Under the pieces are notes generated by a model. It was not told the origin of the DNA and did not search any database. It saw only the letters and a program-made list of their open reading frames with translations. A program made the position numbers and the translations under genes. Shown piece after piece: positions 1 through 64,000 of a stretch of DNA of 64,000 nt; position 1 is the stretch's first letter, and each line of letters begins with the position of its first letter. The DNA is from Dicyema japonicum (lineage: Eukaryota > Animalia > Dicyemida), in assembly GCA_011109175.1 (NCBI GenBank), contig RDEW01000033.1, positions 124,001 to 188,000 on the forward strand. Reading direction: 5' to 3'.

Positions 1-700
1 GAAGCATACCACGGCGGACCATGTCAAAAGCCCTAGAGAGGTCTATTCTCAGGACTTTTGCTGCACTTTTGAATCTCTGGCTGATAGCGCGGCGCCATTT
101 GTGGCTCCTAGTACATCCCAAGTGGATCTTCCTATCCTAAATCCATTGTGACTACGGGATAGATAGTTGTCCACTTGTTCTCTGATTCGGTTCAACGTAA
201 CTAATGCCAGAAGTTTCTTTAAAATGTTTAGCAAGATTATTGTAGGTAGGTTTTCCCAGCCCGCTTGTTAGATTTTTGTATTGGTATTAATAGTCCGGAT
301 CAAGAGCGGGGTATTATTATTTTTCCTAAAAATAGCGTTAGGTCGTTCTGCCAGTTTGGCTTTTAGTGCAGGCGACCCGTATTTGAGCAGTTCTGAATTG
401 ATTCCACCCGGTTCAGAGGAGTGGCCATTCTTAAGTTTGACTATTGCATTTGAGATTTTGCCAGATGTGATAACTCTATCGAGTTGAGTGACGTATCAAC
501 AAGTATGATCAGATATTTCTCCGTGAACAGTTAATGTACCCTCGAAATACGACGCAATATATTCAGCCTGACCTTTGGGATTTGTTGAGAATCTTGACTC
601 GGCAGATGAAGTAGTCAATTTGGTTGAAAATGTTACTAGAGCCTTCGGTAGGTAAGAATCCATGTCGTTTTATGACGCGTGGGGTGTTGAAAACCAGTAT
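1..700 (-). mobile_element. RTE-like LINE fragment (APE C-terminus, linker and RT N-terminus), degenerate
   Basis: Minus-strand peptides NQIDYFICRVK (matches IYNQIDYVICRAK in the 36082 ORF) and RIREQVDNYLSRSHNGFRIGRSTWD (RT domain 2 like). Confidence 0.75.
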
Positions 701-719
701 TACATAGGAACAGATCAAA

Positions 720-3700
720 TGCCTGGCAAAATTCTGCCAAGATGGTTCCCGGAAAGTTTCTTGTTGTGTGGTTATGCCTGTCGTTAAAAAAGCTCCTACA
801 AAGAAGATTACTAAAATCAAAAAGGCCACCTCTTGAGGGGTTTTAAAGAAGAGTTGTATTGAAAGCATTAAGAATCTATCTCCGGAACCGTTAACTGTGA
901 AAGACAAACCCAAAACAGCGTTTAGAGTGGAATCGACAGATCATTGTTTGACAGTTGAACTCTCGGCTATAGACAAGAGCATGGGGAGTATTAAACTTGC
1001 AAACCTGTTATGTGGATTGAAATTACTGAAAAACACCAGAGTGACTGGAAAAGGCCTCGGGATTTTCCGATTGGAGTTTAAAGAAGAGTCAGATAAAATC
1101 TCATTCGTTGAAGAGACTAATCTATTTTCTCCTTTCGGGAAAGGAAACCACAAGGTGATCGAAAGAGGCTTTCGGAAATTGTTCTAAAGAATGTGCCAAT
1201 ATGGAATGAGGAAAACGAACTTATGGTTTACATGAAGAAACTTTCTCCAACCACTGAGTCGGTGAAACGTATTGTAGGGAACGGAGGAAAACTCTCTGTT
1301 GTGAAGATGAGCTTAAAGTCAATGGCAGAAGCTACGTCCTTGATACGCCTGGGTCTTATCATTAAATGGATGGAAATCGATTGTGAGTGGGCCAGAAGAC
1401 CACCCAAGATGTTTTAATTGTCAATATTTCGGACACATTGCAATGGGGCAAAGAGATGTTTCTTATGTGGAGGAGCACATAGTTCACTCGGAGTGCCCAG
1501 AAGCGAACAATAGAAGATCCTGTATCAACTGCGGGTCTGGTGATCACGGAACGAGTTATGGTGGTTGTCCGGTTGCCAGGGAAGCCGTGGCCTTCCACAG
1601 GAAGTGGAACCGAATGTCATGGGTTAGGAACATGGAGGAGAGGAAAAAATCCTCCTCCGTCACATTACCTAGATACGAAGTCTAGTGAAAACAAGCAGGA
1701 CGCAATAATCAAAAATCGACCTCTAAAATACGATGTTATGAATCCAACACAGAAAAAGCCAATTGTGGATAAAGAATACCTGGAGGAGAAGCTAAAAAGT
1801 CTGCTGGGAATCTATTTTGGGAGCATCTGAAAGACAATCGAGAGAACTTACATATGTGATTAACCGTCTAAATGAAAAGTGTGATAAGGTAAACTTGGAT
1901 TTACTGCAAGTGGTGGCTCTGGTCCTGAAGAGATCATGCCGCCAAGACCAGTGAACCAAAACATAAGGATCATGCTCGTGAATGCCCGATCAATCTTGAG
2001 GAGGCATCACGAGCTAGCTTCCATGGCGAATGCCGAGGAAGCTGATATGATAATTGTCAACGAAATGAAGATGAAATCATGAGAATACAGTACTCCCGGG
2101 TTTCGAATCGATATCTTTATACTGCAAAGAAGGGGCTATACCAGGGACTGGAACATCAATTTTTTATCGGTATCATCTAAAGACAAGGAATCCCAGAATT
2201 GTTTCATCAATTTGTTGTGAGTTTTGATGTTCGTTGTGTAGACGGATGGCTCGCAATTGGCGGTATGTATTCCAAATCCTTGAGGAATGTACCGGAGATA
2301 TCTCCCAGTTTTTCAACGAAAACCCGATGGCCATACTGGGAGGTGATCTCAACTCCAAGAGCACTTCCTTTGGCTGCAAGAAGAGTAACAGGATGGCGAG
2401 CTCCTGATGAAGCTATCTAAAGGTCTAGGAGTAAAAGTCCCTACATCGAAAGAGGATAACCATTTTCTCCCTACGGGGTGACAAGCTTGTTGTCTTCTTG
2501 AATTCACCTGCTATTTCAGAATACGCCGACGTACCAATTACTCTTCCGGATTTTGGCAGTGACCACATTCCATTGCTAATATCCGTGGATATGAAGATGA
2601 TTAATGAACCTGGAGTCTTTGTTGGTTACGATACCAAGAATCTAAACTGGAATCACTATAAGATGTTCATTAAAAAGGAATTGATGTTAGGACATACTGA
2701 ACTTAATATTCTTCTGGAAATTGTTAAAACAAGTAAACGAGTAACGGATCTGATATTGTACTATCTGGATAACTTTGCTAGAAAAATATACTCAAGAAAC
2801 GATAATGCTGTCCCTATTCCATGGCACATCAAGAGAATTGTGTTGAAAAGAAATAATCTAAGAACTAAACTGAGGAGATGCGTAGACCCACAGGACCGCT
2901 TAGCCTTGTCTCACAAAATTGGCGAACTACAAAAGCAGTTGTCGGAAAAATTCAAAAGTTGGAATGAGAATAAGTGGAACTCTCAACTACGGAAGCTAAA
3001 CAAACACAATCCTTCTTTCTGGAAGGTATACCGAAGAGTGAGGAACCCAGAGGCAATCGCAAACAAGATTGTGCTCAAGAAACCGGATGGCACCTACTAT
3101 GCTGAAGAAGAAATACCTCTAGTTTTTGAGACACAGCTTAAAAAGATATTTGATGTGGACGATGATATCATAGCAAAGAAGACTTGTTACAAACCATTGT
3201 CAGAGAAAACAGCATTTATAGAGATCTCTCTAGAAGAGCTGAAGATAGCAATAAGAGCTGTCAAGAATAAAGCTCCGGGCAGTGATTTCATCAAAGCTAG
3301 GATGTTCAAAAAAGGCCCGGAAATTTTATTCGAAGTCCTAAAAGATATGTTCAACGCATGCATAAAAATTGGCCATGTTCCGCAGGAATGGAAGAAGACA
3401 TTGTACGGATGGTGGCTAAAACAGGAAGACCGAAAAATGATCCTGATAGCTACCGTCCGATCAGCTTGATTAGGACGATCTCAAAAAGTCATGGAAAAAA
3501 TTATCTTCTGGAGGCTTACAACTCATCTGGAAAAAGAAGATTACTTCAGAAATGATCAATTTGGTTATCGCCCAGGACGGTCATGCGATGATTGCTTATT
3601 TCATCTCAACTCCGAGTTATGCAAAGCCAGAGAATCCAAATGTCTCTCGAATATCATGTCTAGACATATCAAAAGCAGTGTTAACCACAGAGCCATAATC

Positions 3701-4560
3701 GATCAGTTATCTCGGACGGAGAACCCAAAGGAACTAGTGAATTGGGTGAAAGTATATCTAGAAGGAATAAAATCCTATGTTAGATGCGGACGCTATTTTT
3801 CAAATATGATATTATTGAAGAGAGGAGTCCTACAAGGATCAATTTTGAGCCCTATATTTAATGTTCTAATGGCGGTTCGTTCCGTCTACACCGAGTACGA
3901 GATCTCTGATATACGCAGACGACGTGCTACTGTCTGATATGTCGAGATCGATCTCAGAAAGGAGACTCAATATGTACAAGGAAGAGATAAAAGACTGGTG
4001 TGGTCTTTATGGGTTAAAACTGTCAGAAAAAAATCTAGTGCAATAATGTTCCTCGGTCGGAATGGTAAAGTAAATCAGAAAGATTCCATATGCGGAATCA
4101 ACATTGTGAGCTCTCTGAAGTATCTCGGAACAGCTTTTGAGAAATCTGGGAGCACATTGTGCGATTTTAAACTCAAAAGGAAGAAAGCCCACCATGCGTT
4201 ATTGTGTATGAGGAAATTGAGACTCGAAACGGATATGTTTTTATTTATTTTTTCACGTACGATCATTCCATCACTCCTTTATGGCACTGGAAGGATGGTA
4301 TTACACTGCATACAAAAAGCGTTTTATCTTGCTTCTTGAAAATCGAGGAGAGCAGGGATCAAGGATTGCCTTACACAAAAGGCTCGACGAGAAGCTAGAT
4401 GAAGATGAAAATTTGCTAGTAATGTCGATAAAAAATGCAGCAGAAAAAAGGATGGATAAACTACCTGAAAAGAGATGCCTCGTATGTTGCAGCACAGAAT
4501 AAACGATAAGAGAGGTCTGAGAGCGCAGAGAAGAATCCAAGTGTTTGCAGGACTTGCGGC
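720..4560 (+). mobile_element. Near full-length Jockey/I-like LINE: gag-like ORF1 (about 897-1830) and APE-RT ORF2 (about 1960-4502), frameshifted
   Basis: CCHC knuckles RCFNCQYFGH and CINCGSGDH; APE motifs MLVNARSI and GSDHIPL; RT motifs KAPGSDFI, YRPISLI, QFGYRPGRS and GVLQGSILSP. Confidence 0.9.
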
Positions 4561-4582
4561 ATGAGGCCAAATAACTCCCTCT

Positions 4583-5060
4583 TTAATTTTTCCTTGCTAA
4601 TAAAGTTGTTAAAAAAATGTCCTCCCCAATTCCTAGTAGAACAGGTCGAATTCTTCCTGATATTTTAGGATACATCCACTGTTTCCTGATGGAAAAATAG
4701 TCGAGGATGGAATCTTGGACGTAGTTGTAAGACGCTGATCCAGTCACTGACTTTCCAATAATTATATAATCCGGGAATATATAGTCCTTTATTACAAAAT
4801 CTTGTCCATAATGCCTCGATTCAGAGGAAAGCAATATTAAGCGGTAATTTTCATGTATTTCATCGTGTCCATTTTTTATTTTAGTCTCCTTCAAGTAGCA
4901 TACAGAAACCCTGTATTTCTCATCATCGGAACATAGAAGGTGCCTCTTTGCCATGTTATTCAGGCCTCTGACATTCAATGTAAGGATGGTTACGTCATTG
5001 GATTGTTCGAAACGCTCTATAGACATAAGTGCAAACTAGAGGTGCGTCACAACACCAACT
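4583..5060 (-). mobile_element. RTE-like LINE 5' fragment (APE N-terminus and 5' UTR motif)
   Basis: ILTLNVRGLNN...VCYLKETK, homologous to the 36666 and 55880 ORFs. Confidence 0.8.
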
Positions 5061-5139
5061 AAAATACGTCATCAATCGAACGATAACCAGTGAATTTTAA
5101 AAATTAAAATAAATAAATGTTATTAAAACAAAAAATTGA

Positions 5140-6051
5140 TTAATAAATAAAACTATTAGCCATTTCCTTAAGATTTATAAGTTCCTTTCTGATGATATCC
5201 GTTATTTCAATTCTGACTTTAGTCTATCAATGAAAAACAAGTCAACCTCGTCAGTATTCGATTTGCGAAATTTGTCCACTAAATCAGTAAAGTCGATCGG
5301 CTGACCGACCAAAACGGAAATTTTCTTTAAATCAGTAAAATGATTCTACTTTAAATAACAAAGGGAATGTTCTATCCAAAGGCATCATATTATTCATTCC
5401 TAGAACTAAAACCACCACAAAATAACCCACGTGCCATATCGGTATAACCCAAGGTGTTTGTCTTGCTTGAGAAACTAGTCTTCCAATCCCTGAGACTAAT
5501 TATTTAACAGTGAACCCCATTTAAGTCTAGGCACGTTTCCATCCTCGACTATTTTTCCCTCGGGAAACACGTGGACCCACTGCTTCCTATCAAGAAGGTC
5601 GATGCACATATCCACTGCTCTCTGATAGACTCCATCTCCTCGATAGGTAGGAATGCACTGTCCTCTTGAAAAAAACCAAGCATGGAGAGATTTACTGAAG
5701 CAAATCTTTTCATCCGCCATCACCCACCGACATGCAAAAGGACGAAGAATTCTCCAAGGTAAGGAAGCTTGGAGTCAACTTGAGAACAACCATAAATCAT
5801 AGGGTCGTCAAAAATTGAAGTATGGTTCGCTACCGTAATCACCGCACGTGATCTGGGAAATTCTAGTTTGGAAATGAGCTCATCAATATTGAATACTCTA
5901 TAGCTAGTCCCGAAACCTTATATATTTTATAAAGAAACAAACGAGCCCAAAGTGAAGACAGGCCGGTGACCGAACCGATTATGAATTTGCTTCCTATATG
6001 CCAATGAACACCAAATTTATCTGGAAATGGCCACTTGAGTACATGAGGCAT
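5140..6051 (-). CDS. TAZ: Tafazzin (phospholipid-lysophospholipid transacylase), multi-exon with about 25-31 nt introns
   Basis: VANHTSIFDD (HxxxxD), FFSRGQCIPTYRGDGVYQ, WVHVFPEGK, LKWGIGRL and VIPIWH are joined across short GT-AG introns. ATG at 6051, stop at about 5140. Confidence 0.92.
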
Positions 6052-6129
6052 ACAAGTAGGAGTCAGAATTTTATTTAATTATTTAAATTTTATTTAACAA
6101 TGATTAACAAATTTTATAATGCAAATCCG

Positions 6130-7310
6130 TCCTTTCATAACTCTACCATCTTTTCTACACGGATTCTTCGAAGGACACTCAACAACAACTCATCTAACAA
6201 AACTGGTTCAATTCATTTCGACGGCCTGAATATCCTAAATCCACTTTTGACTCAGTATTGACTCAGTATTTGACTCAGTATCCCGGAAGATACTTAAAGC
6301 AAAAATTTTTTTGACGTCGATCCACCCTAAATTCAAATCATGGTTGGCTAACTTCATCAACGGTAGAATGATCCAGGTGGTGGCAAACAACCAAAAATCA
6401 AAACCGCAATACCTTCCAAACGGAGTTCCACAAAGATCACCGTTGTCTCCAATGCTCTTCAACATGTTCATCAGTGACCTACTATCCCCAACCACCAAAA
6501 ACACAATTCTTCTATCGTATGCGGATGATCTCGTGGTCGCAGTGAAACATTGAAGAATCGAGAAGGCGATCCGTGCAAGATCTACTAAACCTGATGGGTC
6601 TTTGGTTCCTGAAGAACCGTCTGAATATATAACCAGGAACGTCACATGTAATGACGTTCACCTCAGAACGAAAAGAATTACGGGCAACACAACGAATAAC
6701 ATTGTGTGATTCTCCGCTTCCCATTAAAAAGACCTTTTTAATCCTTGGAGTCATTCTGGATCCCCTACTCACATTTACCCATCAAGTGGACCTAGTAGCC
6801 GCGAGGATCCAAAAGAAAATTGGAATTCTCAAGGCTTTCACTCAGTCTCCAGTATCTTCCCGCTCATCGTTAGAACTTCTATACAAACAATTTGTTCTAC
6901 CTAGTATCGAGTACGCCTGTATTGCATGGATTGCCCCCATATCAATATCGGCACAGAGCAAGCTGGAGATTTTACAAAATCGATGTCTCAGGATTCTATT
7001 GAGATCGTCGAAAAAGACGTCCACTTCGTTACTTCGGAGAACACTAAACGTCCCCCCAATCATGGAATATTTTACGGAACGTCACCGGGACTTCCTCAAG
7101 ATGGCAAAGTCCCTTGACCATCCCCTCGGGCCGCACATCAAACTATATATGGACGCCTGCCCGAGATATGAGAAGAAACCTTCTCCGCTGTGGAGATTAA
7201 TCCAGGACTCTAAAACTCCTATGGACACCGGACTGGTATGGACACCGGGATCACTTAATTAACGATAATTTTTATCCTCTTTCTCGTGATTTCGGGGTTA
7301 ATAAAATAAA
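6130..7310 (+). mobile_element. Jockey/I-like LINE 3' half (RT C-terminal part, 3' stem-loop and A-rich tail)
   Basis: GVPQRSPLSPMLFNMF, SYADDL, ILGVILDPLLTF and LYKQFVLPSIEYAC; ends GGGGTTAATAAAATAAA. Confidence 0.88.
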
Positions 7311-7680
7311 TAATGCAAATGTTATTTTTTTCATTCTTGAAGGGATTGATGATTAAACTTAAAATTAATCCCAAACTAAGCATGGATTTATATTTTCTAA
7401 TAATTCTGACTATTCTCTTAGTGGAAGGGAAGGTAGAGATCTCTTTGTATGCCCTGGACCACCAGGACTCGACTTGAAAGTGAAATATCCTTACTATGGA
7501 CAGGACATGAAGGCACTATTCCTAATTATCGCCGAAATTTTTAGATCAACTTTTCTAACTGAACGTTTTTGATTTCCCAAATTAGTATAGTTTCGATTAA
7601 CTAGCCAAATCACTGATTTATAATTAAAATAAAATTAAGTTGCCATAGAAACCGATAAGAATACTATTTGAAAATTTCAA

Positions 7681-9680
7681 ATGACGCTAAAGACGAAAGT
7701 ATAATGGAATAAAAAAATAGAAAAACAAAATTACTAAACAGACCACATCTAAGAAGCCTTTTAATTCCACAGAAATTATCGCATCATATAAATCGAAAAT
7801 AGACGAATTGAACGAAAAAATAAACGCAATAAAACCATCTGTACTCCGATGTATAATACTTAGATTCGTAAAGACTTAAATTCCGAAAGACCGGATCAAT
7901 TCACGGAACTGTCTCATTTAATAGAATCCGTGGTCCAACATGGCAGATACTTGTGTGAGTTAATGGACAATCGACAAAAAGAGGACTGTCGACTTACAAA
8001 TCACCAAAAAGACTTTATTGACCAGGTGATTAAACTCCAATCTGCTGGAACATGCGTCTTAGAGTCTTTATCTACTTTTTCCCGACCTTCTTTGCCTCCC
8101 CCGCCAATCCTAAACGAAGAAAATTACGTAATTACTGTTTAAATTACTTATTAGTCCCTTAGAGTGGCGTTGGAAGATGCCCACAGATCTTCAGATGAGT
8201 TATATGAACAGCTAAAGCTCATGGAAGTTGTCATAGTTTTCACTACTCTTTAGGCTGAATTAAGCCAAGTTTCAGCAGAAAAAGAACAGGCGGATTTTGA
8301 CTGTTTGGAATGCAAACAAAAATTGGAAGAATTGACGTGTGAATTCAACAGATGTAGAATTCGCTGTAAAGTTGACTTGATTGTTTACTTCAGTCTCTGG
8401 AAGCTTCAACGTCTAAGCCAAAAAATGTCATCAGCAAAGACTTGACGAAAAGGTTCCAAAATGTATAATTAAAGGATTCACTTATTGCTGACTTGAATCG
8501 CAAAATATGCTCATTAAAGAGAAAATCAGAAAAAGATGAAAAATCGAGTGTACAGGAAACAAATTCTCTCCGCTTAGAAAACGAAAAATTAAAAGTAAAA
8601 ATGCCATTTTATTGAAGCAAGCTTTGGAAAGGACAAAAAACAAACTCAGCGACGAAGAACGACAGAAAAATAAACTAATCGCAGATTCAAAAAGTCGACA
8701 ACAAAATATCCATGAATATGAAAAATTGGCATATTTATTTGAAATATTTAAAGATTGAAAGTCGTAAAATGTCTAACGAAGAATGGCTGAAAGATGAGAT
8801 CGACAGAATCAATGCTGAAAAAGAAAGTCAGATAAACATCGTAATTAAGGTTCATAATTCTAGATGAGAAATAACGTTTTGGAAAAATTAAATGAGCTAG
8901 AACACATCCCAGAACTGCTTAAATCAACGGAAATACAACTCATCGATGCCAAGACGAAAGCTGATGAAAGTGAGGCCAAGGCAAAGAGGTACTACGAACA
9001 GCTAGAATTCATGAACAAACAAGTCAGTGATGACTTGTATCCCAAAATGACTCATTTTGAGGAGTAACGGTCAAAGTTAATTTTTAGAAAAATGATAAAT
9101 ATGGAAGTTGAAAAGAATAATTTGAGGGAAAAACTTTGTGAAAGGGAAAATGAATTCCATGAAATTATGGTTTAATTTTAAATTGAAATTAGGCCCAACT
9201 CGACTTTAAAGCGCAAGAAAATGCAAAATTAACGAAAAATTTGGAACAAGCGCTTCAAGAATTGAAAAAATTCAGTTCAGGGTTTCACTGCCTTTTATAA
9301 TTTCTAGAATATCAACGGTTACGAAAAATTGAATTTTCTCAGTCAGCAGGTGGGTTCACTGAAGAAACAGGTCCAAGCACTACAAGCAGAGCGAGACAAG
9401 GTTGATCATATAAGGAACATGATAGGAGTCTTTAAGATCAGTTGAAAGGATATCCGAATTAGAGATGGAACTTGAACAAAGTAATAGCTTGAACAGAAGT
9501 TTGCAAGATTATGTGGATTTTTTACGCAGCACGTGTGACATGAATAATTCTGAGCCAGAGCTACTTGCCTCAACTTCTCCACAAAAATATCCCAATCAAC
9601 AAAACATGAGGACCCCTTTAAGTTTATTATTAACAATTTATCTTAATAAATTTAGTTCAATCTTAAAACGACTCTTTTAG
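7681..9680 (+). CDS. Coiled-coil protein resembling outer dense fiber protein 2/cenexin; multi-exon, ends approximate
   Basis: Heptad-rich exons split by short GT-AG introns. ELEHIPELLKSTEIQLIDAK resembles the ODF2 segment LPDILKITEAKL as I recall it. Confidence 0.6.
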
Positions 9681-9869
9681 TTTTTTCGAAATACGAGTGA
9701 CCACTTCGATAATTACTGAGGGTCGGGTTCAATATAATAACAAATATTATCAGCACCTTCGGAGAGCCATAATCAATATAATACACGACAAACAGCCCTG
9801 CCGCGCAGGATTAGTTATGTTTCCGTTACCTAAACTTCAGTTTAGGCAGAACTCACACTTTACCAAGAC

Positions 9870-10078
9870 ATTAATCCAAGGCATTGAAAATGTTCTTGAT
9901 TTTTTGTATTTTCCTTTTGATTGTGCTTGAGTCTCAGAAGACCCAGTGATGAAACATACATGATGGCGTCACTTATCAACCCAGAAGCATCGTAGATGTG
10001 TGGAACCTTTAACAAAATGGACAGCAGCAAGATTCGAACCCGGTTTTTTGGTGCAGAATTTATTACCTGCGCCATCCA
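9870..10078 (-). mobile_element. tRNA-headed SINE family A, copy 1 (diverged)
   Basis: Minus strand: TGGCGCAGG (A box), GGTTCGAATC (B box), then GCTGCTG...AAGGTTCCAC.CATCTACGATGC...GTGACGCCATCAT, shared with four other copies. Confidence 0.8.
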
Positions 10079-10200
10079 GATATTTTTATCTATGACTAGA
10101 ATAACCCTGTTATTTTTGCCTATGACTAGATGAAGAATGAGATTGTGATCTCTGAAGTTGGAATTACATCTCAGGAAGCTACACAAGTCTAGCTAATTAA
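10075..10200 (+). mobile_element. RLE-type LINE stub (restriction-like endonuclease)
   Basis: PDIFIYD...EIVISEVGITSQE matches KPDIFVYD...LIEVGITSQD in the 19364 ORF. Confidence 0.7.
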
Positions 10201-10229
10201 GTTATGATTTTCTATAGCGATCCATTAAA

Positions 10230-10565
10230 AATAATTTTGATCGGTTTATGTAAGATGGTGTAGAGGAAGTCCTATCTGCATCTAGCCATTTGGTAGAGTT
10301 GAAGGCTCAGTTTGCTCCACGGTACCCATAAATATGCTAGTCACTAAGGCACAATGGAATTTGTTTGGTCATATTCTAAGAATGAACTCAAGTAAGCTAG
10401 CTAATTTCATCATGGACAACTACTGAGCAGCGTCTAGAAAAAGATTTCGTGGCCATCCACGGCGTTTCCTGAAATTCTTAATGAGAATCAGATTCTAATA
10501 AAGAGGTCACTGAGGGACAAGCAAGACCTAAGTGATCTGAAGAGTCTGGGATTATTATTAATAAT
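10230..10565 (+). mobile_element. RTE-like LINE 3' stub
   Basis: QWNLFGHILRM...ANFIMDNY...RFRGHPR followed by an (ATT/AAT)n tail. Confidence 0.7.
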
Positions 10566-10568
10566 AAG

Positions 10569-10900
10569 CCAAAAATCACCAGGTAAACTAATTACAAGGA
10601 AAACGCCATCAAGTGATCCCGGCTTCTCTCAGAATATTCTCATCTTTACCGGTGTCGCTCTCGGGAACCGACACATTTTCGATAACACCGTTCTTCTGGC
10701 GGTTTTCCATTTTGGGTGAATATGCCGCCGGAATTTCCCACAAGGACCTCAAATGGGGTTGTCCTTATTGGTAGTCTTGTGATTCGGAAGATTATTTCTG
10801 CCATATTGGATTCGGCAGCGTTGATCCATGTTTGTTTTGGCGAGTTTAATAGTCGATCAAGCAGAAGAGGGTGGAAGAGATTGGTACATATAGAATTATA
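10569..10900 (-). mobile_element. Jockey-like LINE 3' stub with terminal stem-loop
   Basis: About 330 bp similar to 44849-45200; carries CCGGGATCAC...GTGATTTTTGG. Confidence 0.8.
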
Positions 10901-11061
10901 GTTTATATGAGTATATATCTTATTGTTGCTAATAATAATTATATTTATGCAACAGTCTGGTTTAAAATAATTTATGGATTGATTTATAACAGATGTGTGT
11001 AGAGATTTTTAGGAGTGACACCTTGTGTCGGTTATAAAAGCCCTAAACTAACCGATTATTA

Positions 11062-11843
11062 ATGTTTCTGATTCCACTAGCACTTTGTTTTGCTTTCAGT
11101 CTGTCGAATCTGTCGACTCTGAAATTAGACGAAAAGGGCTATGACGTGAACAGAGTCGTAACCGCATTAGTAAATCTTGAAATCAAAATAGAGATCGACA
11201 AAAAAGTAAAAATACGTAAAACTTGAGATTAAAACGAATAATATAACGATCGGCTTATTTGGGGAATCTGTTCCCATTACAGTTCTCAATTTCCTGACGT
11301 TTGTGAAGGGATTCGACTATTTAGGAGTAAATGAGTAACTTATGATAGCGTAAATTTTCTTACAAAAATGTCCCGATTCACAAGATTGTCAAAGATTTTA
11401 TAATTCAGACAGAGATGCAGAAAATTTTGACGGATCTGGAAGTAAGCTTTTGATAATTTTTCAAAGGATTGAGTGCTTTTGGGGGACCATTTAGAGACGA
11501 GTCGTTCGATCTGAGTCATCGTGGCGTAGGATGGGTTTCAATGGCAAATAGTGGACAGAATTCTAATGGATGTCAATTTTTTATTCTTAACACCAAATCT
11601 CGTTGGTTGGATGGGAAACACGTGGTTTTTGGCAAGGTTATTAAAGGAATGGTGTATTCATAACTTAATTGATAGGACATAATTAACGGCTTAAACGATT
11701 TCAAGACTGACGATGACAATAAACCGATCGATTCGATCACAATAATTAATTCCTATGCTAAATCTCTAACTTACAGATATTACCTAACGGAATTTCAAAT
11801 GGAGAGTACTAAGGATTTGGCCACGACATCATTAATTGAATAA
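11062..11843 (+). CDS. Secretory cyclophilin (cyclophilin B/C-like); apparent 1-bp deletion near 11412
   Basis: Signal peptide [12 protein letters not shown]; [34 protein letters not shown] and [16 protein letters not shown]; four 22-25 nt introns, e.g. 11652-11675. Confidence 0.9.
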
Positions 11844-11902
11844 ATCGTTGCTTTAATTATTTCTCGGTTTTTGTGGTTTTAAATCTCTTCAACTTAAAGG
11901 TG

Positions 11903-11975
11903 ATATTTATTCAATAACCCCGGATATGTCGGAAAGAGGTTAAAAGTTAATTAATGTCTAACTATGATATATTCA
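11903..11975 (-). repeat. SINE family B tail stub
   Basis: Minus strand ...ATATCCGGGGTTATTGAATAAAT matches the family B tail. Confidence 0.55.
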
Positions 11976-12270
11976 GTTCCGCAAACCAGGCAGCTTGTCA
12001 CTCGTGACGCGATTAGCCATGGGTTCGATTCCCACATTGCTACCTACCTAGTCGAAAGATTCTATTCTGGTCTGCGACTTGTTCAAATTCTAATAGACGT
12101 CTTGTGATCCATTTGTCTCAGGAGATACCTAGTGTCTAACCGGCATTCAAAAAGTATCTATTTTCTTTCCTCCACTGGATGGAATCTCACAATGGTGGAT
12201 ATGGATAGACGTGATGTTTCAAAAAAACGAGTCTCATTCGACCGAGGAACCAGGATGTAGAGGTGATAAG
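11975..12270 (+). mobile_element. SINE family B, diverged copy retaining a tRNA-like head
   Basis: GGGTTCGATTCCC B box near 12026, then GACGTCTTGTGATCCATTTGTCT...CCGGCA...CTCCACTGGA, which aligns with the 55568 core. Confidence 0.65.
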
Positions 12271-12365
12271 AAATTTTTTAATAAAAATTTTAATAAAATA
12301 AAAAATATATTTAATTTATGAATATCCCTGAATAATTTAATTTTGAAAAATACTGATAACAAAAA

Positions 12366-13647
12366 ATGAAATTTACCTTTCTTTTTCTGATTTTTATTTT
12401 AACGAACTGTCAAAAATCTAAAACTTTAAAATACTTGAATATCGTAAAGATGGCTTTATAAAATTGCAGATATATAGGCATGGTGCTCAAAACCCAATTG
12501 GACAGGATGAGCTAAATCTCCCAAATTATGTGTATCGTTGGACATCTCATTTTGGACAACTCACAAACGTTTTGCTTTTCCGTTAAAATAAAGAATGCAA
12601 TTATGAAGCATTATGAACTCGGGAAATATATTAGAGAAACTTATCCGTTTTTACTTCCCTACAACTTATCAGATGTCAAGATACTGTCATCTGACACTGA
12701 ACGAACAATAATGAGCGCTCTAGCTAATCTGGCTGGGCTGTATCCTCCGTCAGTAAAAGACAGATGGAATCCGAGTCTCAATTGGACACCCGTTCCAGTT
12801 CACACAATTCCTGATATCGACGACAATGTATGTTGTTAGCGGTAAAAAAGATAATCTACATGGGATCTCCATGTCCTGCTTACGACAGGCTAGTGAATCA
12901 ACTGAAGCCAGTCTTCAATATAATTGACGAAGAAAATAGAGTAAGCCGATTAATTCCCTCAAAATAGGACTTTATATCAAAAGTTTCAAACTTGGCTGGA
13001 TATTCATATCTGAAATATCCAAAAATAGTAAATTACTTAGAAGGAATGTTTTGTGAAGTATTTTTTCTTTAACTTCAAGAAACCCGAGAATCTGGAGATT
13101 CCGTATTGGATAGATGACTCGATTACTTCAAAAATGAAAAACTTGTCAACGTTGAAGCATATGCTACTCCACGACAACAAACAATGAAGCGATTTCATGG
13201 GGTTTGATGTCATTTTTCATTGTAGGGCCAACTCATAAAAGAAATTATCAATTCTATGAAGGATAAGCGTGCTGACAAGCCAGGAATATATAAAAAGGCA
13301 ATTATATACTCGGGAGTTGGTGTAAAATATTTTATCATAGCATGGGTACACCTTAATGTCTCTTTTGGGGGCACTGGGGTGTTTTCAATGGAACTTTACC
13401 TGAATTTACGGCATGTATTTTCGTGGAACTTCATGAAATATATAACACGTGGTATGTAAGAATAGTCTACAGAATGAACAGCTCAAATATATCGATTCTT
13501 CAAATCCCTGGTATACTTCAATATTCCACCAATGTAGGGTGCGGGAAACTATGCGAGCTAGATAGATTTGAGGCACTGCTTTATGACATAATTCCAACTA
13601 ATTTTGAAGAAGAATGCAAATTTGGGGTTTCTAGAGGGTTTAACTAA
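12366..13647 (+). CDS. Secreted/lysosomal-type histidine acid phosphatase with altered catalytic motifs; apparent 1-bp deletion near 13396; 3' end approximate
   Basis: Signal peptide; IYRHGAQNP, FGQLT, SSDTERTIMSALANLAGLYPP, WTPVPVHT and IYSG-HGYTL; short introns. Confidence 0.85.
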
Positions 13648-14129
13648 ATACTAACAAGACATGGTGTTCACTAACAAAATTCATGAAAATTAAATCAATC
13701 AAAAATTTTTTAAAGCCACAATCCGCAAATTTTTGAAGTAGGATGGTCAATGATAAGAAAATATTGTGGCTCAACAAAATTTAAGAATTTAGGCAAGTTG
13801 AGGTGTCAATGTGCTCAATTCATAAAAATCTGAATTCGGAGTTGTAAAATGACTTCAGAGTTATATAGCACACAGGGGTCATGTGTAGAAAAAAGTAATT
13901 TAATTTAGATTTTTCACACTTTGTGGTGATGACAAAATTTCAGGAGAGATTTTGGTTGTGGAAGTTGGCATTATATCGCTAGACCGTTTGAGACGGTGGA
14001 GGTCAATAAGAAGTATAAACTTCTGATAATTGAAATTGGCATAATGAATAAGTCAAGCTCTTCGTCATGTGCGATGACGTATGAAGGATTTGTCACACAA
14101 GGAATATTTAAGGTGGTTTGGAGTTGATA

Positions 14130-15104
14130 NNNNNNNNNNNNNNNNNNNNNNNNNNNNNNNNNNNNNNNNNNNNNNNNNNNNNNNNNNNNNNNNNNNNNNN
14201 NNNNNNNNNNNNNNNNNNNNNNNNNNNNNNNNNNNNNNNNNNNNNNNNNNNNNNNNNNNNNNNNNNNNNNNNNNNNNNNNNNNNNNNNNNNNNNNNNNNN
14301 NNNNNNNNNNNNNNNNNNNNNNNNNNNNNNNNNNNNNNNNNNNNNNNNNNNNNNNNNNNNNNNNNNNNNNNNNNNNNNNNNNNNNNNNNNNNNNNNNNNN
14401 NNNNNNNNNNNNNNNNNNNNNNNNNNNNNNNNNNNNNNNNNNNNNNNNNNNNNNNNNNNNNNNNNNNNNNNNNNNNNNNNNNNNNNNNNNNNNNNNNNNN
14501 NNNNNNNNNNNNNNNNNNNNNNNNNNNNNNNNNNNNNNNNNNNNNNNNNNNNNNNNNNNNNNNNNNNNNNNNNNNNNNNNNNNNNNNNNNNNNNNNNNNN
14601 NNNNNNNNNNNNNNNNNNNNNNNNNNNNNNNNNNNNNNNNNNNNNNNNNNNNNNNNNNNNNNNNNNNNNNNNNNNNNNNNNNNNNNNNNNNNNNNNNNNN
14701 NNNNNNNNNNNNNNNNNNNNNNNNNNNNNNNNNNNNNNNNNNNNNNNNNNNNNNNNNNNNNNNNNNNNNNNNNNNNNNNNNNNNNNNNNNNNNNNNNNNN
14801 NNNNNNNNNNNNNNNNNNNNNNNNNNNNNNNNNNNNNNNNNNNNNNNNNNNNNNNNNNNNNNNNNNNNNNNNNNNNNNNNNNNNNNNNNNNNNNNNNNNN
14901 NNNNNNNNNNNNNNNNNNNNNNNNNNNNNNNNNNNNNNNNNNNNNNNNNNNNNNNNNNNNNNNNNNNNNNNNNNNNNNNNNNNNNNNNNNNNNNNNNNNN
15001 NNNNNNNNNNNNNNNNNNNNNNNNNNNNNNNNNNNNNNNNNNNNNNNNNNNNNNNNNNNNNNNNNNNNNNNNNNNNNNNNNNNNNNNNNNNNNNNNNNNN
15101 NNNN
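14130..15104. other. Assembly gap (run of N)
   Basis: 975 N bases. Confidence 1.
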
Positions 15105-15725
15105 AATGGATTCGGGGTTCATTTCACATGAGCATTTATCATAATGAGACCATATTCAGGTACATCAAATCCCGCGAGGAACACAAAGAAAAATATGTGG
15201 TTGCTGAGTTTGACTGAGATCACCTAATGTAGCCTTTTCTTTTTCCTAAATTTTAATTATTTAAGAATTCAACTGTAAACATAGAGAAATTCTTGTCATT
15301 AAAATGTTCTAGAATTAATAATCGCCTATTTACAAGTAGTCTACATTAACGTAATAAGAAACACAGTCTGAAGGTAATATGTTTCAGATACCCTTTAAGT
15401 GATCCGAAAAAGACATTAATTAATGAAGAAAGGATTTATGTTTTTAATGATGTGACTGACTTGAGTGAAGTCGTAAAGTGATTTATTTTACAGATTGTCT
15501 TCATAAACCCCAAAAAATGTATCTCTCGTTCTCCCTTTTACATGGACGAAAAGAAGAAGAAATGCTTCTGCAGTTCTCTGACGTGTAAGTTGAGTTGTAA
15601 AGAGAGAATAATAGACAGACTAAGAGTAAGATGAAGACTAACATTATTAGAGTGTTGTCAACCACTCAACCAACAAGATAGGATTTTGATAAATTTAAAT
15701 AAATTCATATTTCCTGATATTATTT

Positions 15726-15985
15726 TATGGTAGCGCAATGTAACGAGTTCTGTCAAGAGGCATGATGACCCTTAGTTCGAATCTCGCTGTTGTACACTCT
15801 GGCTAATGATTCCACGCATCTAAGATGCTTTGGCTTGAAGAGTGACGCCGTCATCAGTGAAAGTCTCACTGCGGAAAAGGATCGTCTACAAAACGACTTA
15901 CACTTTACATACAGAAATATGAAGTGAGGAATATCCCTTGGTCCTTCCTCTTCGATTAGTTACCATTACTGTTCTTTACTAAACT
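15726..15985 (+). mobile_element. SINE family A, copy 2
   Basis: TAGCGCAATG (A box), AGTTCGAATC (B box), GCATCTAAGATGC, GAGTGACGCCGTCATCAGTG...CACTGC and tail GATTAGTTA...ACTGTTCTTTACT. Confidence 0.85.
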
Positions 15986-16879
15986 AAATTTTTTGTCGTG
16001 CCTGGGAGAAATTATAGCTAATATGAATTATCCTCCTCTTGCATGAAAACGTCCTGTTTATATTTGATGACACTGAGAAGAGTCTTGTTCGACTATGCGA
16101 ATAAAATCCATGGAAATAAAGTAACTTCACGATTTCGTATTCGTGCATAAAATTTGTTTTATCAAAAGATTTAGCTTACACATTTTCTTTCACTATGTTA
16201 TCCGACAAGAGCTGCCAAAAGGTTTGTCACCCATGTCAGAAGATCCCTGAGGATTCCGAATAGAATCATAGCCCTTTTTTGTTGCCATACAATTGAGCAT
16301 CAACTAAATATAGGAGATATTAATGTAACTTTAGAATTTCATTTATACACACAAAGTAGAAATTCTTTATCTCCAAAAGATTATACTTGCATATTTTTTT
16401 CTTTCCTGATGATATCATTAAGAGAGCATACCATCCAGAAAAATCCGAATCTTCGCAAAAAGAGATCAACCACCTAAGCAGATGGTTAGAGTCAACATAG
16501 AATTACGCAATATTTAAACACTTTATCCAAAAAAGTGGACGATGTGGTGGTTGGCTTCGTTTGTTGATACATACTCTTCGAAAAATTTGACCGCTTCAGT
16601 CTCTGCCCCGAGTAATGCTCCTAAGCAAACAGAAAATCAGAAGATAATGAAGTATTGAAGCATTTCGAAATATCACATGTTCGTCTCATTTGCTATTAAG
16701 ACGTCTGGAATCCAATGCCCACAAACGGACGATCTACTCAGTCGAATCTGCTCAATGGTATAGAGGGTCACCAAGGATCCATGTGAGATTGGAAGAGTTT
16801 CTATTAGTTAAGCCTTGATTGATTTTACCTGTTAAGGAAAACCAACAATTTTAATTTTAAAAATTTTTCTCTTAAAGGA

Positions 16880-17150
16880 TCGATGTCAAAGTCTTCCATT
16901 TTTGTCTTCTGCACGCCAATCACCTTTTTATACAAAATTAAAATTTTATTTTTCTTCCGAAAAAAGAAAGAGATGTCAAGGTCACCATTTTTGTCCCATG
17001 CAACGCTAATCTCACGGTGATTTAGAATGATTAGTGGGGAAAGTTGTTTCTAGCACTTAAATCTATTAGCTCTAAAAATTATTAAATCTAGTACAGTAAA
17101 CTCTCTCAAATATGCCACTCTTAAATTTGCCATTTTTTATCGATTTTTTT
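16880..17150 (+). repeat. Imperfect ~40 bp duplicated unit plus a solo pogo-like TIR start
   Basis: GATGTCAA.GTC..CCATTTTTGTC occurs twice (about 16882 and 16974). TA-CAGTAAACTCTC at 17092 resembles the TIR at 42248. Confidence 0.45.
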
Positions 17151-17179
17151 TTTTCAATGATATGTACTAATAAGAAAAA

Positions 17180-20100
17180 TTTGGTTATATAAAAAATTTT
17201 TGTTGTTGTGGGGTTGTGCATGTCCGTTTCTAATCATACCGAGAAATCGAATCCTATAGGCCTTCCTGCAAAATCAAATAAAGAAGATAGAATAGTAGAA
17301 GCAGGACCGTCGTCTGTGGGGCTGGATAATGTCACAAGAACTAATATAACATCGTTGGGAATATTGGTGCCAAAACCAACTTGCATTCACTATCTGCCAT
17401 TATTGAAGAGGTCCACTGTGTCTCTGAAGCTGAGTGGGTATCTCAGATTTTTTTGCCACGAAACAAAGATTTGGAAGGATACCTAGAGGTGGCTGGAACC
17501 TCGTACTTAAAAAGTTCAATGAAAAGTACTCCAAGAGTTCCAGTCTATGTCAGCTAAAAAAGATGCTGAAACCTGAAAATCGGAATAACAATGTAAAAGG
17601 AGCGAATGTTTCAAAGTGCAAAATAATACTAATGTGGAAATTTCCACCTTCAGAAATTGCCTTGAGGAACTAAAAGTACAAATTGAGAAAATTAAGTTAA
17701 TTCCGAGGAATACTCGAAACCCAACCCCCAAAATTCAGAGAAACTATGACAGAGTTAATGTTTTGTCGAGACTAAATACGGCATATTGTATTACGAAAGA
17801 CAATCCGCTTCAGGATATCAATCAAATTACTGATATTCTATATGCTGCACAGTGTGCTTATATGGCTTTAACTGTGAAGGTTAAGCCGCAGAGTACGTGG
17901 TTGGAAAACATTGAGAAGAAAATCTCAAAGCTGACGACAGAACTAGAACTTGTCAATCGTTTTTTCCAAACAGGCTCTCTCTGTGTTTGAAAAACAAAAG
18001 GTTGTGGATGTTCTTTGTGCCTATGGATACAAAAGGGCCATAAAGGGGGAGGTTGCCAGGATTGAGGCTCTACTATGTGACCTTGTAAGAATTAAGAAGA
18101 AGCAAATAGCTGTACATTATTCGAGGAAGAACTTTCGTAAGGACAACTGTTGTTTTGAATTAAATCGAAGAAGATTTTATCGGAACCTATCAGCAAGCAA
18201 TGAAGTAACGTTATATGGTTTCGATGATGAGGATTGTATGTCGTTTTGGGAAAAAGTGTGGTCTAAAAGAAAAGAGATGAACGTGCCATATGACAGTGTG
18301 GGTAAAGTAAATACTGGTATTGAAGGCATGTTGCCAGAGTTCACAAATGAGTTTATCCTGGATGTTATTAAATGGCTCCCTGATTGGAAGGCGTGTGGAT
18401 GCGATGGCTCATATAACTTCTTTATTAAGAAAATGGAATCTTTACATGGCTTTTTATGTGCTGAGATTAACCGAATTATTAATGGGGAATATATGCCTGA
18501 AAGTTGGTTTTATACTGGAATAACCTATTTAATTCCTAAAAAGATGATTGTGAGACTCCTAATGACTTACGTCCTATGACCTAAAGATATTTGGGCTAAA
18601 AGAAGATACTGTTATTAAAATGATGAAAGTTGTTCGCGATTTCTTTTATGTTGCCGGCTTGGAGATGAATTCGGAAAAGTCATTTTCTAATGTTAAATCT
18701 TTATCATGTTGTGAGAATCTGGAAGGAGTCAGTGGATATCGATATTTGGGTGTTTTTGAAGATGAGGGAAGTAATGTTCTTAAAAGCAAAGTTATGGAGT
18801 CCATACTTGAAAATGTTAAAAAGAGAATAACCATGCTTTCAAAAACAAAGTTAAATTCTGTGAACTTATTTCGCGCAATAAATGAATACGCAATGTCCCT
18901 ATATAACTATTATATAGGATTAATTAATATTGAACCATACGAATTTGATAATATTGACCAACAAATACGCCAACTGCTTACGTCACTCAAGTTGCACCTC
19001 AAACCTGCAAATAAAGAGAGGCTGTATTTGGACAGGAAGACGTTTGGAGAGGACTTTCCTCGATTTCATTAAAGAGCGAATTAATACTTTTCCAGTTTTT
19101 TAAAAGTTTGGAAAAACAGTCGACTGTGTGTTTGCGAAGGTCGGGGATTCTGCGAGTAATAAAAACAAAAAAATGGCACTTGGCTACAATCGCAGGATTT
19201 CTTGCTCTAAATATGCAATTGCCGACAGGGAAAGCATGGATATTAAGTCCCTCAAGGACACTCAGAAAAAATATTTATTAAATAAAATTTATTGCAGAAC
19301 ACTACACTCAATTATGTTCAAATGTATTGATGAAACAAATGTCGACCTATATACTTCCTCAGAATGGTTATCCAAAGAAATAACGGCCCACGGAGCGAAG
19401 CATTGTACTGTCTTTTGCAAGATAGGAATTTGTTTTTTGCACACACGGGGTCATTATGCAACCATTGTAAAAAAAGCAAAAAACTGTTGATCATGGCCAC
19501 TCAGTGTGGAAAAATGCTAAATAGTGATTATCTCCGAAGACATAATGAAGTGGTAAAGTGCATCCATCTTCATCTTTGTCGAATTTATGGAATCAAAAGA
19601 AGCAGGAAATTGAAAGGACATTCGGTTCAGTCAATATTGACGAATCAAAATGTCGAAATTAGAGTTGACTCGTCGATTTTGACAGAAACAAAAGTCCAAT
19701 ACAATAAACCTGATATTTTCGTGTATGACAAAATAAAGAAGGAAGTAACGTTAATTGAAGTGGGGATTACCTCACAAGACCGACTAAAGCAAGTTGAAGT
19801 TGAGAAACTTCACAAATATGACTTGCTAGCAAATGAACTTTCGCTGCTCTATGAATGCCAAGTGAAGATTATTCCAGTGGTTTTGACATGGGATGGAGTT
19901 GTCTCAAGATGCTTCAAGAATCATATGGATAAATTATCTATTGAAGAATCAACGAGGACTTACATCCAATCGGTTGTGCTGAAGAGAACGCTCGAAAGTA
20001 TGCTCATTGAACATAAGCATGGGATGAAGGTATACGATGAAGAGTACGCCTCTGCTACCTCCCAACTTGTGGAACTGGCATGCCGTGAGGACAGCCCACT

Positions 20101-20240
20101 GGACTCTAACGGAGATATTTTGACTGAATCTGATGTGGAGATGCGGAGTAACAGGGAGGTTATGGCACACTCTTCTTCTAAGAGAAGAAGAGGGATTACC
20201 AACAATCTGGATCAAAATACGCTTAATTAGTTAATTTACT
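17180..20240 (+). mobile_element. RLE-type non-LTR retrotransposon (R4/Dong-like), frameshifted, RT core deleted
   Basis: WKACGCDG, TGITYLIPKK, YRYLGV, NLFRAINEY, zinc knuckle CNHCKK...TQC, RHNEVV and KPDIFVYD...LIEVGIT...EKLHKY (PD-(D/E)xK endonuclease). Confidence 0.92.
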
Positions 20241-20282
20241 CGTTATTATTTTTTTATTGTGGTTAATATATCCCAATATTAT

Positions 20283-20545
20283 ATAACCACCTGGATTCAA
20301 AATAACAAGCCTATCCTGAGATTTTGCAGATTTTATATTAAGTATGCTCCATAGAACTGAAATATATTTTGTTAGGGAGGTGGAAGACTTTTTTCAACTT
20401 CTGTGTCGTGCTATAAGGACTCTTCGCCTTCTCGGATGACATCTGTATTTCGAGAATTGACCTTCGGTGATTGTGTATCTATCGGATTCGAACCCAGGAT
20501 TGTCGGATCTGATCTCATCAGACGTTACATTCAGCCCATCTTATG
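20283..20545 (-). mobile_element. tRNA-headed SINE-like element (family C) with a 3' half related to family B
   Basis: Minus strand: TGGGCTGAATG and GGGTTCGAATCC; GTCTTCCACCT shared with the B copy at 34500; tail GGAT...ATCCAGGTGGTTATATAATA. Confidence 0.6.
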
Positions 20546-20674
20546 TTCCTTGGAATCTATAAGGTCAATTTTGATTCCTTAAGATAGGTTTGAAGTTTTT
20601 TAATTTAATAATTTTATTAAATAAATTATAAATTAATATTTTTAATAATTATAAAATTTCCATGCCAACTAATA

Positions 20675-21508
20675 ATGCCCAAAGTGAATGTTCCTCAATT
20701 AGACCTATCTGGCATTTCTGATTTAAATACTCCAGTATGCAGAGACAGATGTGAAATTTCTCAAAAAATAACTGAAATATGTCACCAGGAATTAAAACCA
20801 AACAAACAGACAATATTAAAACCTCGTGATTTTATGATTGAAACTTCAGCTGAATTAATTCCTCATATAAATCGTTACCAACCAAAACAAAGCATTCATC
20901 AAAGTCATAATATTGGAACAAAACTTGGTGGGAATCGAGGTAGTACAATCTCAAATTACCTCACAGGATATCTTGATCCTCCTAATCGAATGAAGAGTGT
21001 ACACCAAACTCTTTCAATCACACGTGAAGGTGCTAAAAACGCAATGAACAATTCTGGTGAAATAATTAAAGAGTACATGATCCACAAGACACATGTGCCA
21101 TCCCTAATGAAACAAGATAAATTTTCACAATTTTTGGTTCAGTCCCCAGTAAAACCAAAAGTTCAAAAATCTATTCCACCAAAACTTGACTTTACAGCAA
21201 TTTCAGGAGTGGAGATAACTAAGGAAATACCCCGAGTAAGAAAATTACATAAAGACTCCGACAATTGGATGAATAATTCATCAGTTCCACATTATGTTGA
21301 TTTTCCTGAAGAACCAATATCTTATACTCCAACAGTACCTCCATGGACAGAACAGACTAAAGAAATTTGCACTAAAAATTCACTATCTCGAGAAGGTTTC
21401 TTACAAGCATTTCGTGTCTCTGAGAAATGGCCTCCGGAAATGGATTGGGAAAGACCTTCTCCAAAATATGTTAACCAAACTTTTCTTAAAAAATCAGAAA
21501 ATTGGTGA
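20675..21508 (+). CDS. Intronless hypothetical protein, 277 aa
   Basis: Uninterrupted ORF between very AT-rich flanks; no TE motif and no domain I recognise. Confidence 0.65.
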   Translation: MPKVNVPQLDLSGISDLNTPVCRDRCEISQKITEICHQELKPNKQTILKPRDFMIETSAELIPHINRYQPKQSIHQSHNIGTKLGGNRGSTISNYLTGYLDPPNRMKSVHQTLSITREGAKNAMNNSGEIIKEYMIHKTHVPSLMKQDKFSQFLVQSPVKPKVQKSIPPKLDFTAISGVEITKEIPRVRKLHKDSDNWMNNSSVPHYVDFPEEPISYTPTVPPWTEQTKEICTKNSLSREGFLQAFRVSEKWPPEMDWERPSPKYVNQTFLKKSENW

Positions 21509-21699
21509 TTATAAATAAATATATTAATAATTTATTTAACTAGCATTATGAATTTAAAATTATAGATATTCTCGGATACACTTCCTAACTGCCACTCATA
21601 AATTTTATTAATTTTTTGGCTAATTTTATTGCTACTTTCATAATCTTTCTGCGAGAAAATTCATATTCACAGTTGTAGATGAGGTAGGAAATTCAGATT

Positions 21700-24540
21700 T
21701 ACAAAAAAAGCCTATTTTTAAAAGAAAGACACCGGACGCAGTTGACAAGAAATCACGAAATTGAAGAAAAAAAATTATCCGTCAAAAAACAGACAGATTA
21801 AGAACCGTTGCAATGAGAAGCCAACAAAATCAGGTAATTTTATTTATAAGGGTTATATGCCTACATATAAGGTTCTTGGTCAATTTTATTATAGGATGGG
21901 GTCACTACTCCCAAATGCAAGAGAGCAAGATAGTTTTTTACAAATATATTTTTTAGAAAGTTTTGAGGATCAGTCAACAAGAAGATTAGAAACAGAACCA
22001 CAATTACGTCAATCTATTATTAGCATGTTACAAGAACATAATTCATATATTTTATCTTTTAAGAGTGTTATGCTGACTACAAAAAAATGGACTACAAAGT
22101 AATTAATCATGCAGATAGGGCACTAACGGAAGTTCATGAAGGACGGTACAACACACCAAGCTCTAATCAGGTTGGGGTTTTAATAGTTGGGCAACAATAT
22201 GATAAACGAGATATTATCGCTAATCATAAAGACAGTGGACTACGAAGAATTTCAGAAACACATCGTTCATATGCTCTACAGTACTCTCTAATATTTTCAA
22301 GAGGGATAGATGGATATAATTTTAAGGTTATACATCGAAATCCATCGAAAGAACAGAAGAATATATACATCTAAGAGATGCGATTATTACTGGTGGTAAT
22401 GTTTCTGATATAGGTCAAATGACCATATTCCCCTCATCATTTACAGGAGGGCCAAGATATATGCATGAACGAACACAAGATGCAATGACTTACGTAAGAA
22501 ATTACGGTACTCCAGATTTATTCATTACGATTACGTGCAATCCTAAATGGCCAGAAATTATTGATAACTTATTTATAGGTCAAAAGTACGAGAATAGACA
22601 TGATATAATTGCAAGAGTTTTTAGACAGAAAATTATGAAACTGATAGATTTAATTACGAAGAGTCATATATATGGGAAGACACGATGCCATATGTATACA
22701 GTTGAATGGCAGAAAAGAGGAATCCCACATGCACACATTTTAATTTTGTTAGCTGAAAAAAATTAGGCCTACTGAAATTGACGACTGCATATCCGCGGAA
22801 ATTATAAATCCAGAAGAGGATCCAGAAATATATGAGACCATCAGGAAAAATATGATACATGGACCATGTGGAATTCTTAATAAGTTTTATCTATGTATGA
22901 AAGCTGGTACGTGTAGTAAAGGATACCCAAAAAAATTCCTTTATAACAGTTATACGGGAGAAATCGGGTATCTTTTTTACCGTAGGAGAAGGCCAATTGA
23001 TGAGGGATTTACAGTGACTATTAACGAAGGCAAGGTAAATGAAATAACAGTGGGGTGGGTAGTGCCATTTAGTTACTGTTATGTAAAATTTTTAATGTAT
23101 AATTTTGTAATTCAATTAAATATGTCTGCAAATACATCAACAAAGGGTCAGATCAGGCAGTTTTTACTATAGAAGGACGGATTGAGGTGACACAGTACAT
23201 GCATGGGAGATATATTTGCAGCACTAAGGCTGCGTGGAAAATTTTTGGATTTCCCATACATGATAGATATCTTTTGGTAATGCATTTAGGAGTACACTTG
23301 GAAAATGGATAAAGTTTACGTCAATGAAGAAAACGTAAAAGACCAAATACAAACCCCAAAGAATTCTACGCTTATGGCTTTCTTTTAACTTTGTACACAA
23401 GATACATTTGCAAAAACATTATTATATTGTGAAATTCCTAGATACTACACGTGGGAAACTACCGGTAAGAAATTCAAACAAAGAATAAGAGGAGAACCAG
23501 TGAATGGACATCCAGGGATTGTAAGTAGTGATGCAGTGGGCAGGGTATACACAGTTCACCCTAACAAATCAGAATGTTATTGTGTTAAGTTACTTCTGCA
23601 CACCATCCGAGGACCGAAATCTTTTTCTGATTTAAAGACAGTCGATTGAGTAATCTGCGCAACATATAGAGAAGCCTGTTTTAAATTGTGACTTTTAGAA
23701 GATGACAAAAGCTGGGACGACGCATTGACCGAAGCTGGGATTTTCAATATGCCATCACAGATTAGATATTTATTTACATTGATGTTGGCATATTGTAATA
23801 TATCAAATCTTCTACAACTTTGGGAGAAGCATAAAGAAATAATATGTGAGGATATATTAAAGAGGGACACAAAATCAGGCTTTGACAAGGACATTTTTAA
23901 TGAAGGATTACTAATCATTAATAGATTACTCGAATCAGTCATTGGGAAAATATTAATGAGTACGGGTTAACAGTCGAATACTAAAAATAATTTGGAATAT
24001 GAAAAATATGATTTAGAAGAACTATATCAAATACTAAAAGAAAGGGAACCGAATTTATTGAAAGGTCAATCAAGAATCTACATTGAAATAAACAAAAATA
24101 TTGAAGAAAATGATGGTAAGATATTTTTATAGATGCACCATAAGGTACATGTAAGACATATTTGTTAAATCTATTGTTAGCAAAGGCGAGATGCAATCAT
24201 AAAATAGTCATACCAGTTGCATCTGCAGGCGGCTACGCATTCAATGTTAAAAACATTTAATCTAGCAAGAGATATGGAGCCAGTTTGTAAAATTAAAGGA
24301 AATTCACTTATTGGGACTATTATACGTGATTGTAATCTAATAGTATGGGATGAGTGTACAATGGTAAGTAAAAGCATTTGAAGCAGTTGATAGAACTTTT
24401 CGCGACATAAAACACTCTGATATACCGTTTGATGGATCGGCATTAGTATTAGCAAGTGGTTTAGACAGACACTGCCTATTATTCAAAGGGGAACACCAGC
24501 AGATGAACTAATGCATGTCTGAAATCATCGTATTTGTGGA
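21700..24540 (+). mobile_element. Helitron remnant (Rep and PIF1-like helicase), many stops and frameshifts
   Basis: FTGGPRYM, YGTPDLFITITCNPKWPEI, VEWQKRGIPHAHIL (HUH motif), MIHGPCG, GRVYTVHP and helicase LIVWDECTM. Confidence 0.9.
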
Positions 24541-24639
24541 CTAGTTAGTCATTCAAGACTCTGTCCTCAAACATTAAATCCCCTCTCATGTATTATATAA
24601 TTATATACGTGCCACGTTCATATGATTTTGGTTACCAAT

Positions 24640-25200
24640 CTTTTCCAATATTTTCTGTTTGATACCAGACTTCTCAAATCACAGGGGTGTTTACCTTATA
24701 TGGATTATAGGTTATGTGAAGCATCTATTTAACGTTTCATTCTTTATTGGCAATTCAGTCATACAGAAGTTGTCTTTAGTGAAATGGTCAAGTCCTTCAC
24801 ATCGGTAATAAAGTCATAATTTTTCGATTTTTTGAATAAATACTAACCTGTTATCAACTTTTATGTCTTGTTCAATCAGGAATGTCATTTAAAAGGTTCT
24901 TCACATTGAAAAGACATACAAAGTGAGTCATTACAGTCTCTTTTTGCTCAGTAGGCTTTCCAATTGTTCTTCCATCTTGATCGTTAATGACAAGTGTCTC
25001 TGGATAGTTTCTTATTTCTATTTGTATTTTGGCCAGTAACAACTTAAAATACTTTTCTGTTGCTCGAATTTTTTTATTCTGCTCAAGTATGTTACTAGCC
25101 TATTTCAAAACTTTAATTCTCCACTGAATCGACAACTATTCACGTTTTAGTTTATTGGATTTGAAAATTATCGAATCTGACTTTTAAATCCTTTTGCACT
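24640..25200 (-). mobile_element. RTE-like LINE remnant (linker region joined to 3' end)
   Basis: LVINDQDGRTIGKPTEQKETVMTHFVCLFNV resembles LTIKDENGKLILNTKEQTEAIAAHFEKLFNI in the 35398 ORF. Confidence 0.55.
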
Positions 25201-25229
25201 CTAAAAAACTTTAGCACGTTTGGGTTGTT

Positions 25230-25380
25230 TTTTTATTTATTAACCCCGGATACACCGAGAAAGAAGTTAAAGTAAACAACTAATTAAGTGTATCCAGTTT
25301 CCACTTCCACAGAAACAAAGTCCATCAGAAATCAGCATAATGGGTAAACGTCCATTACATGCAGTTGTGGAAACCTTTTT
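25230..25380 (-). mobile_element. SINE family B, 3' portion
   Basis: Near-identical to 55655-55790 and 56850-56990, including the GGATACAC/GTGTATCC stem and AATAAATAA tail. Confidence 0.85.
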
Positions 25381-25619
25381 ACGTCTGTGATTAGAGATAG
25401 GTGATTCCCCAACATGTTCGTGAATCGGATTCCATCCACAGTTTTGTCTAGAGATTTATCTTTATTTTTCTAATCCACGGTATAGTGCTTTAAGCAATTC
25501 CATGTGCACAGCAATAACAAGTTAAATGTTTTAGTGTAAAAAACAGAAATTTCAAAGACAGTAATGTGGAAAACTATATGATTATGAATATCACAAATAG
25601 TTGACATTTGATTTAATAA

Positions 25620-25760
25620 TAAGAGAGAAGAAGGATTCATTTCTCTCCAGTATCGGACGAAGGCTTGCTTCTAAGAGATGCGAGCCTCGTGAAGGACTTT
25701 TGTTGAGACAGAGGCTCGAAATTGGGGTGAACAATGGGAGCGCCTTCACAATCCTGGCTT
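25620..25760 (-). mobile_element. Gypsy-like integrase C-terminal stub
   Basis: About 80 bp near-identical to 55130-55200. Confidence 0.5.
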
Positions 25761-26036
25761 CAACTAAAAATCTTTACATGTTTTTATGTTTCTTTATCAA
25801 AAATTAAAAATGTTTAAGTGCTATATTTTGTGGTTTATAATGCTATTTTAAGTGATATGTTTTAAATTTTAACTGCTATAAAAATTGCTCTAGTTATGAC
25901 GTTGATGCGTGAATCAGACATAAAGTACAAGAGGAGTATCACCTCAACCAAAAAGTATGATACAAAAATATAAAAAACACATAATATTGAATTTGAAAAT
26001 AAAAGTAAAATAATAAATAATAATATATTTATTAAA

Positions 26037-26397
26037 ATGAAATTTGGTCAAATGTGGTTTTACAGATTAAAGAAATCAATTCAATCAGAGAGAACCATAA
26101 TAGAATTTGAAGGAAACAAGGAATTTTCATTTTTAAAAGTGAATTCTAAAAGTATAGAAAACCGAAAAAGTATAAATGAGAATTATGAAAAAATAAGAAA
26201 GCAAATAAAAGTAGAATCACGTAAATTGTCAACCAAACATAAAGACAACTATTCTGATGGTTTAATATCTTATAATTAAAGTCCCTTTAAATTATGAATT
26301 TGTTGACCCAATGTTGCATCCTCCTCCTGAGTTTAGAGCTGAAATGTCTAAAATGTTTTTACTTGAAAAGTTAACAATTAAAAGAGAGAAAAATTAA
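26037..26397 (+). CDS. Small hypothetical protein with one 22-nt intron (26260-26281)
   Basis: Removing GTTTAATATCTTATAATTAAAG joins the ORF to VPLNYEFVDPMLHPPPEFRAEMSKMFLLEKLTIKREKN-stop. Confidence 0.65.
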
Positions 26398-26512
26398 AAT
26401 TATATTTTTTGTGTTAAATGAGATTATATTTTTATTATGTCGTGATTTATTGTCGTCATGATCGATTACCAAAAATATCTTAACCATTGTTAATAAAACA
26501 CCAAAAGTCAAA

Positions 26513-27183
26513 CTAACCAGTATTATTCAATAATTTATTAATATCCTCCTCCAATTCCTACAAATACACAATCATATCACCAATGGACTGCACGTGGGAG
26601 AATATCTACCAATTGGATTACCATTTGAATCAATCAAAAACTTTGTGAAATTCCATTTGATGGCACTAATATTAATAATATTTATTCACTTAAAAATAGT
26701 TCCAGGTAATTTTGTTTTAAGGAATGAAAAGAGGGGGGTAGTACTATCACCATTCACATTTACTTTAGAAAAGATTACGTAATAAGTAGACTCTCCAAGT
26801 TTGGATGCAATAAAACTCTTAGTTTCCTCAATGTTTGAAAATTCCTTTAATAACTGAAATGTTTAACCTGATTAAGAAAATTTCCACTTGGAAATAACAA
26901 AATTTTAAAGTTTTTATCTCCAAATTTATCCCCAAGCATTTTAAGTCCATTAAATTGTTTATCAGCTAGTCCACATTTACATGCAACATTAACAACAAGA
27001 CACACATTGTCTCTTAGTTTAATTATAGTTTATACTTGAATTTAGACATTGATATTTCTTCACTGTCAATTGTGGTACCACTGAATTCATAAAACTGTGA
27101 CATTCCTACTAAATTTATTATTATTAATTTAAACTGCAAATTGCAACAGATGTTAGTGACACAAAACTCACTATTGATTTCAT
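26513..27183 (-). CDS. Glutathione peroxidase, GPx4/PHGPx-like, Cys type
   Basis: [25 protein letters not shown] and [22 protein letters not shown] are joined across short introns; hydrophobic N-terminus. Confidence 0.9.
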
Positions 27184-27259
27184 TTAATATTTAATTAATA
27201 TTTATTTTAATCTTAATAATAACTAATTCCTGTTTGTTATCATAATTACGTAGAATTTC

Positions 27260-27526
27260 AATCAAAGTTGTCAGCCATCCAAGGGCCGGCCTATTTTCAG
27301 TGGATGGCCAAATCCCTCGAGGAACAGAGGAAGATCCTAAGGGCAACCAAAAGCCCAGAAAATCTTCTGTATGAAACACTCTCAATATACATCAAGCGGA
27401 AACCGTGTTAAATGAGGAGGGCTACAGAGGACGGACTCGACGACTTGCTTGTCGGTTTAGGATCATTAGTTAGTTGAAAACTTTTTCCTTTCCTTTAGCC
27501 CAGTGATCATGGGGTAATAAAATAAA
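27260..27526 (+). mobile_element. Jockey-like LINE 3' stub with terminal stem-loop
   Basis: GGATCATT...AGTGATCATGGGGTAATAAAATAAA; similar to the 62220-62290 end. Confidence 0.7.
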
Positions 27527-27579
27527 TTGTTGGTAGTCACCCTCCTTCTCTTAGAGAGGATTTTGCGGCCAATTCCCAC

Positions 27580-28130
27580 ATCAGTGTCAATTATTTTACC
27601 TATGTTAGCATTCATTGGAATATCCTCACGATAAAAACATTCAAGCTCTAGCTGGTCGGAAGCAGTGGTAAACTCTATCGAAGACCTTCATCTTTTGCTT
27701 GTGTTCAATTACCACACATTCGAAACTCCTTTTCAACACAACGGATGTCCTCGTTGTCCTTCAATAGATTGCTTATATATAATTCTTTAAACATTTCGCG
27801 ACAACCAACAAGATAATCTTTAGTTATAAAAAAAATTCTCAAGTTATGATGTCGTTTGAGGAGATCTTGTAAAGAAATATCCACTTCAATTTTATATTGT
27901 CATGCACAATCAAATATGTTGAATTCAACCTTTGTTTCAGTCAAAATCGACGTATTAACTCGTATTCCAACATTATAATACATTCTGTAGAGATGTAAGT
28001 ATTACTTGTGTCTTCTGACATAATTATTGTCACACTGAGTGGTCATCTTGTTTTTTTACAATGATTGCATAACGATCCCATCCTCGAGAAAACAAATCCC
28101 TATTTTGCAATAAACATAATAAATCCTCAC
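27580..28130 (-). mobile_element. RLE-type LINE 3' remnant
   Basis: RSEDLLCLLQNRDLF and SILTETKV match the 19364 ORF. Confidence 0.7.
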
Positions 28131-28539
28131 TCCTGCTAGTTCTATGTTCTAGCCACCCACTGGAGGTGTCCACATGTTCTTCCGCATGTTAATGATCACG
28201 TAACGATTTTCAATTTATATTGTGGATGGCCTTGAGGGAATCATATTCGCCTTGTCAGTATTAGAGGTAAGAAATCCTGCTATTATAGGCAAGTGTATTT
28301 AATAACTAGCAGAATCCCTTATTGTGGCAAACAAACAGCAGTTTAGACCTCATAGTAGTAAGCAGTTGACGTATTTAACAATAATCAAATTTAAATGGTT
28401 ATATATTAAACCAATTTAATAAAACACGAAACAAATTTACTGAATTCAGTTTTGTCCTCGAAAGCATCTTAACATTCTCAAAAACAAAATCTATAACTCT
28501 TATTCCTTCATCAATCTTCAATTACACCCAAATAAAAAT

Positions 28540-30560
28540 ATTCATTGACTCCTTACAAATTCTCACAACATAATTTAACACTGGAAGCAGATTTTTCAGA
28601 ATTCATCTTCAACTTCTCTCTGGTTAACATACTCCCTGATTCTATCTTCAGAAATATAAGATTTTAGAGATATGTCCTTCACAATTACGTCATCCTCATA
28701 AATAAGAAGACTAGTATTAATATTCCTCGGACGTGGAAAACTTGCCATGAATATATTAAACAAATTAGGGCACTGAACCTTGTGGAACTCCTCTGTTGCA
28801 TCAGATATATTTTCACAAAAGATTGTCTTTCCTGAAGATAATTTCTTATCCAAACAAATAGGTATTTTGGAACAAATGCTGATACAAGCTGCTTTAACAA
28901 CGCTTCATAGCAACTGCTCTAGAACCAGAAAGTCATTCTCCTCTATATATCTGCTTAGCTTTTTGAAAATCCTTTCAATCACTTTCGCGAACGAACATAT
29001 TAAGATAATTGACCTGTAGCTTGCCAGATCCCTTTTCGGCTTCCCTAGTTTTGGAGTCATCCTCACTACAGCTTCCATATTAAAGGGAGGTGGCCAAGTC
29101 GTAAACATTCATCATATAGACATCGCAGATAGTCAAATAAAATATCCGGACCCTCCTTGATAAGTTTCATTGATATGTGGTCATATCCTGGAGCATAGAC
29201 TTTGCATTTCCTGATAGCTGTCATCACTTCCAATACGCTGACATCGCCAATAAGCAGTTCCGTCTTAGTATTTCAATATATCGGAAGACACCTTCTTTTT
29301 GTCATCAGGGATCAAACTCCACGGATCCACACCCCGATTTTTTGGAGCTGATCCCTGAATATCGAAGGTGTTTCCTCCGTTATGCACACTCCCCCGTCTG
29401 ATTTGTTTAATATAATTTTTTCTGCCCTCGACTTCGGAAACATTATCTTCAGATACATTTCCATAAGAGGGATTTATATATATTTTCGCAGTCTCACCCT
29501 TCCATATACGGTCAGTTTCATCCATCCATATACTGCTGATTGCCTCCTTCATCATTATGATTCTGCCAGATAAGATTTCCCCGTCTATTTTGTCGACACA
29601 ACGCCTCAGCTTTGCCCTTTGGCGATTCCTCTCACGAATTAACCTCCTGATAATAGGCAAAACAAAATAATAAGTATTTTTTGAGAATACCCTTCTTGCA
29701 TAGAGATTAAAATATGACTCCATGAGATTCGTGACTTCTCGACTTGCAGTATTAATATCTTCTTTTGTTGAAAACTCTTTCGGTATAACACTAATTATTA
29801 GACATGAAAACCCTATAGTGGGTCCAATTGAAATATGTTTAACTTCAAGAAAACATCTTCCATACTATCAGGCCTCATACTAATAACCAATTCTTGTGTA
29901 ATATGGTCGCTCCCGATACACCTCAGAGTTTTTGGCTTTTTCATATAGACAGATAGAGCTGGCGATACTAGGAATACGCCGAGTTTCGTCCCTACATGAT
30001 AAAAAAATGATTTGGGTCATCCGACGTAAGGATCACAAAGATGAATCAGACAATAATTATAAACGCCGTCCATCCTGATTTGTCTTGCAACAATTATAAC
30101 TAGTATTCTTAGAATTAAGATCGCCAATTAATATGGTTTAGGCATTCTTGTTGTAGAACTCGAGATATCTGTAGAACAAGTCTTAAGATTCTTGGAGTAT
30201 AAACCTCCAACACTAATGCCTGATCCCTAAGGAAAAGGCATTCACTAGCACTATTTTTAGTCCTTGCTTCAAACATTTGTGTGACCTTGCTTCTTCAATT
30301 CCAGGGTCACCATCTCCATTAAATCAACCTGTGCAATCGAACACCGATAGTTTAGTCGTGACATAATCTCCGATATTTACGTGTATACCGTCTCTGATAG
30401 ATTGGCGTGACTTCATTCAATTTTCGAAGAATTTTAGGTGCCGTCTTTGACGTAACTGTCTGCTGTCCACGTTCTCCCAATATCGCCTATTATCGCTTGT
30501 CCATCGCACGTGAAGAAATGGAAAGCAAGATCTTCCTAAGGAAGTATAAATTGTTTCTTT
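28540..30560 (-). mobile_element. Jockey-like LINE fragment (APE to RT N-terminus), same family as 720-4560
   Basis: GSDHI, RAKLRRCVD (cf. RTKLRRCVD) and PKLGKPKRDLASYRSIILICSFAKVIER. Confidence 0.8.
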
Positions 30561-30887
30561 GTTGTGTTTGTCATTGAATGATTTCTTTTGTTAGTATTTT
30601 GTAATGGATTAATTCTGTGTAATTTCCTAGCTTAGCGGATGTTTTTGTTATAATTCCAATGGTTACAATAACATTAGTGTTACTGTGGTAATTTATTATG
30701 AATATTAAATTAAACAAAAATCATTTTTGTATTTCCGAATTCTTTCAAAAGTAAACCAGTGGTATAGTTGTAAAGTAACAACCAAGAGTGGTCACACATA
30801 GTATTTTAATTATTAATTTTAATAGAAATTAATAAGTCAATATTTAAAATAATATATAAATAATTTAAAATATTATTTCAATATAAG

Positions 30888-33484
30888 ATGCATATCGATA
30901 ATCTTTATTTCAACGTTCCAGATGAAAATTGTAGTTTTGTATGAATATTCATAGTTAATGATTGTTTGAACAAACTAAAAAAGGTGTTGACATACATTTA
31001 ATAAAGAAAAGAAAGTTTTATGAGAGATCAATGTATCTGATGAGTGAAGAAACACTAGAGATAAGAGAAAAGCTGACTTCAAACAGAAAACCGAGTAGTA
31101 CTAGTAATATATGAGATAGAAATAATTCCAATATCCTCTATTTTGAGGATCCACAAGACTTCCGAGTCTGATAAAGCAAATAAACTATTAAGAAAATCAA
31201 ATATAAACGTATATTAAGTGTATAATCTAAGACAAATGAAATATTGTCTTTAATTTTCAAGGATGGAACATCAATAAACTTTTCAGTGAAGGGGAATATT
31301 ATGAATGAAGTAATGGGATCACTACAATATCTTCTGAAAGAACATATGAAAATGGAAAAGAATTATAATAACAAATTGTAGTAATATTGAGTAACCAAGA
31401 TTGATTGAACAAACCTTCAAGTCAGCTGACAAAGACAATGACGGAAAACTCTCAATGAAGGAAATAGTAAAATTACTGAAAGAACTCAATCTTAAAATCA
31501 ACAATCAAGTCGTTTATAGACTATTTGAGGCAATAATTGATTTATGATATTAGGATGCTCAAATGGATGAACTTATTGATTTTATGAATGAGGAAGAGTT
31601 CGCTTTATTCTACAATCGTCTCAATGACAGGAAGGAGATCAGATATTATTTTGACCAATACGCAAAAACGCACGGGGACGAAAATATCATGTCAACCGCT
31701 GATTTGCAGGAATTTTTAAGAATATCTCAAGGTGAGGATAGACCGATCGAATATTGTGCTAATCTCATCAAAATTTTCTCTAATAGTCCCAATTCTGATT
31801 TTCTCACCATTTTCGGTTTCGTTTGGATTTATAAAGATTTCATAAGTTTACTAACAAGTGGTCTCAATGTTTTAAACAAAAATCCCCAAAACGAGAACAT
31901 GGACCGTCCTCTCAATGACTACTTCATATCAACGTCACATAATACGTTTGATGGTGGCACTATTATAGATATTTAATGGATCATCAACTTCACGGTCGAT
32001 CTAGTGTTGACGGATATAGAAGATGTTTGTTATCTGGCTGTAGATGTGTTGAATGTAATATATTTTGAATATTATAGTGGATTGTTATGATGGAGTTAGA
32101 GGACCTCAAATAACTCATGGATTTACACTCACTAGTCGTGTTTCACTCCAAAATGTTGTAGAAACTATAAATGAGTTTGCTTTTGTTACTTCTCCGTATG
32201 TCTACTTTATATAATAAAGTTATCCAGTCATTCTTTCATTGGAGAATCATTGCTCAGTTAAGGGACAAAATCAAATGACTAATATTTTCAAGAATGTCTT
32301 TGGAGGTATGTAGTTTGTTCAGTCAAGATCGAATATTTGTGCCTGATCCCCAATCTTTCCAATTACCTTCTCCAAACCAACTCAAATATAAATTTATAAT
32401 AAAGGTAATCCTTCTCAGTCAACTAAAGAACAAAAAAGTCTGTAAATCAAATTCAACAGAAACAGACGATACTGATTCGGTGACTCAAGTTGATTATTAT
32501 TTAGGACAAATCTGTTAGCCAGAAGAGAAACCGTGCTTGTATGCGAGATAAAAGGAACAAGGGGGTTACTATATTAAATTACTTAGAATTCTGAAAAACT
32601 ATCAAAATTGGTAGGTCTTAAGACAATGCCATATTATGGATTGGATATAATTTGTAGGATTTACTTTTATTAAAGGCAATCAAACCTCAATTTGTTCACT
32701 CTCTGAAAGTAAGGCTAAAAAGTTAATGTCTGAATATAACGATGATTTTGTAAAATTTTGTCAGTCGGTTATGGTCAAAGTCTACCCAAAGGGATCACGC
32801 ACAGTTAATAGTTCAAACCTCGATCCAATCCCATTCTGGAGTACTGGGATTAATGTAGGTTAATGATTTAATAAACAAAAGTTGCCATAAATTATCAATA
32901 TTTGGATGAACCAAGTCAAATAAACCATACCATGTTTTCGGGGACTGGAGGTTACGTATTGAAACCAAGCTATTTGCGTGATATCGGTATTCCATCATTT
33001 TAGTATAGAATGCAAACCTCTACCCACAAATAATAAAGTTTTAATAACAGTTTTATAAATTTGTGAGTTTATAGATTTTAAGTGGTTTTGGTATTCCCAA
33101 TTGTGAAGGAAAACAAAACGACATTGTTGACCCTTTCATAGTGGTTAATATAATGGGGAGTGAGGCTACTCCCCAAGAATGGAGTACTGATTGGATTCAT
33201 AATAATGGTGACTTATTCATTGTAAATTCAGGATTCAATCCTTGTTGGAATGAAGAATGTGAATTTACAATAAATAATTTGGAGACTGCATTTGTAAAGT
33301 TTTCAGTGATGGACTATAACAAGTTTGGTAGTAATTTTGTGGCATATCAGATATTCAAACTGATGCGGATCAAAAAGGGTGACTTTGGTTATAATGCTAA
33401 GGAATAAGATCTGTTCATACCATTGACAAAAATGGAAATAAAATTGAAAGAGCTTGCTTATTAGTAAAAATAGAAATTAAATAA
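30888..33484 (+). CDS. Phosphoinositide phospholipase C, delta-like (PH-EF-X-Y-C2), many short introns
   Basis: EF hand ADKDNDGKLSMKE; X box PLNDYFISTSHNTYL, GCRCVELDCYDG and FVTSPYPVILSLENHCS; Y box VKVYPKGSR...SSNLDP; C2 domain GFNPCWNEECEF. Confidence 0.93.
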
Positions 33485-33513
33485 TAATTTACTAATATTT
33501 AAAATAATAATAA

Positions 33514-34215
33514 ATGTCAAGACGCACAACACCTAAATTATGGGAGTTTTTATTAGTTATTCTTAAAAATGATAAATACGAAAGCATAATCAAGTGGAGA
33601 GGGGACAGACAGTTTGTGTTTCAGGATGCTGAAGCTGTCGCTATGCTTTGGGGAAAACAGAAAAATAAAAAACATATGAACTACAAAAAACTAAGCCGAT
33701 CTTTAAGACACTACTACAAGAAAAGGATTATGAATAAGGTCACTGGATTGAATTATGTTTATGAATTCCATCCCAGTTTGAATTTGAATATAAACATTAA
33801 CCGATTTGCTAATTTAAAAGGCAGTGGTGATTCTTCTGTCCCAACAAACTCTGAAAATGTGGTGAGAGAACCGAAAGTGGTTCACAAGGCACACCAAATA
33901 CATCCAAAAAGTCAACAAAATCGTCAATCTCAAATGAAGATTAACTTTGGTCAAAATTTAGAAAAAATCAGAAATTTGGAAAACAGAGATAGTAATTTGA
34001 ATAATATATTAATCCTACCTTGGTGTCCTTCCTTTCCTTATTTAGATTTCCCATACTCAATGTCTCCATTCACACCAAGTCCGTTGTTGTTGTCTTCAGT
34101 ATTTCGATTTGAACCAAAACCACAGAAGGAATCCAATGAAACAGAATTGTCAAAGAACACAATTCAATCAACTCAGTCACCCAATAATAATTTTCCTTTA
34201 TTTAGTAAGGATTAA
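33514..34215 (+). CDS. ETS-domain transcription factor (N-terminal ETS domain, PEA3-like C-terminal half), intronless
   Basis: KLWEFLL...IIKW...AVAMLWGKQKNKKHMNYKKLSRSLRHYYKKRIMNKVTGLNYVYEF. Confidence 0.95.
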   Translation: MSRRTTPKLWEFLLVILKNDKYESIIKWRGDRQFVFQDAEAVAMLWGKQKNKKHMNYKKLSRSLRHYYKKRIMNKVTGLNYVYEFHPSLNLNININRFANLKGSGDSSVPTNSENVVREPKVVHKAHQIHPKSQQNRQSQMKINFGQNLEKIRNLENRDSNLNNILILPWCPSFPYLDFPYSMSPFTPSPLLLSSVFRFEPKPQKESNETELSKNTIQSTQSPNNNFPLFSKD

Positions 34216-34429
34216 TTAACATTTTTGTGGTTAAATGCTGTACACATTATGTGGTATTCTAAATTATTATTTTTATTATAATCAGGAAGATAGAAAGGTT
34301 GGGGCTCTTTAATACTCCATTACTTCATTCTGTGCATCTAATAGGTCATTGGATTAATTAACATGTAATCTCAAGGTCTCCTTGTTGGTGGACTATTAAC
34401 TTTGGATACACGGAGTGGTAACATTTAAC

Positions 34430-34600
34430 AAATAATAATTCTGCCCGGATACAGAGTCTTTCCAATGTCACACAAGTCTACACGAACCAGCATAAAGGTG
34501 GAAGACGTCCATTCCTTGCAGTTGTGGGAACCCCTCATTTACACTGGGGGCTACTCTATCAAAAAAGAAAAAGAGGAACAGAAGAAACAAAAAAATCTTA
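34430..34600 (-). mobile_element. SINE family B, diverged copy lacking the pseudoknot core
   Basis: Minus strand GGTTCCCACAACTGCA..AATGGACGTCTT...TGTATCCGGG. Confidence 0.7.
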
Positions 34601-36996
34601 ATAATAAACCTGATTGAGCCATAGATTCTTCAGTTTATATAACGCGTCATTGGCTAGAGTTTTCCTACGTAAAATATCTTCGCTACCTCCCATAAGTGAA
34701 CCGAGTTTCTCTACTTGTCGCCACTTCTCTTCTAGGACGTTACTCATCCTTCTTATCTCTGAGTTTGTTTTCTCTTGTTCACAGTAAGAAATCATTTTCC
34801 TAGTACATCTGGTGGTTTTTCTAATAAGTGTTCCAGGACCTCTTCCAAATAAATTGTGAATAGTAGAGGAGAAAGGGAGTCCCCTTATGGAGTGCCCGTG
34901 TTTGTTTCAAATTTTCTTGAATAGGTTTTTCCGACTCTCACAAGGAGCTCAGTGTTGAAAGTAGAATTCGGTCATCCTTAGACTCGACTCATCGAGAAAT
35001 CCGCTCAGTACCCCCATTAACTTGTTCCTGTTAACCGTATCAAAAGCTCTTGATAGGTCAATTCCCAGAATATTGGTGGCGTTACGGTATTTTCGATATG
35101 TTGCACACATCCATCTGTGATTCCAGATCGCATCAACTGTGGATTTCCCTTCTCGAAAACCACTTTGACTATCTGGTAGGTATATGTAAGCAGATCCTTT
35201 TATTTGTTTGAGCACAATGTTTGCTAAGACTTTGCGTAATGAATTTAGTAGTATGATGGGTCGCAAATTTTCGAGCAGTCTTCTGTTTTGTTGATTTTTT
35301 GTATGGGGATTAGTAGTCCCGTAGAGGTAGAGTACAGTTGAAAACATTTCATTTAGTAGTGTAGCGATTTTTTCAAAAAGGAGGTCAGGGCCGTATTTCA
35401 GTAGTTCTGGGTTTTATCTGGTCCGGGGCTTCTGTTATTCTTGAGTTTTCGGCAGGCCGTTTTGATTTCCTCGGCCGTGATTGGTATCTTCAAGGGGTCT
35501 TGGCCTTCCATCAAATGGATTTCTATGGTTTTGATGTTGAAAAGCTTCTCAAAGTGAGCCGCGATGGCTTCAGTTTGTTCTTTGGTGTTCAGTATCAGCT
35601 TACCGTTCTCGTCTTTTATGGTTAGTCGACTTCGGTTTGTTCGCCGCAGCAAACGGGCAGCGACGTACACCTGTGCGTTGTCTTTCACTTTGTTTACTTC
35701 TTCTATACAGGAGCTATTTCTTCTATGAAAAGCTTCTTGTTCAGACCCTTTATTTTTCTTCTGACACGTTGCTTTCGCCTTGAAGGGCTTTTATCGCATT
35801 AGTGTCAGTGGCATTTGATTTTCTCATATTTATTTCTTTTAGACTTTTCGCAAGCTCAGGAACATCTGGATGAATAGCCTTCAGGTGCATTTTACTATTC
35901 TCCCTTTTGCCAAGACATGCTTCAGCAGCTTCGTTGATGGTGTCCTTTGTGCGTTTCCAGGCGTCTTCTAGCGTGGTATCCACCAATACGTCCTGCATTA
36001 GTCTGAATGTATTGTTGATATCTCTCAGTAGTCTCCGGTTGAGAAATCAGCCTTTCAGTCGCGTAGTCGCCTCTGATTTTCTCAAATTCGTGATTTTTGC
36101 ATTCTGTATTTGATGGCATGTTTTTTCAGGGTGAAGGTCGCAATAACCATCTTGTGGTCGCTGACAGTCGTCGAGCCTTCATATGAACGTGCGTTTACTA
36201 GAAGGTGTTTGTCTTTAGCCCGGCATATGACATAATCGATTTGGTTGTATATTGGGACCAGCTTTCCCTCTGAGTTCCTTCGCTTCCCCATCCACGTAGT
36301 TTTGTGGCAGGCAGGATGCGTAAATGCAGTATTGCATAGGAAAAGGTTGTTTGCCATACAAAAGTGACCAAGTATTGTCCCGGGTAAATTTCTTATTCCA
36401 CGTCCATGTTCTCCCAAGAAAACATCATCCGGGTTATTCTTCATCCCGACTTTTGCATTCAAATCCCAGCAATGAGTATTAGTGATGACGACTCATATTC
36501 GTTGTACGTCCGTAACAGTGTTGAATAGAAGTCGTCTAGTTCTGTCGGATCTTTCGCTACTCTCCCGCAGTGTGGCGCATAAACATTTACAATTGTCAGA
36601 AAGCTCTTCGAAGGAGGTAAGTCGTTTAGCCGGATTTGTATAACACAGATCCTGTCATTCACACTTCATATACGGTGGACTGCACTTGTCAACTTTGAGT
36701 GGATGGCAAATCCAAGTCCATAATATTTTGAGTCGCTCGGTTGACATATAATTCGATATTCGTCATAGTTCTCATCAAGGCTACAAATAACTTTCGTCTC
36801 TTGTAGGCACCCAATAGATACGTCGTATCTCTCCAGGTCGTCACAGAGAATCTTCCTCGACCAGGTCGTAGATAAGCCTCTAGCATTAAACGTAAGGAGC
36901 TTTAGACGAGATGCATCCCTTTGCACCCCTTGCTTTTTAGACATTTTTCTCAACTGTAATCCAATAAAGAAACGAGGCACGTCACCACCTCACCAA
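34598..36996 (-). mobile_element. RTE-like LINE (5' UTR, APE, RT), frameshifted, C-terminus missing
   Basis: LLTFNARGL, CLQETK, NVYAPH, DMNAKVG, NQIDYV, VSDHKMV, NNRSPGPD, LRPIILLN, QSGFREGKST and GIDLSRAFDTV. Confidence 0.93.
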
Positions 36997-37299
36997 AAAA
37001 ACATCAGTAGTTGTTATTAAACCATTTATTTTTGAGATTCTAACTAGTAATTAAATAAGAGATATTTGGAATATTCGGTTGGAAAATCGGTCTTTCAAAA
37101 CATGATTGGTTAAACTCAGAGTTATCAACTTGCACTTTTCTGTTTCCTCTTCACTCATATGAATCCCCACATAATCACCAAGATATAATTTCAAATAGAC
37201 ATGAACTTATCCTATTTACTAAATTTGTGGGCTTAACAAACATAATCTCTTCAACATAACAGATTGAATCCCCTTATTGTAGATCAATTGAAGTATCTC

Positions 37300-37750
37300 C
37301 CATATATGTAGGATTTGGAAATATGGTATTAATGGGAATGAATTTGACTAGAACCAGCTCTCGAATTTATGCGATTTCTCTATTTCAATAGTAATTCTTT
37401 AGTTGTAATTTCAACTCACAATCTCATTTTATTGTAATCAAAAAGTTTATTTTATTGAACCTTCGTCTCTTTTATTACCGAATTTCAACTCTGAGTTTTA
37501 GAGTTGACAGATTGTATCTTCAGCCTCTTTATTTTTTTATGTTACAGTGCAAATCTTACTAATGTAATCTCTTAAACATTCTACTTTGGCTATATGATCC
37601 ATTGACCTTTTACCCTTCTTGCAGTGACTGCACCTCAATTCTTTAAATAGGTTTATGCCTTAAGGACACAATATTAGTTATTTCCACTAACCATTCACTC
37701 TGAGAGTAAAACAACCTCAATACTTTATTAAAATTAGACTTAGTATATAG
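37300..37750 (-). mobile_element. RLE-type LINE remnant, old
   Basis: RCSHCKKGKRSMDHIA zinc knuckle followed by a decayed endonuclease region. Confidence 0.55.
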
Positions 37751-37879
37751 CCTTGTCATTAACGAATGTAATAAGATCACTGTGTGTTTTATATATATTT
37801 TCGATTTTCTACTGCTTTACTTATCCTCTACATTTGCCGTAAGAAATTTTGCTTCAATTACTACATAAGTAAAATCCTT

Positions 37880-39000
37880 TATATGGCTTCAGTGTATGTT
37901 TTCTAGAACAGCAATACTGCTCCCTGAGAAGGGTGAAATGTCATGTGAAGTATCTGGTTCTCTGATAGGTGGCAAATATCGATCTTCACGTAGATCGGCC
38001 ACTTTTGACGTAGTAGATAGACATCGTATTAGTTCTGAAGATTCAAAAAATTGATTAATGAAAAGTTGCAAAATGAACAAAGACATCTTAACATCATCCA
38101 GTTTATATCCATGTGCTGATAGATAAAAGTGGTGTCCACAATTTAAACGATATCCTTCAGTAGAGAGTATTCAGATTGGCGGATCAGGAGGACAGTAGTA
38201 TTTTGTTATAATTGAGTATTTGAGTGGCTCTTGTGGAATCGTGTACCTGTTTCAGTCTTGGAGGATAGATGGGATAGAAGACATTATTCGAGACAGATCA
38301 CAGATTATCATCATGATATTCTTTTTCTGGATTTGCAAAGAGAGTGACAGGGAATTTCTTGATTGTAGAGCTCTCATTTTTTCTTGGTTTGGAATAGAAG
38401 GATTTTTGATTCCCATTGGAGATGATCAATATTGACTGAGACATCCAGTAATTGTTCTGAGTGCAATGTTATGGATTTTTAGAGTTTGTCGATAGAATGT
38501 AGGCAGAAGTTGACTAACAATGACTTTTATGATTAATTGTGTTTCGAATTAACTGCGATTTAGTTAAGAAACGAGGCAGGGTTAGGCCTTCATTGTTTTG
38601 ACGATAGAATGGCCTAACGTTTGATTTTCCGGGAGGCCTTTGTGCATTGTTCCCCCATGTTATAGAAAATTATTAGTTGGTGGGATTTAACTCCAAGTAT
38701 TTTGAGATGATTAGTGATGGGTAGTACTTATTTAAGAATAGTTATAATTGAGAGGAAATTTAGCTGGAAATGGTCGTATATTAGAAGAAAAGCGGTAAAT
38801 TTCAAAGGAGATAAGAGATGATTTAAATCAAACCAGTTTTCAAGAGAGTTTAAGTGGTACTGGACACAATTGATTCCTTCACTGAGTTTTTGAAGGTCAT
38901 CCACGTATGATAAAATGTGAGATCTTTTGAGAGCCTGCTTAGAGGGATTCGTAAATGAGATTAGTATTAGTGAGCCAGTTTTGTGAGAGGTCAAAGTATT
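37880..39000 (-). mobile_element. Two Jockey-like remnants (APE about 37880-38480; RT about 38728-39000)
   Basis: NQFFESSELI...DTSHDIS (APE like) and HILSYVDDL...LENWFDLNHL (RT). Confidence 0.55.
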
Positions 39001-39839
39001 TAATATTTGTTAATGATCTTATTATTACATAATATTAATAAACACAAAAACATTAATAAAACACCCAAAAGTGAAATTGAACAATTAATTATTCTTATAG
39101 TCATAAATGTGAAATGTAAATCCTTCTAAAGGCATTTTTAGAATTCTAAAATCATCATAATATATGGCTTGAGATTGTTGAAGCCATTTACATCCATCCG
39201 TCTTTAACCATCCATTATCATATCCTTTGGCAAGTTCATGCTCCACAATTCCACTATTTGTTTCATTTTGATCAAAATTTGAATTGTTATTCATGTTAAT
39301 AGCGAACAAATGTTGGCTATATATAGTTTGAGTAGGCTATAATAATAATCAATTATTCATTTTAATTTACTGTAAGGTCAACTTGAAAATATGTTGTAAT
39401 CTTGTTTTCTTTTAAAATCAATATTGTTTTAATATTTTAAAGTAGTTTGAGTATTTAATATTTTATTTTTAATCTTTGAAGCTTTTATTACTTCTTTTGA
39501 GGTTAATTGGTTTTTTGAGTAAATTCTTTTGTGTGACGGCTATCCAATAGAGTATATATAGGGATAATTTTCCCAGTAAATTCGAGTTAAAAAGTTCCAA
39601 GAAAGGTGTTGAGAGAAGTGTGCACTCAACTCTAGAATTCAAGTGCCTTATACGAAAATGGATATTGAATACGTCACTGTTAGGACAGTATGATAATCGG
39701 GTTCGACTCAGAGCATTTCAAAAATAAGGGAATAGTATTCAAAAAATAGATAAATTGATATGAATTGGATATTATGTAATAATTACAAGGTTGTATTATA
39801 ATTTTAGAGGAGGAAGATAGTTAAAAGCAGTAGAATAAA

Positions 39840-40660
39840 ATAGTGAATAACAACTTCAACGGACGAAGAGGAAGAGTAATTTCACATTCTACAATTTCTG
39901 TCACTAAATTTTTCCAGATATCACCACTGTTACCCATTCTCTTCAATCTTTTTATGAGCGGCATGCCTTCTCATAGCATCAACGAGACTCTGATCGTCGC
40001 TTATGCTGACGACATAATCCTGGCAACAAGAGACCAATGTATTCACACAGTGGGTACCAGTTACAAGATCTATTGACAACCTGAACTGTAAGCCTTAGAG
40101 GAACCTATTACACACAAGTCCTGAAAAGTCAAGCTCAATGATTTTTACTTCCTTTAGAAAACTGACAAACTCGACACCTTTTGTAACTCTTAATGGAATA
40201 TCAATCCTTTCATAAAATCAATCAAAACTGAGAATCACATGCAACGCACTTATAACTTTCAGCAAACACATAACAACGTCATCTTCTCTTCCTAACGAAA
40301 ACTAAATTTTGTAAAAATGCTACTTGGATACTAAAAAAGCTATTTCATCTTTACACAATGTATACAACCAACAATCTGCTACTGCTGTGCGGCATGGGCC
40401 ATTAACCTATCATATACCAACTTAAAGAAAATCAATTCCTTGTAAAAAATAGTCACAAAGTTCTTCTCGCCATTAATGCCAACTCCGTTCGAAGAACTTC
40501 TGAGGAGAACGGGAGCCCCGTTGAAACTTCAAAATTTCCGAAAAGTGAATTATTCATACAGTAGGTGTGTCAGTTCTTGGGAGGAAAACCGAGAAAAGGT
40601 GCTTAAGGAGCTCGGGATCACATTACCCTCTCAGATCCACAAAAATTATTTATTTTTAAC
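39840..40660 (+). mobile_element. Jockey-like LINE 3' remnant
   Basis: LLPILFNLFM and VAYADDII; ends CGGGATCAC...GATCC. Confidence 0.75.
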
Positions 40661-40699
40661 ATAACATTTTTTATTAAAGACCAAGACATAGTGATAGTT

Positions 40700-41625
40700 A
40701 TGGAGGATTACGTTATTAAAAATCCTGCCGTGAGACCTGGATTCTTTAGCAGTTTTACCCCCTCTAGGTTCACAGCATCTTCTGAATGAACATTTCATCC
40801 ACTTTGGTCCTCAGAAGAAAACCCTCGATCCGTTCCACTACCACGCTCCTTACTGACTTGATCAGGGTTTCCTTCTCATCTAGTGGATCTTTATTCCTTT
40901 TACGAAAGGACAGCTTGATTGCCATCCTCCTTGACTTGTCCAAAAGATTAATTATTCTTTCTCTTTTGGGCGAAAAATACCATCCTTCACATCCGTAGAA
41001 GGCAGAATAATTCTTTCAAAAATAAAGATAAGCGTCTCATTCTTCAAATCAAGTTTTCGTAGACACGAAGTGCTTGGTAAAGCCTTATTGTTCTTTGCTG
41101 AGAAAATTCCGTGATTCGACATGGCGCGTAACTCTTTTATAAATCAGCCTTTCCATGATTTTTGAAATTGAGTTTATTAGACTAATAGATCTGTAGCCAA
41201 AGGATCAGTCCTCGATTTTCCTGATTTTGGGATTATCAGAATAATGGAACCTTCCTTGAATAGCTTTAGACGTATACCAGTCCATTCCTGGAGCTTTATC
41301 TCGGCACTCCATAATAATTTGTTTCACCTTTTCTTTAGTAATGATCTCCCAAAATGCTCTTCCAGAATTTTCATACTCGAAGAAGAGATTCTTCGGGCAC
41401 TAAATTCTTTGGATCAATCCTTGAATACTCTCTAACAGTTCCGAAAGGCATTAGGAACATCCGCTTCGGTGATATCTTCAAATTAATAACATCTGATTTA
41501 GATCCAGGAGTTACAATCCTCCGATAAGACTTCTAGAATGTTGGGTTCTTGGTGTCCAACCTTATTGCTCCAGTCCTCCATTTTTATTGACTTGTTCTTT
41601 AAATAAGAAATCCATAGTCTTCTTG
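40700..41625 (-). mobile_element. Jockey-like RT fragment (family of 720-4560)
   Basis: RDKAPGMD and YRSISLINSISKIMERLIYKRV. Confidence 0.7.
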
Positions 41626-41852
41626 TCGGGCTAAAGTGCTTAGGTTACGGGTTCGATTCTCGCTGCTGTTGGAAGGTTCCACGCATCTACAATGCCAAAA
41701 GGGTTTGACGAGTGACGCCGTCATCAGTGGATACTCACTGCAGAACTGGATTGTCTAGAAAGAACCTACACACAGAAAAAGAAAAAAAAGAAGAGAATAT
41801 CATTTCTTGGTTCTACGATTAGTTAAAATTAACTGTTCTTTACTTAAATAAA
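41624..41852 (+). mobile_element. SINE family A, copy 3
   Basis: GGTTCGATTC at 41650, core GAGTGACGCCGTCATCAGTG at 41710 and tail AGTTAAAATTAACT; near-identical to 58917-59158. Confidence 0.88.
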
Positions 41853-42247
41853 GTGTGTAATTAAGCACTCACAATGTTTTCGCTAACAGTCCACGTCACC
41901 GGGCAACAACATAGACGTCGATATAGAGGAAAGTTTTTCCGAAAGTCCTGTAATGACTCCAATTTACATTATTATTATCAAATTTCATAAAACCCAGCGA
42001 TAAACCTAAGGGCGATAAAGAGAAAAAAATATATGAGTGGTTTTCAACTTTATGCAAATATCATCGCTCATCCAAAAATTTTCTAATAAATGATATATTT
42101 AGCTCGTTAACTAATATTTTTATTGAAAAAGCAACAATACCAACATTTCAATATCAGGTTTGATTTGACTTAAATAAAGTCTTACCTCACAAACTGTCAA
42201 TTTATTTCGCTCACTTCTCAATTGATGAATCCTCTTTCAACAATATA

Positions 42248-44742
42248 CAGTAAAACCTCTCGAATCCGCCGCATTTTTTCAAAATACAAAATTCCCTATG
42301 AAAAATTCTCGAATCCGCCGCATTTTTAAAAATAATTTTTTTTATTTTTTTTATTTTTTTAATTCAAAAAACTTCTACATGAGACAGTATCATTTTTTGC
42401 GTTGTCGGACCTAGTGAAACGTAATTGTACAAGATTAAAAAATTTGAAAAGCTCCAAATTATAAAATTTATTGGGAAAAATCCAGGGATTTCGCTCACAA
42501 GAGTGTCTGAAATCTTTTCTGGAAGATTCAGATGTGTTATTTCAAGACGATCCTTAAATGACCTGAGGAGCAAAGGGAATGTATCCACCTTGCTTTTTTT
42601 AGAATTATCTCGGAATCCATATTTGAAGTTCAATGAAATCGACGAGAATACCGTGTCGTGGATTTTTTTTATTTTTTGTTATTTGATAGTAATGGTTAAT
42701 CGCAAATGGATTGATTCTTATGTCCAATATGGATTTACCCAATATACTGGATCTGACAACGTCGATAAAGCGCAGTGTATGATATGCGACGTCATAATGG
42801 GAAACAACTCTTTGAAGACGTCACAATTAAAAAGACATAAGGAAAAAACTCACCCACAAAATGTTGACACTGTCGATAGTTTATTGCAAAGAGAACTAAA
42901 TATGATAAATCTGGAAAACTTAGTAATTTCGGATTTAGACCAATAGATAAACCATGTCTGCTAGCTTCATATGAGGTATTAATAATTGATATCCTTAATT
43001 ATTGCCAAAAACAAAGTATCTCACTCTTCTGGAGAAAATTTAATAAAACCTGCAGCATTGACAATGGCAAGAATGTTGCTCGATAAAGTACCTTTATCTA
43101 ATGACACGATTACGAATACTAGACATGTCTTGCAATGTTTTGGAACAACTTGTTATGAAAATAAAGCCCATGCAGAATTAGTATACAATTGGATAAATCT
43201 ACCAATATAACATCTATAAATCAGTTGGTTGCTTTTGTTCGTTTTGTCGACATGGAATCTATTCATGACGAGTTTTTATTTTGTTTGGAATTAACTGCAA
43301 GAACAACAGTTAATGATATTTTTTGATTTGTTTTCTGGCTTCTTACGTGACAATTGTATTCACTGGGATAAAGTTGGATCTATTTGTACAGATGGGTCAC
43401 CAGCTATGATAGGACATCGTTCTGGTTTTGTCAAATTGGTGAAAGAAGTAGCACCACTTACGAAACACTGCGTCATTCATAAATATGCACTCGCTACAAA
43501 AACTCTGTCATTTTAGGTAAAAAATGTACTCGATTCAACAGTCAAGATTGTGAATTTGATTCGAGGTACAAATCATCGACTTTTTAAAATACTATGTGAA
43601 AAATTAGGAACATATCATTCAGTGCTTTTATACTCAAGTACGTTGGTTATCAAGAGGTAAAATACGGGTTGCCGAGCTGTCAAATGCCATTAGTTTAATT
43701 TTTACGAGATATTGGGTCGACCGAATTTGCCGATTTATTTAACAACGATATTTTCATGCTTATATTATCTGACATATTTAATGAATTAAACTTATCACTA
43801 CAATGTATTTTTATTAATCATTTACGTTAAGGTAATAATGCTTACAAAATTGAAGCTATGGAAAAAATGTCTGCGTTTAAAGAAAAATTGTCATTATGGA
43901 GGAGAAAAACACGAAATAACAACGCTTCAATGTTTCCTATGATAGAAAATGAGATTGGTGATGATGAACCTGAAAAATGGTTTTCTTCTTTGATTATTGA
44001 TCATCTCGAAAATCTTGAAAATAAAATTAGAGATTATTTTCCAGTTACTGAACCGATTTGATTTGGATAATGCACCCTTTTATTCCGAAAACCAATAAAT
44101 TAATTTACGACGGCCAAGAAGTTGATTTCCAAGAACAGTTGATTAAATTGCGAAATTTGCAGTTTTGCAAGTTGACATTTAATTCGCTTTCGATTATGGA
44201 ATTCTGGATTTCTGTTATTAATGAATATCCAGTCTTAAGTAAAAATGCACTGGAAGTGATAATTCCTTTTCCAACTATTTATTTATGTGAAATGGCAATG
44301 TCATGTTATTCTGAAAAGTAAAGTTCGCAAGTGGAAGAAGATATGAGAATGACACTTACCAACATTGTACCAAAAATTAAACTGCTAGTTTCTGAAAAGC
44401 AGGATCAAAAATCACACTAACTCTAAATATCATGATTTTTTTAATTTTGTTAGTTTTTTATTAAATTGTTTTGTTACATTTGGTCCCCAGAAAAATTCAA
44501 CAGACTAAAATGGTCCCCGGTCAAAAAAGGTTAAGAAACACTGCCCTAGATGCTTTAAAAATTAAACATTAAAACAAGAAAAACTGATTATTTTAAAGTA
44601 AATTAATGTTTTAATTTTTTTAATTAGTCTTTTAAATTAAAAAAATGTATTTTATTAATTTATAAAAAAAATTTAAAATTGATTCTCGAATCCGCCGTAA
44701 TTTCCCAGGTCCCAAACTTGGCGGATTCGAGAGGATTTACTG
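42248..44742 (+). mobile_element. pogo/Tigger-like DNA transposon with TIRs and TA target duplication, internally replaced by a hAT element
   Basis: TA-CAGTAAAACCTCTCGAATCCGCC ... GGCGGATTCGAGAGGATTTACTG-TA; subterminal TTCTCGAATCCGCC repeats; CENP-B-like HTH start KKFEKLQIIKFIGKNPG. Confidence 0.88.
42680..44543 (+). mobile_element. Buster/Charlie-type hAT transposon (BED finger and transposase), left end missing, nested in the pogo-like element
   Basis: RKWIDSYVQYGF...QCMICD...LKRH, GENLIKPA, ICTDGSPAMIG, HCVIH and PFPTIYLCE. Right TIR GGTTAAGAAACACTG is followed by CCCTAGAT (NNNTANNN type). Confidence 0.9.
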
Positions 44743-44848
44743 TATGAAGTTGGAAAGTATATGAGAGATCGAGTTTCACAATTTTAGAAACTCTTCTTTA
44801 ATCTTCGGATTCTCTAATCTCAAATGAAGAAAACATTAATTAAAATAA

Positions 44849-46740
44849 AATCACCAGGTAAAATAAAAAACTCCATTAGGTGATCCCGGCTTCTCTCAGC
44901 AATATTCTTATCTTTTCCCGGTGTTGCTCTCGGGAACCGATTCATTTTTGATAACCCATTCTTCAGGAAGTTTTCCATTTTGTATGAATATAACGCCCGA
45001 CTTCCTCACAAAGATTTTAAATGGAGTTGCACTTTTTGGTGGTCCTGTGATTCGAGAGATTGTTTTGTTCATACTGTATTGAGTGGAGTTGATCTTATCC
45101 ATGTTTGTTCTGGCAAGTTTTGTTCCCCAAGCTTCACATACATGACTTATAGTTGACTCGATGAATTGAAAGTACAACGTGGATAGTGACCGGTTCAAGG
45201 ATCCTATAAATTTTTGAGACGAGCACCTTCACTAAATTAAGCTGTCGTGCCGAAGCACTGATTACGTTTGACACATGTGTTCTGAAGGTCATGAGGGTGT
45301 CGTAGTTACTCCTAGAATCTTAGCTTTTCTTGTGTTAGTTCACCGTTAAAAATATTTCCGTGAGATAACTTGATAGCCTTCTATTCGACGTAAAAATACA
45401 AGTCGAGGACTTTTCAATGGACGTTGAAATTGAATTTATGTTAAACCATTAATGAAGTCTGCCTAGAGTAGTTTGCAATATGTTCGTAGCTATCGTAACA
45501 GCTGTATCCTTGCATAAATTATGTAATCGGCATACGCAAAGGTTATCGAATTTTAGTCCGAACAGATTGAAATATCGTACAAGAATAAGTAAAAAACGAC
45601 GGTTACAAGGGGATCCCTTTGGAAGGAATTTTGAGACCGGTTGGCAGGATTTTGTTGCGACTTTTCCTCTTCTACCAGTGAGAAAGTTCCCGAGCCATCT
45701 TTTGATTTCTGAGCAGTAGATCTTTTTTGTCAGAATTTTTATGGGACACAGTCAAAAGCCCTGCGTATGTCAACCGAGCACAATAAAGTTTTGAAGTGCC
45801 TAGGCTTTGACTCAAGTCCCCCCATAATAAAGTTTGTGAGGGTTTTCGTACTTGTATATAAGTCTTTCTTAAATCCGTGTTGGAAGGATTCTTTAGGTAA
45901 ACATGAGAAGATGCGGTCCAAAACCATTTTCTCAAAATTGCGCATAATAAGGATATTGGTTGATTAGAATGGGACTCTTTTGGTATTCTAGATTTCTGTA
46001 CTGTGTGGATGTAAGCCAACTTCCACATTGTTACAAATGTGTTTCTATTTATGGATCTGTTTTATCTGTGTTAGTGCTGTGAGTGCCTGGGTCCAAGCTT
46101 TTTGATAACAATCATAGGAATTTGATCTGGTCGTTTGAGTAGGTTAGCTTTTGGGATTTTATGCTATTTTCGACTTCCACTGGTGGGGGATAAGGAAGGA
46201 CCCTCGTACTTTTTATGAGGTAAGTAGCTGTTCTAAGCGTAGAATTTCATCATTCTATAGAGTTCCTTTTTGCTGTATTCAGAACTGTTTCTTTATCAGG
46301 ATTTTTGATCTTTGAGAATGTCTTCTACATAATAGATATGGACCTCTGCTTGTTAAACGTGGAGGTGGTTTTCTCCATTCGCCACTTTTTTTCTTAGAGA
46401 TTTTCTATATTTCGCTATTCATCACTAGGATTGTGGTCGCAAGTTGGTAAGAGGAGCAATGTTAGTGGTGGAAGGATCAAATCAGGTGAAGTAGTGTTGT
46501 CATAAGCTCTATACTGAGTTATTTTGTTTATCCGATAATCGTTGAGAATTATGAAATTATCCAGTAGATAGAGAAGTTTTGCTTTTGTACCAGGTTGGGT
46601 GTTTTGGGTTGAGGTCGCCACAAATCAACAAATTCTGGTATTGATGTAACACAAGCAGAAATAGAGTAAACTCCTTTGGACAGGTGGCGTTATTGTGTGC
46701 CCAATCTCTCTTTTGACTAGAGAAAGGCGTATGAAATAAT
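44849..46740 (-). mobile_element. Jockey-like LINE (APE fragment, RT, C-terminus, terminal stem-loop), decayed
   Basis: TTSPDLIL, HSNQPISLL, FQHGFKK and SVDIRRAFDCV; ends CCGGGATCACC...GGTGATT. Confidence 0.85.
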
Positions 46741-47422
46741 AAAATAGTAATGAAAAATAATTCCTTAGTAATAGTAAAATTATATTTTAATAATATAAGG
46801 AATAATTAATATTAAATTTAATGGATAAATTAAAAGAATATTATTCAAAAGTGAATCAATGGTTTAATAGACATAAAAATATAATTAGAAGTGTAAATGT
46901 AGTGACAAGTTTAATGATTACAGTTAATTATATTTTATTTTGTTAGATAATGTCAATATTTCTATTAATATCATCAAGTAAATATGTAATTAAGAATATG
47001 CCTCTTTTAATTTTACAGGATTCTCAATGTAAATTGGAAATAAGTATATTATGGTCATTCACTCTCATGTTTATAATCCTTTCGGGTATAAACTGGTATG
47101 CTGTATTTAATAATTGGAAGGTAATCCTGAAATTGGTATATTAATACATTTAATTTAGTGTCCATTAGTTTTTATTAGTACATCCATCATTTTCCCTTCT
47201 GTTTACTTGACAATTTCTCCACAAACCAAAATCATTTCTAAACTAAAGGACGGAATTAAACGGATATTTAGAATCAATTCACATTATTTTTAATAAATTT
47301 GGTCTTTGCTAAAGTAATTAGGAGTAATAGCCTTGTGATTATCATTTTTTATTACTAATATACGTAAATATGCAATATGTTGTATTTAGTAATACATATA
47401 TTAATTATAAATAATTAAATTA

Positions 47423-47892
47423 ATGATTTTATTGTCTTTATAATAAACATTGTAAAATCAAGTATAAGTGATATAATTGTAAGAATATGAAAACTGTTAC
47501 AAAGACACGTGCTACAAGATGATAAAAGTAGAATCTGACTATTATGATGCCATCAAATATTGCTTGAAATATGGGGAAGATTGGCTATCATTGATTCAAA
47601 GGAAAAGAATGATTTTATATTGGACAAATTCTACAATGGAAAAAAATTTTACATTGGTTTAAATAAATGGCTATATTCAGTGGATTTGTCATTTACTGAC
47701 ACTGTATTACTACTACTCATTTAAAGAGTTTTTTAAGATTTGGTGGTGATTACGGTGTGGAGTGTAATGTCATTTCTGAAATAGGGGCAGAATTAAGGGA
47801 GGTATCATGTAGTGAAATAAATCCATTTTTATGTGAGAGGAAAGGTATTTTTACAATAAATTGTAGTTCCTCGTGAATGTAGGACTAAATAA
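47423..47892 (+). CDS. Secreted single-domain C-type lectin-like protein; two apparent 1-bp homopolymer deletions
   Basis: With corrections: MIFIVFIINIVKS, ENCYKDTCYK, YYDAIKYCLKYGGRLAIIDSKEKNDFI, FYIGL, ECNVI and VSCSEINPFLCERK; short introns. Confidence 0.78.
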
Positions 47893-47939
47893 TACAAAAC
47901 TCATTACTCTAACTCACTAATTTGTTTTTCTGCTAAGCT

Positions 47940-48340
47940 CACATCTGTTGTTATGTAAGAACATTATGGTTGACCCAATGGAAAACATTAGTTTTAACAC
48001 CAATCATTAAGATATTTATCCAAACACAAAAGCTAAACATAATATGAAATCATAAATACCTAAGGCTTACTTTCGCCAACTCTCTTCAACCTGTGCATAC
48101 ATACCACAAAAACGAGATTTCAATCGTCCACTCATACGCTGGTGATATCGCCCTCACTATCAGGGATTATCTAGCAGTCATTGAGGTCATATAACATAGA
48201 TTTCTCAATCACAGTATTCCCAATAAAGTTCTTCCTAACTACAACATCCTCCTAAACAACTATTCTCATAAATCCAAACATTTATCCTCAACGAAATCCT
48301 CTAAAACTCATTAAAATACGTAGGTCTCAGTTAAATAAAG
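47940..48340 (+). mobile_element. LINE RT remnant
   Basis: TLFNLC...HSYAGDIAL and KYVGL-type motifs. Confidence 0.5.
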
Positions 48341-48399
48341 AGATTGGTTTATATGTTTAAACCTAGGGAGGCAATAAAATAAATTAGCACACAAATAAA

Positions 48400-48750
48400 C
48401 TAAGGTATTTCAAGTGAAGAGAATAAATGATCAGAGACTTGTTCATCCCATAATGAGTCATCATGTTGTAATTCACTGTTAATTCCAGAATCACGACTAT
48501 TCTCTTCAATAGATTTGAGTATACTATAGTCTTCAAATAATTCATTATCATCACTCCACAATTCTTCTTTGGTTGATTGTTTAATTTTATTATCAATTGG
48601 TGAGGTGAAAATACAATTTCGTAGTTCTGAGGCCATTTTCTTTAAGTTTATTACTTCATTTGGAGGAACTGAAAAATGTGCTACGGTGAAATCCCCTGGA
48701 ATTTTGCTTTTATGATTAAATAGTAACTCCTCATCTGTTATTTCAGACAT
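48400..48750 (-). CDS. Acidic hypothetical protein, 116 aa
   Basis: Clean ORF downstream of an AT-rich promoter-like tract; no TE motif. Confidence 0.5.
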   Translation of the reverse strand: MSEITDEELLFNHKSKIPGDFTVAHFSVPPNEVINLKKMASELRNCIFTSPIDNKIKQSTKEELWSDDNELFEDYSILKSIEENSRDSGINSELQHDDSLWDEQVSDHLFSSLEIP

Positions 48751-48911
48751 GCCACTATTTGAACTGAAAAAGTGTCTCAGATCACAACAATTATCTAGTT
48801 ATTTAAATAAATATACCATCAACATCAAACGACTTCATTAAACTTTAAATAATAATATTTTATAATTAAATTTAAACATTTCAATAATCTTAAATAAATA
48901 AATTATTGTAG

Positions 48912-49110
48912 GATGCAGTGTAATTAATGCAGGACCAAATCCAGAAGGTTTCGGGTTTGAATCTCGCTGCCGTCACTGGTTGAAGGTTCCAAGATGATTA
49001 TGGAATTGAGGAGTGACTTTGTCATCAGTGATTCAGCACTGCGGAGACGGATCTACCGAACAAGGAAATTGGAGAAATATGGTTTATTCGTATCATAGCT
49101 TTAAGAGGCA
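48912..49110 (+). mobile_element. SINE family A, copy 4 (diverged)
   Basis: GGGTTTGAATCTCGCTGC and GAGTGACTTTGTCATCAGTGATTCAGCACTGC. Confidence 0.75.
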
Positions 49111-49119
49111 TTGGTGGCT

Positions 49120-51590
49120 GGAACTTTCCAGAAATCCAGCGTTCCGTGATTTTGGCGGCTCTTTCCTGGCTAGCCTCGATCTTCAAGATATTCGTCCAAG
49201 AGATGAGTGGGTCCTATATACCACAAGCATAAGAGATGCATGGTTCAATGAATTGTTTATATACAGTGCTCAAAATAGTATGCTTTTCGATCTTCCATAA
49301 GCCTGTGAGACATTTCAGAACATTAGTTTTCTTTTCGCATTTTGTAATTACGTTTTCAACATGGGGAGAGAATGACATGTGCATGTCAAAAGTCACCCCA
49401 AGGATCCTTTGGGATTTTCTGAAAGAAATAGCTTCAATGTTTGCCTTCGGTTCGACCGTCCGTCTTCTCAGTCTCTTGTCTGAAGTAAATAGGGCTGTGA
49501 CGGACTTCTCAATACTGGCAATTAGCCGATTCTTCGATAGCCATTCGTCAAAACGGTCCAGGTTTTCTTGCAATCTCGAAGTGGCAATCTGGATGTCCTG
49601 ATCGAGTGACGCAATGACGATGTCGTCGACATAAATTAAAATAATATCATTTTCGGAGTGGGAAGGTCCGCCATGAATGGGTTGAATAAAACGGGAGACA
49701 AAGAGGATTTATGGGGAACCCCATTATGGAGAAGCCGTGAAATAGACCTTGACTGGCTAATGAAGACGCGTCCCCTCCGACCACTAAGGAAGTTAGCTAG
49801 CCAGTGTTTGAGCTTTCCAGGGATTTTTGTTTGGTAAATTTTCCAAGTAAGAATCCTCCTTGACACAGAGTCGAAAACTTTGTGGACGTATATGGAGCAA
49901 AGTACAGTCTTCATGTGTCCCGGCCTGTGTGAGAAACCATATCGTATAAAGTTAGTCAATGCAAATAAGTGGGTCGAAGTAGACCTCTCCTTTTTAAAAA
50001 CCATGTTGAAATGACAAGTACGGTAGGAAATTTTTGATTTTCGCAAGAACCAGCCTTTCCAGAATTATCGGAACAGAATACAATAACGCGACCAGTCTGT
50101 ATGAAGCCGGTTCCTTCTTCACTTTTCGGGTTTCAAAATTGGACGTAGGTGGGCAGGCTTCCATAAAGTTGGAATATAATTTTTGTTAATAGAGTGATCG
50201 AATATCCTCGTTAATGCAGCGATTCCATAGTCTTCCAAATTCTTTAGGAGGATCATTGGGATATGATCCGGTCTGTTAGAATAGGCTGTTTTAATGGCTT
50301 TCAATGCATATCTCACGTCGTTTTCAGTGAAGTGAATCGTATTCGGTTCCTTTTCAATTTACTGAGATGTTTCGGGGTACATCCGACTTCTTAAGGTTTT
50401 ATGGGATATTTTCACATAATATTTTATTAGGTTGTTTAAGTCCTTTTCGGACGATTTTTCATCCTCTCTTGAGGCGTCTCGGATGGTCTTCCAAATTTCA
50501 GTAGTGGGTATATTTCTATTCAACGAGAACACATGCTTCCATCATGATTTTTGTGATATTACCTCTCTGTTTTTTAGTTCGTTATTCAAAGCCTTCAGTC
50601 TAAGCTTATCCTCAGTAGTTAATCGGCCAGACTTTTTGAGTTCGTTTCTTTCCTTGATTAATGCCGACCTGCCATATCCCCTGGTGTAGTTAAGGAGGTG
50701 TATAGTGATCTCGTATCCAAGATAGTGCGGTTTACATAAGCGACTGCTTTGTCCATGGAAGTAATGCCATCCAGATAAAAGTACTGCAGTAGGTTGTCAG
50801 TAAGTGTACGGTAAAGTCTCCAGTCTGCGCGTTTGTAGTTGAATTGTTTTGAGGACCTCTTTTAGTTGACGTTTCTCTCTTGATCTTCAAAAGGATCGCA
50901 TTATGGTCACTTCTTGAGTTGTAAGTGACTGACCAAGTCGATATTGCCGCCAGGCGGGAGAACAAAGCGTGATGTCTGAAGAAGTTAGTTGGTCTAACTT
51001 TCTGAAGGGGTTCTCGTATGTTTTGACGGGTCATTCATGACCGTGAAAGGTCTTGTCTGCGAGAGTAGTACTTTTCTTTTGAGTCGGACGGTTGACTTGC
51101 CAGCCATAGTGGGTGTTTGGCGTTGATATCCTCGCCAATGATCACGTTGTTCAAGGAAGTCAAAGTAGATAAATTGGGCATAGTGTAGTGCTTCGGGCAA
51201 GAATATTCTTCACCACTGAACTGATGTCCACACATTTAAGGTCTTTCCGATATAAAATGAGTAGGCCACCACCCCACTTTCTCTTCCGGACACTCTGTAT
51301 AGACTTGTATCCAGAAAACACCGGGGTAGGACTGTTTATAAGCAGTTTCGTCTCTTGTATCAAAGCCACGTCGATCTTCAGCTCCGCCATGAGAGAGCGC
51401 AGTTCTATTATTTTGCCCCTTACTCCATTGACATTTGTTGAAGAACTGTGGTCCATTTCTTGCGGTGGGAGTAGTCTAACTAGGTGAGCGCATCCTTATG
51501 CGAATACACGACACCCTGATAGCTGGGTCAAGTGTGTCTGCTCACGCCATAATGAAGATTGAGAAAACACGGGCAACCCACCTAGGCACT
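49120..51590 (-). mobile_element. Jockey-like LINE ORF2 (APE-RT) with structured leader, frameshifted
   Basis: TNVNGVRGK, LIQETKL, GGGLLI, EDINAKHPLW, SRSDHNAI, WKPAHLRPILKPEK, GVPHKSSLSPVLFN, IYVDDIV and ILGVTFD. Confidence 0.92.
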
Positions 51591-51599
51591 ATCAGACTA

Positions 51600-52530
51600 T
51601 TTTGTATGCTAAGTATGGTGTTGATGATGGTGGGCTAGTAAATGTGAAGGCGTTGATCGAATTACAATATAATAATTTGATGGAAAAAATCAACTTAAAA
51701 AAGGTCCTCTTCAGAGCATTGGACAACTCACATGTCGACCTTAAGTCGTCGACAATATGGCTAAAAATACGGTGATAACTCACCTCGATCAGAGGCGCTG
51801 TACACGTATATACAAGGCCGCAATATTTTTTGGGGTCGATTAACAAATACATATCCCCATTGTAAGTCAAGGAGCATGTCGGTTAATCATTTAGCCACTC
51901 GGTGTGGATCCATGCATAGCCATGACTATTTGTGGAGGCACATTGAGGTATTAAGGAGTCTTCATCTTCTACTATGCAATAAGTATGGTATTCGCCACAC
52001 CAGAAAGTTGTGGACTCATAAGATGTAATCTGTAGTAGAGAACACCAAGGTCCAAATTAAGGTAGACAGTGTTATCCGTACCTCGGTGCTAGTCAAGCAC
52101 AATAAACCGGACATTGTAGTACACGATAAGGAGTCTGCCCAGTCCTTATCATAGAGGTTGGTAATACGTCTCAAGACTGTTTGCAGATTGTGGAGGTGGA
52201 GAAAAAAAAGTATGAATTATTTGCAGACGAGATGTGGCCGATGTTTGGTTGCAAGGTCATCGTATTTCAATAGGAATTGCAACAAAGTACCACAAGGGGT
52301 AGATAGGGAGCTCCAGGCATATCTACAGTCCACTGTATTAAAACGGACCCTAGAAAGCCTGACACTGGAGTAGAGGAGGCAGAGCCCGGAGATGCCATAA
52401 GGGCAGTCGATTCAATTGTACAAGGCGCTCTCGGAGTTGTTTCAGCAACCAGAAACAAACCTGCCTGAAGAGACTGGCGAACAGCCAGGCGAGGAAGGTT
52501 GTTGATTATTAAATATTAACTTTTTTTGTT
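51600..52530 (+). mobile_element. RLE-type LINE 3' portion
   Basis: NSPRSEALY, VNHLATRCG, RHIEV, NKPDIVVHD, IEVGNTSQD, EKKKYELFA and YLQSTVLKRTLES. Confidence 0.85.
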
Positions 52531-52699
52531 GGTTAAATAAAGTGGCTTTTATAATTTTTACGCCATAATCAATTAATAACAAAACGTGTTTGATTAACTT
52601 TCATATTTAAAAACACTAAATCAATATAGTATTATGTTGAAAATGTCAAAATGAAAAAGAAAAAGGCTTACCAAGCATTTATGTGTCTATTTATTAATT

Positions 52700-52985
52700 T
52701 AATAACCATGAGAAAAAAGTTAAAGTAAACAACTAATTAAGTGTATCCAGTTTCCACTTCTACAGAGTTCAACCGGAATCAACATAATGGGTAAGACGTC
52801 CATTAAATGCAGTTGTGGAAACCCCTCCAGTGGAGTGGGGAAGAGCAAATGATCCTTTTTCGTGCCGGCCTGGCACTGGGCGTCACCTAGACAGGTGGAT
52901 CACATGACGCCACTCTAATAGGAAGAGAGAGGAGGAACAAGCAAGCAGAAACTTCAACCAGTTAGCCACGAAGCACCACATGGCG
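52700..52985 (-). mobile_element. SINE family B copy with intact pseudoknot core (52850-52911)
   Basis: Near-identical to 55494-55790. Confidence 0.88.
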
Positions 52986-53049
52986 CCACGAGGCGTGAGA
53001 TAATAGATGTGTCTATGAAAACTTAATTTGAAGAAGGATACGTTTATCT

Positions 53050-54310
53050 TTATTTTTGAAAAAAATATTCTACCCTCTCGTCTACGGATGTGGAGGATGG
53101 TATTTTTCGCCCAAAAGAATAATCAATCTTTTGGACAAAACAAGGAGGATGAAAATTAAGCTGGCTTTTGGAGGTACGCTTAGACTCGTACCTGTCGGCT
53201 TATCAAAGTGGATTCTGCAAAGGGAGATCAACGTGAGATGTTATGGTGCCACAAATGGAGAAGTGCGACTGTTCAAAAATTTAAAATAACGACAGCCATT
53301 CTGGGGATTGATTTGTCAAAGGAACAAGCTGCTGCAAATAATGGAGCATTTCTTGGAGGGCTCAACGATTAGGATGGTCAGGACACTCCCGACCGACACA
53401 AGTTTGATGATCAGGACTGGGAAAGCTTTATCGAGAACATTTGAAACGACAATTGGTATTCCTCAAGGAGATCCATTATCCCGATTTTGTTTATTATTTA
53501 TCTGGAGGCAGCTCTACGAGACTTAAATCCTCATATCGGAGAAGGAACGAGCATAAGAGCATATGTGGATGACGTAGACTTTACTTCGAATAACAAAGAA
53601 GAGTTAATTGCACTTTTGGAGAAAATGCCTGTTAAAATGGCTGAGTAGTCATCAAAAGTAACACAAACAAAACCGAAAATTACGGAGCTAAAAAAGTGAG
53701 GAAAGGAACCGAGGAGCACTGGCGTAGATTAAATAACTAGGATCCCTTTTCGTTTACTCCGAAGATATAACACGAAAAAAGACACTAACTAATGTCGCTT
53801 TCAACAAATGAAGAAGACCTGGGTTCTACACGAAAGGCTTGACTCAAGAACTCTAATGAGACTATACAATGTCCTAGTGAGGCCAATCTTATTATATAAT
53901 TCCAGTACATGGGCATGTACAAGGCAGGAACTCGAAAAGTTGAATTCTTTTCACAGAAATCATCTCCGAGCACTCCTTTCTTCCCCGGTGCTTTTTCAAA
54001 ATGCCTTCCGAAATCTTATACAAGAGAACAGGAACTGAGCCAATATCATGTGATATTAACTGATTCAAGATGGAGGCTGTTTGGGCACATACTACGCCAC
54101 GATATGGGACCTGCCAACATTGCAATAGAAGAGTATTTTAATCTTAGAGGCTTCGCGTTTCCGCGGTCGGTCGAGTACAACACTGCCGGTAATCCAAGAT
54201 GAAGATCTCAGAGGATTGGAAAGTGCCTTTAAAGATGAGGATGATCTAGATATGCTACGAACATGGCAATGGATCGAAAAAGATGGGCGATGTTAATTAC
54301 ATGTTTTCGT
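53050..54310 (+). mobile_element. RTE-like LINE RT and C-terminus
   Basis: GIPQGDPLS, AYVDDVDF, YLGSL, LYNVLVRPILLYNSSTW and RWRLFGHILR. Confidence 0.88.
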
Positions 54311-54659
54311 GTTGCACATGCTTTGTCATGGCATCGCATACGTGCCTTATAATAATATAAAATCGGTGATGTATGCTCTGCCATTCAAAGAAGAATTCAG
54401 TTTTGTTCTCTATGCAATAGTCGATTCATCAAAAAATTTAAAAGTGCTACTACAAAGGATAACTTTTAGAAGATATCTTTTTCAGAGTTATCGGATGTCC
54501 TCCAGATGGTGTACCACCTGTATAATTTTATATAGTTTGTTTGCTGTGGTGAAATACTATTTCGAAATTTACGACGCCGTATACAATTAGTTCTTTTGAA
54601 TGTTAGGGAATTATACAAACGTAATCAACACAACATTAAGAACAATAGTTTTAACTATT

Positions 54660-55090
54660 CTGTATTAGATCAGTCTTAATTATTACGATTTAAACTGATC
54701 CCGATGCGTTCCACTAAAATCCTCATCCTTTCCCGGTGCTCCTCCCTCGTGCCCACACAAGCTCGTACTGAACGGCTGACTGTATTTGCAGGGCTACTTT
54801 CCCGCATGCCGGAGTTTAGTTTTATGAGGGCCTCCAGAGTAGTCGGTCCGGTTCTGTGTATCCCACAAGTCCACCGCTCCGTAACTCTAAAAGCCTTTGT
54901 ACGTCCTAGATTTTCTTAGTATTCGTCCATGATAATGAAGGTCCCACGAAGCACACGCGTACAAGAAACATGGTTCAATGTATTGTTTGTAGATATTCGT
55001 AAAAACCGGGTGGGTACCGGTCTTCCATTTTCTAGATAATCAATTCAATACATTGATTTTCTTCTCGCACTTCAGAACAATGTTGCCACG
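54660..55090 (-). mobile_element. Jockey-like LINE 3' fragment with terminal stem-loop
   Basis: KCEKKINVL (cf. the 49214 ORF); end GATCAGT...ACTGATC. Confidence 0.72.
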
Positions 55091-55099
55091 TGTGGTGAC

Positions 55100-55490
55100 A
55101 AACATAAGTGCGTATCCAGAAGACGGATGAATTCTCTCCAGTATCGGACGAAGGCTTGCTTTAAAGAGATGCGAGCCCCGCGAAAGACTCTGGTTGAAGC
55201 AGTCCATTCGTAGAATGACTCTGTCTCCTACATTCACGATTCATCATTTTTCCATCTTTTTTTCTTTCGCATTTTTTCTGCAGCTACCAAAGTATGCCTT
55301 CGAGCAGAATCCCGTGTCAAAGATAAGTCTTCATCCTCAAACTTTAGTAATCTATTCAAACGTTCATCTGATATTTGTGGCGGATAATCCACTCCATTAA
55401 AAATCTTGAATGGAGCGTGTTTGCTGGTCTCGTAATTGGTAATATTGTAACTGTATCTCCCAGACTGCATTGATATTTTCCCTCTCTGTT
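55100..55490 (-). mobile_element. Ty3/gypsy-like integrase C-terminal fragment
   Basis: YSYNITNYETSKHAPFKIFNG and NVGDRVILR...PILERIHP fit the YN..H..T..TPF and VGD.V motifs of gypsy integrases. Confidence 0.55.
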
Positions 55491-55493
55491 ATC

Positions 55494-55800
55494 CGCCATG
55501 TGGTGCTTCCTGGCTAACTGGTTGAAGTTTCTGTTTGTTTGTTCCTCCTCTCTCTTCCTATTAGAGTGGCGTCATGTGATCCACCTGTCTAGGTGACGCC
55601 CAGTGCCAGCCGGCACAAAAAAGGATCATTTGCTCTTCTCCACTCCACTGGAGGGTTTTCCACAACTGCATGTAATGGACGTCTTTTACCTTTATGCTAA
55701 TTCCGGATGGACTCTGTTTCTGTAAAAGTGGAAACTGGATACACTTAATTAGTTGTTTACTTTAACTTCTTTCTCATTGTATCCGGGGTTGTTTAATTAA
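55494..55800 (+). mobile_element. SINE family B reference copy (pseudoknot core 55568-55628, tail stem 55737-55784)
   Basis: About seven related segments in the window. Confidence 0.88.
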
Positions 55801-55859
55801 TTAAAAATGTGGGAGCTGGATAGGCAGGAATAAGCCGATGCATATACATTGATAATCGA

Positions 55860-56225
55860 TAGAGTAGTATACGGCTGTTTCAGAGGAGTAGTTTGAGGAT
55901 GGCAACCCTGTCGTTGATACTCCATGCTCTATGAGCCACCACAGCTGCGTCCACGCGTATAGCGAACCCCATACCATAATGTCGGCAGTCTGACGGAAAC
56001 AGGAGCAGTCGATACCCGTTTATTGTTTCATCCAAGCAAATTGGGACTTTAGTCTCCTGGAGACAACATACAGATATTCCGTATCGTTGGAGGTGCTCCA
56101 ATAAGTGTTATCTTTTTACGTGGCTACCATGGCTTCCCAACTGAATGATCCAATAGAATATAAGGAAAATTGATTGCATGAAGAAGACATGTTGTGTAAA
56201 AGAGGCACATCACCACCTCAGCCAA
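55860..56225 (-). mobile_element. RTE-like LINE 5' fragment
   Basis: LQRYGISVCCLQETK...HYGMGFAI...INDRVA plus the 5' UTR motif. Confidence 0.82.
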
Positions 56226-56751
56226 TGTGTGATATATAGATATAACAAAAAATAAAGTGATTAAAATTAAAGGATATAACGTTTCCAAGCTTCACTACAT
56301 GGTTCTGTTTGTTGTAGGGAGACATAATAATCACAATCTATTAAAGAACCTCCATCAATATAGGAATCAACCCTATATCTGTCCCAAACATCACTACAAT
56401 ATTAATATTAATTCTTTAACTAATTATTATCACTTTTATGACTATCCTTTAATATTTCTATTTGTTGGGAATTTATAGTCTTTAATACATTATTTATTTT
56501 TACATTCATTTTTTGGGTAGCCAAATTATATATTTCATTAATCTTAACTTGAAATAAATCCCCAAAATCATAATCTTTTCGGAATTCTTTAATTACATCA
56601 ATGTATTCTATTAATTGTCTCATTTTTTTAATTTTCCGTTGTTTATTCCTTAATTATATTTTTATTTATACCTCAACATACCACACTATATTTTTAAAAT
56701 AATAATTACTTATTTTATAATTTATTTTTCTTAAATTTATTATAATTGGTA

Positions 56752-56990
56752 AAGTTTCTGTTTGTTCGTCTGTTATTCCTATTAGAGTGGCGCTCAGTGC
56801 CAGGCCGGCACGAAAAAGGATCATTTTCTTTCCCCCACTCCACTGGAGTGGTTTCCACAACTGCATGTATGGACGTCTTTTACCCTTTATGTTGATTTCG
56901 GTTGGATTCTGTAGAAGTGGAAACTGGATACACTTAATTAGTTGTTTACTTTAATTTCTTTTTCGGTGTATCCGGGGTTAATAAATAAAT
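56752..56990 (+). mobile_element. SINE family B copy with a deletion of most of the P1-P3 core
   Basis: GAGTGGCG-CTCAGTGCCAGGCCGGCACGAAAAAGGATCA...GTGTATCCGGGGTTAATAAATAAAT. Confidence 0.88.
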
Positions 56991-57119
56991 ATCAATTACG
57001 AAATTTCTCCGAAACCTGGATCCCGGATTTCCTCCAGGAGGCACCTAGGCGGAGATAATGAAAGGGATTCTTTCGGCAGCAAATGGGAGTATCGGAACCT
57101 GGTCCCCAGCACTGTTTAA

Positions 57120-57830
57120 AAATGTATACATCCAGATGTCTCCGCCCTCATTAAAGAACAGAAGGAACTAAGATTACAACTGGAAAATACGTCTGATCCG
57201 AACAGGAAACAAATCTTGAAGTATAGAATGTCCACCCAGAAAACCATGGTAACAATGAACAAGTTGAAGAAAGGGTGGATTGACAAACGACGATCCTGCA
57301 CATAACTTCGTTTGAGACTGTATGAAGCCTTTGTTAAGCCGATCCTAATAATGTACAATTCATCGACCTGGGGAACGTCCAAAACCGAACAACTTGGACT
57401 AGACTCTTTCCATCAAAGACAACTTAGATCCCTAATAGGACTGAACTGGCCAGCAAAAATAAACAAGGAATCGCTGTACAAGAGATGTTGCATGGGTCCA
57501 CTGAGTCTCGAAATTGCTGATATCCGCTGGAGGATATTTAAAGATATCTTGCGTATGGACTTGGGCGCTCTAGCAAACATAGCAATGGAGGATTACTTCG
57601 TGAGACAGGGACCGTGTTTTCGTAGACATCGGCATATTACACTACCAGAAACCTCTGACGGAGATCTAAAGCTCGTGAACAAACGTCTAAAAAGTGGGGA
57701 CGATCTAGACGAGCAGAAGAAACTGTCTTACGATCGAGGAGGTTAAAAGAGGTTAGTTCGGTGGATTCTTTTGAATGCTGCATGAGTGAAATTATAATTA
57801 TTATGATTAACGAATGTTGCTTATAATAAT
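57120..57830 (+). mobile_element. RTE-like LINE, linker joined to C-terminus (RT absent)
   Basis: RLYEAFVKPIL...YNSSTW...RWRIF..ILR followed by an ATT-rich tail. Confidence 0.8.
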
Positions 57831-57869
57831 ATAAATTCATTATTACTAGTCCAAGAGGGAAGGTCCTGA

Positions 57870-58740
57870 GATAAGAGACCTTCTGAAAAAACAAGACACA
57901 GGCATTTACCTACTTCAAGAAACAAGACTGTATGCCTCCACTCCCTCTCTTGTCTCTCCAGACTACAACATTATTCGACGTGACTGCCCTTCTGGCCGCG
58001 AAGTGGAGTCATCACAGGAAATCCCTTTCACGCAGAAAGCACATTTCTACTTCCCCATCCCGTTGAATACATCACAATTTTAATTTCAACCAACATTGAA
58101 TGCCTTACTATATTGAACCTCTATGTACCTCCTCCTGGTTCGTGCCACAAAGAATACAACTTCTCACTGCCAGACATCGTTCCACCCAATAACCTATTAG
58201 GATGTGGAGACCTGAACGCGAAACATCCCGATGTGGTTCAAAAACTAACCGGAAGACGCAAGAGGAACCCACTTACGGTGAATCAACTTGTGATATTAAA
58301 CAATACCATATTCAATACAAGAAACCCTTACAGAGCAAACGACAATACGTCCTCCCCCGATCTGACGCTTTCTTCCCCAAAAGTTACCCCCTAATCAATT
58401 GGTCAGTGTCATATGACACTACCAATGACTATAACCCCATCATCACGTTCAAAGGAAGATTGTCTTTTGAAAGGAAGCATCACGTTCAATGTTACAACCA
58501 GACTACAAAAATGTCAACTGGAGTTTGTTTGTACACTTCTTTGACTATGATTTGTAGGTTTTGACCCTAACAACTTCAACTCTCTCGATAACGCTTTACT
58601 CTACTTCAATGGTGCACTGCGTGAGGCCACGAAAACTTTTATCAAAAGAAAGCCAACCCACTTAACGAAAAAGTCTTCCAGCGCATTCGACTCACGAAAG
58701 TAAAAAATTGCTTAAAAAGCCTACATGAACAATCTTGGGA
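57870..58740 (+). mobile_element. Jockey-like APE fragment
   Basis: QETRL, NLYVPP, GCGDLNAKHP and SSPDLTL. Confidence 0.75.
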
Positions 58741-58788
58741 AACCAGAGCGAGGATTCGAACTTAAAATTAAATTAAACTTAATTCCAA

Positions 58789-58915
58789 AGACTACTGTTA
58801 AACCGTAAAAAACTAAACTAAGTGATCTCGACAAATTGGATCAAGGCTCTCATCTTTGCTCGATGTTGATCCCTTGAGCCTTCACAAGTTCGTTGCGGGC
58901 GAGCACTTCCTTTTT
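58789..58915 (-). mobile_element. Jockey-like 3' stub with degenerate terminal stem-loop
   Basis: Minus strand TTGTCGAGATCACTTAG...AGTAGTCT. Confidence 0.5.
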
Positions 58916-58916
58916 G

Positions 58917-59158
58917 GCAGTTAATTTTAACTAATCGTAGAACCAAGGAATGATCTTCACTTCTTTTTTTCTTTTTCTTGTGTGTGGGTCCTTTCTAGAC
59001 AATCCAGTTCCGCAGTGAGTATTCACTGATGACGGCGTCACTCGTTAAACCATTTCTGCATCGTAGATGCGTGAACCTTCCACCAGGTGAACAGCAGCGA
59101 GATTCGAACCCGTATCCTAAGCCACTTAAGCCGACACCTAACCACTAAGCCACCAGTC
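58917..59158 (-). mobile_element. SINE family A, copy 5 (most complete head)
   Basis: TGGCTTAGTGG A box, GGTTCGAATC B box, core hairpins and tail. Confidence 0.9.
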
Positions 59159-59159
59159 A

Positions 59160-59400
59160 TTACTAATGAAGGAAAGAATTGCAACAAAGTACTACAAGGG
59201 TTACCTAAGACAGTTAGGAGTAGATAAGAATCTCCAGGCCTACCTATAGTTCACTATTTTAAAATGAACCCTAAAAAAGCTTATACCGGAGTACAAGAGG
59301 AAGAGCCCAGAAATGCAATATGAGTAGACAGACCGAAGCAATTCTAGCAGCAACCGAATCAAACCTGCCTGAAAAGAAGATGTTATCTAATTGTTAAAAT
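59160..59400 (+). mobile_element. RLE-type LINE 3' stub
   Basis: Similar to 52270-52480 (AAAGTAC.ACAAGGG...CTCCAGGC...CAGCAACC...AAACCTGCCTGAA). Confidence 0.7.
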
Positions 59401-60749
59401 AGTAACAAATTGAATATGACGTCAGCAGAAACGCAGCAGCTCAAATGATCCAAAGAAAAGTATAATATTGGTAACTTAACGGAGACCGAATCAATTTTTA
59501 TGATTTACCGACCAATTATCCGTACCTTGCTGACAAATCATATTATTTAATCTCTCTATTAAAAGAAAAATTTACAAATTCTTTAACTTTGTATTATTTA
59601 TTAATAATATTTATAATTTATTTAATAATATAAATATCTTGTATATATTAGAATCATATAGTTTAAACCATACTATCATTTGATATATTGATTTTAATGA
59701 ATAATTTTCCATCTTATAAATAAATTTACAAAAATCAAGATTGGCTGTCTGATTGTGCTTGAGAGAGTTACTACTGGCGTATTTCGCTATTTAATTACTC
59801 TCGGGAAGGTCTGAGTATGTGGCTTTGTTGGGTTGAGAAACTTAATGCTTAGTGTATACGCTTTGACCAGAAATCATTTCAATTGTTGGTTTATTGAAAT
59901 AGGGCTGCCTGGTTGGGAAGTCAAATGAGCACAGCTTTGTATGTAACTCAATTCAGACTATTCCTGATAGCCTTTTTATTTATGAGTTATTTTTGGAATT
60001 GTTAAATCTTCTTATGAACAGAGTTTCCTTCCGAGATTTCCTCGCTGTTATTTCCTTTTGAATTACATTCGAAGATCTTTTTCTCAATTTCATTAAAAAT
60101 ACTTCAATGTCTCGAGTCCTTCTGGAACGACACAATTGTTAAAAGGGATCTTCCTACTTTTCTCTTTGACCAAATATTCCGATGAAGATTGCATTATGAA
60201 AACTATTCCCAAAAGAATGAAGTGATTTCCGCCACGGTAAGACATGGACAAAAATGTAAGAATGCAGACTAACTTCCCCTCCTCTCTTTGGAAACGGAAG
60301 CCTGTAATGAAGTATTGGAAAATGGATTTGGTCGGCACAAGCAGATGTTCTCCCTTTTGTTCCTTCCTTGGATTAATTAGTTATGACTTTGTGCTGGGCT
60401 TACAATGGTAAGCCTGGGGTTAATAATAAGCACAAAAAGCTGCAGAGACAATTACTACCTTTGCAAAATATCCATGGATATCTTTACTGTTCCAATTTCG
60501 TGTTAAAATTCAAATTTACTTTCCACTTAGTTACCAGACTAGTATGAAACTAATAATCCGAAGAGCAAGTCTACAGTTTTCCAAAATTTAAATAAAAAAT
60601 TTGTTCCCGAGTCAATGCTTTTTTCACATTAATCCAAGCAAAATATAAGCAATTTCTTAATTCCCGATGAATACATTGATTGATCAAGGTCTGATCCTTA
60701 GCACCCTGACTCAACCTTCTCGTTCAAGTTGATTGTGAGAATTAAGTTC

Positions 60750-61230
60750 GTATGTTTCAACGAAATCACTCAAATTACGTCATCAATTTACATTAGTTCG
60801 ACATACAAGTGACTGGTCGTAAATATTTCGGAGATTTGCAGTACAACTTTTTTGGTATGAGGTATCCCAGTGTAAAACTATTCACCTGCGGTATATTCTC
60901 ACAATCTCCTTGCACAAATACTCATGCAATGCAACAGTACTATAATGCAAATGTACCCCTCGTGGTTAGATTAAAATTTTCACGCTTTCCAGATCCAATT
61001 TGTAAGAGTGAGCCATACCATCCACCATGGCTTTCAGAGCTTATAGCTTTGCGTTACTAGTTGAATACAATGTAATCTCCTGGAGATCATGCATTTCCCA
61101 AACCAGACATTCAACTGCATTCGTAAATTCAAAATCCATTCCAGTAGGAAGGCCCGTAGAATATGTTTCATTAAGCTCACTAGAAACTGACATGCACAAC
61201 ACAAATTTTATATAAATGCTCTTACGGAAT
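60750..61230 (-). mobile_element. RLE-type LINE RT N-terminal remnant
   Basis: SFTLGYLIPKK resembles YTGITYLIPKK in the 17950 ORF. Confidence 0.5.
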
Positions 61231-61689
61231 TAATGACTTGTATGAGTGTCACGTCATTTGGGAATATTGATTTTGACGAGTGTATAAAAGTGAACGCCTA
61301 CCCCAACATATGGAAAAACTCATTACACCTATCTTAATACCTGGAAAGTCTAAAAACGACTTATCATCACATCTGTCTATTTCTTTAACATGCACTCTTC
61401 GAAGGTGCTAGACAAGTCCTTGTAATGATTACTCCCGATCTGCCGACGCCATTTTTTCAACATGGCTTCCCAACTGGTAGATCCACGGAAATATCCGTTC
61501 TCTGAATTATCGACAAAATCAGCTTCTAACACGAGAAGATTCTATCCCTTTTACTGAGTCAAACGGATCCTAACCTCGTCACTCCACTCCACTGTCTGAG
61601 TCGTCGATACGGAGGAATGGCCTCGGATTCATCCGGGGGAAATACGCTATAAATACATTGAATAAAATAGGACTCAATACAGAATCTTG

Positions 61690-62051
61690 AACAAAACACT
61701 TGTTGAACGGAATCGCGTTAGATATATTGACAAGATTCCCTAGCATGATTATTGTTTACAGAAATAGTGTGGAGGATATACAACTTGATCAAATTAAAGA
61801 ATATGATGTTAACATGGCTACAATGGGAATCAGAGAAGCTGTCAGGCATTTTAATCAAAACAACATTGAGTATGTTTATTATGACATGTAGTATTCCCTT
61901 GACATATATAATAGTCAAAAAACGAATTAATATCCGTTTTTGTAAAACTGGGAATACACTAGAAAATTCAAATCAAGGAACTGTAGTAGATTCTGTTGTG
62001 ACTCATCTTCGATGGTTTGACTGTTTAGTTTATGTCACCGTCCGTACGTAA
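61690..62051 (+). pseudogene. Piwi/Argonaute PIWI-domain fragment with one 22-nt intron (61870-61891)
   Basis: FPSMIIVYRNSVEDIQLDQIKEYD...IREA, then LTYIIVKKRINIRF...N..QGTVVDSVVTH.RWFD, the typical PxRIIVYRDG / TxIVVxKRIxTRF / GTVVD series. Confidence 0.8.
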
Positions 62052-62209
62052 AACTCCGCTGTATGTGGAACTCCACAAGGTCCAATCGAAATAAATTTAG
62101 TTCTCTGGATAATTCAGATTTTTCTGAGTTGAATGGTGTAATTTTTAATTAAAATCGTTAATAGTTTTAAAAACATAAAGTAGCAAAAAACCAGTCAATA
62201 TTAATAGAT

Positions 62210-64000
62210 TATTATTACATCCAGGATCACTGGGTCAAGAAAAGAAATTAAAGGTTCTCATCTAACTAAGTGATCCCAGACCGACAAGGAGAGGACGAGT
62301 CCGGTGGGGTCGAGAATCCTGAACAGCTCTTCTCATTGAACATGGCATCGGCTCAAAATTTATGTGTGATTGTAGATATTTCGATGGTGTATGAAATAGA
62401 GGGCAGCTCGGTAAACTAGCCTCCTTTAAGAGTTTCTGTTGTAATTCGATTAAGAAATGTTAATGGGCTGGATTTTGTGTCTGGTCCAATTAACCTTATT
62501 GCAGTCTCCTCGATTGCGGATATTTTCAATGAGGAGGATCGTGAAATCTGCATTGCCCATGAAGGACTTGCATGTATCATCGTGGGTCGAATAAATTGTT
62601 CATAGATCGTGGCAAGGCCACCAGTTTGGTCTCTAAGTGTTTTTAAGATCACTTTTAAAATTCTCATTTTCTTCAGAGCAGAAGTTACTTGGTTCTCAAC
62701 ATGTCTGATAAAGGTGAGTCAAAGGTGACTCACATAATCTTCGGTGTTTTGTTAATAGGAATAGCCTCGTTCTTCATAAAGATTTTTGGTTCGATACAGA
62801 GCTGTCTTTTGTAGGTGGTAAACAGTGTGACAAAGGTGTCGAGTCCCCGCGGACTGAGTCGCTGATTAAATGCTTCTGTTGTTGGAGGCAAGAATGATAT
62901 CGTCAGCATAGGAGAAGATTAGACAGTTTTCATTACAGGTTTGTCGTTTATGTAGAGATTGAAGAGTTGGGGTGATAGTGGGGAGCCTTGAGGGACTCCA
63001 TTAAGATCTTGATTTGATGTTGTTGCAGAGTACTTGTGCTCGTCTCCTACTTAAGAAGTTGGCAATCCATAGTTTTATGTTTGAGTGGATGCATGTATCG
63101 TAAATTTTCTCAGTAAGGAGTTTTCTTGAGACTGTGTCGAAAGTCTTTGTTAAATCAACAGAAACCAAGACTGTTCGTTGGTGTGGTTTAGTGAATTGAA
63201 TCCCACCGCAATGAACTGGCACAGGGACGTTAAGTATGTTGCTCATCTTCCATTTAGGATGTTTCCAAGCCAAAGTTTCAGGTTCGGATGGATGTTGGTT
63301 TCAAATATTTTCTTTGTTAGGAGTTTCCTAGGGACTGAGTCGAACGCTTTTGTGATGTCCACGGATATAAGTACTGTCCTCTGATAGGGTTTGGGGGAGT
63401 TAAATCCTTCCGCAATGAATTGTGTGAGGGTTGTAAGGTGTGTTGTTGTCGAATGTCTTGTATTTTATCCAAAACAAGCCTTTCAAGGATCCTTGAGACA
63501 GGACTTAGAATAGATATTGGGCGATAGGAAAATGGTTCATCTATTGGTTTGTTGGGTTTTCGGATAGGTCTGATTAGAGACTTTTTCCATTTTCAGGGAT
63601 TGTATTTGTGTTAATGGATAGGTTGAATATATATGCTAATAGTTCCAGGGCTAGATGTCCTAGGTGCTTCAGTTCACATGTGGTTATGTTGTCTGGTCCT
63701 TTGGCCTCTGAGTTGTTGGCTTTGGATATGGCTCTCCGAACATTCTGACTAGTAAATAGGATCCAGTCATCGGAGCGTTTTGGTTCAATCTTTTTCAGGA
63801 ATACTTGGTGTTCTTTTGAAAACTTTTGTAGGAGATAGACGTATAATATTTTATCAGAGTGTCTGGTTTTATGTAGACTTCGACTTTTCTCTCTGGGGAG
63901 GATCTTTTGATGTTCTTGATCCACTTCCACACTCTCTGCATTGGGGGATTTTTGCAGAGAGCCTTTGATAGTCTCGTCCATCTATTTGCATTTTCTTCCT
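62210..64000 (-). mobile_element. Jockey-like LINE (RT, C-terminus, terminal stem-loop), runs off the window
   Basis: AKGPDNI, YRPISILSPVSRILE, SVDLTKTFDTV, GVPQGSPLSP, SYADDII and IYEQFIRPTMIHA; end CTGGGATCACT...AGTGATCCTGG. Confidence 0.92.

Follow-up and report, generated by a model that had tools for sequence, protein, structure and literature searches.

The retroelement end at 7245-7310 of the window (the whole 64,000-nucleotide stretch of Dicyema japonicum DNA analysed here) raises the question of whether the inverted repeat that it carries is a selected RNA stem-loop, and whether this stem-loop is the cis signal that an autonomous LINE shares with a short non-coding partner, SINE-B, as an earlier note on this DNA had proposed. 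The D. japonicum genome (67.5 Mb, 377 scaffolds, 36.7% GC, 49% repeats) has been published with its repeats essentially uncharacterised, the genome paper mentioning only "LINE-1 ORF2" copies (PMC6736024), and our search of the searchable literature for dicyemid LINE or SINE tails found nothing. The sequences quoted in the earlier note were all recovered at the positions where it had placed them. The window is clearly metazoan and dense in decayed retroelements; it also contains an open frame with an ETS DNA-binding domain at 33514-34215 (+) (PF00178, E 4e-26), which probably belongs as an exon to a transcription-factor gene of the host. It has 975 N, and its region 14001-16000, where GC falls to 0.18 and "ORFs" of ~380 aa lie on both strands, most likely marks a gap in the assembly and no genuine feature.

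A decayed LINE, a copy of the family that we call A1, has its 3′ end at 7245-7312. The 5′ arm (7245-7254, CCGGGATCAC) and 3′ arm (7286-7295, GTGATTTCGG) form 10 of 10 pairs, including two G.U, around a 31-nt loop (7255-7285), and the tail from 7296 (GGTTAATAAAATAAATA) has the form GGTTAAT(AAAT)n. In a fixed-arm shuffle test this stem was matched by none of 5000 shuffles, and a stem of the same type is the minimum free energy (MFE) structure in the A1 sister copy L071 (RNAfold, z -3.5). The same LINE contributes a C-terminal ORF2 fragment (Table 1), and Pfam places an RVT_1 fragment at 6311-6553, just upstream of this open reading frame. The frame in the window ends in ...PGSLN-stop, with a 14-for-15-nt replacement near its end; we rejected this ending as the family C-terminus because small indels close to the ORF end account for it in both the window copy and L121, and the frame that carries the protein homology gives the true family C-terminus as ...G-M-D-T-G-I-T-stop.

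The earlier note had listed eight separate LINE ends with this stem-loop in the window. BLAST against other loci reduced them to only about five families, namely A (7245), B (10569, 44849 and 40613), C (27460 and 62221), D (54668) and E (58789). RNAfold and the fixed-arm shuffle test ranked the listed ends alike, and together they sustained the stem-loop at 7245, 10569, 44849, 54668 and 62221, whereas 27460 and 58789 proved to be decayed and 40613 unsupported. The family-C end at 62221-62279 (-) forms 11-13 bp (z -4.67; covariance model 53.7 bits; 2/5000 shuffles) and has sister copies at L030:1081, L048:1417, L025:868 and L003:427. At 54668 (-) the stem is a perfect 10 bp (arms 54667-54676/54692-54701), and the C-G to G-C swap described earlier is present there as a change of pair 10 with pairing kept; a genome search for further copies of this family-D stem returned none, leaving the window copy as the sole exact one. 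Of the two family-B ends, 10569-10622 (-) has 9-10 pairs and one bulge (50.9 bits; 81/5000 shuffles), and its stem forms with a z of only -1.3, while the copy at 44849-44889 (-), whose end is 77% identical to 10540-10900, forms 9 bp (z -2.2) and carries a synonymous ACT>ACC that turns pair 11 into C-G. The copy at 27460-27508 is a decayed sister of 62221 (RNAfold z +0.39), and the family-E relative L021:2417-2564 (hairpin part L021:2497-2565) is better preserved than the window copy, with 8/8 pairs (GGGATCAC/GTGGTCTT). The GGATC/GATCC pairing reported at 40613-40638 is the GGATCC palindrome, and 2212/5000 shuffles were as good; the covariance model gave no match there at E<=5, and the sequence past the 5′ arm no longer aligns with the B-type family. 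Four copies in the window were absent from the earlier list (52691-52756 (-), 11903-11982 (-), 60388-60434 (+) and 55494-55803).

Table 1 Hairpin-bearing retroelement ends and the associated ORF2 fragment in the window (CM, covariance model R1; shuffles, fixed-arm shuffle test).
Feature	Position	Strand	Details
C-terminal ORF2 fragment, same LINE as 7245 hairpin	6651..7262	+	203 aa open
Family-A1 LINE copy, 3′ module	7239..7312	+	CM R1 89.9 bits
Family-B LINE end	10553..10628	-	CCGGGATCAC(T) / (G)GTGATTTTTGG, one bulge, stop TGA, tail CTTATTATTAATAATAAT
Old diverged SINE-B-type tail	11903..11982	-	GAATATATC / GACATATCC + GGGGTTATTGAATAAAT; CM 26.8 bits
SINE-B, 5′-truncated	25229..25378	-	tail module 25229-25303; CM 82.5 bits
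Decayed family-C LINE end	27452..27528	+	GGATCATT / AGTGATC; CM 27.7 bits
Decayed B-type LINE end	40613..40638	+	5′ arm CGGGATCAC kept; 3′ arm lost or rearranged
Second family-B end	44828..44895	-	stem GGGATCACC/GGTGATTTT; CM 35.4 bits
SINE-B copy, 3′ arm deleted	52691..52994	-	module 52691-52756(-); CM match
Family-D end	54667..54701	-	10-bp stem GGAUCAGUUU / AAGACUGAUC(U); RNAfold z -4.46
SINE-B, near full-length	55494..55803	+	tail module 55729-55803; CM 63.9 bits
SINE-B, 5′-truncated	56787..56992	+	tail module 56918-56992: CTGGATACAC / GTGTATCCGG + GGTTAATAAATAAAT; CM 85.3 bits
Family-E end, decayed	58789..58830	-	GAGATCACT / AGTAGTCT, 7/8 pairs; RNAfold z +0.74
Non-coding repeat, minimal hairpin	60388..60434	+	CTGGGCTTAC-AATG-GTAAGCCTGG + GGTTAATAATAA; 3/5000 shuffles
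Family-C LINE end	62204..62285	-	TCTGGGATCACT / AGTGATCCTGG, stop TAG, tail GTAATAATAAT

We extended the analysis to the whole assembly (67,542,437 bases in 377 contigs) with the ORF at 6651-7262 as query, which gave 3,294 first-look candidates, 154 of them scored (38-100% identity). Seventy-eight ends were sampled by protein match alone and are so unbiased towards the hairpin. The arm context was recognisable in 61 of these 78 protein-picked ends; among the 61, pairing reached at least 8/10 in 54 and at least 9/10 in 43. The majority 3′ end reads ...GGT ATG GAC ACC GGG ATC ACT TAA TTAGACGATAACTTTTATCCTCTTTCTC GTGATTTCGG GGTTAATAAAATAAAT. A covariance model (R1; 75 positions, 10 pairs) seeded with 24 ends yielded 119 matches (E<=5) across 307 kb, and besides A1, A2 and SINE-B these represent families C (6 copies), G (2), H (4), J (5) and B (5), family I (2 copies, with a UUUU bulge) and the single-copy families K, N and O. 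Across the 336 kb sampled, at least 12 element families in addition to SINE-B end in the module. The terminal repeat is either GGTTAAT(AAAT)2-4 or (TAA)n, variable in repeat number, and is followed directly by flanking DNA or a target-site duplication (TSD).

The GGGATCAC hairpin is absent from an RTE-like LINE at L127 (G000:C157:834500-840500), indicating that only one group of the LINEs in this genome possesses the module. The L127 element lies on the minus strand, and its single, apparently intact ORF (986 aa; reverse complement 981-3938) encodes a reverse transcriptase preceded by an endonuclease-like N-terminus; it ends in ...AQGRLD-stop and is followed by a short A/T-rich tail. At L122:6087-6159 and 6188-6260 (+), the A2 tail module is tandemly duplicated within one LINE end, as identical copies ~100 nt apart. 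A wholly different 8-bp stem, CCAGTTTC/GAAACTGG, stands directly before the same GGTTAATAAATTAAT end at L125:4910-4960 (+), which may represent another lineage in which only the junction and the repeat have been retained.

That compensatory change keeps the stem paired across families was confirmed in the seed alignment, the R1 alignment and a 13-family table. In the MAFFT alignment of the 24 seed ends, to which no structure was fitted, 92% of cells were paired, compared with 22-51% with a slid partner, and 0/500 shuffles matched the observed pairing or covariation score, although such shuffle statistics overstate independence in families that share an ancestor. The R1-fitted alignment of the 119 matches, which leans towards structure and whose copies are not independent, was 90.7% paired, with two-sided changes at 9/10 pairs. 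We then reduced the data to 13 family-level arm pairs, counting changes by family and not on a tree: two-sided changes occurred at pairs 1, 2, 4, 5, 6, 7 and 8, pairs 9 and 10 were invariant in this table, and pairing was retained in nearly all family-level arm differences. Some of the two-sided changes (families D, K and N) come from single copies. Pair 7 is a U.U mismatch in 6/13 families. RNAfold returns the hairpin as the MFE structure for A1, A2, SINE-B, B, C and D (z -2.2 to -4.7; A2 z -2.4). Aligned tails, pairing and z scores together bear out a 3′-terminal stem-loop common to divergent LINE families and SINE-B. An inner hairpin of family A (GAUAA/UUAUC) was rejected as part of the module, because its register is not conserved in the other families.

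These data can be set against the view that the 3′ ends are alike through neutral common descent, with coding constraint on a Gly-Ile-Thr C-terminus and a pairing without function. The families are indeed homologous, the core GATC is self-complementary, and shuffles pair as well as the copies at 27460, 58789 and 40613 do. However, the tail is far more conserved than the adjoining coding DNA (A1 and A2 are 84-86% identical over the 64-nt tail and 55-57% over the last 168 coding nt), the synonymous sites of the C-terminal codons are fixed, and pairing is kept in nearly all family differences, including two-sided ones in non-coding elements. In addition, the imperfect combinations are asymmetric, G.U/U.G exceeding A.C/C.A by 23 to 1 in the family table and by 178 to 30 when single copies are counted. 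We consider this explanation hardly credible.

The same asymmetry indicates a structure on the sense strand only, i.e., an RNA and not a DNA palindrome, and thereby bears on a second alternative, in which the inverted repeat works as double- or single-stranded DNA (in target choice or second-strand synthesis) or as a signal for 3′-end formation and polyadenylation. Abundant wobble pairs restricted to the sense strand exclude a symmetric DNA palindrome. The polyadenylation version gains from an AATAAA in the A1 and SINE-B tails, but the A2, C and J tails are (TAA)n without AATAAA, and the insertions end in a short repeat and not in poly(A). This alternative is, in our assessment, highly improbable; like neutral descent, it fits the data poorly.

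The position of the stem relative to the gene is a further feature. The 5′ arm is coding: GGG-ATC-AC(T/C) specifies Gly-Ile-Thr, with which ORF2 ends, and the stop codon, coming immediately afterwards, is the first triplet of the loop. Copies from three separate families keep this Gly-Ile-Thr-stop frame open over 176, 144 and 130 codons. At 69/79 GGN-ATH-ACN-stop sites in the 336 kb the sequence is GGGATCAC, and the Gly-Ile-Thr codons of the arm are thus fixed at synonymous positions. The identity of the stop codon depends on the family (TAA, TAG or TGA), and the stop-at-arm arrangement occurs in at least 10 LINE families using the three stop codons. Since the arm consists of the last sense codons and the stop is the first unpaired triplet, a ribosome finishing ORF2 must open the hairpin. 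One conceivable consequence, which we think unlikely, is termination-coupled loading, in which the ribosome ending ORF2 would open the hairpin and the hairpin would refold beside the nascent ORF2 protein; if true, this would give cis-preference a physical basis, bypassed in trans by SINE-B.

A stronger version makes the hairpin mainly a translational device: the terminating ribosome would have to melt it, and on refolding it could either present the 3′ end in cis to the ORF2 protein just made or tune termination, the copying of SINEs in trans being a by-product. The constant placement of the stop directly after the arm, although it is TAA, TAG or TGA by family, and the fixed synonymous sites of the Gly-Ile-Thr codons speak in its favour. 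On the other hand, SINE-B and the repeat ending at 60434 keep the stem by compensated changes with no ORF reaching the hairpin, and the fixed position of the stop may be mere inheritance. We regard the translational device as quite unlikely to be the main role, whereas a translational role is possible as an added function.

SINE-B carries the same module in non-coding form. Its full length is about 315-340 nt, and many copies are 5′-truncated at graded points. A 209-nt query gave at least 1,750 first-look candidates genome-wide, 40 of which were scored, at 90-94% identity; copies compared with the reference copy are 89-94% identical to it. Several copies are flanked by TSDs of 7-10 bp, e.g., TGGCTTTAAT and AATATCTAG. 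With TSDs, 5′ truncation, high copy number and no ORF, SINE-B shows the hallmarks of a retroposon. In the window, the stems of the three SINE-B tails listed earlier each have 10/10 pairs, the tail of the copy at 56787..56992 folds with a z of -4.18 (RNAfold), and the copy at 25246-25297, previously listed without a strand, lies on the minus strand.

The surroundings of the SINE-B stem resemble a LINE tail, as pointed out before: over its last 68 nt, SINE-B is 78-81% identical to the tails of LINE families A and I. The arms of SINE-B and A1 differ at 7/20 positions, yet 10/10 pairs stay paired; at pairs 6 and 7, A-U/U-A has become U-A/A-U. The arms of SINE-B had been described as having an extra base on both sides, but they align with the LINE arms free of gaps, and two adjacent swapped pairs are an equally good reading of the same difference.

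The origin of the SINE-B head was searched for separately. ARAGORN detected no tRNA in it, and Rfam gave no family at E<=1 in four loci, 5S and 7SL being absent too; at E<=10, the head and body gave only chance-level miRNA/ctRNA matches. An A-box-like TGGCTAATTGG was seen in the head by eye only, and the first ~110 nt (e.g., L005:1390-1500) contain a long imperfect inverted repeat, GCCGCGTGGCGCCATGTGGTGC...ATTAGAGTGGCGTCATGTG. SINE-B is therefore described here as a non-autonomous retroposon with a LINE-type tail, its Pol III ancestry being unproven.

A pattern search for the SINE-B version of the stem without a preceding SINE body returned 12 sites genome-wide, all SINE-B-like, and the assembly yielded no autonomous LINE with the exact stem of SINE-B. 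This leaves two readings: the partner of SINE-B is gone, or the machinery responds to stem shape and not to pairs 5-7. The tail similarity of 78-81% and the common fold point to a probable partnership between the LINEs and SINE-B. The proposal of a cis signal for a LINE-SINE pair thus holds for the shared covarying tail and for a SINE-B that looks LINE-dependent; an exact partner did not emerge, since no LINE in the assembly carries the SINE-B stem.

A second non-coding rider is the repeat whose 3′ end is the minimal hairpin at 60388..60434. This apparently non-coding repeat, at about 60113-60434, is distinct from SINE-B; its stem is changed on both sides at pairs 6 and 8, and further copies of the minimal hairpin lie at L047:1033-1079 (-) and near L048:1960. 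The nuclear RNase P RNA gene is encoded in full length at 59743-59972 (+) of the window (Rfam RF00009, 56 bits, E 2e-13); derivation of the repeat ending at 60434 from this adjacent upstream gene was checked, and the two are unrelated.

Three features of stringent-type tails are present together here, i.e., a conserved stem-loop at the extreme 3′ end, a non-autonomous element that shares it, and a variable terminal tandem repeat. By analogy with the stringent LINEs of fish, we consider it probable, with some confidence, that the dicyemid module is the cis-acting 3′ tail of stringent-type LINEs and is copied by non-autonomous partners. The LINE RNA would end in a 10-11-bp hairpin, with GGG-AUC-ACU/C as the 5′ arm and the stop codon opening the loop, and after the 3′ arm would come GG and then a short repeat rich in A and U, either UUAAU(AAAU)n or (UAA)n. 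The reverse transcriptase would presumably recognise this tail, the ORF2 protein binding the hairpin and initiating target-primed reverse transcription at the terminal repeat. Because they carry the same hairpin and repeat, SINE-B and one or more further non-coding repeats would be copied in trans.

This reading extends to a dicyemid a stringent LINE/SINE 3′-tail system known from experiments on L2 elements of fish. Few animals are as reduced as dicyemids, and yet repeats make up 49% of the genome (PMC6736024). With one stem core common to a dozen LINE families and no fewer than two non-coding riders, nature provides a series of compensated variants that could show whether an ORF2 protein responds to stem shape, to the U.U hinge or to the junction of GG with UUAAUAA. 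Because hairpin and stop codon overlap, a connection between the end of translation and the assembly of the RNP can be put to the test, and the R1 model, which marks LINE and SINE 3′ ends, could improve the repeat annotation of this genome.

The clade of the LINE is less clear than its tail. The "Jockey-like" label given earlier is not established: the tails are (AAAT)n or (TAA)n and never poly(A), and the nearest outside relatives are 25-45% identical. Jockey proper ends in poly(A), and the clade is known from arthropods; a hairpin with a short-repeat tail is typical of CR1/L2-type stringent LINEs. The dicyemid elements resemble Jockey in that the thumb/C-terminal region of their reverse transcriptase is short, at about 200 aa, and differ from it in ending in a hairpin and short repeat. 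Pfam recognised RVT_1 alone in the LINE protein, and a word-based protein search found no named relatives. The nearest ESM-Atlas clusters to the reverse transcriptase are RVT_1 clusters, one of them auto-named "mobile element jockey", which we take as a lead only. An exhaustive HMMER search of 1.84 billion representatives gave 65 matches (best E 4e-8, 25-45% identity). The most similar outside proteins are ORF2s of about 890 aa with a reverse transcriptase. Five of these relatives, of about 876-918 aa, were read; they are matched at their C-terminal ends, 4/5 have an endonuclease-like N-terminus, 0/5 have a Gly-Ile-Thr C-terminus, and a single one bears a name, as an insect hypothetical protein.

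Compared with classical SINEs that bear a LINE-derived tail, SINE-B is likewise short, abundant and non-coding, with TSDs, 5′ truncations and a LINE-type tail, but its head has no detectable tRNA, 5S, 7SL or other Rfam family. In the stringent LINEs of eel and zebrafish, the ORF2 protein binds the 3′ stem-loop and reverse transcription starts, with slippage, on a short repeat at the terminus; stems are alike among related LINEs while loops vary, a U-U or A-A mismatch acts as a needed hinge, and SINEs that copy the tail are mobilised (PMC1636434, PMC4176376). The dicyemid elements are like UnaL2 with UnaSINE1/2 and ZfL2-1/ZfL2-2 of the L2 clade in having a 3′-terminal stem-loop followed by a short tandem repeat, a tail copied by a SINE, similar stems with highly variable loops, and a U-U mismatch within the stem (the pair-7 U.U above). 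They are unlike UnaL2/ZfL2 in that the 5′ arm is coding and the stop opens the loop, which leaves a 3′ UTR of only about 50 nt, and their terminal repeat is (AAAU)n/(UAA)n as opposed to (UGUAA)n. Moreover, at least 12 families of one genome keep the same stem core. The kind of system is thus well known, and what is unusual here is that the hairpin overlaps the last codons and the stop, and that one stem core is kept in a dozen families.
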